From NCBI GenBank assembly GCA_046716125.1, contig JBKJXJ010000265.1, positions 1 to 44,185 on the forward strand: 44,185 nucleotides of DNA, given 5' to 3'. The position numbers and the translations under genes are program-made. The notes below the pieces were generated by a model. That model saw nothing but the letters and a program-made list of their open reading frames with translations. It was not told the origin of the DNA and made no database searches. This document shows, in pieces, positions 1 to 44,185 of this stretch (position 1 is the first letter of the stretch; each line of letters starts with the position of its first letter). The stretch is from Candidatus Eiseniibacteriota bacterium. GTDB lineage: Bacteria > Eisenbacteria > RBG-16-71-46.

Positions 1-831
1 TGGCACCGCGCCCGGCAGGCCGCGATGGAGCGCAGCGTGCTGGCCAACGCCGACCTGGTCCTCGCGGCGTCGCGCACCCACGCCGAGGATCTTCGCCGGC
101 GCGCCGACGCGCGCCCCACGGGTGAGACGAAGTCGGACGCGGTCAGGCTCCCGGGCCGGCTCGAGCATCTGCCCAACGGATACGAGCCCGCTCCAGCTGA
201 TACGCCGGGCGCGGCGGGCGCCCCACCGGCGGGGGCGAACGATCCCGCCGCGGCGGAATTCTTCACCCTCGCCTTCACCGGGACGCTCTCGCAGATGCCC
301 GACACCGATGTGTTCCTCGAAGCCCTTCACGACCTGTTCGCGCGCCGGCCCGAGGCGCGCCGCCGGGTGCGTGCCCAGCTCGCCGGTCCGTTCGAGGGCG
401 GCCATGCCGATCGCGCGATCGCGCTCGGGCTCACCGGCATCGTCCGCTTCACCGGCCCGCTGGCGCACGAGGCGACCCGGACCCTCCAGCGCCGCTCGGA
501 TCTGCTGTTGTTGTGGAAGCCACGCGGAGCCGGCTACCGCACGATGGTCCCGGGCAAGCTCTACGAGTATCTCGACGCGGGAACACCGGTGCTGGCGATG
601 CTCGATGCGCAGGACGAGGCGGCGGCGCTGGTGCGACGCGCGGGCGGGGAGGTCGTGCCGCCGGGCGAGCGCGCGGCGATGACCGACGCCATCGAACGAC
701 GGTATCTGGCGTGGAAGGACGGGCGCCGCGCGCGCGACCCGCGTCCGGCGTGGCTCGCGGAGCACACGCGCGAAGCACTTGCCGTGCGCCTCTCGGGCCT
801 GCTGAACGGCCTGACGAAGGGCGGCGCGTGA
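1..831 (+). CDS. glycosyltransferase (GT4/GT1-like), C-terminal part; 5' end cut by the window edge
   Basis: Frame 1 is open from nt 1; the track lists it from ATG 25. High GC3. The C-terminal motif 'MVPGKLYEYLDAGTPVLA' is typical of the GT-B nucleotide-sugar binding domain. Stop at 829-831. Confidence 0.6.
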   Translation, partial: WHRARQAAMERSVLANADLVLAASRTHAEDLRRRADARPTGETKSDAVRLPGRLEHLPNGYEPAPADTPGAAGAPPAGANDPAAAEFFTLAFTGTLSQMPDTDVFLEALHDLFARRPEARRRVRAQLAGPFEGGHADRAIALGLTGIVRFTGPLAHEATRTLQRRSDLLLLWKPRGAGYRTMVPGKLYEYLDAGTPVLAMLDAQDEAAALVRRAGGEVVPPGERAAMTDAIERRYLAWKDGRRARDPRPAWLAEHTREALAVRLSGLLNGLTKGGA

Positions 832-881
832 ACCGGCCGCCGGACGGGCGCGAGCCGGTCTCCGAGCCCGCCTCCGAGCCC

Positions 882-2441
882 ATGGGGATCGAGGCCGTGG
901 CGCTCGCGGCCGGGTTCGCGCTGGCGGTCACGCTCATGTGGCCGCTGCGCGGCTACGTCACCGACGATACCTTCATCCACCTTCAGTACGCGCGGCACCT
1001 GGCCGACGGGAACGGGCCGGTGTTCAACCCGGGCGAGCGGGTCTACGGCAGCACGAGCCCGCTGTGGGTGCTGCTGCTGGGGGCCGCGATGGCGCTCGGA
1101 CTCGACGGGCTCAAGGCCGCGCGTGTACTGGGCGCGGTCGCGACCCTCATCTCAATAGCGTTCATGTTCCAGTTGCTGCGCCAGACCGTGCGCACTCCCG
1201 CGCTCAGGGCCGCGGGGACGCTGGCGTGGGCGGCCAACGCCTGGATGCTGCGCTGGTCGCTGTCGGGGATGGAGGCCCCGCTCGCCGTGGCGTTCACCCT
1301 GGCCGGCTTCGTGGCGTTCACCTCGGGACCAAGGTGGGGGGAGCGCGCCTTGCTCACGGGCGTGCTGTGGTCGCTCGCCGCGCTCACCCGACCCGAAGGC
1401 GTGTTCCTGATGCTCCTCTGGGGGGCGCTGCTCATGGCGGGCGCGTGGCGGCGTGACGGCGCCACCCGACTCGTCGCCGGCGCCCTCGGGCCCGTCCTCT
1501 TATATGGGGGCTGGCTGGCGTTCGCTCTGGGCTACTACGGCACCCTCTGGCCGCAGACCCTCGCGGCCAAGACGGCGGGCGGGGAGGGGCTCGCCTACCA
1601 CCTCCAGAACCTGTGGCGTCAGTTCCGCATCGTCGGCGCCACCGACGGGTTGCTCGCGGTCCTGCTCCTGATCGCGCTCGTCGTGGTGGCCGTTCGCCCG
1701 CCCGCGGCGGGAGGGAGGCGTTCACGCCTGCCCTCGGGCCCGGTGGTCGAACGGCTTCCCCGGTGGTTCCCATGGGCGTGGGTGTTCGGACTCCCGGCGC
1801 TCTACGCGTTGCGCGGCGTGCCCGTGCTCTCCCGCTATCTGCTGCCGCTCCTGCCGATCCTGGGCTGGCTCGCGTGGCGCGCGGCCGAGCGATGGTGGGT
1901 GGGGGAGGCCCCGACGCCGGCGCGATCGCGACGCGCCGCGCTCGCCGCGGCGCTGGTCCTGATCCTGGTCCTGGCGCAGAACGTGATCGTGTACCGGGCG
2001 CAGGTCGTGCCGCACGTGCTCTCGTACAGTCCCGCGCTGGAGGGGAGTCTCATCACATGGGGGCGGTGGTTCGAGCGCAACACCCCGCCCGACGCGGTGA
2101 TCGCGACCCCCGACATCGGCGCGATCGGCTACTTCAGCCGTCGCAGGGTGGTGGATCTCGCCGGCCTCGTCACGCCGGCGATGGTCCCGCACCTCATGCG
2201 GGACGAGCCCGAGGTCACGGTGGCGAACTTCGACTTCGCCACCTTTTCCCGGCCCGGCTATCTCGTGGACCGGGCGCCCGGCCGCTATCGCCTGCTGACC
2301 GAGAGTCCCTGGGCGCCATGCCTCACCGCGCTCGGCGAGGCCGGCGTCCCCAACCTCGGCATCGCCCGGACCGAGCCGGTCGTCTACTCCTTCTATCGCG
2401 TGGACTGGACCGTTTTCGACTCGCTGCGCGCCGGACGCTGA
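882..2441 (+). CDS. polytopic membrane glycosyltransferase, GT-C fold (ArnT/PMT-like)
   Basis: Frame of ORF 513..2441. The first ~120 aa of the long ORF are Arg/Gly-rich and overlap the upstream gene. ATG 882 precedes the first TM segment (MGIEAVALAAGFALAV). An alternative GTG at 828 overlaps the upstream stop (GTGA). There are many hydrophobic segments, and an acidic first-loop motif 'YVTDDTFIH' as in GT-C enzymes. Confidence 0.6.
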   Translation: MGIEAVALAAGFALAVTLMWPLRGYVTDDTFIHLQYARHLADGNGPVFNPGERVYGSTSPLWVLLLGAAMALGLDGLKAARVLGAVATLISIAFMFQLLRQTVRTPALRAAGTLAWAANAWMLRWSLSGMEAPLAVAFTLAGFVAFTSGPRWGERALLTGVLWSLAALTRPEGVFLMLLWGALLMAGAWRRDGATRLVAGALGPVLLYGGWLAFALGYYGTLWPQTLAAKTAGGEGLAYHLQNLWRQFRIVGATDGLLAVLLLIALVVVAVRPPAAGGRRSRLPSGPVVERLPRWFPWAWVFGLPALYALRGVPVLSRYLLPLLPILGWLAWRAAERWWVGEAPTPARSRRAALAAALVLILVLAQNVIVYRAQVVPHVLSYSPALEGSLITWGRWFERNTPPDAVIATPDIGAIGYFSRRRVVDLAGLVTPAMVPHLMRDEPEVTVANFDFATFSRPGYLVDRAPGRYRLLTESPWAPCLTALGEAGVPNLGIARTEPVVYSFYRVDWTVFDSLRAGR

Positions 2442-2547
2442 CCGCCTCGAAACGCTCCACCCGGCGTCGCCAGACGGCCGATCCGCGACGCTGCACACGC
2501 GTGCACGCCTCGCGCCGGATTATTTCTCGCCCGGTGAAGATTTCCTT

Positions 2548-2576
2548 TTGACACTGATGCGATCGCTCGATTAACG
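2548..2576 (+). promoter_or_regulatory. putative sigma-70 promoter of the dcw cluster (Pmra-like)
   Basis: Perfect -35 TTGACA at 2548-2553. After a 17-nt spacer comes a weak -10 'TTAACG' at 2571-2576. It lies about 70 nt upstream of mraZ and immediately upstream of the TGG repeats. Confidence 0.3.
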
Positions 2577-2586
2577 TGCGTGAGCC

Positions 2587-2622
2587 GTGGGGAGAAATGG
2601 GGATTTGTGGTTATCGATGGTG
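2587..2622 (+). promoter_or_regulatory. MraZ operator-like array: four TGG(G/T) repeats phased at exactly 10 nt
   Basis: The sequence reads GTGGGgagaaaTGGGGatttgTGGTTatcgaTGGTG. The TGG triplets start at 2588, 2598, 2608 and 2618. This matches the known MraZ binding architecture of direct TGGGN-type repeats with 5-nt spacers in the mraZ promoter/leader. Confidence 0.55.
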
Positions 2623-2646
2623 AACCTGCCCTGAGGGCCGCGCCGG

Positions 2647-3108
2647 ATGCCGTCGTTCATTGGGACCTTCACGTATGCCATCGACCACAAGGGCCGGATC
2701 GCGATCCCCGCGACGATGCGTCGTGGCGACTCGCCGAGGAAGCCGCTCTCGACCTTCTTCCTTAACCGCGGATTCGACGGCTGCGTGGCGGTGTACTCGC
2801 CGGACAGCTGGAAGCGGATGCTCGAGAGGATCAGAAAATTCTCACCCGGTGATTCGAAGGCGCGTGCCTTCAGGCGGGCATTCCTGAAGGACGCCATGGA
2901 AGTGACGGTGGATACCCAGGGACGGGTCACGATCCCACCGGCACTGATCGCCCTTGCAGCGCTCGGCAAGGATGCCGTGCTGCACGGGGCCGATTCATGC
3001 ATCGAGATCTGGAACCCGGCACGGTTCCAGGAGAAGTCGGCGACCGCGGTCGAGGCGGCCGGCAGCTTCGAGGATCTTGCGGACGGTCTGTTCGGGGACG
3101 AAGCATGA
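2647..3108 (+). CDS. mraZ: transcriptional regulator MraZ
   Basis: 153 aa. Starts 'MPSFIGTFTYAIDHKGRIAIPATMRR' and has a second 'GRVTIPPAL' half (duplicated SpoVT/AbrB-like halves). It is the first gene of the dcw cluster. Confidence 0.95.
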   Translation: MPSFIGTFTYAIDHKGRIAIPATMRRGDSPRKPLSTFFLNRGFDGCVAVYSPDSWKRMLERIRKFSPGDSKARAFRRAFLKDAMEVTVDTQGRVTIPPALIALAALGKDAVLHGADSCIEIWNPARFQEKSATAVEAAGSFEDLADGLFGDEA

Positions 3109-3608
3109 TGGCCGTCCACCCGGCTGAACCGGGCGTCCGCCCGGCGCTCGCGCTGAACCTGGATCTCAGCCACGGGCAGCCGGGCGCCTCCGCGCGCGTG
3201 GAGCTGCACGAGCGGCCGGGCCCGCCGTTCCCTGGAACGCTGCTGCGGGGGACCGCGGGCGCCTCGCGGATCGCGCGGGTCACGCTGCGGGGCTGCATCG
3301 ACGCCATCGCCGCGGTGCGCCTCGGGCGGGCCCTCGAGGACCTGGCGCTGCGTGACGTGGACCAGGTGCTGCTCGACTGCGCCCAGGTCCGGCACATCGA
3401 CTTCCGGTGCCTGACGGCGCTGGTCGACGCGCTGGTCCGCCTGGATTCGCGCTCGGGCGGGGTGGTCGTATGCGGGCTCTCGCGCTACCTGCGCGATCTC
3501 TTCCGGCTCGCGGGCCACGAGCGCCACCTGCGCTGCTGGGCCTCGGCGGACGACCTGCTCGAGACCTGCACGCGCGCGGCGGAGCCGGGCTGTGAGCGCG
3601 CTTCATGA
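3105..3608 (+). CDS. STAS-domain protein (anti-sigma-factor-antagonist-like) inserted between mraZ and rsmH
   Basis: ATG 3105 overlaps the mraZ stop (ATGA). High GC3 throughout. STAS-like layout: 'VTLRGCIDAIAAVRLGRALEDL...VLLDCAQVRHIDFRCLTALVDALVRL...VVVCGLSRYLRDLFRLAGH'. The 3' end overlaps the rsmH start by 17 nt. Confidence 0.7.
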   Translation: MMAVHPAEPGVRPALALNLDLSHGQPGASARVELHERPGPPFPGTLLRGTAGASRIARVTLRGCIDAIAAVRLGRALEDLALRDVDQVLLDCAQVRHIDFRCLTALVDALVRLDSRSGGVVVCGLSRYLRDLFRLAGHERHLRCWASADDLLETCTRAAEPGCERAS

Positions 3609-4548
3609 ACCGGTCCTGGTCGCCGAGGTGCTCCAATTCCTCCGCAACGGTCCCGGCCTCTACCTCGATGCCACGCTGGGCGAGGGCGGACATGCCGAGG
3701 CCCTGCTCGACGCCGAGCCAGGTGCTCGCCTGCTGGGATGTGACCGCGACCCGGAAGCACTCGCCTCGTCCCGCGACCGCCTGCTGCGCTTCGGGGATCG
3801 CGTGACCCTGCTCCACGCCACCTTCAGCGAGATCCCGGCGGGCTGCCCGGAGATGTTCGGCCTGGAGGCGGGCGGCCTGGAGGCGGGCGGCCGCCCGTTC
3901 ACGGGCGCGCTGTTCGACCTGGGCCTGTCGTCGCGCCAGATCGACGAGCCCGGTCGCGGCATGAGCTTCATGCGCGAGGGGCCGCTCGACCTGCGCATGG
4001 ATCCGAGCCGGGGCGAGCCCGCGTGGCGCCGCCTGGCCTCGGTGAGCGAAGAGGAACTCGCCTCGGTGCTGCGCGAGCACGGAGACCTGAGCAACGGTCG
4101 GCCTCTGGCACGTGCCATCGTCACCGCGGCAGGGCGCGGAGTCCTCCCCACGACCCGAGCACTCGCGGAACTGGTGGACCACGTGCTGGGCGGCCGGCCA
4201 CATCCGCGCCGCACCGCCCGCGTGTTCCAGGCGCTGCGCATCTGGATCAACGACGAGGCGGTCGAGCTTTCGGCCGCACTCGCATGGCTGCCGGACATGA
4301 TGCGGCCCGGCGGCGTCGTAGTGACCCTCGCCTACCATTCCGGCGAGGATCGGAGGATCAAGCAGGACCTGCGCGGGGTGCCGAAGGAGACCCCGCGCCG
4401 CGTGCACCGTCTGTCGCCGCAGCGTCCCCCCGAGGGGCCGTGGCAGGAACTCAACCGCACTGTCGTGACCCCCTCGGCAGAAGAACAGGCCGCGAATCCG
4501 CGCGCACGAAGCGCCCGGCTCCGCGCCTTCCGGAGGAAGCAGACATGA
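3592..4548 (+). CDS. rsmH: 16S rRNA (cytosine1402-N4)-methyltransferase RsmH (MraW)
   Basis: GTG start. Motifs 'HEPVLVAEV', 'DATLGEGGH', 'DLGLSSRQID', 'YHSGEDR'. Canonical dcw position. Confidence 0.95.
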   Translation: MSALHEPVLVAEVLQFLRNGPGLYLDATLGEGGHAEALLDAEPGARLLGCDRDPEALASSRDRLLRFGDRVTLLHATFSEIPAGCPEMFGLEAGGLEAGGRPFTGALFDLGLSSRQIDEPGRGMSFMREGPLDLRMDPSRGEPAWRRLASVSEEELASVLREHGDLSNGRPLARAIVTAAGRGVLPTTRALAELVDHVLGGRPHPRRTARVFQALRIWINDEAVELSAALAWLPDMMRPGGVVVTLAYHSGEDRRIKQDLRGVPKETPRRVHRLSPQRPPEGPWQELNRTVVTPSAEEQAANPRARSARLRAFRRKQT

Positions 4549-4979
4549 AGCAGCCGCGTGCTCATCGCCCGTCATGGAAGACGTCCGAGATGCGGGTCGC
4601 CCGGCCGGGATTGTGGCTGATCGCCGCCGTCGTGGTCGGGATGCTGCTGGTCGAGGTGTGGGCCGGATCGCGTGTGGCCCAGCTGTCCCTCGCCCTCGGG
4701 CATGACCGGACGGCGCTCGAGAAGGCGGAGGCGCGGCTCGCGTTCGTGCGCGCGGACCTCGAGCGTCGCACGACCCGTTCCGAGGCCGCCCCGCTCGCGT
4801 CGCGGCTGGGCCTGGCACCTGCCGAGGCGCAGCAGGTGGTCGCGTTGCCGAACGCGTATCTGGCGTCGGCGACCGCCCCGCAGCGGGATCGCGATGCCAT
4901 CCCCGTGCTGGCGTGGGCGGAGAGGGCATCACGCGCGATCGTGCCGGAAGCCACGGCGCGGGTGCGCGCGGAGAACTGA
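4545..4979 (+). CDS. ftsL: cell division protein FtsL-like (small bitopic membrane protein)
   Basis: ATG 4545 overlaps the rsmH stop (ATGA). 144 aa with a single TM 'LWLIAAVVVGMLLVEVWAG' followed by a helical region. The call rests on its position between rsmH and ftsI and on its topology, not on sequence identity. Confidence 0.65.
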   Translation: MKQPRAHRPSWKTSEMRVARPGLWLIAAVVVGMLLVEVWAGSRVAQLSLALGHDRTALEKAEARLAFVRADLERRTTRSEAAPLASRLGLAPAEAQQVVALPNAYLASATAPQRDRDAIPVLAWAERASRAIVPEATARVRAEN

Positions 4980-5114
4980 CGACCGGCAACCATCCACATC
5001 GGATCGGGCGACCGGAGTGTGTATGCCGGCCGCACCACCGCACCGCGCTTGTGACGGCCCGGCGGTCTGCGTGAACCGCCGTTCCACGGAGGGAAGGAGT
5101 TGGCCCACAGGGAA

Positions 5115-7301
5115 ATGCGCAAGAGTCGGGTGCTGGTGGCTGCGGCCGGATTGTTGTTCGGGCTGGTGCTGGTGTGGCTCCGGATCGGGTGGCTCCAGGT
5201 CGTGCGCCACGCCCACTACACGGAGCGCGCGGACTTGAATCAGGAGCAGCGCGTGCTGCTCCGCCCGACGCGTGGCAACCTGCTCGACCGCGCGGGACAC
5301 GTGCTGGCCCGCGACCTCAAGACCTACTCGGTCTCGGGCGCTCCGCGCGAGATGGCCGACCCGCGCCGCACGGCGCGTGCGCTGGCGGGCCTGCTCGACG
5401 AGCCTCCCGCCCGGCTGCTCCGGGAGTTCGCCAAACGTCCGCGGTTCGTGTGGATCAAGCGCCGCATCTCGCCGGCACTCGCCGAACGGATCGCCGCGCG
5501 GCGCGAGCGCGGGGTCTACCTGGCGACCGAGGTGCAGCGCGTCTATCCGCTGGGTGCCGCGTCGGCGGAGCTGCTCGGGCGGACCGATCTCGACGCCAAC
5601 GGCGTGGACGGGCTCGAGCTGCAGCTCGACCCGGCGCTGCGCGGCCGCCCCGGCTGGACCACCCTGTTCCGCGACGGCGCCGGCCGCTCGATGGCGCTCC
5701 CCGGGGGCCTCCGGCGTGAGCCCGAGGACGGCCAGCATGTCGTGCTCACGCTCGACGCCGACCTCCAGTGCATCGTCGAGACCCACCTGGCGGCGGCGGT
5801 GAAGGAGCTGCGCGCGGTACGCGGGTTCGCCATGTTCATGGATCCCCGCACCGGCGAGGTGCTCGCGGCGGCGGTTGCCCCGCACCTCGAGCCGGGCAAG
5901 GCGCGCAACTGGAACTTCACCGACCAGTTCGAGCCCGGCTCGACCTACAAGCCCGTGGTCGTGGGCGCCGCGCTCGAAGAGGGCCTGGCCAAGCCCGATC
6001 AGGTGTTCGAGGCCTCCGCCGACGGCGTGGGCGCGGTCGCGCCCGGGACGAATTTCCACGACGTGCACAAGGAGGCGAGCTACCGTTTCCGCGACGCCGT
6101 GCGCTGGTCGAGCAACATCGTCATGGGACGGGTCGCCAACCTGGTCGGCGCCGAGCGGCTTTACCGGTATTCCACCGCGCTCGGATTCGGCAGCATCACC
6201 GGCATCACCTTCCCGGGCGAGGCGGGGGGCCGGCTGCGCAGTCCAGAGCACTGGTCGGCGCGCTCGACCCCGACCATCGCGATCGGGCATGAGATCTCGG
6301 TGACGCCGCTCCAGCTCACGCTGGCGTACGCCGCGATCGCCAACGGCGGGGTCATGATGCGCCCGATGCTGGTGCGCGAGATCCGCGACGCCGACGGAAC
6401 GACCGTGCGCCGCTACGCGCCCGAGGCGTCCCACCGCGTGTTCAGCGAGCAGACCAGCGCGCTGATCCGCGAGATGCTCACCGCCGTCGTGGACAGCGGC
6501 ACGGCGAAGGCGGCCCGCGTGCCCGGCATCCAGGTCGCGGGCAAGACCGGCACCGCGCAGAAGTACGATGCCTCGGTCGGCACGTACGGCCGCGGCCTCT
6601 ACCTGTCCTCGTTCGCCGGGTTCGCTCCGGCCGAGGCCCCGCGCATGGTCGGCGTCGTCGTCATCGACGAGCCGCGGGGTGCCAAGTACTACGGAGGCGA
6701 ATGTGCCGCCCCGGTATTCGGGCGCGTGGTGGCGGATCTGCGGCGGCTGCCGCGCGGCCCGCTGGGTTCGGGAGTCGTCCAGGTCGCCGCGCGTCCGCCG
6801 GCGCCGGCGCCGGTGGTCGTGCCCGACCTGCGCCTGCTGCCGGCGCGCACGGCCGAGCGGCGGCTGGCCGCGTACGACCTGCGCGCGCGCAACGCCGGCC
6901 AGGGGACACGGGTGCTGACCCAGGAACCGGCGGCCGGCACCGAGGTCGAGCGCGGCGCCGTGGTCACGCTCTGGCTCTCGCGGCCGGAGGATGCCGCGGA
7001 CCGCAGGCTGCCCGATCTCGCGGGCCTTTCGGTGCGCGCAGCGCTGCGCAAGCTGGCGCCGCACCAGGTCGCGGCGAGGATCGTCGGCAACGGGACGGTG
7101 GTCCGCCAGTCGCCCATCGCAGGGACGAAGCTCCCACTGGGCGGGCCGTGCGTCCTCTATTGCGAGTCGGGGATGTCGGGCGCGTCCTACGAGATCCACG
7201 ACGACAGACCGGGCACCGACGGCGTGATCGCGGACGGGTCCACCGCGGCGGCCGCGCCGCGCGCCGCGCGCCGCCGGTCCGCGGAAGCGGGGACGCCGTG
7301 A
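5115..7301 (+). CDS. ftsI: class B penicillin-binding protein FtsI/PBP2B-type transpeptidase with two C-terminal PASTA domains
   Basis: N-terminal TM 'VLVAAAGLLFGLVLVW'. Transpeptidase motifs 'STYKP' (SxxK), 'SSN', 'KTGTA'. Two PASTA-like repeats lie at about 6813-7166. The start is ATG 5115 (alternative TTG 5100), with a GGAGGGAAGGAG stretch upstream. Confidence 0.9.
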   Translation: MRKSRVLVAAAGLLFGLVLVWLRIGWLQVVRHAHYTERADLNQEQRVLLRPTRGNLLDRAGHVLARDLKTYSVSGAPREMADPRRTARALAGLLDEPPARLLREFAKRPRFVWIKRRISPALAERIAARRERGVYLATEVQRVYPLGAASAELLGRTDLDANGVDGLELQLDPALRGRPGWTTLFRDGAGRSMALPGGLRREPEDGQHVVLTLDADLQCIVETHLAAAVKELRAVRGFAMFMDPRTGEVLAAAVAPHLEPGKARNWNFTDQFEPGSTYKPVVVGAALEEGLAKPDQVFEASADGVGAVAPGTNFHDVHKEASYRFRDAVRWSSNIVMGRVANLVGAERLYRYSTALGFGSITGITFPGEAGGRLRSPEHWSARSTPTIAIGHEISVTPLQLTLAYAAIANGGVMMRPMLVREIRDADGTTVRRYAPEASHRVFSEQTSALIREMLTAVVDSGTAKAARVPGIQVAGKTGTAQKYDASVGTYGRGLYLSSFAGFAPAEAPRMVGVVVIDEPRGAKYYGGECAAPVFGRVVADLRRLPRGPLGSGVVQVAARPPAPAPVVVPDLRLLPARTAERRLAAYDLRARNAGQGTRVLTQEPAAGTEVERGAVVTLWLSRPEDAADRRLPDLAGLSVRAALRKLAPHQVAARIVGNGTVVRQSPIAGTKLPLGGPCVLYCESGMSGASYEIHDDRPGTDGVIADGSTAAAAPRAARRRSAEAGTP

Positions 7302-8851
7302 CGCTCGCGACGCTGCTGGAGGAGATCGATGTGGATGCGGTGAGCGGGCCCGTCGATCTCGAGGTCTCCGGATTGTGCTACGACTCGCGCCGGGTGTCGC
7401 CGGGTGCTGTGTTCTTCGGCCTCGCCGGGCAGCGCGAGGACGGCGGGCGGTTCGCGCGCCAGGCCCTGGCCGCCGGGGCGGCCGCGGTGGTGGTCGGGCG
7501 CGGGAGCGCGATCGAAGGCCGCACGGTGGTCGAGGTCGAGGAGCCGCGCCGCGCGCTGGCGCAGGCGGCCGCCCGCTTCCACGGGCATCCTGACCGCGCG
7601 CTGCGGATCGTGGGCATCACCGGCACGAACGGCAAGACCACGACCACCTGGATGCTGGAGTCCATCTTCCGCGCCGCCGGATGGCGTGCCGGGGTCATCG
7701 GCACGACCGGGGTGCGCCTCGGCGACGAGCAGCGGCCGTCCGCCCTGACCACGCCCGAATCGCTCGAGCTGTTCGGGCTCCTCGGTGAGATGGTGGAGCG
7801 CGGCGTCACCGGCGTGGCGATCGAGGTCAGCAGCCACGCGCTGATCCAGCGACGCGCCTTCGGGCTCGCGTGCGAGGTCGCGGTGTTCACCAACCTGAGT
7901 CACGACCACCTCGACTATCACGGCACCATGGAGCGCTACCTCGACGCCAAGCTCATGCTCTTCGACGGCCGGAACGGCTCCGCGAAGGAGCGTGGCTTCG
8001 CGATCGTGAACGCCGATGACGCGAGCGCCGGTGCGGTGGTCGCCGCGGCCGCGCGGGGCGGACTCAGGGTTATGCGCTACGGCATGGACCTCGCGGAGAC
8101 GGCGCCGGAGATGACGCTCGACGTGAGCGTCGAGGGCCTGAAGCCGGGCGCCGACGGTCTCGCGCTCCAGCTGCGGGTGGACACCCCCTGGGTTTTGCGC
8201 GCCGACGGGGCGGGGACGTCGGCCGGGGAGATCCCGGTGCGTCTGCCGTTGCTCGGCCGCCACAACGCGCACAACGCCGCGGCCGCATTCACCGCCGCGA
8301 TCGCGCTGCGGATCCCGCTCGAGGCGATCGTGCGCGGCCTCGAGACCATGCCCGCCGTCCCGGGCCGCCTCGAGCGCGTGGATGCGGGCCAGCCGTTCCT
8401 GGTCGTCGTGGACTACGCGCACACGCCCGACGCGCTCGAGCGCGCGCTGGCCGCCGCGCGCGAGCACGGCGCCGGTCGGGTGCTGCTCGTATTCGGCTGC
8501 GGCGGCGACCGCGATCGCGGCAAGCGCCCGCTCATGGGACGGGTGGCGGGCGCGGGCAGCGATGTCGCCTGGGTGACGAACGACAACCCGCGCAGCGAAG
8601 AGCCGGCGGCGATCGCGGCCGAGATTGTGGCGGGAGCCGGGGCCGGGGCCTCCGGTGGCGCGCTCGTGGTCGAGCTGGACCGCCGCGCGGCGATCGAGGC
8701 GGCGATTGCCGCCGCGATGCCGGGCGACGTCGTGCTCATCGCCGGCAAGGGACACGAGACCACCCAGACGATCGGCGCGCGGGTGCTTCCGTTCGACGAT
8801 CGCGCGGTGGCGCGCGAGGCGCTCGGGGCCCGGCGCGGGGTGATCGGATGA
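7298..8851 (+). CDS. murE: UDP-N-acetylmuramoyl-L-alanyl-D-glutamate--2,6-diaminopimelate ligase MurE
   Basis: GTG 7298 overlaps the ftsI stop (GTGA). 'VGITGTNGKTTTTWM' P-loop and 'DYAHTPDAL'. The DNPR motif ('TNDNPRSE') suggests the meso-DAP type. Confidence 0.93.
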   Translation: MTLATLLEEIDVDAVSGPVDLEVSGLCYDSRRVSPGAVFFGLAGQREDGGRFARQALAAGAAAVVVGRGSAIEGRTVVEVEEPRRALAQAAARFHGHPDRALRIVGITGTNGKTTTTWMLESIFRAAGWRAGVIGTTGVRLGDEQRPSALTTPESLELFGLLGEMVERGVTGVAIEVSSHALIQRRAFGLACEVAVFTNLSHDHLDYHGTMERYLDAKLMLFDGRNGSAKERGFAIVNADDASAGAVVAAAARGGLRVMRYGMDLAETAPEMTLDVSVEGLKPGADGLALQLRVDTPWVLRADGAGTSAGEIPVRLPLLGRHNAHNAAAAFTAAIALRIPLEAIVRGLETMPAVPGRLERVDAGQPFLVVVDYAHTPDALERALAAAREHGAGRVLLVFGCGGDRDRGKRPLMGRVAGAGSDVAWVTNDNPRSEEPAAIAAEIVAGAGAGASGGALVVELDRRAAIEAAIAAAMPGDVVLIAGKGHETTQTIGARVLPFDDRAVAREALGARRGVIG

Positions 8852-10275
8852 TGGCCTCCGCGACCGCGCCGGTCCTGACCCTGGTCGAGGTCGCCCGCAT
8901 GGCGGCCGGCGACCTGGCGGTGCGCGACGTGCCCGCGGGCGCCGGCGAACGCGAGGCGTTCCTCAAGTCGGGCGTGGACGGCGTCAGCATCGACTCCCGG
9001 ACGCTGGTCCCGGGCCAGCTGTTCGTGCCGTTGCGGGGCGGGAACACCGACGGCCACCAGTTCATCCCCGAGGCGTTCAGGCGCGGCGCGGCGCTGGCGC
9101 TGTGCGAGCGCGCCCACTACGTCGAGTGGGAGGGACGCGAGCCGGGCCCGCTGGTGGTGGTGGACGATGCGACCGAAGCCCTGCAACTCCTCGCCCGGCG
9201 CTATCGCGACGGCTGGTCCGGGCTCATGATCGGCGTGACCGGCAGCAGCGGCAAGACCACGACCAAGGACCTGATCGCGGCGGTGCTGGGCGCCGCGGCG
9301 CCCACGCTCAAGACCGAGGGGAACCTCAACAATCACTGGGGTGTGCCACTCACCCTGCTGCGCCTGCGCGCCGAGCACCGCTCGGCGGTCGTGGAGATCG
9401 CGATGAACCGGCCGGGCGAGATCTCGATGCTCGCCGGGCTCGCGCGACCCGACGCGGCGGTCATCACGAACGCGGGCAGCGCGCACCTCGCAGGGCTCGG
9501 CTCGCTCGCCGCGATCGCGCGCGAGAAGGCCTCGCTCGCGGCCACGGTCCCGCCCGGCCGCCCGGTGTTCGCCGGCGCCGACTCGCCGCGCCTCTTGACC
9601 GCGCTCAAGGCGATGAAGGTGCGCGTTGTGGGCTACGGCTTCGCGTCCGACGCCGACGTGCGGCCGGTGCGCGTCACCGACCTCGGCCCCGATGGCTCGC
9701 GCTTCACGGTCGCGGGATTCCCGCCGGTCCACCTGCGGCTGATCGGCCGCCACCAGGTGCAGAACGCCCTCGCCGCACTCGCGGTGGCGCGCGAATACGC
9801 CGTCGATCCTGCGTCCGCGGTCGCGGCGCTGGAAGCGCAGCGGCCTTCCAAAGGCCGGATGGAAGCGCGCACCGTGCACGGCGCGACGCTGCTCGTGGAC
9901 TGCTACAACGCGAATCCCGACGCGACCCGGGCCGCCCTGGGGACGCTCGCCGGCTGGCCCGGCGCCGAACGCCGCATCGCGGTCCTGGGCGACATGCTCG
10001 AGCTGGGCGCCGACGCCGCGCGGCTCCATCGCGAGACCGGCGCCGAGGTGCGCGATGCCGCGCTGTGGGTGGTCGGCGAGCACGCCGACGACTACGCCGC
10101 CGGTGCGAAGCGGGCCGGCGTCGAAGTCCTGGTCTTCGCGGACAAGCCGTCGCTGGCCGAGGCCCTGCGCGAGACCCTCGCCCCGGGGACCGTCGTGCTG
10201 ATCAAGGCCTCGCGTGGCGCCGCGCTCGAGGACGTCATCGGGCTGCTGGGCCCCGCCGTCGGTGAGGAGCGCTGA
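8848..10275 (+). CDS. murF: UDP-N-acetylmuramoyl-tripeptide--D-alanyl-D-alanine ligase MurF
   Basis: ATG 8848 overlaps the murE stop. 'GVTGSSGKTTTKD' and 'DCYNANPD'. dcw order. Confidence 0.93.
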   Translation: MMASATAPVLTLVEVARMAAGDLAVRDVPAGAGEREAFLKSGVDGVSIDSRTLVPGQLFVPLRGGNTDGHQFIPEAFRRGAALALCERAHYVEWEGREPGPLVVVDDATEALQLLARRYRDGWSGLMIGVTGSSGKTTTKDLIAAVLGAAAPTLKTEGNLNNHWGVPLTLLRLRAEHRSAVVEIAMNRPGEISMLAGLARPDAAVITNAGSAHLAGLGSLAAIAREKASLAATVPPGRPVFAGADSPRLLTALKAMKVRVVGYGFASDADVRPVRVTDLGPDGSRFTVAGFPPVHLRLIGRHQVQNALAALAVAREYAVDPASAVAALEAQRPSKGRMEARTVHGATLLVDCYNANPDATRAALGTLAGWPGAERRIAVLGDMLELGADAARLHRETGAEVRDAALWVVGEHADDYAAGAKRAGVEVLVFADKPSLAEALRETLAPGTVVLIKASRGAALEDVIGLLGPAVGEER

Positions 10276-10276
10276 G

Positions 10277-11368
10277 ATGTTCTACGAATGGGTCTACCCG
10301 CTCCACACGCAGGAGGGGCTCGGGGCGCTGAACGTCTTCCGCTACATCACGTTTCGCGCCGCCTACGCGGCGATCACCGCGCTCCTCGTCTGTTTCGTGC
10401 TCGGGCCGCCGATGATCGCATGGCTGCGGCGGGTGGGGCTGGGACAGAAGATCCGCGCGGAGGGCCCGCAGGCTCATCTCGCCAAGGCCGGCACGCCGAC
10501 CATGGGCGGGCTCCTCATCGTCCTGGCGATCGTGGTGCCGACGCTCCTGTGGGGGAACTTCCACTCGCGGCCGCTGTGGATCGCGCTGGGGGCCACGGTG
10601 TGGCTCGGGGCGCTCGGGTTCCTGGACGACTACCTGAGGGTGGTGCGCGGCTATCCCAAGGGTCTGCTGGGCCGCTACAAGCTGGCGGGGCAGATCGTGT
10701 GCGGCATCGCCATCGGAGTGGTGCTGGTGATGTGGCCCGAGAACGGCCTGCCGCCGACGTTCACCCACGTGCCGTTCGTGAAGTTCCGGTTCCTCGACCT
10801 GGGGCTCCTGTTCGTGCCGTTCGTCATCTTCATCATCACCGCGACGTCCAACTCGGTGAACCTGACCGACGGGCTCGACGGGCTCGCCTCGGGGCTGGTC
10901 GCGATCGCGGCGGTCGCCTTCGCCGGCATGTGCTACCTGAGCGGCCACGTGAGATTCAGCGAGTACCTGAACATCAGCCACCTGCGCTACGCGGGCGAGT
11001 TGACGGTGTTCTGCGCCGCGGTGCTCGGGGCTTCGCTCGGATTCCTCTGGTACAACTGCCACCCCGCCGACATGTTCATGGGCGACACCGGCTCGCTGGC
11101 GCTGGGCGGGGCGCTGGGCACCGTCGCGGTGCTCATCAAGCGCGAGTTCTGGCTGGCGCTGGTGGGCGGCGTGTTCGTCGCCGAGGCGCTCTCGGTCATG
11201 ATCCAGGTGGCCTCCTTCAAGATGTCGGGACGGCGGGTGTTCCGGATGTCGCCGCTCCACCATCACTTCGAGCTCTCGGGTTGGGCCGAGTCCCGCGTCG
11301 TGCTGCGGTTCTACATCGTCGGCGCGCTCCTCGCCCTGCTCTCGCTCTCGACCTTCAAGCTGCAATGA
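10277..11368 (+). CDS. mraY: phospho-N-acetylmuramoyl-pentapeptide transferase MraY
   Basis: ATG 10277, 1 nt after the murF stop, with GGTGAGGAG upstream. 'GTPTMGG', 'NSVNLTDGLDGLA', 'PLHHHFE'. Confidence 0.95.
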   Translation: MFYEWVYPLHTQEGLGALNVFRYITFRAAYAAITALLVCFVLGPPMIAWLRRVGLGQKIRAEGPQAHLAKAGTPTMGGLLIVLAIVVPTLLWGNFHSRPLWIALGATVWLGALGFLDDYLRVVRGYPKGLLGRYKLAGQIVCGIAIGVVLVMWPENGLPPTFTHVPFVKFRFLDLGLLFVPFVIFIITATSNSVNLTDGLDGLASGLVAIAAVAFAGMCYLSGHVRFSEYLNISHLRYAGELTVFCAAVLGASLGFLWYNCHPADMFMGDTGSLALGGALGTVAVLIKREFWLALVGGVFVAEALSVMIQVASFKMSGRRVFRMSPLHHHFELSGWAESRVVLRFYIVGALLALLSLSTFKLQ

Positions 11369-12750
11369 CCATCGACCCGCGTCATCCGCTCCCGGGCGTC
11401 ACGCCGCTGGTCGTGGGCGCCGCGCGCTCAGGCCTGGCGGCGGCACGTCTGCTCCACCGCCACGGCGCGCGGGTGCGGGTCTGCGACCAGCGCTACGCGG
11501 CCGAGGCGGCGGAGACGGCTTCCGCGCTCACGGCGCTGGGGATCGAAGCGGTCTGGGGCCGCGACGATCCGTCCCTGCTCGAGGGCCGCGATCTGGTCGT
11601 GTGGAGCCCCGGCATCCCGGAGAGCCATGCCATCGCGGTCGCGGCGCGCGAGCGCGGCATCCGGGTCATCTCCGAGCTCGAGCTGGCCTTCCTCGCCGCC
11701 CACGCGCCGCTCATCTGCATCACCGGCACCAACGGGAAGAGCACGACCACCGACCTGATCGGTGCGCTGGTGCTCGCGGCGGGGCGCGAGGTGGAGGTGT
11801 GCGGCAACATCGGCCGCGCCGCGTGCGAGGTGGCCGAGACGGTGGGCGCCGCCGGCCTGCTCGTGGTCGAGGTCTCGTCGTTCCAGCTCGAGACCGTGGA
11901 CCGCCTGCGCCCCTTCGTCGCGACCTGGCTCAACCTCACCCCGGACCACCTCGAGCGCCACGGCGACTTCGCCACCTATGGCGCCTTGAAGCAGCGCCTG
12001 TTCGCGCGCCAGGAGGAGAGCGACTGGGGGGTGTGGAACGCCGATGATCCCGAGGTCATGGCACGGGTGGGCGGGCGCGCCTCGCGGCTCGAGTTCTCCC
12101 TCGCCCGGCCGGTCGCGGAGGGCGCGTTCGTGCACGAGGGCCGGATCACCCTGGCCTGGCGCGGCGGCGTCGAGCCGCTGCTCCCCGTCCGCGAGCTGCG
12201 CCTGCCAGGGAGGCACAACCTGGCCAACGTCCTGGCGGCGCTGGCGAGCGTGCTGCCGCTCGAGATCGCGCGCGACACGCTGCGCGAGGTGCTGCGGACG
12301 TATGGCGGGCTCGAGCACCGTCTCGAGCCGGTGGCCACGGTCGATGGCGTGCGGTTCGTCAACGACTCCAAGGCCACCAACACCGACTCCCTCACGGTCG
12401 CGCTCGAAAGCTTCGACGAACCGGTCGTGCTGATCGCCGGCGGGCGGGACAAGGGCCAGGACTTCGCGCCCATGGCGCCGCTGGTCGGGCGCAAGGTGGC
12501 GCGGCTGGTCCTGATCGGCGAGGGCGCCGAGCGCATCGCCGCCGCCTGGAGCGCCGTGCCCGCGACGCGTGCGGCCTCGCTCGCGGAGGCCGTGGATCTC
12601 GCCTATGACGCGGCGCGTCGGGCCGGGGCCGGGACCGTGCTCCTCTCGCCCGCCTGCGCGTCGTTCGACATGTTCCGGGACTTCGAGGATCGCGGCAGGA
12701 GATTCAAGGCCGAGGTCGAGCGGTTGCGGGCCGCGGGGGTGGCGTCATGA
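11365..12750 (+). CDS. murD: UDP-N-acetylmuramoylalanine--D-glutamate ligase MurD
   Basis: ATG 11365 overlaps the mraY stop (ATGA). 'VVGAARSGLAAARLL' and 'ITGTNGKSTTT'. Confidence 0.93.
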   Translation: MTIDPRHPLPGVTPLVVGAARSGLAAARLLHRHGARVRVCDQRYAAEAAETASALTALGIEAVWGRDDPSLLEGRDLVVWSPGIPESHAIAVAARERGIRVISELELAFLAAHAPLICITGTNGKSTTTDLIGALVLAAGREVEVCGNIGRAACEVAETVGAAGLLVVEVSSFQLETVDRLRPFVATWLNLTPDHLERHGDFATYGALKQRLFARQEESDWGVWNADDPEVMARVGGRASRLEFSLARPVAEGAFVHEGRITLAWRGGVEPLLPVRELRLPGRHNLANVLAALASVLPLEIARDTLREVLRTYGGLEHRLEPVATVDGVRFVNDSKATNTDSLTVALESFDEPVVLIAGGRDKGQDFAPMAPLVGRKVARLVLIGEGAERIAAAWSAVPATRAASLAEAVDLAYDAARRAGAGTVLLSPACASFDMFRDFEDRGRRFKAEVERLRAAGVAS

Positions 12751-13880
12751 AGCGCGGCGATCGCTGGCTGCTCCTGCTCGCCCTCAGCCTCGCCCTGGTC
12801 GGGCTCATCATGGTCTATTCCTCGAGCGCCATCCTCGGCATCACGCGCTACCAGGATCCGAATCACTTCCTGAGCCGCCAGACCATCCGCGTGCTGCTGG
12901 GCGTCGCGGTCCTGATCGCGGCCTCGCGGATCAAGCTGCGCTGGATCGAGCGCTTCGCGCCCTGGCTCCTGGGCGGCGCCGTCGCCCTGCTCGTGATCCT
13001 CGAGGCGGTGGGTCATGTCTCGCACGGTGCCGAGCGCTGGCTCAGGGTGGGGTTCCTGAGCCTCCAGCCGACCGATCTGGCGAGGCTCGCGACGGTCGTG
13101 TTCCTGGCCTGGTGGCTCAAACGGTCCCCGCCGGCCGAGCAGAGCTTCCTGCGCGGGATGGGACCACCGCTGGCGGTCACGGGCGGGGTGGCCGGCCTCA
13201 TCATCCTGCAGCCCAACCTGAGCAGCGCGGCCCTGCTGGCCGCCACGGGCATCCTCATGATCTTCCTGTCCGGGGCGCGGATCCGGCACCTCGCCATCCC
13301 GGTCGCCGCGGGGGGCGCCGCGGTCGCGCTGGCCCTGGCGACCCATCCGTATATGATGAAGCGGTTCGTGACCTTCGTCGGCACCTGGTTCGGCGGCGTC
13401 CCGGACGCGCGCGGCGCGGGCTGGCAGCTGGACCAGTCGCTCATCGCCATCGGATCGGGCGGCTGGGTGGGACGTGGCCTTGGCGGTGGCCTGCAGAAGT
13501 ACCAGTTCCTGCCCGAAGCGCACACCGACTTCATCTTCTCGATCGTAGGGGAGGAGACCGGGTTCCTGGGGGCGACTCTGCTGCTCGGTCTGATCGCGAC
13601 GCTGCTCTGGCGCGGGATGCGCGCCGCGGCCCGCGCCTCCGACCCGTTCTCGCATCTGCTGGCGGGCGGGCTCACGCTCCAGATCGGCCTGTACGCGCTG
13701 GCCAACCTTTGCGTGGCCACCGGACTGGCCCCGACCACCGGGCTGCCATTGCCCTTCGTCTCGTACGGCGGTTCCGCCCTGCTCGTCAACATGGCGGCCG
13801 TCGGATTGCTCTACCGGGTCAGCGCCGAGAACGATGAGCGCGAAGCGCTCACGCGACAGCGCTGGCGGGAGGCTTCATGA
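12747..13880 (+). CDS. ftsW: SEDS-family peptidoglycan glycosyltransferase FtsW
   Basis: ATG 12747 overlaps the murD stop. Polytopic membrane protein with 'PEAHTDFIFS', 'GEETGFLG', 'PLPFVSYGGS'. Confidence 0.9.
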   Translation: MKRGDRWLLLLALSLALVGLIMVYSSSAILGITRYQDPNHFLSRQTIRVLLGVAVLIAASRIKLRWIERFAPWLLGGAVALLVILEAVGHVSHGAERWLRVGFLSLQPTDLARLATVVFLAWWLKRSPPAEQSFLRGMGPPLAVTGGVAGLIILQPNLSSAALLAATGILMIFLSGARIRHLAIPVAAGGAAVALALATHPYMMKRFVTFVGTWFGGVPDARGAGWQLDQSLIAIGSGGWVGRGLGGGLQKYQFLPEAHTDFIFSIVGEETGFLGATLLLGLIATLLWRGMRAAARASDPFSHLLAGGLTLQIGLYALANLCVATGLAPTTGLPLPFVSYGGSALLVNMAAVGLLYRVSAENDEREALTRQRWREAS

Positions 13881-15016
13881 AGATCATGATCGCCGGCGGC
13901 GGGACCGGGGGACACGTCTACCCCGGCATCGCCGTCGCCGAGGAGTTGATGCGCCTGCGACCGGGCGCCGAGGTGGTATTCGTCGGCGGACGTCGCGGGC
14001 TCGAAGCGCATGCGGTGCCCGAGAGCGGGTTCCGCATCCGCTTCATCATGACCCGCGGATTCCCGCGACGGGCATGGTGGCGCTGGCCGTGGGCGCTGCT
14101 CGCCAACGCGATCGGCCTGGTGCAGGCGCTGTGGGTGGTCGCGAGCGAGCGCCCCGACGCCGTGCTCGGGACCGGCGGCTATGTGAGCGGTCCGGTCGCG
14201 GCCGCGGCCTGGCTGCTGGGTCGGCCGTTGCTGCTCCAGGAGCAGAACAGCATCCCGGGGCTCGCCAACCGCTGGCTGGCGCGGGTGGCGGACGAGGTCC
14301 ACCTCTCCTTCACCGAGGCGCGCAACTATTTCAAGCGGAAGGACAATCTGAAGGTGACCGGCAATCCGGTGCGCGCCCACATCCTGGGCGGCGACCGGGC
14401 CCAGGCGCTGCAGGCCTTCGACCTGGTCGAGGGCAAGCCGACGCTGTTCATCTTCGGCGGCAGCCGCGGCGCCCACCGCATCAACGAGTCGGCGCTCGAC
14501 GCCATGCGGCTGCTCAAGGGCCGGGTGGATCTGCAGTTCATCCTGCAGACCGGCCGCGACGACTTCGACTGGGCCAGGGGGCTGGTGGAAGCCGAGCAGC
14601 TGCCGGCGCGGGTGATGCCGTTCCTGAAGGACATCCACCTCGCCTACGCGGTCGCCGATCTCGTCGTATGCCGTTCGGGCGCGATGACGCTGGCCGAGAT
14701 CGCAGCCTGCGGCACCCCGGCGATCCTGGTGCCCTATCCGCACGCCGCCCACAACCACCAGGAGGTGAACGCGCTCAACCTGGTCGAGCGCGGCGCCGCC
14801 GCGCTGCTGCTGGACCGCGAGCTGACCGGCGAGCGCCTGGCCAAAGAGATCGCCCATCTGGTCGCCGACCGGCAGACGCTGCGGCGCATGTCGGCCAACG
14901 CGCGCACGTTCGCCCGGCTGGACGCGGCCGAGCGCATCGTGCGCAGCCTCGAGCGCTGGGCGCAGGGGCAAGGCGCCGTGCAGGAGAACCCGGCCGGCAA
15001 CGGCGGGGGACGCTGA
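13877..15016 (+). CDS. murG: undecaprenyldiphospho-muramoylpentapeptide beta-N-acetylglucosaminyltransferase MurG
   Basis: ATG 13877 overlaps the ftsW stop. 'GGTGGHVYPGIAVAEEL' and 'RSGAMTLAEIAACGTPAILVP'. Confidence 0.95.
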   Translation: MKIMIAGGGTGGHVYPGIAVAEELMRLRPGAEVVFVGGRRGLEAHAVPESGFRIRFIMTRGFPRRAWWRWPWALLANAIGLVQALWVVASERPDAVLGTGGYVSGPVAAAAWLLGRPLLLQEQNSIPGLANRWLARVADEVHLSFTEARNYFKRKDNLKVTGNPVRAHILGGDRAQALQAFDLVEGKPTLFIFGGSRGAHRINESALDAMRLLKGRVDLQFILQTGRDDFDWARGLVEAEQLPARVMPFLKDIHLAYAVADLVVCRSGAMTLAEIAACGTPAILVPYPHAAHNHQEVNALNLVERGAAALLLDRELTGERLAKEIAHLVADRQTLRRMSANARTFARLDAAERIVRSLERWAQGQGAVQENPAGNGGGR

Positions 15017-16416
15017 TGTACGGCCGCAATCACCGCATCCACTTCGTCGGCGTCGGGGGCGCCGGGATGTCCGGCCTGGCCGAGGTGCTGCTCAACATGG
15101 GCTACCCGGTCTCGGGCAGCGACCTGCGCGCCTCGGAGGCGACCGACCGCATCGTCGAGCGCGGCGGGCGGGTGTTCGTCGGGCACGCGCCGAGCAACGT
15201 CGAGGGCGCCAAGGTGGTGGTCTATTCGACCGCGGTTCGGCCCGATAATCCCGAGCTCATCGCTGCCCGCGAGGGCGGGGTCCCGGTCATCGCGCGGGCC
15301 GAGATGCTGGCCGAACTCATGCGCATGAAGTACGGCATCGCCGTGGGCGGCGCGCACGGGAAGACCACGACCACGTCGCTGGTCGCCGCCGTCCTCGCGC
15401 GCGGCGGACTCGACCCGACCATCGTCGTCGGCGGGCGGCTGCATGCCCTGGGCGCCAATGCGCGGCTCGGGTTCGGCGAGTTCCTGGTCGCCGAGGCCGA
15501 CGAGAGCGACGGTTCATTCCTCAAGCTCAGCCCGGCTTTGGCGGTCATCACGAACATCGACCGCGAGCACCTGGATCACTACGAGGATCTCGACGCGATC
15601 CGCGGCGCGTTCCTCGACTTCGCCAACCGGGTGCCGTTCTACGGTGTCGCGGTGCTGTGCGTGGACGATCCGGAGGTCCGCGGGATGCTGCACGGCGTGG
15701 CCAAGCGCACGCTGCTCTACGGCACGCGACCCGAAGCCGGGGTGCGGGCGGAGGACGTGGAGCTGAAAGCCCACGGCTCGAGCTTCCGCGTCAGTCATCT
15801 GGACCGGTCGCTGGGCGGGATCGAGCTCCGCATCCCGGGACGTCACAACGTGCTCAACGCGCTCGCCGCGGTGGCGGTCGGGCTCGAGGTCGAGGTCGGG
15901 TTCGGCCATATCGCCGAGGCGCTGGCCGGCTTCACCGGGGTCTCGCGCCGGTTCGAGACCCGGGGCGAAGCGGCGGGCGTGCGGGTCGTGGACGACTACG
16001 GGCATCACCCGACCGAGATCGAGGCCACGCTGGCCGCGGCGCGCGGCCTGGGCGGGCGCGTGCTGGTGCTGTTCCAGCCGCATCGTTTCACGCGCACCCA
16101 GGCGCTGCGCCGCGAGTTCGGAAGCTGCTTCGCCGGGGCCGACCGGGTCTGGGTGCTCGACATCTACGCCGCCGGCGAGACTCCGATCCCCGGCATCTCG
16201 GCCAGGACCCTGGTCGAGAGCGCGCGCGAGCAGGGCGCCGCATTCGTCGTCGAGGCGGGGACGCCCGCGGCGGCGGTGGCGGTGGCGGTCGCCGAAGCCC
16301 GGCCCGGCGACACCGTGTTGACGCTGGGCGCCGGCGATGTGTGGAAGCTCGGCGACGACGTGCTGCGCCAGCTCGGGGCCCCGCTGTCGAGCGTCCCGGC
16401 CGGAGGGAGGCGCTGA
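15016..16416 (+). CDS. murC: UDP-N-acetylmuramate--L-alanine ligase MurC
   Basis: ATG 15016 shares one base with the murG stop (TGATG). 'HFVGVGGAGMSGLAEVL' and 'GGAHGKTTTTS'. Confidence 0.95.
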   Translation: MYGRNHRIHFVGVGGAGMSGLAEVLLNMGYPVSGSDLRASEATDRIVERGGRVFVGHAPSNVEGAKVVVYSTAVRPDNPELIAAREGGVPVIARAEMLAELMRMKYGIAVGGAHGKTTTTSLVAAVLARGGLDPTIVVGGRLHALGANARLGFGEFLVAEADESDGSFLKLSPALAVITNIDREHLDHYEDLDAIRGAFLDFANRVPFYGVAVLCVDDPEVRGMLHGVAKRTLLYGTRPEAGVRAEDVELKAHGSSFRVSHLDRSLGGIELRIPGRHNVLNALAAVAVGLEVEVGFGHIAEALAGFTGVSRRFETRGEAAGVRVVDDYGHHPTEIEATLAAARGLGGRVLVLFQPHRFTRTQALRREFGSCFAGADRVWVLDIYAAGETPIPGISARTLVESAREQGAAFVVEAGTPAAAVAVAVAEARPGDTVLTLGAGDVWKLGDDVLRQLGAPLSSVPAGGRR

Positions 16417-17231
16417 TGGGCTGGTACCAGGGACGCGCCATCGAGCCCGCGCTCGGCCGGTCGCGGCGACGCCGCGTCTCGCTGCCGCGCCGCATCCTCC
16501 ACGTGGGCGGCGTCATCGTCCTGCTGGCCGTATTCGCGCACGTGCCGTGGGACGGGCTGCGCCGCCGCTACGCGCGGCTCTCCGACGTGCGCGTCGAGGG
16601 CACGCGCTACCTCGACCCCTCGCGCGTCCTGCAGGCGGCCGGACTCGCGCGCGGACAGGACCTGTTCACGCTCGACCTCGAGCGGGCGCGCCAGGCGCTC
16701 CTGCTCGAGCCGCGCGTGGCCTCGGCCGAGGTGGCCCGACGGTTGCCGCTCGGCGTTCGGGTGCGCATCGTCGAGCGCGAGCCGGTGTTGCTCGTGGACC
16801 ACGGCGTGCCGTGGGAGATCGATTCGGCGGGCGTGCTGCTGCCCCCGCTCCAGTCCGGCGTCGTGGCCGACGTGCCGCTCCTGGTCGGGCCCCGCTTCGC
16901 CGGCCTCCCGGGCGGCATCACGGTGCACCGTGGCGAAGTCCAGCGCGGCCTGGCGTGGGTCCGGGCGCTCTCGGCGCGCGAGCTGCAGCTTGCCGGACAG
17001 CTCTCCGAGGTGGACGTCAGCGACCCCACGCACACCCAGCTCACGCTGCTGGACGGGACGCGCGTGCTGGCCGGCGGATGGCCGCCCGGCACGCCGCGTC
17101 TCTCGGCGCTGCGCGTGGTCATCGCCGACCTGAGGCAGCGCGGCACCACCGCCGGCGAAGTGGATCTGCGATTCGAGAACCAGGTGATCGTGCGGCCCGC
17201 CGGTACCACGGGGGGCGTGCACGGAGGATAG
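16416..17231 (+). CDS. ftsQ: cell division protein FtsQ (POTRA domain)
   Basis: ATG 16416 shares one base with the murC stop. N-terminal TM 'ILHVGGVIVLLAVFAHV'. POTRA-like 'LSDVRVEGTRYLDPSRVLQAAGL'. Position is directly before ftsA. Confidence 0.8.
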   Translation: MGWYQGRAIEPALGRSRRRRVSLPRRILHVGGVIVLLAVFAHVPWDGLRRRYARLSDVRVEGTRYLDPSRVLQAAGLARGQDLFTLDLERARQALLLEPRVASAEVARRLPLGVRVRIVEREPVLLVDHGVPWEIDSAGVLLPPLQSGVVADVPLLVGPRFAGLPGGITVHRGEVQRGLAWVRALSARELQLAGQLSEVDVSDPTHTQLTLLDGTRVLAGGWPPGTPRLSALRVVIADLRQRGTTAGEVDLRFENQVIVRPAGTTGGVHGG

Positions 17232-17303
17232 GGACATCGCCCGGGACCTCCGCGCTGCCCCCCAGGGGCGCGCGACGGACCGGGGCACAGGGAGGTGATG
17301 AGG

Positions 17304-18551
17304 ATGGCAACGGCGACACGGACGTTCGTGGGTCTGGACATCGGCACGACCAAGATCTCCTGCATCATCGCGGAGATGAAGGAATCGGACGGGGCCGAGC
17401 TGAGCATCGTCGGCATCGGCAACGCCACGAGCGAAGGCTTGAGGCGCGGCGTGGTCGTGGACCTCGAGAAGACGGTGGGCAGCATCCAGCGGGCGGTGGA
17501 CGACGCCGAACACATGGCCGGGGTCTCGGTGAAGGGCGTCACCGCCGGCATCGCGGGCGACCACATCCGCAGCATCAACAGCCGCGGCGTCATCGCCGTC
17601 TCGCGCCGTGACAACGAGATCAGCCAGGCCGACGTCGAACGCGTCGTCGAGGCCGCCAAGGCGATCGCCATCCCGATGGACCGCGAGATGATCCACGTCA
17701 TCCCGCAGGAGTTCATCGTCGACGACCAGGGCGGGATCAGCGATCCGGTCGGCATGAGCGGCGTGCGGCTCGAGGCCGAGGTTCACATCATCACCGGCGC
17801 CGTGACCTCGGCCAAGAACATCTGCCGCGCCATCCAGCGCGCCGGATACAAGGTGCACGATCTGGTGCTGGAGCCGCTCGCCTCGAGCCACGCGGTGCTC
17901 GGCCGCGACGAGCGCGACCTCGGGGTCGCGCTGCTTGACATCGGCGGCGGCACGACCGACGTCGCGGTGTTCTTCGAGGGCACCATCCGCCACACCGCCA
18001 TCATCCCGTGCGGCGGGGCGAACGTGACCAACGACCTCGCGATCGGGCTGCGCACCCCGATCGACAAGGCCGAGGCGATCAAGATCCGGCACGGCTGCGC
18101 GCTCGCGGCACTGGTCTCGGCGTCGGATGCCATCAGCGTGTCCGGCGTCGGAGGCCGCGGCGACCGCGAGATCTCGCGCCACGTCCTGGCCTCGATGATC
18201 GAGCCGCGGATGGAGGAGATCTTCGCCCTCGCCAACAAGGAAGTGAAGAAGAACCACTTCGCCGAGCTCCTCGGCGGCGGCGTGGTGCTCACCGGCGGCA
18301 CCTCCCTGTTGCCCGGGGTGGTGGAGCTGGCCGAGCAGGTGTTCGAGATGCCGGTGCGGCTCGGAGCCCCCGGCGGGCTGGGTGGCCTTTCCGAAAACGT
18401 CGCCGATCCTCGCTTTTCGACGGGCGTGGGGCTGGTCCTCCACGCCGCGCACGGCGAGAGCGGTGAAGCATTCCCCACGCAGAAGCGGACCAACGGCGAT
18501 CGCAGGAATCCTCTCGATCCCCGGCGCTGGTTCGAAGAGCTGTTCTACTAG
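17304..18551 (+). CDS. ftsA: cell division protein FtsA
   Basis: 'FVGLDIGTTKISCII' and 'LDIGGGTTDVAVF' (actin-like ATPase). The start is ambiguous (GTG 17295, ATG 17298 or ATG 17304). ATG 17304 has the best spacing to AGGGAGG at 17289-17295. Confidence 0.93.
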   Translation: MATATRTFVGLDIGTTKISCIIAEMKESDGAELSIVGIGNATSEGLRRGVVVDLEKTVGSIQRAVDDAEHMAGVSVKGVTAGIAGDHIRSINSRGVIAVSRRDNEISQADVERVVEAAKAIAIPMDREMIHVIPQEFIVDDQGGISDPVGMSGVRLEAEVHIITGAVTSAKNICRAIQRAGYKVHDLVLEPLASSHAVLGRDERDLGVALLDIGGGTTDVAVFFEGTIRHTAIIPCGGANVTNDLAIGLRTPIDKAEAIKIRHGCALAALVSASDAISVSGVGGRGDREISRHVLASMIEPRMEEIFALANKEVKKNHFAELLGGGVVLTGGTSLLPGVVELAEQVFEMPVRLGAPGGLGGLSENVADPRFSTGVGLVLHAAHGESGEAFPTQKRTNGDRRNPLDPRRWFEELFY

Positions 18552-18578
18552 TCGCACGGCGTCACACGGAGGTGCAAG

Positions 18579-19724
18579 GTGTTCGAACTCGATATCGACA
18601 GCACATCGACAGCGAAGTTGAAGGTCATCGGCTGCGGGGGGGCGGGCGGCAACGCCGTGAACCGCATGATCGGCGCGGGACTGCGGGGCGTGGAGTTCAT
18701 CAGCGCCAATACCGACATCCAGGCGCTCAACCAGTCGCTGGCGCCGACGCGGCTCCAGATGGGCGCCACGTCCACCCGCGGCCTGGGCTCGGGCGGCGAT
18801 CCCTCGCAGGGTCGGCGCGCGGCCGAGGAGGATGAGCAGACCATCACCGACGCGCTGGCCGACAGTGACATGGTGTTCATCACCGCCGGGATGGGCGGCG
18901 GCACCGGCACCGGCTCGGCGCCGGTGGTGGCGCGGATCGCCAAGCAGACCGGGGCGCTCACCGTGGCGGTGGTCACCAAGCCGTTCACGTTCGAGGGCCG
19001 GCGCCGCATGCGGCAGGCCGAAGAGGGCCTGAGCGAACTGCGTGCCGAGGTGGACACCCTGATCGTCATCCCCAACGAGCGCCTGCTCGCGGTCGTGGAC
19101 AAGGGCACCACGCTCACCGACGCGTTCAGCGTCTGCGACGAGGTGCTACTCAAGGCGACCAAGGGCATCTCGGACCTGGTCACCGTGCCGGGGCTCGTCA
19201 ACCTCGACTTCGCCGACGTCAAGGCGGTGATGTCGAACCGCGGCAACGCATTGATGGGCACCGGCCGCGCCACCGGCCCCAACCGGGCGGTCGAGGCCGC
19301 GCAGGCGGCGGTGTCGAGCCCGCTGCTCGAGGACGTCTCGATCACCGGCGCCGAGGGTGTGCTGGTCAACATCACGGGCGGCCGCGACCTCACGCTGCAC
19401 GAGGTGAACGAGGCGGCGAGCGTCGTGGTCAACGCGGCCGGCGAAGAGGCCAACGTCATCTTCGGGTCGGTCATCGATCCCAACCTCGACGGCGAGATCG
19501 TCATCACCGTGATCGCCACCGGGTTCGGGCACGCGGAGCCGCGGCTCAAGCTGGTGGACAAGTCCCGCGTGGCGGTCACCGAGGCGGCGGCCGAGGCGCT
19601 CCAGCACCCGCAGCCCTGGAAGCGCGAGGAGTCGGGCAACGGCCGGCGCAACGGCTGGGGCCGGACCAACCCGCGCAGCGACTCGCTCGAGGTGCCGACG
19701 TTCCTGAGAAAGCAGATGGACTGA
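18579..19724 (+). CDS. ftsZ: cell division GTPase FtsZ
   Basis: GTG start 6 nt after GGAGG. 'GCGGAGGNAVNRM', tubulin signature 'GMGGGTGTGSAPVVA', and the conserved C-terminal peptide 'LEVPTFLRKQMD'. Confidence 0.97.
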   Translation: MFELDIDSTSTAKLKVIGCGGAGGNAVNRMIGAGLRGVEFISANTDIQALNQSLAPTRLQMGATSTRGLGSGGDPSQGRRAAEEDEQTITDALADSDMVFITAGMGGGTGTGSAPVVARIAKQTGALTVAVVTKPFTFEGRRRMRQAEEGLSELRAEVDTLIVIPNERLLAVVDKGTTLTDAFSVCDEVLLKATKGISDLVTVPGLVNLDFADVKAVMSNRGNALMGTGRATGPNRAVEAAQAAVSSPLLEDVSITGAEGVLVNITGGRDLTLHEVNEAASVVVNAAGEEANVIFGSVIDPNLDGEIVITVIATGFGHAEPRLKLVDKSRVAVTEAAAEALQHPQPWKREESGNGRRNGWGRTNPRSDSLEVPTFLRKQMD

Positions 19725-19780
19725 CGGACGGACGGGCGGTTCACGATCGGCGGTAGGGAACTGAAAGGCCAGGGAGGGCC

Positions 19781-21442
19781 ATGGCCGTGGCATTCCTGTC
19801 GCGCCTCGCGAAATGGGGGCACCACCCCCAATACAATCAGGGCATCCTGCACTTCACCCGCGGAGAGTTCGAAGCCGCGGCGGAGTGCTTCGATGCCGTG
19901 CTCGGCGACGTCCGCGATCCGTCCGATCCCGATCTGAGCCTGGCGTCGGTCCATGCGGCGCAGGCGCGCGCCAACCTCGGGCTCGCCTGTTTCCACGCCG
20001 GGGACTATACGCGCGCCGAAAAGGAATTCTCACGCGCGCTGGACGACAACCCGGGCTTCCCGGACCTCCGCTACCTGCGCGCCCGCATCTACGAGCGCTC
20101 GGGGCGGCTGGAGGAGGCGATCGCCGATCTCGAGCGCGCGCTCACCGATCATCCGCGCTACATCGAGGCCCACCTGCTGCTCGCAGTGTGTCTCGGGCAG
20201 CAGGGGCAGGGGCTCCGCTCGGCCGTCTCACTCCAGCGGGCGCTCGAGCTGGGGTTCGACCTGCCGGCCGGGCTCACCGTGGGGCGGGCGGCGGACTGGG
20301 GGGTGGCCGACTGGCAGCGGCTGGTGCCGGCGCTGCTGCGTGACGCGCCCCCGGGCGCCGCCGATCCGGTGCACGAGGCGCTCGAGCGCCATCAGGCCGG
20401 CGATCTATCGGGTGCGATCGCGGCCCTGGAGCGCGCGGTCCGCGAGCGTCCCTCGTATGCCGATCTGCACTGCCGGCTGGGTGCGCTATTGCTCGAGGCC
20501 GGGCGCTTGGACGATGCCCTGGAGCGGCTGGGCGTGGCGGTCGCGATCAACCCGCGCTACCTGGAGGCGCGCCTGCTCTCAGCGCGCGCCCACCTCGAGC
20601 GCGGCGCCCCGCGCGCCGCGGTGGTCGAGGCCGAGGCACTGATCGCCGACCATCCCGACCTCCCGGATCTCCACTTCTGGCTCGGGCTCGCGCGCTTTCG
20701 CGCCGGCGATCTCACCGGTTCGGCCGTGGCGCTCGAGCGCGCGGTTTCGCTGAATCGGAACTTCTCCCGTGCCCAGCGGCTGCTGGGGCTCATCTACCAC
20801 GCGCTCGGGCGGCACGACGCGGCACTCCAGTCACTGAGCCGCGGCTTGACGCGCGATCGCGAGCTGCCGCAGGGGGCGCTCGAGTCGGCGCTGCCGCTGC
20901 TTGCCATGGGCGAGGCGGCAGGTGCCGAAGGGGCGCTGGTGCGGGCGATCGCCGTCCAGCCGGACTATCCCGACCTGCACCTGGCCCTGGCGCGCACGAG
21001 ACGTCTGGGTGGCGACCACGAGGGCGCCTGCGAGTGCTATCGCGCGGCCCTGGCGATCGCTCCGGCCTACGCCGCCGCCGCGCTCGAACTGGCGGGCCTG
21101 GAACTATCGCTGGGACGGGCCGAGGTGGCGGAGACGCTGCTGGTCGAGCTCTCGGCCCGGCATCCGGACTGGGCCGACGTGCACGCCCTGCTGGGTCGCA
21201 CCCGCATGCTCCGCGGGGACCCGGCCGGGGCCGAACCGGTGCTGCGCGCGGCGCTGCTCCTCAACCCCAACTACGCCGCCGCGCGGGCCGACCTGGGCTG
21301 GGCGCTGCGGGCGCAATCGCGGGCGAGCGAGGCGGACGCGGAGTTCCCCCGCGCGCTCGAGCTGGACCCGATCCACGCGCTGCCACGCCAGCAACTGGCC
21401 TGGCGGGAGCTGCTGGGCAACGCCGCAGAGGGCGCGGCGTAG
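19781..21442 (+). CDS. tetratricopeptide-repeat (TPR) protein
   Basis: 553 aa. AGGGAGGG RBS upstream. Repeated ~34-aa Ala/Leu/Arg-rich units, for example 'AIADLERALTDHPRYIEAHLLLAVCL' and 'ALERAVSLNRNFSRAQRLLGLIY'. Confidence 0.8.
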   Translation: MAVAFLSRLAKWGHHPQYNQGILHFTRGEFEAAAECFDAVLGDVRDPSDPDLSLASVHAAQARANLGLACFHAGDYTRAEKEFSRALDDNPGFPDLRYLRARIYERSGRLEEAIADLERALTDHPRYIEAHLLLAVCLGQQGQGLRSAVSLQRALELGFDLPAGLTVGRAADWGVADWQRLVPALLRDAPPGAADPVHEALERHQAGDLSGAIAALERAVRERPSYADLHCRLGALLLEAGRLDDALERLGVAVAINPRYLEARLLSARAHLERGAPRAAVVEAEALIADHPDLPDLHFWLGLARFRAGDLTGSAVALERAVSLNRNFSRAQRLLGLIYHALGRHDAALQSLSRGLTRDRELPQGALESALPLLAMGEAAGAEGALVRAIAVQPDYPDLHLALARTRRLGGDHEGACECYRAALAIAPAYAAAALELAGLELSLGRAEVAETLLVELSARHPDWADVHALLGRTRMLRGDPAGAEPVLRAALLLNPNYAAARADLGWALRAQSRASEADAEFPRALELDPIHALPRQQLAWRELLGNAAEGAA

Positions 21443-21456
21443 GGGCCGGACGACCG

Positions 21457-21681
21457 CTAGGCGGCGACGACCACCGGGATCTTGCGCCCGCGCGCGGCCT
21501 TCTGCACCTTGCCGGCCTTGAGACAGCGCGTGCACACCTTGATATTCTTCGGCTTACCCGCCACCTGCGCGCGCACGCGCTGGAGGTTCGGGTGCCAGAC
21601 CCGCTTGGTGATGTTGTTGGCATGGCTGACGTTGTTGCCGAACAGCTTCGCCTTGCCGCAGATCTCACATCGTTGAGCCAA
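21457..21681 (-). CDS. rpmB: 50S ribosomal protein L28
   Basis: The C-terminal 74 aa of track ORF 21457..23049. TTG start 7 nt after GGAGG. '(M)[33 protein letters not shown]' is the L28 hallmark. Confidence 0.9.
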
Positions 21682-21792
21682 TGGACGACCTCCTGAAGCG
21701 CCGGGGGACCCCCGACTGATGAAAAGGCAGGGCATCCTAGCAAGGGATGAGAGGGCTGACAAGCCGGGCCGGCGTGGCCTGGGCGCCCGCCC

Positions 21793-23946
21793 ATGGCGGG
21801 AGTTCCCCGCCCGGGCGTCCGGATCTGGGACCGGCTCGCGCGCGGGACGCCCGGGCCTGCGGTGAGCTCGCCGCCGCTGCGCCCTGACTCGCGCCTCCAG
21901 TTCCTGCCGGGCGTCGGGCCCAAGCGGGCGCTGCTGTTCGAGAAGCTTGGCCTCAACACGGTCGAACAACTCCTGCGCCACTACCCCCGCGACTACCTCG
22001 ACGCCCGCACGTTCGTGACCGTCAAGGATCTGAAGCCCGGCGCGCTGCTCACCGTGGTCGGGACCGTCAAGCACGCCGCAGCGCTCCGCACCCGCGGCGG
22101 CCGGACCGACTTCTCGGCTTCGATCGCGGATTCGACCGGCCAGGTGGCGTGCTACTTCTTCGGGCAGCCGTTCCTGGCGCGCACGCTGAAAGCCGGCACG
22201 CGGGTGGTGGTGAGCGGCGAGGTGGACGCCCTCGAGCGCCGCATGCTGAACCCGCTGTTCGAGGTCATCGAGGGCGATCTCGAATCGCTGCTGCATACCG
22301 GCCGGATGGTGCCGGTGCACGCGCTCACCCGCGGGCTCACCGCGCGCGGCATGCGCTCCGCGGTACGCCGGGCGCTGGATCTCGTGGGCGGGCGCGTGGT
22401 GGACCCGATCCCGCCCGAGATCGTCGCCGGGGAGGAGATGGCGCCACTCGCCGAAGCGCTCGAGCAGATCCATTTCCCGCGCGACGAGGCGACGCGCGAG
22501 CACGCTCGCGCCCGGCTCGCGTTCGAGGAACTGTTCCTGCTCCAGACCGTGCTCGAGCTGCGCCGCCGGGTACTGGCCGAGGAAGGGCGCGGGCTGATCA
22601 CCGCCGGGCCCGGAAAGCTCGCGCTCAAAGCGCTCGAGGCGCTGCCGTTCCACCTCACCGAGGACCAGAGGAACGCTCTGGGCGAGATCGTCGCCGACCT
22701 GCGTGCGCCGCGGCCCATGCACCGGCTGCTGATCGGCGAAGTCGGGAGCGGGAAGACGGTGGTGGCGCTCCTCGCCGCCCTCCACGTCATCGAGGCGGGG
22801 CACCAGGCGGCGTTCATGGCGCCGACCGAGATCCTGGCGCGCCAGCACGCCACCACCCTCGAGCGCTTCGCCGCGCCCGCGGGGGTGACGGTCGCCGCAC
22901 TCACCGGGGCCACGCCGGCCCGCGAGCGCCGGGCGCTGATCGAGCGCCTCGCCTCGGGCGAGCCCATGCTCGTGGCCGGCACGCATGCGTTGCTGGAGAC
23001 CAAGGTGAGCATGCCCAGGCTCGGGCTCGCCGTGGTGGACGAGCAGCACCGTTTCGGGGTCGGTCAGCGCGCCTCGCTCGCGCAGAAGGGGCGGCTCCCC
23101 GACGTCCTGGTGCTCACCGCGACCCCCATCCCGCGCACGCTGGCGCTGGCCTCGTACGGCGACCTCGACGTGAGCACCCTGCGCGCACGCCCGGCGGGTC
23201 GCGGCAGGCTCGTGACGCGGGTCACGGGCGAGGAGAAGTTCCCCCAGGTGCTCGAGTTCATGGCGAAGGAACTGGCGGCCGGTCGCCAGGCGTTCGTCGT
23301 CGTGCCGGTGATCGAGGAAGGCGGACGCATCGAGGCGCGGGCGGCCGAGGCCGAGTTCGCGAGGCTCACGGCCGACCCGATTCTAAGATCGTTCAGACTC
23401 GGCCTCCTCCACGGGAGGCTCAAGCCCGACGAGAAGCAGGCGGTGATGGACGCCTTCGCCGCGGGCGAGGTGCAGGCGCTGGTCACCACCACCGTGGTCG
23501 AGGTCGGGGTGGACGTCCCGAACGCCACCCTCATGGTGATCGAGAACGCCGAGCGCTTCGGCTTGACCCAGCTCCACCAGCTCCGCGGCCGCGTCGGGCG
23601 CGGGGAGCACCGGTCGGTCTGCGTATTGATCCCCGGCCTGAGCGCGACCGCGCGCGCACGAGAGCGCCTGGCCGAGCTGACCCGCACCGACGACGGCTTC
23701 GAGCTGGCCGAGGCCGACCTCCGAATGCGTGGCGAGGGGGATCTTTGGGGGACGAGGCAGAGCGGGCTGCCGCGCCTGAAGCTCGCCAACCTGTTCCGCG
23801 ACGAGGGGCTGCTCCTGGCGGCGCGCGAGGCCGCCCGGGCCCTGGTGGCGCGGGACGCCCGGCTGACCGAGCCGGCCCACGCGCCACTGCGCGAGGCGCT
23901 CATGACCGGGTACCGGGAGCCGATCGAGCTGGCGCTGGCGGGGTAG
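21793..23946 (+). CDS. recG: ATP-dependent DNA helicase RecG
   Basis: 717 aa. '[31 protein letters not shown]', Walker A '[11 protein letters not shown]', 'DEQHRFGV', '[12 protein letters not shown]'. Confidence 0.95.
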
Positions 23947-23969
23947 GTCGCACCACCCGCGTCAAATCA

Positions 23970-24023
23970 AAGATGACAGGGCCTCGTACCCGCCCCGGGG
24001 CGGATGGAAGGCCCTGTCATTTC
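23970..24023. repeat. compound palindromic element (ATGACAGGGCC ... GGCCCTGTCAT) just after the recG stop
   Basis: ATGACAGGGCC at 23973-23983 is perfectly complementary to GGCCCTGTCAT at 24010-24020. An inner CCGCC/GGCGG hairpin sits at 23990-24003. The same unit recurs four times at 33751-33881. Confidence 0.6.
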
Positions 24024-24093
24024 AGCCCCGCGGACGGATTTCGCATGTCCGGAACCCCTGCGGATGCGCGATAATGATGGTCGCGAGAGCGCC

Positions 24094-24600
24094 ATGACCG
24101 TCCACTGCCCACATTGCCTGACCGGCTACCTGCTTCCCGAACGCCTCCTTGGCGCCGGCGGGGCGCGGGTGCGCTGCCCGGGCTGTCAGGGCGTGTTCGT
24201 CGTGCTCCCCGAGGGCGAGGCCACGGTCGAAGGCGCCGAAGGCGAAGGCTCGGTGTCGCCGGAAGCCATGTCCGACGTAGCGACCGCCGACGCACCGGCC
24301 AGCGCGCCCGCGGGCGAAGCGCCGAGTCGAGAACCCGGCGAGGTCGCCGCCTCCGTTCTCGGAGTGCTCGCCGATTTCCTGGGTGACGCGCTGACGCGGT
24401 CGCGCGCGCGCGGCACGGTGCTCTCGGACCACGGCCCCGCGATCATCGCGGTGTGGGACGAGTACCGGCGCCGGGCCGGCGAGGAGGCTCCGCCTTCCGT
24501 CTTCCGCGCCGCGCTGCGCGATCATTGCGGCGTGGACCTGTCGGGCGTGAACGGTGGAGGAGCCGATCCCTCAAGCGGTCCTCGGCACCTGCGGTCGTGA
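24094..24600 (+). CDS. zinc-ribbon (MJ0042-type) domain protein with acidic/Ala-rich linker
   Basis: The start is taken at ATG 24094. The longer track ORF from 24004 begins inside the palindromic repeat. 'MTVHCPHCLTGYLLPE...RVRCPGCQGVFVV' gives the two CxxC pairs. Confidence 0.7.
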   Translation: MTVHCPHCLTGYLLPERLLGAGGARVRCPGCQGVFVVLPEGEATVEGAEGEGSVSPEAMSDVATADAPASAPAGEAPSREPGEVAASVLGVLADFLGDALTRSRARGTVLSDHGPAIIAVWDEYRRRAGEEAPPSVFRAALRDHCGVDLSGVNGGGADPSSGPRHLRS

Positions 24601-24668
24601 CCATGCTCGATGCTCGCCGTGCGCTTGCAGGTCGTCGTGGCCGGCAATCCTGCTATCCTGTCTCCCGT

Positions 24669-24980
24669 ATGTCGAAACGCCCCATAGACGTTCTCATCCG
24701 TGGAAGGACTTGGAGGGTGTCGAGGGTCCGCCTCTCCCGGACCGTCCGATCCGACTTCCGCTTCTGGTTCGAGGGAATGAGCCCCGAGCGACGTGTCGTG
24801 GCAGTCGGGGAGGCTCTCGAGAGCTGTCTCAAGGTGCGAGGTGCCGATGGCGTCCCAAGACTACGAAGAGTTCATCGGCGCATTCAATGCCCGTGGAGTC
24901 CGTTATCTGGTCGTCGGCGCGCACGCGTTGGCGCTCCACGCGCAGCCTCGCGCGACGCGGGACCTCGACATTCTGGTTGA
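24669..24980 (+). CDS. hypothetical small protein upstream of the nucleotidyltransferase gene; 3' end uncertain
   Basis: ATG 24669, 'MSKRPIDVLIRGRTWRV...SDFRFWFEGMSPERRVVAVGEALESCL'. GC3 is about 73% up to ~24850. It then drops to about 40% where the frame runs 134 nt into the next gene. There is no stop near 24850, so this may be a remnant or an overlapping gene. Confidence 0.3.
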   Translation: MSKRPIDVLIRGRTWRVSRVRLSRTVRSDFRFWFEGMSPERRVVAVGEALESCLKVRGADGVPRLRRVHRRIQCPWSPLSGRRRARVGAPRAASRDAGPRHSG

Positions 24981-25356
24981 CCCCACCGCCGCCAACGCGC
25001 GACGAGCGCTGGCGGCGCTGCGCGACTTCTTCGACGGCGCGGATCTCGGCTATTCGGCGAGCGACATCGTGGAGCCCGGATGGATCCTCCAGCTTGGCGT
25101 GGCGCCGGTCCGCATCGATCTCTTCACCGCGATCCCCGGCGTGAAGGAATTCCGTGCCGCCTGGAAGAACCGCGTGGACGCACGGTTCGGTTCCGTTCCG
25201 ACCCATTACATCGGACTCGATGACCTGATGAGCGCGAAAGCGGCGGCGCGACGGCCTCAGGACCTCGTGGACCTGAGACTCCTGGAGCAGGCGCGGGCGG
25301 CGGGCCGCCCCAAGGCCCGGCGTCGGTCGCTTCGGAGCCGCGCGAGGCGTACCTGA
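24847..25356 (+). CDS. nucleotidyltransferase-fold protein (stand-alone small NTase family)
   Basis: 'MASQDYEEFIGAFNARGVRYLVVGAHALALHAQPRATRDLDILV' shows a G-x-A...D-x-D minimal NTase signature. The C-terminal tail is basic. Local GC is lower than in the flanks. Confidence 0.65.
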   Translation: MASQDYEEFIGAFNARGVRYLVVGAHALALHAQPRATRDLDILVDPTAANARRALAALRDFFDGADLGYSASDIVEPGWILQLGVAPVRIDLFTAIPGVKEFRAAWKNRVDARFGSVPTHYIGLDDLMSAKAAARRPQDLVDLRLLEQARAAGRPKARRRSLRSRARRT

Positions 25357-25434
25357 GCGCCCGGCGCAGAGCACCGGGACCGCGGAGGGACCCGCGACGC
25401 GACCCGCATTCGCGCACGCCTCCTCCGCCGCGGC

Positions 25435-26715
25435 TCAACCCGTCGGCGACCCGCCCGTCCCGGACCGCACCCGCGACTCGTAGCGCCGCTCCCACACCAG
25501 CGCCGTCACGCCCGCCACGCCGACCAGCCCCGCGCACACCAGCAACGCCAACCGCGTGCCCTCGGAGCGCGTCAGCAATCCGGCCGTGGTCCCGCCCAAT
25601 AGAAATACCAGGCGCATCAGGAAGTCCCGGGCGCTGAAAACCCGACCGCGCTGCCGCGGCTCGGTGCCCTCCTGGAGCAGCGTCTCCGAGAGCACGAACA
25701 CCGGAGCGGCGGCGAGGCCGATGACGACGCCGGCGACGGCGAACACGGCGAACCGGCCGGAGAGGGCGAACGTCACGAGCCCGACCGCGACGATCATGAG
25801 ACCGCCGCCCAGCAGCCAGGGGCGCGGCACGCGGCGTCCGCCGGTGTTCACCCACCAGGTGCCGAACGCGCTGCCGATCCCGAGCACGAGGAGCAGCATG
25901 CCGACGCGCTCCATGCCCGGCGCGTCGGTCGCGCGCTGGATGTGGGGATTCCCGGCGGCGTTCAGGAATCCCCCGCCCACCCATACCGCGGCCAGCGTGA
26001 GCAGCGCGAGCCCGACCTGCGAGCTCGATCGCACCAGGCGCCAGCCCTCGGCGACCTCGCGGACGTAGGACGCGAGCGAGATCTCCGGACGCTTCTCATG
26101 GTGGGCGTGCGGCGTGTAGCGCACCAGCCACAGCGAGATCACGGAGACCAGGTAGGTCACGGCGTTGATGTAGATGACCGGCTCCCAGCCCCAGCGGTCC
26201 ACCATCCAGCCGCCGACCGGCGCGCCGATGGAGGTGGCCAGCACCCCGGCGAGTGCCAACAGCGCGTTGGCGGCGAGGAGCTGGCGCGGCTGGACGATCT
26301 CGGGCGTGATCGCGCTCTTGGTCGGGGTGAAGAACACGTTGCAGGTGAAGAGCAGGAACACCATGACGTAGACGGCGAGCATGCTGTGCGTGGTCGCGTA
26401 CAGGATGGGCAGCAGCGCCACCAGCACCGCGCGCAGGGTGTCGGAGACGATCAGCACCCGCCGCAGATTCCAGCGGTCCACCCAGGCGCCGGTGAACGGG
26501 GCGAACAGCAGCACCGGGGCGGCCATGACGTTGGCCAGCACCGCGAGCAGCACCGGCGCGTCACGGTCGGCGAAGTGGTGGGTGTGCTCGGCGAGCAGGC
26601 CGAGGAGCGCGAGATAGCTGAGCCGCTCGCCCAGGATCGAGATGAGCTGGCCCCACCAGAGCGCGGCGAAATCGCGCTGGCGCAGCAGCGGGCGTGTGGT
26701 ATCGACGCCGGTCAT
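25435..26715 (-). CDS. MFS transporter (MFS_3/EntS-like), last gene of the minus-strand lipid operon
   Basis: Start at ATG 26715, 'MTGVDTTRPLLRQRDFAALWWGQLISILGERL'. The longer track ORF reaching 27519 is an alternative-frame artefact. About 12 hydrophobic segments, 426 aa. Confidence 0.85.
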   Translation of the reverse strand: MTGVDTTRPLLRQRDFAALWWGQLISILGERLSYLALLGLLAEHTHHFADRDAPVLLAVLANVMAAPVLLFAPFTGAWVDRWNLRRVLIVSDTLRAVLVALLPILYATTHSMLAVYVMVFLLFTCNVFFTPTKSAITPEIVQPRQLLAANALLALAGVLATSIGAPVGGWMVDRWGWEPVIYINAVTYLVSVISLWLVRYTPHAHHEKRPEISLASYVREVAEGWRLVRSSSQVGLALLTLAAVWVGGGFLNAAGNPHIQRATDAPGMERVGMLLLVLGIGSAFGTWWVNTGGRRVPRPWLLGGGLMIVAVGLVTFALSGRFAVFAVAGVVIGLAAAPVFVLSETLLQEGTEPRQRGRVFSARDFLMRLVFLLGGTTAGLLTRSEGTRLALLVCAGLVGVAGVTALVWERRYESRVRSGTGGSPTG

Positions 26716-26738
26716 GAGCGGGGAGGGGGCGCCCGGCG

Positions 26739-27497
26739 TCAGCCGCGCGGGGCGTCCTCGCGCTCGAGCGCGCGGGCGATGGCGGCGGTGCGATGGAACG
26801 CGGTGGCGAGTGAGGCGACGCCGATGAAGCCGACCATGCCGAGCAGGAGTCGCCCGGGCGGCCAGTCGGAATTCGCCGCCACGAACGGGTCGAGCAGGGA
26901 GGCGAGCGCGAGGAGCACCAGACGCTCGGCGCGCTGCATGAGCCCGCCCTTGTATTGGATGCCGAGCCCTTCCCCGCGCGCGCGGGCGTAGCTGACCAGC
27001 AGCGAGCCGCCCAGCGCCAGCACGGTCATGAGCACGCCCAGCGACGTGTCGCGGAACCACACGGCGAGCCCCATGAAGGTGAATGTCTCGGCGAAACGGT
27101 CGAGTGTCGAATCGATGAACGCCCCGGCGCGGGACGCGAGGCCGCGCGCGCGGGCGATACGGCCGTCGAAGATGTCGGCGGCGCCCCCGAGCAGCACCAG
27201 CCAGCCGCCCAAGGCGAACGCGCCGCGCGCGTAGGCGACGCCGGCGGCGGCCCCGAGCACCACGCCCGCCCAGTTGAAGGCGATCGGCGGGATGCGAAGC
27301 GCGAGGAACAGGCGCTCGAGAGGCGAGACCGCCCACATGAGCCAGTCGCGAACCCAGTGGCCGAGCAGCACGGTCTGCGGCCTGCGTGCCACGTCGGGAT
27401 CCCCCGGACGCCCGCGCGCGATGACGGCATAGACCGGCATGGTCGCGATGAGCAGCAGCGCGGCGCCGACTCCGAGCGTGCCCGAGTCGAACGTCAC
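26739..27497 (-). CDS. CDP-alcohol phosphatidyltransferase, PI(P)-synthase/AIPS-like
   Basis: GTG 27497 overlaps the upstream stop (GTGA). Full signature D-x2-DG-x2-AR-x8-G-x3-D-x3-D in 'DIFDGRIARARGLASRAGAFIDSTLDR'. 'LVSYARARGEGLGIQYKGGLMQRAERL' resembles the mycobacterial PgsA1 segment 'VISYIKARAEASGLRGDGGFIERPERL' as I recall it. Confidence 0.88.
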   Translation of the reverse strand: MTFDSGTLGVGAALLLIATMPVYAVIARGRPGDPDVARRPQTVLLGHWVRDWLMWAVSPLERLFLALRIPPIAFNWAGVVLGAAAGVAYARGAFALGGWLVLLGGAADIFDGRIARARGLASRAGAFIDSTLDRFAETFTFMGLAVWFRDTSLGVLMTVLALGGSLLVSYARARGEGLGIQYKGGLMQRAERLVLLALASLLDPFVAANSDWPPGRLLLGMVGFIGVASLATAFHRTAAIARALEREDAPRG

Positions 27498-28492
27498 GAC
27501 GCCCGCCCGCCACGCCCACGCGTGATGAAGCGCAGCGCTTTCGGCCACAGGAAGACGAGCGGCCAGCGCCGCTCGCGCTCGGTGAGCTCGAGGGCCACGC
27601 CGCTCCTGCGCTCGACCTTGCGCACGACGTATTCCAGCCAGTCGTCGTAGAGCGCCACGTACTTGAGCCAACGGAGCGTCGCGCGCAGCTTGCTCCAGCC
27701 GAACCAGGCGCGCGCCACCGACCGCGCCGCGAGGCCCGCGGGATGCGTGACGCGATATCCGTCCCCGACCGAGGTCAGCTCGCCGCGCCCGGTCAGGTGG
27801 GCGAGGAGCGTCTCGAACATCGGCATCAGCGTCGCGCCCTGGGCGTCGAGCAGCACGTCCACGTGCTGGGCGCCCTCGGGGCGGATCTCGGCGGCGTAGG
27901 AGACCGCCAGCAGCGAGCGGCCGTAGCCGCGCGCGTCGAAGCGCGCGGGGAGGAACGGCCGCCCCCACCGGAATGTCTCCCAGCGCGCCGAGGCGATCGC
28001 GTCCGTGACCTGGTCGCGCGCCGCCGGGTCCCGCGCCCACACGAGATGCGACTGCTGGAACAGCCTCGCGCGCACGAAGTGATCCAGCGGCCGTGGCGAG
28101 CAGGCGCGCGCCAGATCATGAACGGTCAGGACGCAGCACTTGGCCAGCCGGCCGTCGGCAGGATCGGTCACCGAGAGCACGTTGGGCGGGAGGATGCGGT
28201 TGAGGAATGCGGCCCGCCGGCCCGGGAAGCGGCGTGGGAGGGACGCGGCGAGCGCCTGGTAGGCGGGGCCGTAGTCGTCCACGATGACGAAGAAGTCCCA
28301 GGCGCTGTCGGTCCCGGCGCCGGCGCGCTGGGTGTGCGAGCCGTAGTGGAGGAGCGCGGCGGTGGCGGGCCCGAACGCCCGGGCCAGGTGGTAGGCAAGA
28401 CGGATGGTCTCCGGGCCCACCGGCTGGTCGAGGCCGAGCGCGAGCGCCGCGCGCAGCGCCGCGTCATCCGACCAGGGACGCGTGGGGGTCAA
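27494..28492 (-). CDS. Tam41/Mmp37-like nucleotidyltransferase (putative non-CdsA CDP-diacylglycerol synthase)
   Basis: High GC3. Three segments line up with yeast Tam41 blocks 'YGSGVF...IDIILGV', 'VKYGVVSMETLLKDI...YLAGRLQKPV' and 'LSYAGDIR' as recalled from memory. They are 'LLHYGSHTQRAG...WDFFVIVDD', 'AKCCVLTVHDLARAC...FVRARLFQQSHLV' and 'AVSYAAEIRPEG'. The start is uncertain: TTG 28492 is chosen, with alternatives GTG 28582 (119-nt overlap with the upstream gene) and GTG 28420. Confidence 0.55.
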   Translation of the reverse strand: MTPTRPWSDDAALRAALALGLDQPVGPETIRLAYHLARAFGPATAALLHYGSHTQRAGAGTDSAWDFFVIVDDYGPAYQALAASLPRRFPGRRAAFLNRILPPNVLSVTDPADGRLAKCCVLTVHDLARACSPRPLDHFVRARLFQQSHLVWARDPAARDQVTDAIASARWETFRWGRPFLPARFDARGYGRSLLAVSYAAEIRPEGAQHVDVLLDAQGATLMPMFETLLAHLTGRGELTSVGDGYRVTHPAGLAARSVARAWFGWSKLRATLRWLKYVALYDDWLEYVVRKVERRSGVALELTERERRWPLVFLWPKALRFITRGRGGRAS

Positions 28493-29342
28493 CGGAGGCC
28501 GATCGGGTACCGGTGGGATCGGAAGTGCCGGACACGCCGGAGACTCCCGACGTCGGGAAGGGGAGGGAGTGCGCGCCGCCACGCAGCCGCGTGAGCGTGG
28601 TGAGCATCTCGCCGCGCAGCGACTCGATGAACGCGTCGTGTTCGCCGCGCTCCGCCGGGACGGTGAAGGGCCCGAGCACCCTGAGATGGACCGTCCGGCC
28701 CGCGAGCCTGAGCGCGATGTCCGACAGGCTGCGCAGCTTCCACGCCCCGTCCACGACCATGACGTAGACCGGGCGGTGGGCCGCGTGCCGGAAGACGAGC
28801 TTCAGGCCCTGGCCCATGAACGGCTGCAGCTCGCCGTCGCGCGAGCGGTGACCCTCGGGGTAGATGAGCATCGTCCGCTCGCCACGCCCTACCGCCTCGG
28901 CGGCGGCGACCATCGCCGCGTGCTCGGCGCGTGTGGCGCGCTCGCCCTGCTTGAGCGACGGGAAACCGGCCAGCCGCGACAACCCGGAGATGCCGGGGAA
29001 CCCGCGCGTGTATTTGGCGCGGATCGGGATGACCGGGTAGGGGCCCCGCATCAGGGAGACGCCGAGCGGGATGTCGAGCATGGACTGGTGGTTCATCACC
29101 AGCGTCAGACTCGAGTCGGGAAGCGATCCCCGGATGTCCACCCTGAGCCCGCCGAGGATCCTCGCGAGCCCGATGACCAGGTGCGCCTGCACCTGGAACC
29201 ACCAACGCAGTATCGCGGGGCGGCGCAAAGGGTTGAGCGCGCACAGAGGACGGATGATCAGCCCCTGGACGGGCGGCATGACGACGATGAGATAGATGAA
29301 GTAGATTACGGCGAACAGCAGGCTGCGTGCCGCGCGAATCAT
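28464..29342 (-). CDS. lysophospholipid (1-acyl-glycerol-3-phosphate-type) acyltransferase, PlsC/LPLAT family
   Basis: ATG 29342 is preceded by GGGGAGGA. N-terminal TM 'SLLFAVIYFIYLIVVM'. HX4D box 'NHQSMLD' and 'IYPEGHRSRDG' block. Confidence 0.85.
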   Translation of the reverse strand: MIRAARSLLFAVIYFIYLIVVMPPVQGLIIRPLCALNPLRRPAILRWWFQVQAHLVIGLARILGGLRVDIRGSLPDSSLTLVMNHQSMLDIPLGVSLMRGPYPVIPIRAKYTRGFPGISGLSRLAGFPSLKQGERATRAEHAAMVAAAEAVGRGERTMLIYPEGHRSRDGELQPFMGQGLKLVFRHAAHRPVYVMVVDGAWKLRSLSDIALRLAGRTVHLRVLGPFTVPAERGEHDAFIESLRGEMLTTLTRLRGGAHSLPFPTSGVSGVSGTSDPTGTRSASVDPHASLVG

Positions 29343-29412
29343 GGATCCTCCCCAGGTCCGACGGTCGTCACCGGAAGCTCTGGTGGGGGAGTCAGGCAAT
29401 CGGAGGTCGGCC

Positions 29413-30693
29413 ATGACGGTCAAAACCAGAAACCCCTCGCACGTCCAGGGCGATCCTTTCGACTACGACTACAGTAGCTTCTACTACTCGTCAAGCGAGG
29501 ACGTCTTCGCCATCCTCGAGCCGTATACCGAGTGGTACGACGACGCGCAACTCCGGGGCTACTACCTCTACGGCCAGCCGATGTCCTCGCGGCCGATGAC
29601 GCGCGTCGAGCTTCAGGAGAAGCTCGAGCAGCGGCGGCTCAATCTCCTCAATCTATCCTCGTACAACTATCTCGGCCTGTCCTACCGGCCCGAGATCATC
29701 GAAGCGGCCAAACGCGCGCTCGACCACTACGGGCTGGGCGCGGCCGGCTCACCGGTGCTGTCCGGGACGATGGACGTGCACCTCCAGCTGGAGCGCGAAC
29801 TCGCCCAGTTCAAGAACAAGCCCGCCTGCATGCTGTTCCCGACCGGCTACAGCACCAACCTCGGGCTCATCCAGGGCATCATGCGCCCGGGCGACCTGAT
29901 CGTCGCCGACCAGAACTCGCACGCGAGCATCGTGGACGGGGCGATCCTCTCCAAGGCCGACGTGCGCTTCTTCCGCCACAACCGGCCGGAGGATCTCGAG
30001 AAGAAGCTCCAGGGCGGCGCCGGGCGCAAGCTGGTCATCGTCGAAGGGGTCTACTCGATGGACGGCGATGTCTGCCGCCTGCCGGAGATCGTCGAGATCG
30101 CGAAGAAGTACGACGCCCGCATCATGATCGACGAGGCGCATTCGACCTTCATCTACGGCGAGAATGGGCGCGGCGTGGCCGAGGTGTACGGACTCGAGGA
30201 TCAGATCGACATCCATGTCGGCACGCTCTCCAAGGCGCTCGGCGGCCAGGGCGGCTACGTCGCCGGATCGGCCAGCCTCTACAAGTACCTCGAGGGGTTC
30301 GCGCGTTCACGGTTGTTCTCGTGCGCGCTCTCGCCGGTGGTCGCCTCGGGCGTGCTCGAGGCGCTGCGCATCGCCGGCCGCGAGCCGGGCCTGCGCGGGC
30401 GCCTGTGGGCCAACGTCGCCCACATCCGCCGGCTGCTGCGCGAGGAGGGGATCGACGTCGGCGAGTCCACCTCGCAGGTCATCCCGGTGATGATCCGTAA
30501 CGATCGTCGCATCTTCGAGATCGGCCACCGGCTGCAGCGTGCCGGGCTCTATCTGCAGCCGATCGTGTTCCCGGCGGTCGCCAAGCACCGTTCGCGATTT
30601 CGCATCTCGGTCTCGGCGGCCCACACCCACGACCAGCTCAACGAGGGGGTCGCGATCCTCGCCCACGTGCTGCGCGAGGAAGGACTCCTGTGA
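29413..30693 (+). CDS. pyridoxal-phosphate alpha-oxoamine synthase (serine palmitoyltransferase / KBL / BioF family)
   Basis: ATG 29413, 6 nt after GGAGG. 'SYNYLGL', 'SGTMDVHLQLERELAQF', 'DEAHS', and the catalytic Lys in 'GTLSKALGG'. There is an unusual Tyr/Ser/Asp-rich N-terminal region, 'DPFDYDYSSFYYSSSEDVF'. Confidence 0.9.
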   Translation: MTVKTRNPSHVQGDPFDYDYSSFYYSSSEDVFAILEPYTEWYDDAQLRGYYLYGQPMSSRPMTRVELQEKLEQRRLNLLNLSSYNYLGLSYRPEIIEAAKRALDHYGLGAAGSPVLSGTMDVHLQLERELAQFKNKPACMLFPTGYSTNLGLIQGIMRPGDLIVADQNSHASIVDGAILSKADVRFFRHNRPEDLEKKLQGGAGRKLVIVEGVYSMDGDVCRLPEIVEIAKKYDARIMIDEAHSTFIYGENGRGVAEVYGLEDQIDIHVGTLSKALGGQGGYVAGSASLYKYLEGFARSRLFSCALSPVVASGVLEALRIAGREPGLRGRLWANVAHIRRLLREEGIDVGESTSQVIPVMIRNDRRIFEIGHRLQRAGLYLQPIVFPAVAKHRSRFRISVSAAHTHDQLNEGVAILAHVLREEGLL

Positions 30694-31397
30694 GCGAACA
30701 ACCGGCCGAGGCGCCGCGCCTCTACCACTACCGCGACGCGATCAACGGGTTCTTCGAGTTCCCGACCGGGAACGCGAAAGCGATCCTGCCGCACGGACTG
30801 CAGCCGGTCGAGCCGCGTCACGGCATGAGCATCCTCACGGTGACCGCGTTCGAGTTCCACGACAGCGCGGTCGGCGCGTACAAGGAGATCGCCCTGTCGG
30901 TCATCGTCGCCCCGCGCATCGGGCACGGCGAGACCATGCCGCGCGCCGCGATGTACCCGTTCCTGGTCGGCACCTCGACGCCCGAGGCGCGCAAGCACGG
31001 TATCGAGGTCTGGCATCTGCCGCACTACCCGAACGACCTCGACGTGCGTTTCGAGCGTGGCGGAGGGCAGATCACGGTGGTCGCGGCCGCGAGCGGCGCG
31101 CCGATCCTCACGTTGCGGGTCTCGGACAGCGGCGAGGTGGGATGGGAAAAGGTCGAGCACCGCTACCAGACGTTCATGTATCACGAGGGCGTCGGCTACA
31201 TCTCGCCGCTGGTCATGGCCGGGCCGTTCATGGAGCACGAGGGGGAGCGCGGGAGCCTCGAGCTGCACTCGCACCTGTTCACGCGCGCGATCGACCCCGA
31301 CGAGGTCACGACGATCCCGTTCCGCGAACAGTGGATGCGTGACGGCGTCGAAACCATCCACCCGCTCCAGCCGCTCGCCGCCCCCGTCGGGCGATGA
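30690..31397 (+). CDS. acetoacetate-decarboxylase-like (ADC fold) protein
   Basis: GTG 30690 overlaps the upstream stop (GTGA). 'MSILTVTAFEFHDSAVGAYKEIALSVIVAP' fits the ADC-family pattern (x-V-x-Y/F-x-D-S/T-x-V-G-x-Y-x-E). Function is inferred from fold resemblance only. Confidence 0.55.
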   Translation: MSEQPAEAPRLYHYRDAINGFFEFPTGNAKAILPHGLQPVEPRHGMSILTVTAFEFHDSAVGAYKEIALSVIVAPRIGHGETMPRAAMYPFLVGTSTPEARKHGIEVWHLPHYPNDLDVRFERGGGQITVVAAASGAPILTLRVSDSGEVGWEKVEHRYQTFMYHEGVGYISPLVMAGPFMEHEGERGSLELHSHLFTRAIDPDEVTTIPFREQWMRDGVETIHPLQPLAAPVGR

Positions 31398-32443
31398 CCT
31401 CGAGCGCGGTCGCGACCGGGCTCGGCCCCGTGGAACCGCCCCGCACTCCGACGGCACGCGCCACGGTGCGCGTGATCGTGAATCCCGCTGCCGGCCGCGG
31501 ACGCGGCGGGGAGATGCTGCCACGCATTCGCGAGGCCTTTGGCGCGCACGGCGTCTCGGCGATCGATGTCACCGGCGGCGCGGGTGAAGAGCGGGCGCTC
31601 GCGGACCGGGCCCTGGCCGAGGGCGCGACGACCCTGGTCGCCGTGGGCGGCGACGGCACCTGGAGCAATGTCGCGGGCGCCATCCTCGCCTCCGGCGCCG
31701 ACTGCCGGCTGGCCCTGCTCGCCGCCGGGACCGGGAACGACTTCGCCAAGTCGCTGGGCGCTCCGGCCGGGGATCTGGAGACCACCGCGCGGCTCGCGGT
31801 CGAGGGCCCCGACACCCGCGTGGACGTGGGGCGCATCGAGGGCCGGCACTTCCTCAACATCGCGGGGTTCGGCTTCGACATCGCCGTGCTCGAGGACTGC
31901 GCGCGCATCACCTGGATGAAGGGCGGCAATCTCTACCTGATCTCGGCCCTGCGACAGCTCTTCGGCTTCCCCGGCGTGGAGATCGAGGTCGGCTCGCCGC
32001 TCCGCCAGCGCGCCAAGGCGCGCCATCTCATGCTCATCGTCGCCAACGCGAGGCACTTCGGGGGCGCGTTCCACATCGCGCCCGGTGCGGATCTGGCCGA
32101 CGGGATGCTCGACGCCGTCTCGATCCTCGACGCGCCGCCGCTTGGACGCATGGGCCTGTTCGTCGCGACCACGCGCGGCGCCCATACTAAGAACCGGCGC
32201 GTGATCACCGAGCAGGCGACCCGTTTCACGCTGCGCTTCCCGGCGCCGCCCGCCTACGAGACCGACGGCGAGTATCGCCGCGCCGAGAGCGCGGAGCTCG
32301 AGATCGTCTGCGTCCCCAGGGCGTTGCGGGTCGTCGTCGGATCATTGGCGGGCGTCATGCGGCCGGCGCTGGCGAATGCGCATGCGGCGAGCCCCGCGGT
32401 GCGTGGCGTCGCGGTCCTGGACGGCGCGACCGGCGGGACGTAG
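31394..32443 (+). CDS. lipid kinase, diacylglycerol/sphingosine/ceramide-kinase catalytic-domain family
   Basis: ATG 31394 overlaps the upstream stop (ATGA). 'RVIVNPAAGRGRG', 'LVAVGGDGTWSNV', 'AAGTGNDFAKSLG'. Confidence 0.85.
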   Translation: MTSSAVATGLGPVEPPRTPTARATVRVIVNPAAGRGRGGEMLPRIREAFGAHGVSAIDVTGGAGEERALADRALAEGATTLVAVGGDGTWSNVAGAILASGADCRLALLAAGTGNDFAKSLGAPAGDLETTARLAVEGPDTRVDVGRIEGRHFLNIAGFGFDIAVLEDCARITWMKGGNLYLISALRQLFGFPGVEIEVGSPLRQRAKARHLMLIVANARHFGGAFHIAPGADLADGMLDAVSILDAPPLGRMGLFVATTRGAHTKNRRVITEQATRFTLRFPAPPAYETDGEYRRAESAELEIVCVPRALRVVVGSLAGVMRPALANAHAASPAVRGVAVLDGATGGT

Positions 32444-32458
32444 GACGCCTTCCGCTCG

Positions 32459-33670
32459 ATGAAGGCGATCGTCTTCGCCGCGCCCATCCCGACCTATCTG
32501 CTGACGCTCGCGGCCGGGGCGCTCTCCCGGCGGCTGCTGGTCGGTCCCCACGCCTGCACGCGCTACACCGACGTCGAGGAGCCGGCGCTCCCGGGCGAGG
32601 ACTGGGTTCGCGTGCGCACCCGGCTCGGCGGGATCTGCGGGAGCGATCTCGCGGTCGTGAGCCTGCAGGCGAGCCCGGCGGCGTCCCCCTTCTCGTCGTT
32701 CCCGTTCGTGATCGGCCACGAGAACGTGGGGACGATCGAGACGCTCGGCTCCTCCGTCCAAGGCTTCGCCGTCGGGGACCGTGTCGTCGCCAATCCGTTG
32801 CTCGACTGTGGCCCGCGCGGGATCGTGCCGGCGTGCGGCCCCTGTGAGAGCGGGCATCCTTCACGCTGCGAGCACTTCACCGACGGCGCGCTGCCGCCCG
32901 GGATGCTGATCGGGACCACACGGGGCCTGGGCGGGAGCTGGGGCGAGCGCTTCGTCGCCCCCGCGTCACGCCTGGTGCGCGTGCCGGCGGCCGTGCCCGA
33001 CGAAGCGGCCGTGCTGGTCGAGCCATTCGCGTGCTCGGTGCACGCCGTCCGCGCTTCGCGGCCGAGCGCGGGCGAGCGGGCGCTGGTCGTGGGCGCCGGA
33101 TCGATCGGCCTCCTCACGGTGGCGGCGTTGCGCGCGCTTGCGCCCGGCGTGGAGATCACGGTGCTCGCCCGCCACGGATTCCAGCGGGATCATGCGCTTC
33201 GGCTGGGGGCAAGGCATGTGGAGATGGGAGGCGGCGATCCTCGCGCGGCCCTGGCCGAGGCGGCCGGAGCGCGGCTGCTCAAGACGATCATCGGTCCTTC
33301 GGCGATCGTGGGCGGTTTCGATCGCACGTACGTCTGCATCGCCGGCCGGCGCGGCGTGGACGACGCGCTCAACCTGACGCGCGCCGGAGGCGAGGTCGTG
33401 CTGCTCGGGAACGCGCGCGGCCTTGACGGTCTCGACTGGACGCCGCTCTGGCTCAAGGAGCTGACGCTGCGGGGGAGCCTGACCTACGGCGCCGCGCACG
33501 GCGTGGCGGAGCGCGGCGATTTCGAGGAGGCGATGGACCTGATCGCCGCCGGCCGCGCCGCGGTCGCGCCGCTTGTCACGCACACGTTCCCACTCGCCGA
33601 CCACGCGCGGGCGCTCGAGACGGCGATGGATAAACGCGCGCAGAGCGTGAAGGTGGCGTTCAGGTTCTGA
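32459..33670 (+). CDS. zinc-dependent medium-chain dehydrogenase/reductase (threonine/sorbitol dehydrogenase-like)
   Basis: 'GGICGSDL', 'GHENVG', structural-zinc Cys cluster 'CGPCESGHPSRC', Rossmann 'VVGAGSIGLL'. Confidence 0.85.
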   Translation: MKAIVFAAPIPTYLLTLAAGALSRRLLVGPHACTRYTDVEEPALPGEDWVRVRTRLGGICGSDLAVVSLQASPAASPFSSFPFVIGHENVGTIETLGSSVQGFAVGDRVVANPLLDCGPRGIVPACGPCESGHPSRCEHFTDGALPPGMLIGTTRGLGGSWGERFVAPASRLVRVPAAVPDEAAVLVEPFACSVHAVRASRPSAGERALVVGAGSIGLLTVAALRALAPGVEITVLARHGFQRDHALRLGARHVEMGGGDPRAALAEAAGARLLKTIIGPSAIVGGFDRTYVCIAGRRGVDDALNLTRAGGEVVLLGNARGLDGLDWTPLWLKELTLRGSLTYGAAHGVAERGDFEEAMDLIAAGRAAVAPLVTHTFPLADHARALETAMDKRAQSVKVAFRF

Positions 33671-33750
33671 AGGGGGACGTCCGCCGCGATGATCTACGCC
33701 GTGCTGGATCTCGACAACCCGCGCTCTGGCGTCATCGTTACGGGGCGGGT

Positions 33751-33881
33751 GAAAATGACAGGGCCTTCTATCCGCCGCACGGCGGATGAGAATGACAGGG
33801 TCTTCTACCCGCGCCAGTGCGGACTCAAGGCCCAGTCATTTTCAACATGCCCCAGGGCATGTGGAAGACCCTGTCATTTTC
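33751..33881. repeat. cluster of four ~18-nt GAAAATGACAGGG(C/T)CTTC units (two forward, two inverted), each followed by a short GC hairpin
   Basis: Forward units lie at 33751-33768 and 33788-33805. Inverted units lie at 33827-33843 and 33863-33881. Unit 2 is the exact reverse complement of unit 4, and unit 1 matches unit 3 except for one base. The cluster sits in the 370-nt convergent gap between the dehydrogenase and the PimA-like gene. Confidence 0.6.
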
Positions 33882-34040
33882 TGCGGGCGCAACCAGCACG
33901 GGCGCCGGTGCCGAAGCCGACTTCGGAAGTGGAGTTCGTTGACAGTAGAGGCTGCCTGACAGGCCGCTGGAGCGGTCCCGCTCAGCCAGGATCAGCGGCA
34001 GCACCCCAGGCGGACAGATTAGAGCGTCAACCGCGACGTC

Positions 34041-35186
34041 CTACGCCGCGCTCGTGACCGTCGTCCGGCGCTCGAGTGTCTCGCGGTAGACCGCCTCGAT
34101 CCGGTCGGTCACGCGGGGCCACGCGAACTCCAGCGCCCGCGTCCTGCCGCGCCGGGCCAGCTCGGCGCGCCGCGTCGGGTCCTCGATCAGACGCACCAGC
34201 ACGCGCGCCAACGAGGCCACGTCGCCGGGCGGGAACGCCTCGGCGTTCTCCCCGGGCTGGATGACCGAGCGGTAGCCCGGGATGTCGGTCGCCACCACCG
34301 GACGCCCCGCGGCCATCGCCTCGAGCAGCACGATGCCGAAGCTCTCGTTCCCCGAAGCCGGGGAGACGAAGATGTCGCCGGTGGCGTACCAGCGCGGCAG
34401 GTCGGCGCTCGGCACATGGCCGAGGAAGCGGATGTGACCTCGCACCGCGGCCGGCACGCTCGCTTCGAGCCGGGGCCGAAGGTAGGAGTTGCCGACGATC
34501 AGCAATCGTGCCCGGCCACGGGTGCGCTCGATGACCTGGGGCATGGCCGCGAGCAGGTGATGCAGGCCCTTGCGCGGATCGAGCCGTCCGACGAACAGGA
34601 GATTCACATGATCCCCCTCGCGCCACTCTTCGAACGGCTCCTGGTCGGGCTGGAACCGCTCGACATCCACGCCGTTGGGGACGATCGCGTACTCGCCCGG
34701 GTAGTAAAGCCGCGCCGAGGCCTCGGCGGTGCGCGAGACGGCGATCCGCGCATCCAGCCGCCCGACCGCGCGTCCCAGCCACTCCCGGACCGCGTCCTGG
34801 AGGAAGGACCGGCCGCCGGTGCTGTGAAACGTGCCGACCGTGGCGCAGCGCGCTTCCTCGATGGCGAGCACGGGCAGCGTGGGCGCGTTGGGATTGTGGA
34901 TGTGGAGCAGGTCGAAACGGCCGGCGCGTAGGATCTGTCGCATCCGGCGCCTCAAGCCGAAGCCGACCGTGAGATCCACGAACGCCTGATTGAACGGCAC
35001 CAGGATGTTGGTGCCCACCCGTTCGACGCCGGTGTCCGGCTCGGCCTCGCGGCGGTCGCGGAATCGGCCGGTGATGATCGTCACGTCATGTCCGCGGCGG
35101 CGCAGTTCGACGGCGCTGTTGTGGACGTGCTCGGTGACGCCGCCGTAGCGGGGATAGTAGGACTGGGTGATGATCCCAACCCTCAC
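34041..35186 (-). CDS. PimA-like GT4 glycosyltransferase (phosphatidylinositol alpha-mannosyltransferase-like)
   Basis: GTG 35186 overlaps the stop of the upstream acyltransferase (GTGA). The part of the track ORF above 35186 is an artefact. Three blocks resemble mycobacterial PimA as I recall it. They are 'YGGVTEHVHNSAVELRRRGHDV', 'FDLLHIHNPNAPTLPVLAI...VGTFHS' and 'NESFGIVLLEAMAAGRPVVATD'. Confidence 0.8.
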   Translation of the reverse strand: MRVGIITQSYYPRYGGVTEHVHNSAVELRRRGHDVTIITGRFRDRREAEPDTGVERVGTNILVPFNQAFVDLTVGFGLRRRMRQILRAGRFDLLHIHNPNAPTLPVLAIEEARCATVGTFHSTGGRSFLQDAVREWLGRAVGRLDARIAVSRTAEASARLYYPGEYAIVPNGVDVERFQPDQEPFEEWREGDHVNLLFVGRLDPRKGLHHLLAAMPQVIERTRGRARLLIVGNSYLRPRLEASVPAAVRGHIRFLGHVPSADLPRWYATGDIFVSPASGNESFGIVLLEAMAAGRPVVATDIPGYRSVIQPGENAEAFPPGDVASLARVLVRLIEDPTRRAELARRGRTRALEFAWPRVTDRIEAVYRETLERRTTVTSAA

Positions 35187-36076
35187 GCTTCGACGCTCCG
35201 CGTCGCGCCCGCCGGCTCGATTCCGGGCTCCGGGACGGGTTCCCACAGCGGCCGGAAGATGCACCACTGATGAACGTGCTCCCGGATGTGCCGCTCCGAG
35301 GTACGTGCGACCGCCGCCACCAGCGACGCCGTGTCGGCGAACGTCGCGGGGTCGAGCGCCGGCTCCATGACGATCCGGAACCGCCCGCGGGCGACGCGCT
35401 CGCAGTAGCCGCAGATGATGAGCGCACCGGTGCGCTGCGCCAGGACGCCGGGCCCGGCGGGGAACTCCAGCTCGCGACCAAACAGATCGACGCGTGTCCC
35501 CTGGGCGAAGATGTCCCCGTCCACCATGAGCGCGACCAGGTCGTTGTGCTCGAGCGCGCGCAGCAAACGACGGAAGCCGTCCTCCGGGGCGACGGTGCTG
35601 AGCGCCAGCTCGGCCTTGGTCTCGCGAACCGCCGGGGTGAGCCAGCGGGAGAGCTGCACGCCGGCTACCGCGTGGAGGCGGTAGCCCCAGTGGGCGAGGA
35701 CGACGGCCGCCAGCTCCCAGTTGCCGACGTGGGTCGAGGTGATGACCACGCCGCGGCCCCGCGCGACGGCCTGCTCCAGGTGCTCCCGCCCGACCACGTC
35801 GATCGAATGGAGCAGCTCGGCGCGGGTCAGGTGGGGGAGGCGGAAGAACTCGAACAGCATCCGGTTGTAGCTGCGCATCATGTCCCGGACCACGGCCAGC
35901 CGCTCGCGGCGGGTGGCACGCGGCAGGACGACGGCGAGGTTGACGAGGGCGGCGTGGCGGCGGGCGGGGAACAGCCGGAAATGAATCTCGGTCAGCGCAT
36001 CGGCGACCAGATACCCGAACCAAAGAGGCAGAACGGATACCAATGCCGTGAGCCACCCATAGAAGAGTCGGGGCAT
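35183..36076 (-). CDS. lipid A biosynthesis (HtrB/LpxL)-family acyltransferase, PatA-like
   Basis: ATG 36076 with GGAG upstream. N-terminal hydrophobic segment 'LFYGWLTALVSVLPLWFGYLV'. Catalytic 'HVGNWE' (H-x4-E/D). It is translationally coupled to the PimA-like gene. Confidence 0.8.
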   Translation of the reverse strand: MPRLFYGWLTALVSVLPLWFGYLVADALTEIHFRLFPARRHAALVNLAVVLPRATRRERLAVVRDMMRSYNRMLFEFFRLPHLTRAELLHSIDVVGREHLEQAVARGRGVVITSTHVGNWELAAVVLAHWGYRLHAVAGVQLSRWLTPAVRETKAELALSTVAPEDGFRRLLRALEHNDLVALMVDGDIFAQGTRVDLFGRELEFPAGPGVLAQRTGALIICGYCERVARGRFRIVMEPALDPATFADTASLVAAVARTSERHIREHVHQWCIFRPLWEPVPEPGIEPAGATRSVEA

Positions 36077-36322
36077 CGTACTCCAGTCCTTGCGAGGAAT
36101 CGGGCCGCCCCAGTAGGGGCGCTGGGAGGCTAAGGCCCTGTGGGAAAGGGTGTCAACTTCCATTGACCGGTCGCTCGCGCGAGGTCTACGATGCGCCGAG
36201 CCTCGGGCTGCGCGGATCGTGAACCCGCGCCACCGCCGCGGGCGCGGCAGCTCGTCCAGGGACGGCACGGCGGAATCAGCTCCGCGCCGGCGACTTCGCC
36301 GATCCACAGGAGGTCACGGTCC

Positions 36323-36742
36323 ATGCCCAGCCAGAAGCTCGTCCGGTGCGAGATCCGGCGCCGCGGCGCCGCCGAGTCGGGATCCCCACGCTACGTGCCC
36401 CTCGAGATCTACGGCCTGTGGGAGTACCTCATGTCCACCAAGCATGACTTCGAGGTGGTGGCCCCGCGCGCGTCGCTGTGGCTCGATATGGAAGACTCCC
36501 CCGACGCGGCCTACAGCGAGAGCCAGTATGAGCGGGTCACCGAGGTGACGGTATTCGTCTACTCGGGCCGCGACGACATGTTCACGCGCGTGTGCCGGTA
36601 CTTCCCGAGCTCCGATTGCGAGATGGTGAAGCGGATCTTCCTCTCGCACTACGCCGGCGAGGAAGGGAAGGTCCGGCCGCAGATCCGGGAGCGCGCGGGG
36701 ATCTGGATCCATCGCGAGACGGCCGAGGTCGCGGCGACGTAA
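36323..36742 (+). CDS. hypothetical protein (139 aa), no recognisable family
   Basis: ATG 36323, 9 nt after AGGAGG. High GC3. Begins 'MPSQKLVRCEIRRRG...'. The track ORF start at 36191 is rejected. Confidence 0.55.
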   Translation: MPSQKLVRCEIRRRGAAESGSPRYVPLEIYGLWEYLMSTKHDFEVVAPRASLWLDMEDSPDAAYSESQYERVTEVTVFVYSGRDDMFTRVCRYFPSSDCEMVKRIFLSHYAGEEGKVRPQIRERAGIWIHRETAEVAAT

Positions 36743-36790
36743 CGGTCGCTCCGGAGCTCGAATCGGAGTACCGGTTGCTCTAATGAGCCC

Positions 36791-36937
36791 GGGCCGCCGG
36801 GACGGCCGAGGTCCTCCGGCGGTACGCTCGGCCCCGCATCCTGCGGGGCCGAGCTCTATCTCGGGCTCGCTCCGCCGGTCCGTGGCTCCCGCGAGCCCTC
36901 GACGCCCGCTTCCGGACCCCGGCCGTCCCGGCGGCCC
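36791..36937. repeat. structured ~147-nt element, copy A (17-bp closing stem plus two internal hairpins); candidate ncRNA or old MITE
   Basis: The closing stem pairs 36791-36807 with 36921-36937 (17/17 bp). Hairpin 1 spans 36826-36854 with a 12-bp stem and loop ATCCT. Hairpin 2 spans 36861-36902 and its loop contains TCCGTGGCTCCC. It is homologous to copy B at 43310-43455, with compensatory stem substitutions. Confidence 0.5.
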
Positions 36938-37381
36938 TTGTGCCGGGTCGAGCGGTGCCCGCTCGAGCGCCACTCGATCGTTCTCATCACCCGCGCCCGG
37001 GCCTCCTGATACCCCGAATCGGGCAATCCCCTAATGGCGGCCGTTTCTACGCCGGTTTCAGTGCCGGCCGGTCGAACCGGGGGCCTGAGCGTGGGTGGGG
37101 ACGAGGCCCCAAAACTCCGGTCAAGGTCGTGCGGGATGCCGCCGACAACCCGCTTGAAAGCTGACGCCCTGGCCATGGCAGGCGCGGTCCGCCCGCAGCA
37201 GCGCAAACGGGACCGCTGGGCGCCGGCTCACGACAGTAAGCGACCCCATTCGATGTCCCGGGATCGATCCGGCAACGGACGCGCCCGAACATCTTCAGGG
37301 TCCCCGTGGAGAAAGGGCGGCAAGGGGCTCCATGGGATCCGGCTCTGCGACAGGGTGGGGTCGCACAGGGAGGGCTAGACC

Positions 37382-38491
37382 GTGGTCGTGGTGAGCTATT
37401 CGGGCAAGGAGATCAACGCCAAGCTGGTCTATTACGGCTGCGGCTTGTGCGGGAAGACCACGAATCTGGAGTCCATCTACGAGGCGGTGCCCGACACCAG
37501 CCGCGGCAAGATGGTGAGCATGAAGACGCAGTCCGATCGGACGCTCTTCTTCGATTTGCTCCCGCTCGACCTGGGCGAGATCATGGGCTTCAAGACCCGC
37601 TTCCTGCTCTACACCGTGCCGGGGCAGGTCTTCTACAACGCCACGCGCAAGCTGGTGCTCAAGGGCGCCGACGCGATCGTGTTCGTGGCCGACAGCGAAG
37701 TCGGCAAGATGGAGGAGAACCGCGAGAGCCTCGACAACCTCCGCACGAACCTGGCCGAGTACAAGATCAACCTCGACGAGATGCCCTGGCTGATCCAGTA
37801 CAACAAGCGTGACCTGCCGAACGTCTACAGCATCGAGGAGCTGCAAGCCGCGCTCAATCCGGGCGGGGCCGTGCCGTACTTCGAGGCGGTGGCGACGCAG
37901 GGCAAGGGAGTGTTCGAGACGTTCCGCGGCATCTCCCACATGCTGATGGAGAAGGTGACGCGCGAGCTGCGCCGTGGTGGCAGCTCGACCTCGCCCATCC
38001 GTCCTGCGGTTCCGACCGAAGCGCAGGTGGCCGCGCGTAACGCGAGCGTCGCCCCGAGCATCGCGCCCACTGTGGCGACCGGCTCGCCGGGCCGCACGAT
38101 CGCGCGCGAGGCCGTCGAATCGCGTCCGCCGGAGCCGGTGAGGGCGCCGGCCGAGACCCTCGACTACGGTCGCGAGATCGAGCTGCCCGATGAGATCCCG
38201 CCGCCGACCCCGCGCGAGACCGTGACGATGTCGGCGGCTCCCAACGGGCGTCAGACCCCGGCCCCGGAGCCGGTCCCTGCGGCCACGCAGCCGGCGGCCG
38301 AGCCTGCCCGTCGCGCGTCCGCTCAGCAGCCGGCGGCGCGCACGGAGCCCGCGGCCGAGCGCCAGCCGCAGCCGGCAACCTTGAAGTCCGAGAAGCCCGA
38401 GGCCGGCACGATGGTGATCCCCGTCAAGCTCCCGCCCAGCGGGAGCACCGGCGAGATCGTCATCCGCATCGTCTTCGAGCGTCAAGACTAG
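37382..38491 (+). CDS. mglA: MglA-family Ras-like GTPase with a ~170-aa Pro/Ala-rich C-terminal extension
   Basis: GTG 37382, 8 nt after GGAGG. 'INAKLVYYGCGLCGKTTNL', 'DRTLFFDLLPL', 'FLLYTVPGQVFY', 'QYNKRDLP'. The G-domain lines up end to end with Myxococcus MglA as I remember it. Residues from ~200 onward are low-complexity, ending 'MVIPVKLPPSGSTGEIVIRIVFERQD'. Confidence 0.9.
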   Translation: MVVVSYSGKEINAKLVYYGCGLCGKTTNLESIYEAVPDTSRGKMVSMKTQSDRTLFFDLLPLDLGEIMGFKTRFLLYTVPGQVFYNATRKLVLKGADAIVFVADSEVGKMEENRESLDNLRTNLAEYKINLDEMPWLIQYNKRDLPNVYSIEELQAALNPGGAVPYFEAVATQGKGVFETFRGISHMLMEKVTRELRRGGSSTSPIRPAVPTEAQVAARNASVAPSIAPTVATGSPGRTIAREAVESRPPEPVRAPAETLDYGREIELPDEIPPPTPRETVTMSAAPNGRQTPAPEPVPAATQPAAEPARRASAQQPAARTEPAAERQPQPATLKSEKPEAGTMVIPVKLPPSGSTGEIVIRIVFERQD

Positions 38492-38575
38492 GTCAGGCCG
38501 ACACGTTTCCGACATCACACCCGTCGCCGGTTCCGGTTGACAGGCCGGAGGCGGGTGTTTAGCTTGGTAGGTGCC

Positions 38576-39052
38576 ATGCGCACCCGACGAATCGCCTCAG
38601 GCCTCGCAGCGCTGCTGGTTCTGGCCGCTGCCGCCCCGCTGTTTGCCGATTCGGTCCCGCCCCCTTCGTATGACTTCACGCATGCTGACCGGACGCAGTC
38701 GGGGGCGAGCTCCTTCTCGCCCCTGGTCCCGGTCAGCGCGTTCGCCCGCCCGGCGGGCTGGTTCGACTCCTCCCGCCTCCGGGTTTCGACGACCGTCAGC
38801 GTGGGCACCGGCTGGAATGGCGGGACCGACGCGCTGCAGGTGACGAGCCTGACCTATCAGCTCGCCTCGCCGCTGGCCGTGCGGCTCAGCGTCGGCAACG
38901 CCTTCGGCAAGGGCGTGGCCGGGAGCGGGATGTTCCTCGAAGGGTTCGCGGTCGCCTACCGGCCCCATCCTTCGTTCCAGATCAACGTCGACTATCGCGA
39001 CGTCCGCACGCCCCTCCAGTACTCGAACTACTCCGGCTTCTTCGGTCGCTGA
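38576..39052 (+). CDS. secreted/outer-membrane small beta-strand-rich protein (hypothetical)
   Basis: ATG 38576 gives the signal peptide 'MRTRRIASGLAALLVLAAAAPLFA'. The mature part has alternating hydrophobic residues and ends in aromatic residues, 'YSNYSGFFGR'. The track start at 38537 is a TTGACA that looks more like a -35 box. Confidence 0.6.
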   Translation: MRTRRIASGLAALLVLAAAAPLFADSVPPPSYDFTHADRTQSGASSFSPLVPVSAFARPAGWFDSSRLRVSTTVSVGTGWNGGTDALQVTSLTYQLASPLAVRLSVGNAFGKGVAGSGMFLEGFAVAYRPHPSFQINVDYRDVRTPLQYSNYSGFFGR

Positions 39053-39059
39053 GCGGCCC

Positions 39060-39857
39060 ATGGCCGCGGAGGTCTCGCGCCTGGCGGCTGCGTTCTCCTC
39101 CTCGGTCGGCACGACCGGGCTCATCCCCTTCATCACCGCGGGCTACCCCAGCCTCGACGTCTCGCTCGAGATGCTCTTCGCGCTCGACCGCCCCGGCGTC
39201 CGCGCCATCGAGATCGGGATCCCCTTCTCCGATCCGATCGCCGACGGGCCCGAGATCCAGCGTGCCTCCGAATGGGCGTTGCGCTCGGGCGTAGGGGCGC
39301 AGGAGGTCCTCGGGCTGGTCACCCGGTTCCGGCGTTCCTCGCAGCGGCCCCTGGTCCTCATGACCTACGCCAATCCCGTGATCCGGGACGGGATCGGGCC
39401 GTTCGCCGTGGCGGCGCGTCAGGCGGGTGTGGACGGCCTCATCATCTCCGATCTGCCGCCCGATGAGTCCGGCGAGGTGTGGGCCTCGCTCGACCAGGCG
39501 GGGCTCGATACCGTCGTGCTGGTCGCACCGACGACCGACCCCGCGCGGCTCCCGATGGTGCTCGCCCGGGCGCGGGGCTTCGTCTACTGCCTGGCGCGAA
39601 CCGGGGTCACGGGCGCGGGCGGCGGGGACGCGGGGGATCTGCCGGAACGCGTGGCCGCCCTGCGGCGGTTGACCCCGCTGCCGGTTGCGGTCGGCTTCGG
39701 GATCTCGGGCGCCGCGGGCGCGCGCGCGCTGAAAGGGGTCGCGGACGCGGTGGTCGTGGGGGCGGCCTTCATGCGCGCGGTCACGGAAGACCCGGCGCGC
39801 GGGGCGGTCCACCGCGTGCAGACCCTGGCTGAAGCGCTGCTCGAGGCGCTGAGCTGA
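39060..39857 (+). CDS. trpA: tryptophan synthase alpha chain
   Basis: 'LIPFITAGYP', 'IEIGIPFSDPIADGPEIQ', 'GFGISG'. 265 aa. Confidence 0.92.
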   Translation: MAAEVSRLAAAFSSSVGTTGLIPFITAGYPSLDVSLEMLFALDRPGVRAIEIGIPFSDPIADGPEIQRASEWALRSGVGAQEVLGLVTRFRRSSQRPLVLMTYANPVIRDGIGPFAVAARQAGVDGLIISDLPPDESGEVWASLDQAGLDTVVLVAPTTDPARLPMVLARARGFVYCLARTGVTGAGGGDAGDLPERVAALRRLTPLPVAVGFGISGAAGARALKGVADAVVVGAAFMRAVTEDPARGAVHRVQTLAEALLEALS

Positions 39858-39874
39858 GGCTCAACGCCCCGGGC

Positions 39875-39931
39875 TCATCTCCTGATCCAGTAGAGCAGAT
39901 CGAGGACCATCAGCGTCACGACGATGTCCAC
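39875..39931 (-). CDS. candidate 18-aa hydrophobic micro-protein (M)DIVVTLMVLDLLYWIRR
   Basis: GTG 39931 lies 6 nt downstream of GGAGG (complement of 39938-39942). Most codons end in G or C. Stop TGA is the complement of 39875-39877. It is co-directional with, and downstream of, the phosphatase gene. It is too short for the ORF track. Confidence 0.3.
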   Translation of the reverse strand: MDIVVTLMVLDLLYWIRR

Positions 39932-40063
39932 GGCCCACCTCCGACTGCGAGGGGTCGCGCGGATTCGCGGCAGTTCAACCGCGGTCTGCGCGGTCAACCG
40001 TACCATCGGCCGCCCGTGGGTTGGCAGCGCGGGCGGGGGAAGCGACCTCCTGTCGCCTCACCT

Positions 40064-42553
40064 CTAGTGATCGGCGGCGAGCGTCAGGCGCTTGAGCGGT
40101 AATTCCGCGCTCCCGCGGGTCGGCGGGACAGGGTCGGCCAACTGCTTGAGCACCAGCACGGTGAGATCGTCGAGCGGCCGGTCGGAGAATGCCCGCACCG
40201 CGGTGATGAGGGACTGGACGATGCGCGAGGCCCGCTCGTGCGCGTGTCGCTCGACCACCTCGCGCACGCGCTCGATCCCGAACAGCTCGGATCCCGCCTG
40301 CGCCTCGGTGAGGCCGTCCGTGTAGATCAGCGCCAGGTCGCCCGCCTTGAGCTCGACGCAGGTGTCCTCGTATCGCGCCTGACCGCTCACCCCGAGCAGC
40401 GTCCCGCTGGTCGTCACCTCTTCGAAGCGCCCGCCGCGACGACGCACCAGCGGGGGCGTGAGCCCGGCATTGGCGAGCCAGATGCGGCCATGACGGACCT
40501 CGACCCGGGCGCAGAGCAGGCCGACGAATTTGGCGGGTTGCTCGAGCCGGACCAGCTCCTGGTTGAGCGCGCCCAGCAGCTCGCTCGGTTCGCGGGCGTC
40601 GCCGGCCTCGACGCGGAACCGCGCCTGGACGCCGGCCAGCACCAGCGCCGCGGGCACGCCGTGTCCGGCCGCGTCACCGACCACCAGCGTGAACTCGCGC
40701 CGGGAACGCTGCACGAAGTCGTAGTAGTCGCCACCCACCTGTTGCGTCGCCAGGGTCGCCGCGGCGCAGTCGAGGGTCGGGAAGACCGGCGCGTGGCGGG
40801 GCAGGAGGTGGGATTGGATATGCCGGGCCCGCTCGAGATCGCGATCGATGGCGCCGAGCGTGCGTGCGACGTCGCGCAGGGTGAAGTTCTCGAGTGCGAC
40901 CGCGAGGTGGGCGGCCATGCGCTCGAGTTCTTCCGACTCGCGGCGGCTGAGCCACGGACCCGACAGGCGGCGTCCCAGCAGCAGGAGGGCGGTCGCCTGT
41001 CGCTCGCCGACCGGCAGCACCCACTGGACGCCGGCCGCTTCCAGCGCCGCACGCTCCGCGGCCGGGAGGGCCGCATCGTCCGCCGCCAGCGGTCCGCTCC
41101 GCCCGGCGAGCGCCTCGACCAGCGCTACGCCGTGCTCGGCGGAGACGCGGGTCCTCCCGGCCGAGGCGACCTGATGCATGTCCTCGCCCGCCGCCAGGAG
41201 CGCGGCGCAGCCGTCCAGCTTGAGCGTCGCGGCCAGCGCCTCGCAGGCACGGGTCAGCGTGGTGGCGGCGGTTACCTGTCCGCATTCGCCGTTGGCGGGC
41301 GCCAGCATGGTCGCGAGCGGCGGAGGATCCTCGAGCGCCAGCAGGCGCGCGCCGAGAGCACGCGCCCACGAGCGTGACGGCCCCGCGAGCGCCGCGCCGA
41401 GCGCCACCAGCGCGAGCGCCGCGCCCGAGATTCCGGCGCTCCGTTCGGGCCACCATCGCGCCGCCAGCCAGTCCCCACCGAGCCAGGCCGCGCCGATCGC
41501 GAGCGCGAGCCCGACCGCGGCGCCACTGGCGCGCAGCGCGACGTGGAAGTCGAACACGCCGTGCACCGCCACGGCCCACGCGAACGACGCCGGGACGAGC
41601 AGGGTCAGGAGCACCGCCCAGCGCTGATCCAGCGCGCCGGCGGCGGCCGGGAGATTGTGGAGGACGATGAGCGTGGCGATCGGCGCGAGCCCGGCCGCCG
41701 TCCCCGCGAGCGCCACTCGCAGCCGGCGGCGCGCGTCCGCCGAGCCGGCGTGGCGATAGGAGCGAACGAAGAGCCCAAGCGCGATCAGCAGGCCGACGGC
41801 GAACCACACCGCGGCGGCGAAGTTGAGCGCGGTCAGCGCCGCCTCCAGCGCCGGATGTCGCAAGCCCCGAAGCACGACGGCCGCGATCGAGCCGACGAAC
41901 AACAGCGCCGCCACGGCGTAGCCGGCGCTGACGCCCGTCGCCAGACGTCCGCGCGGGGCGCGCGGCTCGGGGAAGTGCGCGAAGAAGTGGATGAACAGCG
42001 CCGGCAGGAGCAGCTGGACTCCCGCGTACAGCAGCTCGTGCACCATCCCCGCCGCCGGCCACGGAAGCCGCGGCACCGGCGCGAGCACCCAGGCGAACGC
42101 GAGCGAGAGCAGGAAGAAGGGACGGGTGAGGCGGTCGCGCCGCTCGCTCCAGACCCAGCCTCCGAGCAGCACGAAGCCGGAGGCCACGAGGAGCAGCGCC
42201 GCCATCATCCGGCGCTCGCCGCCAGGGAGCCGGTCCGGGACCAGCCACACGGGTCCCCGCTCGGCCCCGCGGAGGCGCTCGAGCCGGAGCGGACGCTCAG
42301 GGACGGCGCTCGCCAGCGGCGGCACCAGATGCTGCCAGCCCGGCCACCCGGACTCAGGGAGGACGAGCCGATCCCCGGCCCGCAGTCCGGCCCGGGCTCC
42401 GGGGCTGTCCGGGACGACCACGACCACGCGGTCGTCGCGCATGATGAGGCCCGAATACGGCTGGGCGGGAAGGCTCAAGGCGGAGGCGACGAGCGCGCCG
42501 GCCACCGGGACCAGCAGCCAGGACAGCGGGTGGGGGGTCGTTCCGCGATCCAT
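40064..42553 (-). CDS. membrane-bound PDZ-domain / polytopic sensor / SpoIIE (PP2C-type) serine phosphatase
   Basis: ATG 42553, 5 nt after GGGAGGG. The track start TTG 42664 is rejected. N-terminal TM is followed by PDZ-like 'VVVVVPDSPGARAGLRAGDRLV', then about 10 TM segments. The C-terminal part carries 'GGDYYDF', 'VVGDAAGHGVPAAL', 'LIYTDGLTEA'. Confidence 0.85.
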   Translation of the reverse strand: MDRGTTPHPLSWLLVPVAGALVASALSLPAQPYSGLIMRDDRVVVVVPDSPGARAGLRAGDRLVLPESGWPGWQHLVPPLASAVPERPLRLERLRGAERGPVWLVPDRLPGGERRMMAALLLVASGFVLLGGWVWSERRDRLTRPFFLLSLAFAWVLAPVPRLPWPAAGMVHELLYAGVQLLLPALFIHFFAHFPEPRAPRGRLATGVSAGYAVAALLFVGSIAAVVLRGLRHPALEAALTALNFAAAVWFAVGLLIALGLFVRSYRHAGSADARRRLRVALAGTAAGLAPIATLIVLHNLPAAAGALDQRWAVLLTLLVPASFAWAVAVHGVFDFHVALRASGAAVGLALAIGAAWLGGDWLAARWWPERSAGISGAALALVALGAALAGPSRSWARALGARLLALEDPPPLATMLAPANGECGQVTAATTLTRACEALAATLKLDGCAALLAAGEDMHQVASAGRTRVSAEHGVALVEALAGRSGPLAADDAALPAAERAALEAAGVQWVLPVGERQATALLLLGRRLSGPWLSRRESEELERMAAHLAVALENFTLRDVARTLGAIDRDLERARHIQSHLLPRHAPVFPTLDCAAATLATQQVGGDYYDFVQRSRREFTLVVGDAAGHGVPAALVLAGVQARFRVEAGDAREPSELLGALNQELVRLEQPAKFVGLLCARVEVRHGRIWLANAGLTPPLVRRRGGRFEEVTTSGTLLGVSGQARYEDTCVELKAGDLALIYTDGLTEAQAGSELFGIERVREVVERHAHERASRIVQSLITAVRAFSDRPLDDLTVLVLKQLADPVPPTRGSAELPLKRLTLAADH

Positions 42554-42660
42554 GCGTCCCTCCCATGGGTCGGAGCTTGCAACGCGGCCGGCAGGGGGGC
42601 CCGCCGGGGGAATTCCCAATACGGATTGGACCGCAGGGTGCGCTGCGGCTATTCTGGCAG

Positions 42661-42688
42661 TCAAGTCGCTTGCGGTTCTTGCCGATAC
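42661..42688 (+). promoter_or_regulatory. sigma-28 (FliA/SigD)-type promoter upstream of csrA
   Basis: TCAAGT at 42661-42666 and GCCGATAC at 42681-42688, 16 nt apart. The consensus is TAAA-N15-GCCGATAA. It lies 55 nt upstream of the csrA ATG. Confidence 0.5.
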
Positions 42689-42742
42689 GCTGTTCGACAG
42701 GGGTGAAGACCGTTCCCGCGCCGAAGCGGAGGGAGCTACACG

Positions 42743-42997
42743 ATGCTGGTCCTAACACGGAAGTTAGGCGAGAACATCCGGATCGGGGATTCGGTCAAGA
42801 TCACCGTCCTCGAGGTCCGTTCCGGCCAGGTGAAGCTGGGCATCGAAGCTCCGCCGGAGGTCAAGGTGCACCGCGAGGAGATCTACGCGCGGATCCAGGA
42901 GGAGAATCGCCGGGCGCAGAACTGGAAGCCGGAGGCGGGGGCGGATGGCCCCCCGACCGGCGAGAAACGCGAGAACGATCGATCCAAACCGCAGTGA
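42743..42997 (+). CDS. csrA: carbon storage regulator CsrA (RNA-binding translational regulator)
   Basis: '[48 protein letters not shown]'. GGAGGGAG RBS. The C-terminal tail is charged. Confidence 0.93.
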
Positions 42998-43079
42998 ACC
43001 GGCAGGTGATGAGGTCCGGTCCGGCCGCGGCGCGGACCGGTCCACGTGGCGGGCGGTCGACGGTACTCGGCGAGGGGTC

Positions 43080-43280
43080 ATGACGCGCAGCACTCAGCGT
43101 GGCACGCGCAGACGCAGGACGAACCGCCTCGATGAATGGCTCGGCATCCGCGAGTCCGACCGCGTGCGTCCCAGTCGAGTGCTCGCGGCGCGGGCCCGGA
43201 TCGCCTCCGGGCACTACGAGCGCCCCGAGGTGAAGGACTTCCTGCTCGAGGCGCTGCTTCAGGCTCTGCGCCGGAAGTAG
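43080..43280 (+). CDS. FlgM-like anti-sigma-28 factor (tentative)
   Basis: The C-terminal 'DRVRPSRVLAARARIASGHYERPEVKDFLLEALLQAL' fits the FlgM C-terminal pattern (RV-x2-hK-x2-I-x2-G-x-Y ... hhxxhL). The start is either ATG 43080 or ATG 42945; the latter would overlap csrA by 53 nt but keeps fairly high GC3. Confidence 0.45.
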   Translation: MTRSTQRGTRRRRTNRLDEWLGIRESDRVRPSRVLAARARIASGHYERPEVKDFLLEALLQALRRK

Positions 43281-43309
43281 CGCGGGCTGAAAACCGTCCG
43301 GAACTGGCG

Positions 43310-43455
43310 CCGTCCGAAAACCCGACGGGACGCCTCCGGGGTACGTTCGCCTCGTCATCCTGACGAGGCGAACTCTATCCGAGGCTCGCTTCTCCATCCG
43401 TGGCTCCCGCGAGCCTCGGACGCCCCCTGCGGCGTCCCGTCGGGTTTTCGGACGG
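43310..43455. repeat. structured ~146-nt element, copy B (25-bp closing stem plus two internal hairpins); candidate ncRNA or old MITE
   Basis: The closing stem pairs 43310-43334 with 43431-43455 (25/25 bp). Hairpin 1 spans 43345-43373 with a 12-bp stem and loop ATCCT. Hairpin 2 spans 43379-43419 with an 11-bp stem, and its loop contains TCCGTGGCTCCC. It sits between the flgM-like stop and the histidine kinase start. Confidence 0.5.
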
Positions 43456-43547
43456 AGCCGGGCGGCCGTTCGCCACACTGCGCGCCTACGTCCTCGTTTC
43501 CAGAGCACGCGCGGCATCGTCTATGATGCGCGCGCGATGGAACGCAC

Positions 43548-44185
43548 ATGGGTGTGAAGACGGTCCGCGGTGCTTCGGGACGGCGTCCGCCGGCTGACCG
43601 GCTGGCCCGGGCACTCATGGCGGACAGCGACGCGGGCGTGCTCATCGTGGATCCCGCGGGTCGGGTCCATGAGCTGAACCCCGCCGCCGCGCGCCTCCTG
43701 GGTCTCACGGCCGGGCGGGTCCGCCGCTCGCGCGCCGTGGATCTCCTGCGCACGGTCATCGCCCACGACGAGCCGGTGCGGGACGCGTTCAGGCGCGCCT
43801 CCACCGAGCGCGAAGTCGTGCTGCTCGCCCGCTCCGGGGGCGAGGTGCCGGCGCTGCTGCGCAGCGTGAGATTCGGGCGCCCACCGTGGGTGGTCATCAC
43901 GCTGCGCGACCAGACGCGGCTGCGGCGCATGGAGCAGGAGCTTCGCCGCCACGAACGGCTCGCGACCTTGGGTCAGCTCTCCGCCGGCGCCGCGCACGAG
44001 ATCCGCAATCCGCTCGCCGGGATCGGCACCAGTGCCCAGGTGCTGCTGGGCCGGTTCGAGCCGCGCGACGAGCGCGCGCGCTTCGTGCGCGTCATCCTGG
44101 ACGAGGTGGGCCGTCTCGATCGGATCGTGACGGGGCTGCTCCAGTACGCGCGTCCGCGGGCCCCCGAGCTGCGGCCGACCTCGCT
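43548..44185 (+). CDS. PAS-domain sensor histidine kinase, 3'-truncated by the window edge
   Basis: Own translation; the ORF runs off the window, so it is not in the track. It reads 'MGVKTVRGAS...LMADSDAGVLIVDPAGRVHELNPAAARLLGL' (PAS), then 'RLATLGQLSAGAAHEIRNPLAGI' (HisKA H-box). An in-frame stop at 43524 upstream makes ATG 43548 the first start. Confidence 0.8.
   Translation, partial: MGVKTVRGASGRRPPADRLARALMADSDAGVLIVDPAGRVHELNPAAARLLGLTAGRVRRSRAVDLLRTVIAHDEPVRDAFRRASTEREVVLLARSGGEVPALLRSVRFGRPPWVVITLRDQTRLRRMEQELRRHERLATLGQLSAGAAHEIRNPLAGIGTSAQVLLGRFEPRDERARFVRVILDEVGRLDRIVTGLLQYARPRAPELRPTS

Follow-up and report, generated by a model that had tools for sequence, protein, structure and literature searches.

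Small RNAs of the Csr/Rsm type (Rfam clan CL00106), exemplified by CsrB and RsmZ, bind and sequester CsrA dimers through single-stranded GGA motifs. In CsrB the repeated site reads CAGGA(U/A/C)G and is displayed in hairpin loops; known CsrA sites have short, weak stems, very stable hairpins being thought unfavourable. RNA antagonists of CsrA have been described for Gammaproteobacteria, whereas the antagonist known from elsewhere is the protein FliW (PMC7652899). Pyrimidine-rich counterparts are found in the CcsR1-4/cuckoo RNAs of Alphaproteobacteria, which are reported to carry the motif CCUCCUCCC and to share a transcript with a small ORF upstream of them (PMC8034643, PMC4615179). At the DNA level, REP/REPIN sequences, which are mobilised by RAYT, and ERIC sequences are intergenic, ~100–150 nt long and found behind genes; they form long hairpins or ‘clover’ structures with compensation between the arms (PMC3116915), and their presence varies among related genomes. 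The element described below resembles each of these systems in some respects and matches no described family.

The window analysed is a complete NCBI contig of 44,185 bp from a Candidatus Eisenbacteria MAG, a soil genome. It contains a homologous, structured, intergenic element of ~145 nt at two places, copy A at 36791–36937 and copy B at 43310–43455, exactly where the initial annotation had put them; no third copy is present in the window. The copies align by BLASTN between 36813–36921 and 43333–43439 (82 of 109 nt identical, 75%, E 5e-17), and the alignment is confined to this core, with none in the flanks. Both fold into a three-way junction composed of a long closing helix, hairpin 1 and hairpin 2, with an extra helix of 4–5 bp (GGGG/CCCC) joining the closing helix to the junction. 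Minimum free energies are -117.4 kcal/mol for copy A and -113.7 kcal/mol for copy B, corresponding to z-scores of -8.5 and -14.2, respectively, against dinucleotide shuffles, and the minus strands fold as stably as the plus strands. The whole window was also compared with Rfam at the gathering threshold, a check suggested at the outset, and no family was matched; the element thus has no Rfam family.

The individual helices, supported by the fold and by covariation, largely agree with what had been described from the sequence. In copy B the closing helix consists of 25 perfect bp (43310–43334 with 43431–43455), as reported, whereas the 17 bp given for copy A have to be replaced by 18 perfect bp, an A.C mismatch and 5 bp (36791–36814 with 36914–36937). 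The arms of the two closing helices, which had been called largely different, are partly homologous, with the core CGGGACGG. Hairpin 1 (36826–36854 in A, 43345–43373 in B) has a 12-bp stem which differs between A and B at five positions, all five compensated, and the same loop ATCCT (36838–36842 and 43357–43361), as had been noticed. Hairpin 2 likewise matches its first description, including the invariant TCCGTGGCTCCC: in A (36863–36898) it has an 8-bp stem and a 20-nt loop (36871–36890), and in B (43382–43416) an 8-bp stem, extended to 11 bp in this copy only, and a 19-nt loop. Two smaller statements did not hold. The C/G substitution in the linker is actually a 1-nt indel, and the weak similarity beyond the 3′ end (GCCGGG...CGCCAC) is missed by BLAST, has a spacing of 20 versus 9 nt and is taken as chance. 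Both copies are indeed intergenic and lie 3′ of a plus-strand gene, with 49 nt (A) and 29 nt (B) between stop codon and element. They are non-coding: third-position G+C reveals no coding frame over A or B, and coding potential was rejected on this basis together with the 1-nt indels between the copies.

The contig carries a cell-division and cell-wall cluster, with mur ligase-like repeats at ~7–16 kb and with FtsA and FtsZ, which were assigned through the syntenic relative L013. Copy A is preceded by genes for a glycosyltransferase and a lipid-A acyltransferase (minus strand) and then by a 139-aa ORF (36323–36742, plus strand) directly upstream, whose product belongs to no Pfam or NCBIfam family. 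Between the two copies lie a ~230-nt leader with a Ras/Arf-like GTPase gene, an ORF of 161–171 aa and trpA, followed by a minus-strand gene for a SpoIIE (PF07228) and PDZ protein, csrA and a 66-aa ORF. The csrA gene (42743–42997, plus strand; 84 aa; Pfam CsrA 4.4e-26) is separated from copy B by 310 nt, and its product has a C-terminal extension of ~30 aa. The 66-aa ORF (43080–43280, plus strand) immediately precedes copy B and comes after csrA in each relative whose contig covers both genes (L013, L028, L031, L033, L035 and L048); it encodes a conserved, arginine-rich protein without a family. Copy B is followed by genes for a PAS-domain histidine kinase and a sigma-54 activator. The names of the acyltransferase, the kinase and the activator come from synteny with relatives (L013 and L032 for the kinase). 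In L013 and L032 the PAS-domain kinase and the sigma-54 activator are also next, and L032 has in addition ParA/MinD-like and sigma-70-family genes. Identification of the 66-aa protein as FlgM was rejected in the absence of a Pfam or NCBIfam match. The 139-aa protein was considered as a FliW-like candidate and rejected: it has no Pfam, NCBIfam or PDB sequence match, and its confident AlphaFold model (pLDDT 86) gave no structural match.

Relatives were reached through homologues of the 139-aa and 66-aa proteins and the contigs encoding them, here given L-numbers. Three further copies, all from close relatives, occupy the same two loci. Copy D (L044:855–999, identical in L045 and L046) and copy C (L026, cut by the contig end) are at locus A, where the 139-aa protein is 97.8% and 92% identical, respectively; copy E (L048:2110–2242, 3′ arm cut) is at locus B, next to a 66-aa protein that is 98.5% identical. 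In relatives at or below 89% identity (L029, L027, L028, L010, L013) the element is absent from locus A, and in those at or below 88% (L032–L036, L013, L028) from locus B. Such a distribution fits a single gain followed by vertical descent. By their distances the copies group as ((A,D),(B,E)), and the four-point condition holds for the distances between stems; on this test, repeated independent insertion at one site was rejected in favour of orthology. As judged from these sequences, there are two paralogous loci with vertical descent within a genus-level clade of Eisenbacteria. A second covariance model, R2, built from all five copies, scores copies A and B at 132 and 159.8 bits and picks up no further locus in 164 kb of Eisenbacteria sequence, which is not the picture of a many-copy repeat raised by the initial annotation; nor does a direct repeat, as would be left by target-site duplication, abut A, B or D.

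Wider searches were equally negative. The exact gapped pattern ATCCT..TCTATC..(T)CCGTGGCTCC(C) gave chance matches only, in genome contigs (katG coding regions) and metagenome contigs, and was too strict, the spacer being TTTAC in copy C and TCCATC in copy E. There was no match in viral contigs (two scans) or, by blastn, in plasmids and phages. A profile of the plus-frame ‘peptides’ found no match in 5.8 billion proteins and the minus-frame translation none in 1.84 billion representative proteins, which suggests, if weakly, a rare family.

The surroundings of both loci are variable. In L042, where the 139-aa protein is 97% identical, an HNH-endonuclease-like gene (10436–10951, minus strand; weak Pfam HNH match, E 0.02) directly follows the 139-aa gene at the site of copy A, after which the contig ends; the spacer behind the 139-aa gene is an insertion hot spot. 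At locus B, short direct repeats of CCGTCCG(A/G)A, whose minus strand is UCGGACGG and contains GGA, lie at 43290–43330, between the stop of the 66-aa ORF and copy B, whose outer arm they make up. Three such repeats are found in the same spacer of L031 (5324–5400; 66-aa protein 98.5% identical), whose contig ends 77 nt past the stop codon and resembles only the outer arm of B. Altogether, six independent metagenome contigs (L026, L031, L043, L046, L047 and L048) have their 3′ ends inside the element or within 80 nt of it, and the last bases of L043 and L047 are garbled runs of G and C. Such ends suggest that assembly failed at, or coverage was poor over, a hairpin of 80% G+C, or else that strains vary strongly here, and they could also reflect a repeat.

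To compare the helices across all copies, we aligned the five sequences with the closing helix set by i + j = 176, together with the short helix and the two hairpins. Pairing is retained in 93.8% of 193 cells, versus 77% in shuffles and 38–50% when the partners are slid, and both sides have changed in 24 of 49 pairs; none of 500 shuffles reaches any of these measures. One pair of the closing helix is A-U, C-G, G-C and U-A across four copies, and between B and E 5 of the 12 pairs of hairpin 1 differ, all compensated. The initial annotation had named homologues with broken helices as evidence against its reading: copies C, D and E keep all helices, while C and D contain a few broken pairs. Its view of a functional RNA or a structure-dependent DNA element is supported, since the element is low-copy, lacks target-site duplications and has three relatives’ copies with all helices, and neither the refuting repeat pattern nor the helix-breaking one was found.

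Rates of change differ between the parts of the element. Any two of the four full-length copies, whether orthologues or paralogues, agree at 75–83% of unpaired columns, whereas identity in paired columns falls to 52% (A versus B). Loops are therefore constrained, and stems need only pair. Over the whole element A and D are 84% identical and B and E 74%, while the spacers touching it are at chance level; for comparison, third codon positions are ~80% identical between the window and L044 or L048, and an ordinary spacer, that from csrA to the 66-aa ORF, is 78% identical. These comparisons indicate that the element is under selection for both structure and loop sequence.

Two other structured sequences lie on the same contig. 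A second palindromic family, at 23973–24022 and 33752–33882, has conserved 12-bp arms, ATGACAGGGCC(T)TC and GAAGGCCCTGTCAT, which are flanked by A/T and enclose a small variable G+C hairpin. In 33752–33882 one unit is nested in another, so that the DNA folds into a four-way junction at -43 kcal/mol (z -8). With its conserved arms and nesting this family looks MITE- or REP-like, unlike the element studied here. The other is the non-coding leader of ~230 nt (~37150–37381) upstream of the Ras/Arf-like GTPase gene (37382–38491). It is also found in L044, L028, L029, L027, L010 and L013, remains alignable where the 139-aa protein is only 74% identical, and has a consensus structure in which conserved G-U pairs are frequent, with GUGGAGAAAGGGCGGCAAGGGGCUCC as an invariant segment. 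It has no Rfam family and may be a new cis-regulatory RNA.

The helices of the element are almost exclusively Watson-Crick. The 193 pair cells comprise 180 Watson-Crick pairs, 12 mismatches and a single G-U (1 of 181 paired cells), and 3 of the 12 mismatches (A.C or C.A) would be G-U if read on the opposite strand. In the GTPase-gene leader of the same genomes, used as a control with the RNAalifold structure, 48 of 321 standard pair cells are G-U (15%); the shortage is significant by Fisher’s test (p 3e-9), the cells not being independent. Many swaps are of the transversion type, GC to CG or AU to CG, and have no wobble intermediate. Thus, the compensation pattern gives RNA no preference over DNA, and it leaves the transcribed strand unindicated. 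It is unusual for selection acting on RNA only and fits complementarity enforced at the DNA level, where an extruded hairpin or cruciform would be subject to mismatch repair or template switching, or else a constraint acting on the two strands alike; the compensation could partly stem from hairpin-templated repair rather than from selection.

On balance we favour a functional RNA, from either strand, whose loops are predicted to be its working part. Our best guess as to its action, a tentative one, is a putative CsrA-binding decoy made from the minus strand, which is preferred because it alone explains the csrA neighbourhood. The minus strand would be transcribed into a small RNA, the closing helix would lock its ends, and its single-stranded GGA motifs would bind and sequester CsrA dimers in the manner of CsrB and RsmZ. 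The predicted sites are the hairpin-1 loop, C-AGGAU-G; the hairpin-2 loop, with GGGAG and CA-N-GGA-N-G; and an internal loop, CCGGAGG. Unpaired GGA occurs 4–6 times per full-length copy on the minus strand and 0–1 times on the plus strand. On the minus strand, the hairpin-1 loop and the pair that closes it together give CAGGAUG in four of the five copies (A, B, C and E); in copy D, where mismatches are present, the loop is ACGAC and its GGA is lost. The hairpin-2 loop, read on the same strand as GGGAGCCACGGACCGGCGGA in copy A and GGGAGCCACGGAUGGAGAA in copy B, has the form GGGAGCCA-N-GGA-N-G. Across four copies it appears as CACGGAC, CACGGAUG, CAGGGAUG and CAGGGAAG, with most of the variation at the two N positions of CANGGANG, the CsrA/RsmE consensus, and with the final G also changed to C in copy A. 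The csrA operon adjoins copy B; for two copies distributed among a few thousand spacers, we estimate the chance of such adjacency roughly at ~1e-3.

The element is close to the Csr/Rsm RNAs in several respects, if the minus strand is the transcribed one: a length of 110–147 nt, 4–6 single-stranded GGA, CAGGAUG and CANGGANG in hairpin loops, two paralogues per genome and a canonical csrA (PMC7652899). There are also differences. The element comes from another phylum, has very long perfect helices, including one that joins the 5′ and 3′ ends, has almost no G-U, and has no promoter or terminator recognisable in consensus scans; its binding of CsrA is predicted. Significant similarity in sequence or to covariance models is absent, and what appears with relaxed Rfam thresholds on the minus strand is far below gathering scores: RsmW for copy B (22.2 bits, E 0.04; gathering score 52) and CsrC for copy E (15.1 bits, E 0.034; gathering score 279). 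These are the best or second-best sub-threshold matches for B and E, whereas A and D have no Csr/Rsm match at relaxed thresholds, and spurious miRNA models score equally on this G+C-rich hairpin. The RsmW and CsrC matches restate the GGA motif and are not independent evidence; what they mainly confirm, in an objective way, is the likeness of hairpin 1 to a Csr hairpin unit. In size and GGA count the element is within the range of RsmY and RsmZ.

Several observations weaken the decoy reading. Stems of 12 and 18–25 perfect G+C-rich bp stand against the short, weak stems of CsrA sites; helices under selection as RNA alone would not usually have as few as one G-U in 181 pairs; Rfam scores are low, with none for A and D, and D lacks the hairpin-1 GGA; and antagonists of the sRNA type have so far been described for Gammaproteobacteria. 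Neither promoter-like nor terminator-like sites were seen in consensus scans of both strands, which also counts against the reading, although the consensus may not be that of this phylum, and the flanks of A, D and B have no common motif. Two candidate promoters were rejected: YGGCAC beside the closing helix of A and D, as a sigma-54 element, has a spacing to GC that is off by two as judged by eye, and an extended -10 (TGcTCTAAT) just upstream of A is not kept in D and is taken as chance. Finally, a GGA-rich minus strand is by necessity a UCC-rich plus strand, and at both loci the element lies co-oriented close behind plus-strand genes.

The last point leads to an RNA of the opposite strand. 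The element could be part of the 3′ UTR of the upstream gene, maybe excised at the closing helix, with its C/U-rich loops pairing with Shine-Dalgarno-like or GGA-rich mRNA targets, or it could merely shield the upstream mRNA from 3′ exonucleases. All five copies have the same orientation after a plus-strand stop, at 29–49 nt in A, B and D and at ~15–45 nt in the truncated E and C, and a position so close behind a co-oriented stop would require no dedicated promoter; this evidence, however, derives from just two independent loci. Unpaired plus-strand positions are 73–79% pyrimidine, and the loops read CCUCC, AUCCU and UGGCUCCC, with CCUCC preceding the junction in four of five copies and UGGCUCCC invariant in the four full copies. 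Small RNAs with C/U-rich loops also include LhrC and RsaE. Compared with the CcsR1-4/cuckoo RNAs (PMC8034643, PMC4615179), the element is alike in its C/U-rich plus-strand hairpin loops, its paralogues and its small co-oriented upstream ORF, and copy E, whose loop is CUCCUCCUUCCC, comes near to their motif CCUCCUCCC. That motif is approximated in copy E only, there is no sequence relationship, the phylum is another one, and a three-way junction with a long closing helix is different from tandem hairpin units. The conserved core of the loops is just UCC among variable positions, which makes a poor pairing seed; behind the closing helix there is neither a U-tract nor anything else resembling a terminator, the shortage of G-U applies here too, and the adjacency of one copy to csrA is left unexplained. 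We consider this plus-strand alternative unlikely, though only slightly less probable than the minus-strand decoy.

Also doubtful in our view, to about the same degree, is that the palindrome is maintained as DNA, either as a relic or rare member of the REP/REPIN/MITE-like elements or as a hairpin or cruciform bound by a protein, its arms being kept by hairpin-templated repair or template switching and any RNA effect being incidental. Watson-Crick-only helices with transversion-type swaps, their length and perfection (12 and 18–25 bp) and the equal folding of both strands would fit such an origin. The hypervariable spacers that take other insertions, such as the HNH gene of L042, the self-nesting second palindromic family on the same contig and the six metagenome contigs ending in or near the element point in the same direction, and REPIN hairpins likewise show frequent compensatory changes and an alternative ‘clover’ fold (PMC3116915). 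However, in place of tens to hundreds of REP copies there are two loci in 164 kb of sequence from this clade, and where REP copies would be near-identical, those within this genome share 75% identity. Conservation is lowest in the arms and highest in the loops, the reverse of what is seen in elements bearing terminal inverted repeats. The two hairpins are unrelated in sequence and loop size and are not inverted copies of one REP, and GTAC precedes hairpin 1 where a REP has the head GT(A/G)G. No RAYT (Y1 transposase) stands out among the probable genes on the 44-kb contig, a minority of which were searched against protein families. A distribution that fits single gain and vertical descent, with no match in plasmids, phages or viral contigs, also speaks against mobility, and nothing at the DNA level readily accounts for the loops being asymmetric in purines and pyrimidines. 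Low copy number, absence of target-site duplications, variable arms and vertical descent together argue against a repeat of the MITE/REP type.

More specific classes were rejected. A MITE is not in keeping with outer arms that are the most variable part and with the lack of direct repeats abutting A, B and D. Integron attC sites have R''/R' core sites at their ends (RYYYAAC...GTTRRRY), extrahelical bases and a cassette context, whereas the ends of the element are GGGCCGCC...GGCGGCCC in A and CCGTCCG...CGGACGG in B; its stems are perfect, and its neighbours are conserved syntenic genes. A retron msr-msd was dismissed because no reverse transcriptase is found among the neighbours (GTPase-like, trpA, SpoIIE PF07228, csrA, PAS kinase), and an intrinsic terminator because there is no terminator-like site at A or B on either strand. 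A factor-independent terminator or insulator acting on the upstream gene, like those without a U-tract that are reported from high-G+C bacteria, would account for the position just past stop codons and for the very stable closing helix, and in L013, which lacks the element, a simple G+C hairpin with TTGTT behind it occupies the corresponding position, but we regard this reading as improbable, as a branched 145-nt structure with conserved loops far exceeds what a terminator needs, a U-tract is absent and relatives do without the element. What probability these readings leave over belongs to explanations that we have not thought of.

The covariation of this element is unusually clean given how few sequences are available, and it illustrates that compensatory changes alone cannot separate selection at the RNA level from maintenance of a palindrome at the DNA level. 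With respect to the minus-strand decoy, it is conceivable, with the balance still tilted against it, that the element would represent the first family of CsrA-sequestering small RNAs outside Proteobacteria, a pair of decoys, one of them encoded next to csrA, on a scaffold of another kind, a three-way junction locked by a long terminal helix; their helices would be kept strictly Watson-Crick, perhaps by hairpin-templated DNA repair. If true, RNA antagonists of CsrA would have arisen independently of the gammaproteobacterial Csr/Rsm RNAs, and an RNA with GGA loops adjoining csrA, in a soil phylum that is uncultivated, would offer a directly testable example of RNA-based CsrA control that was invented independently.
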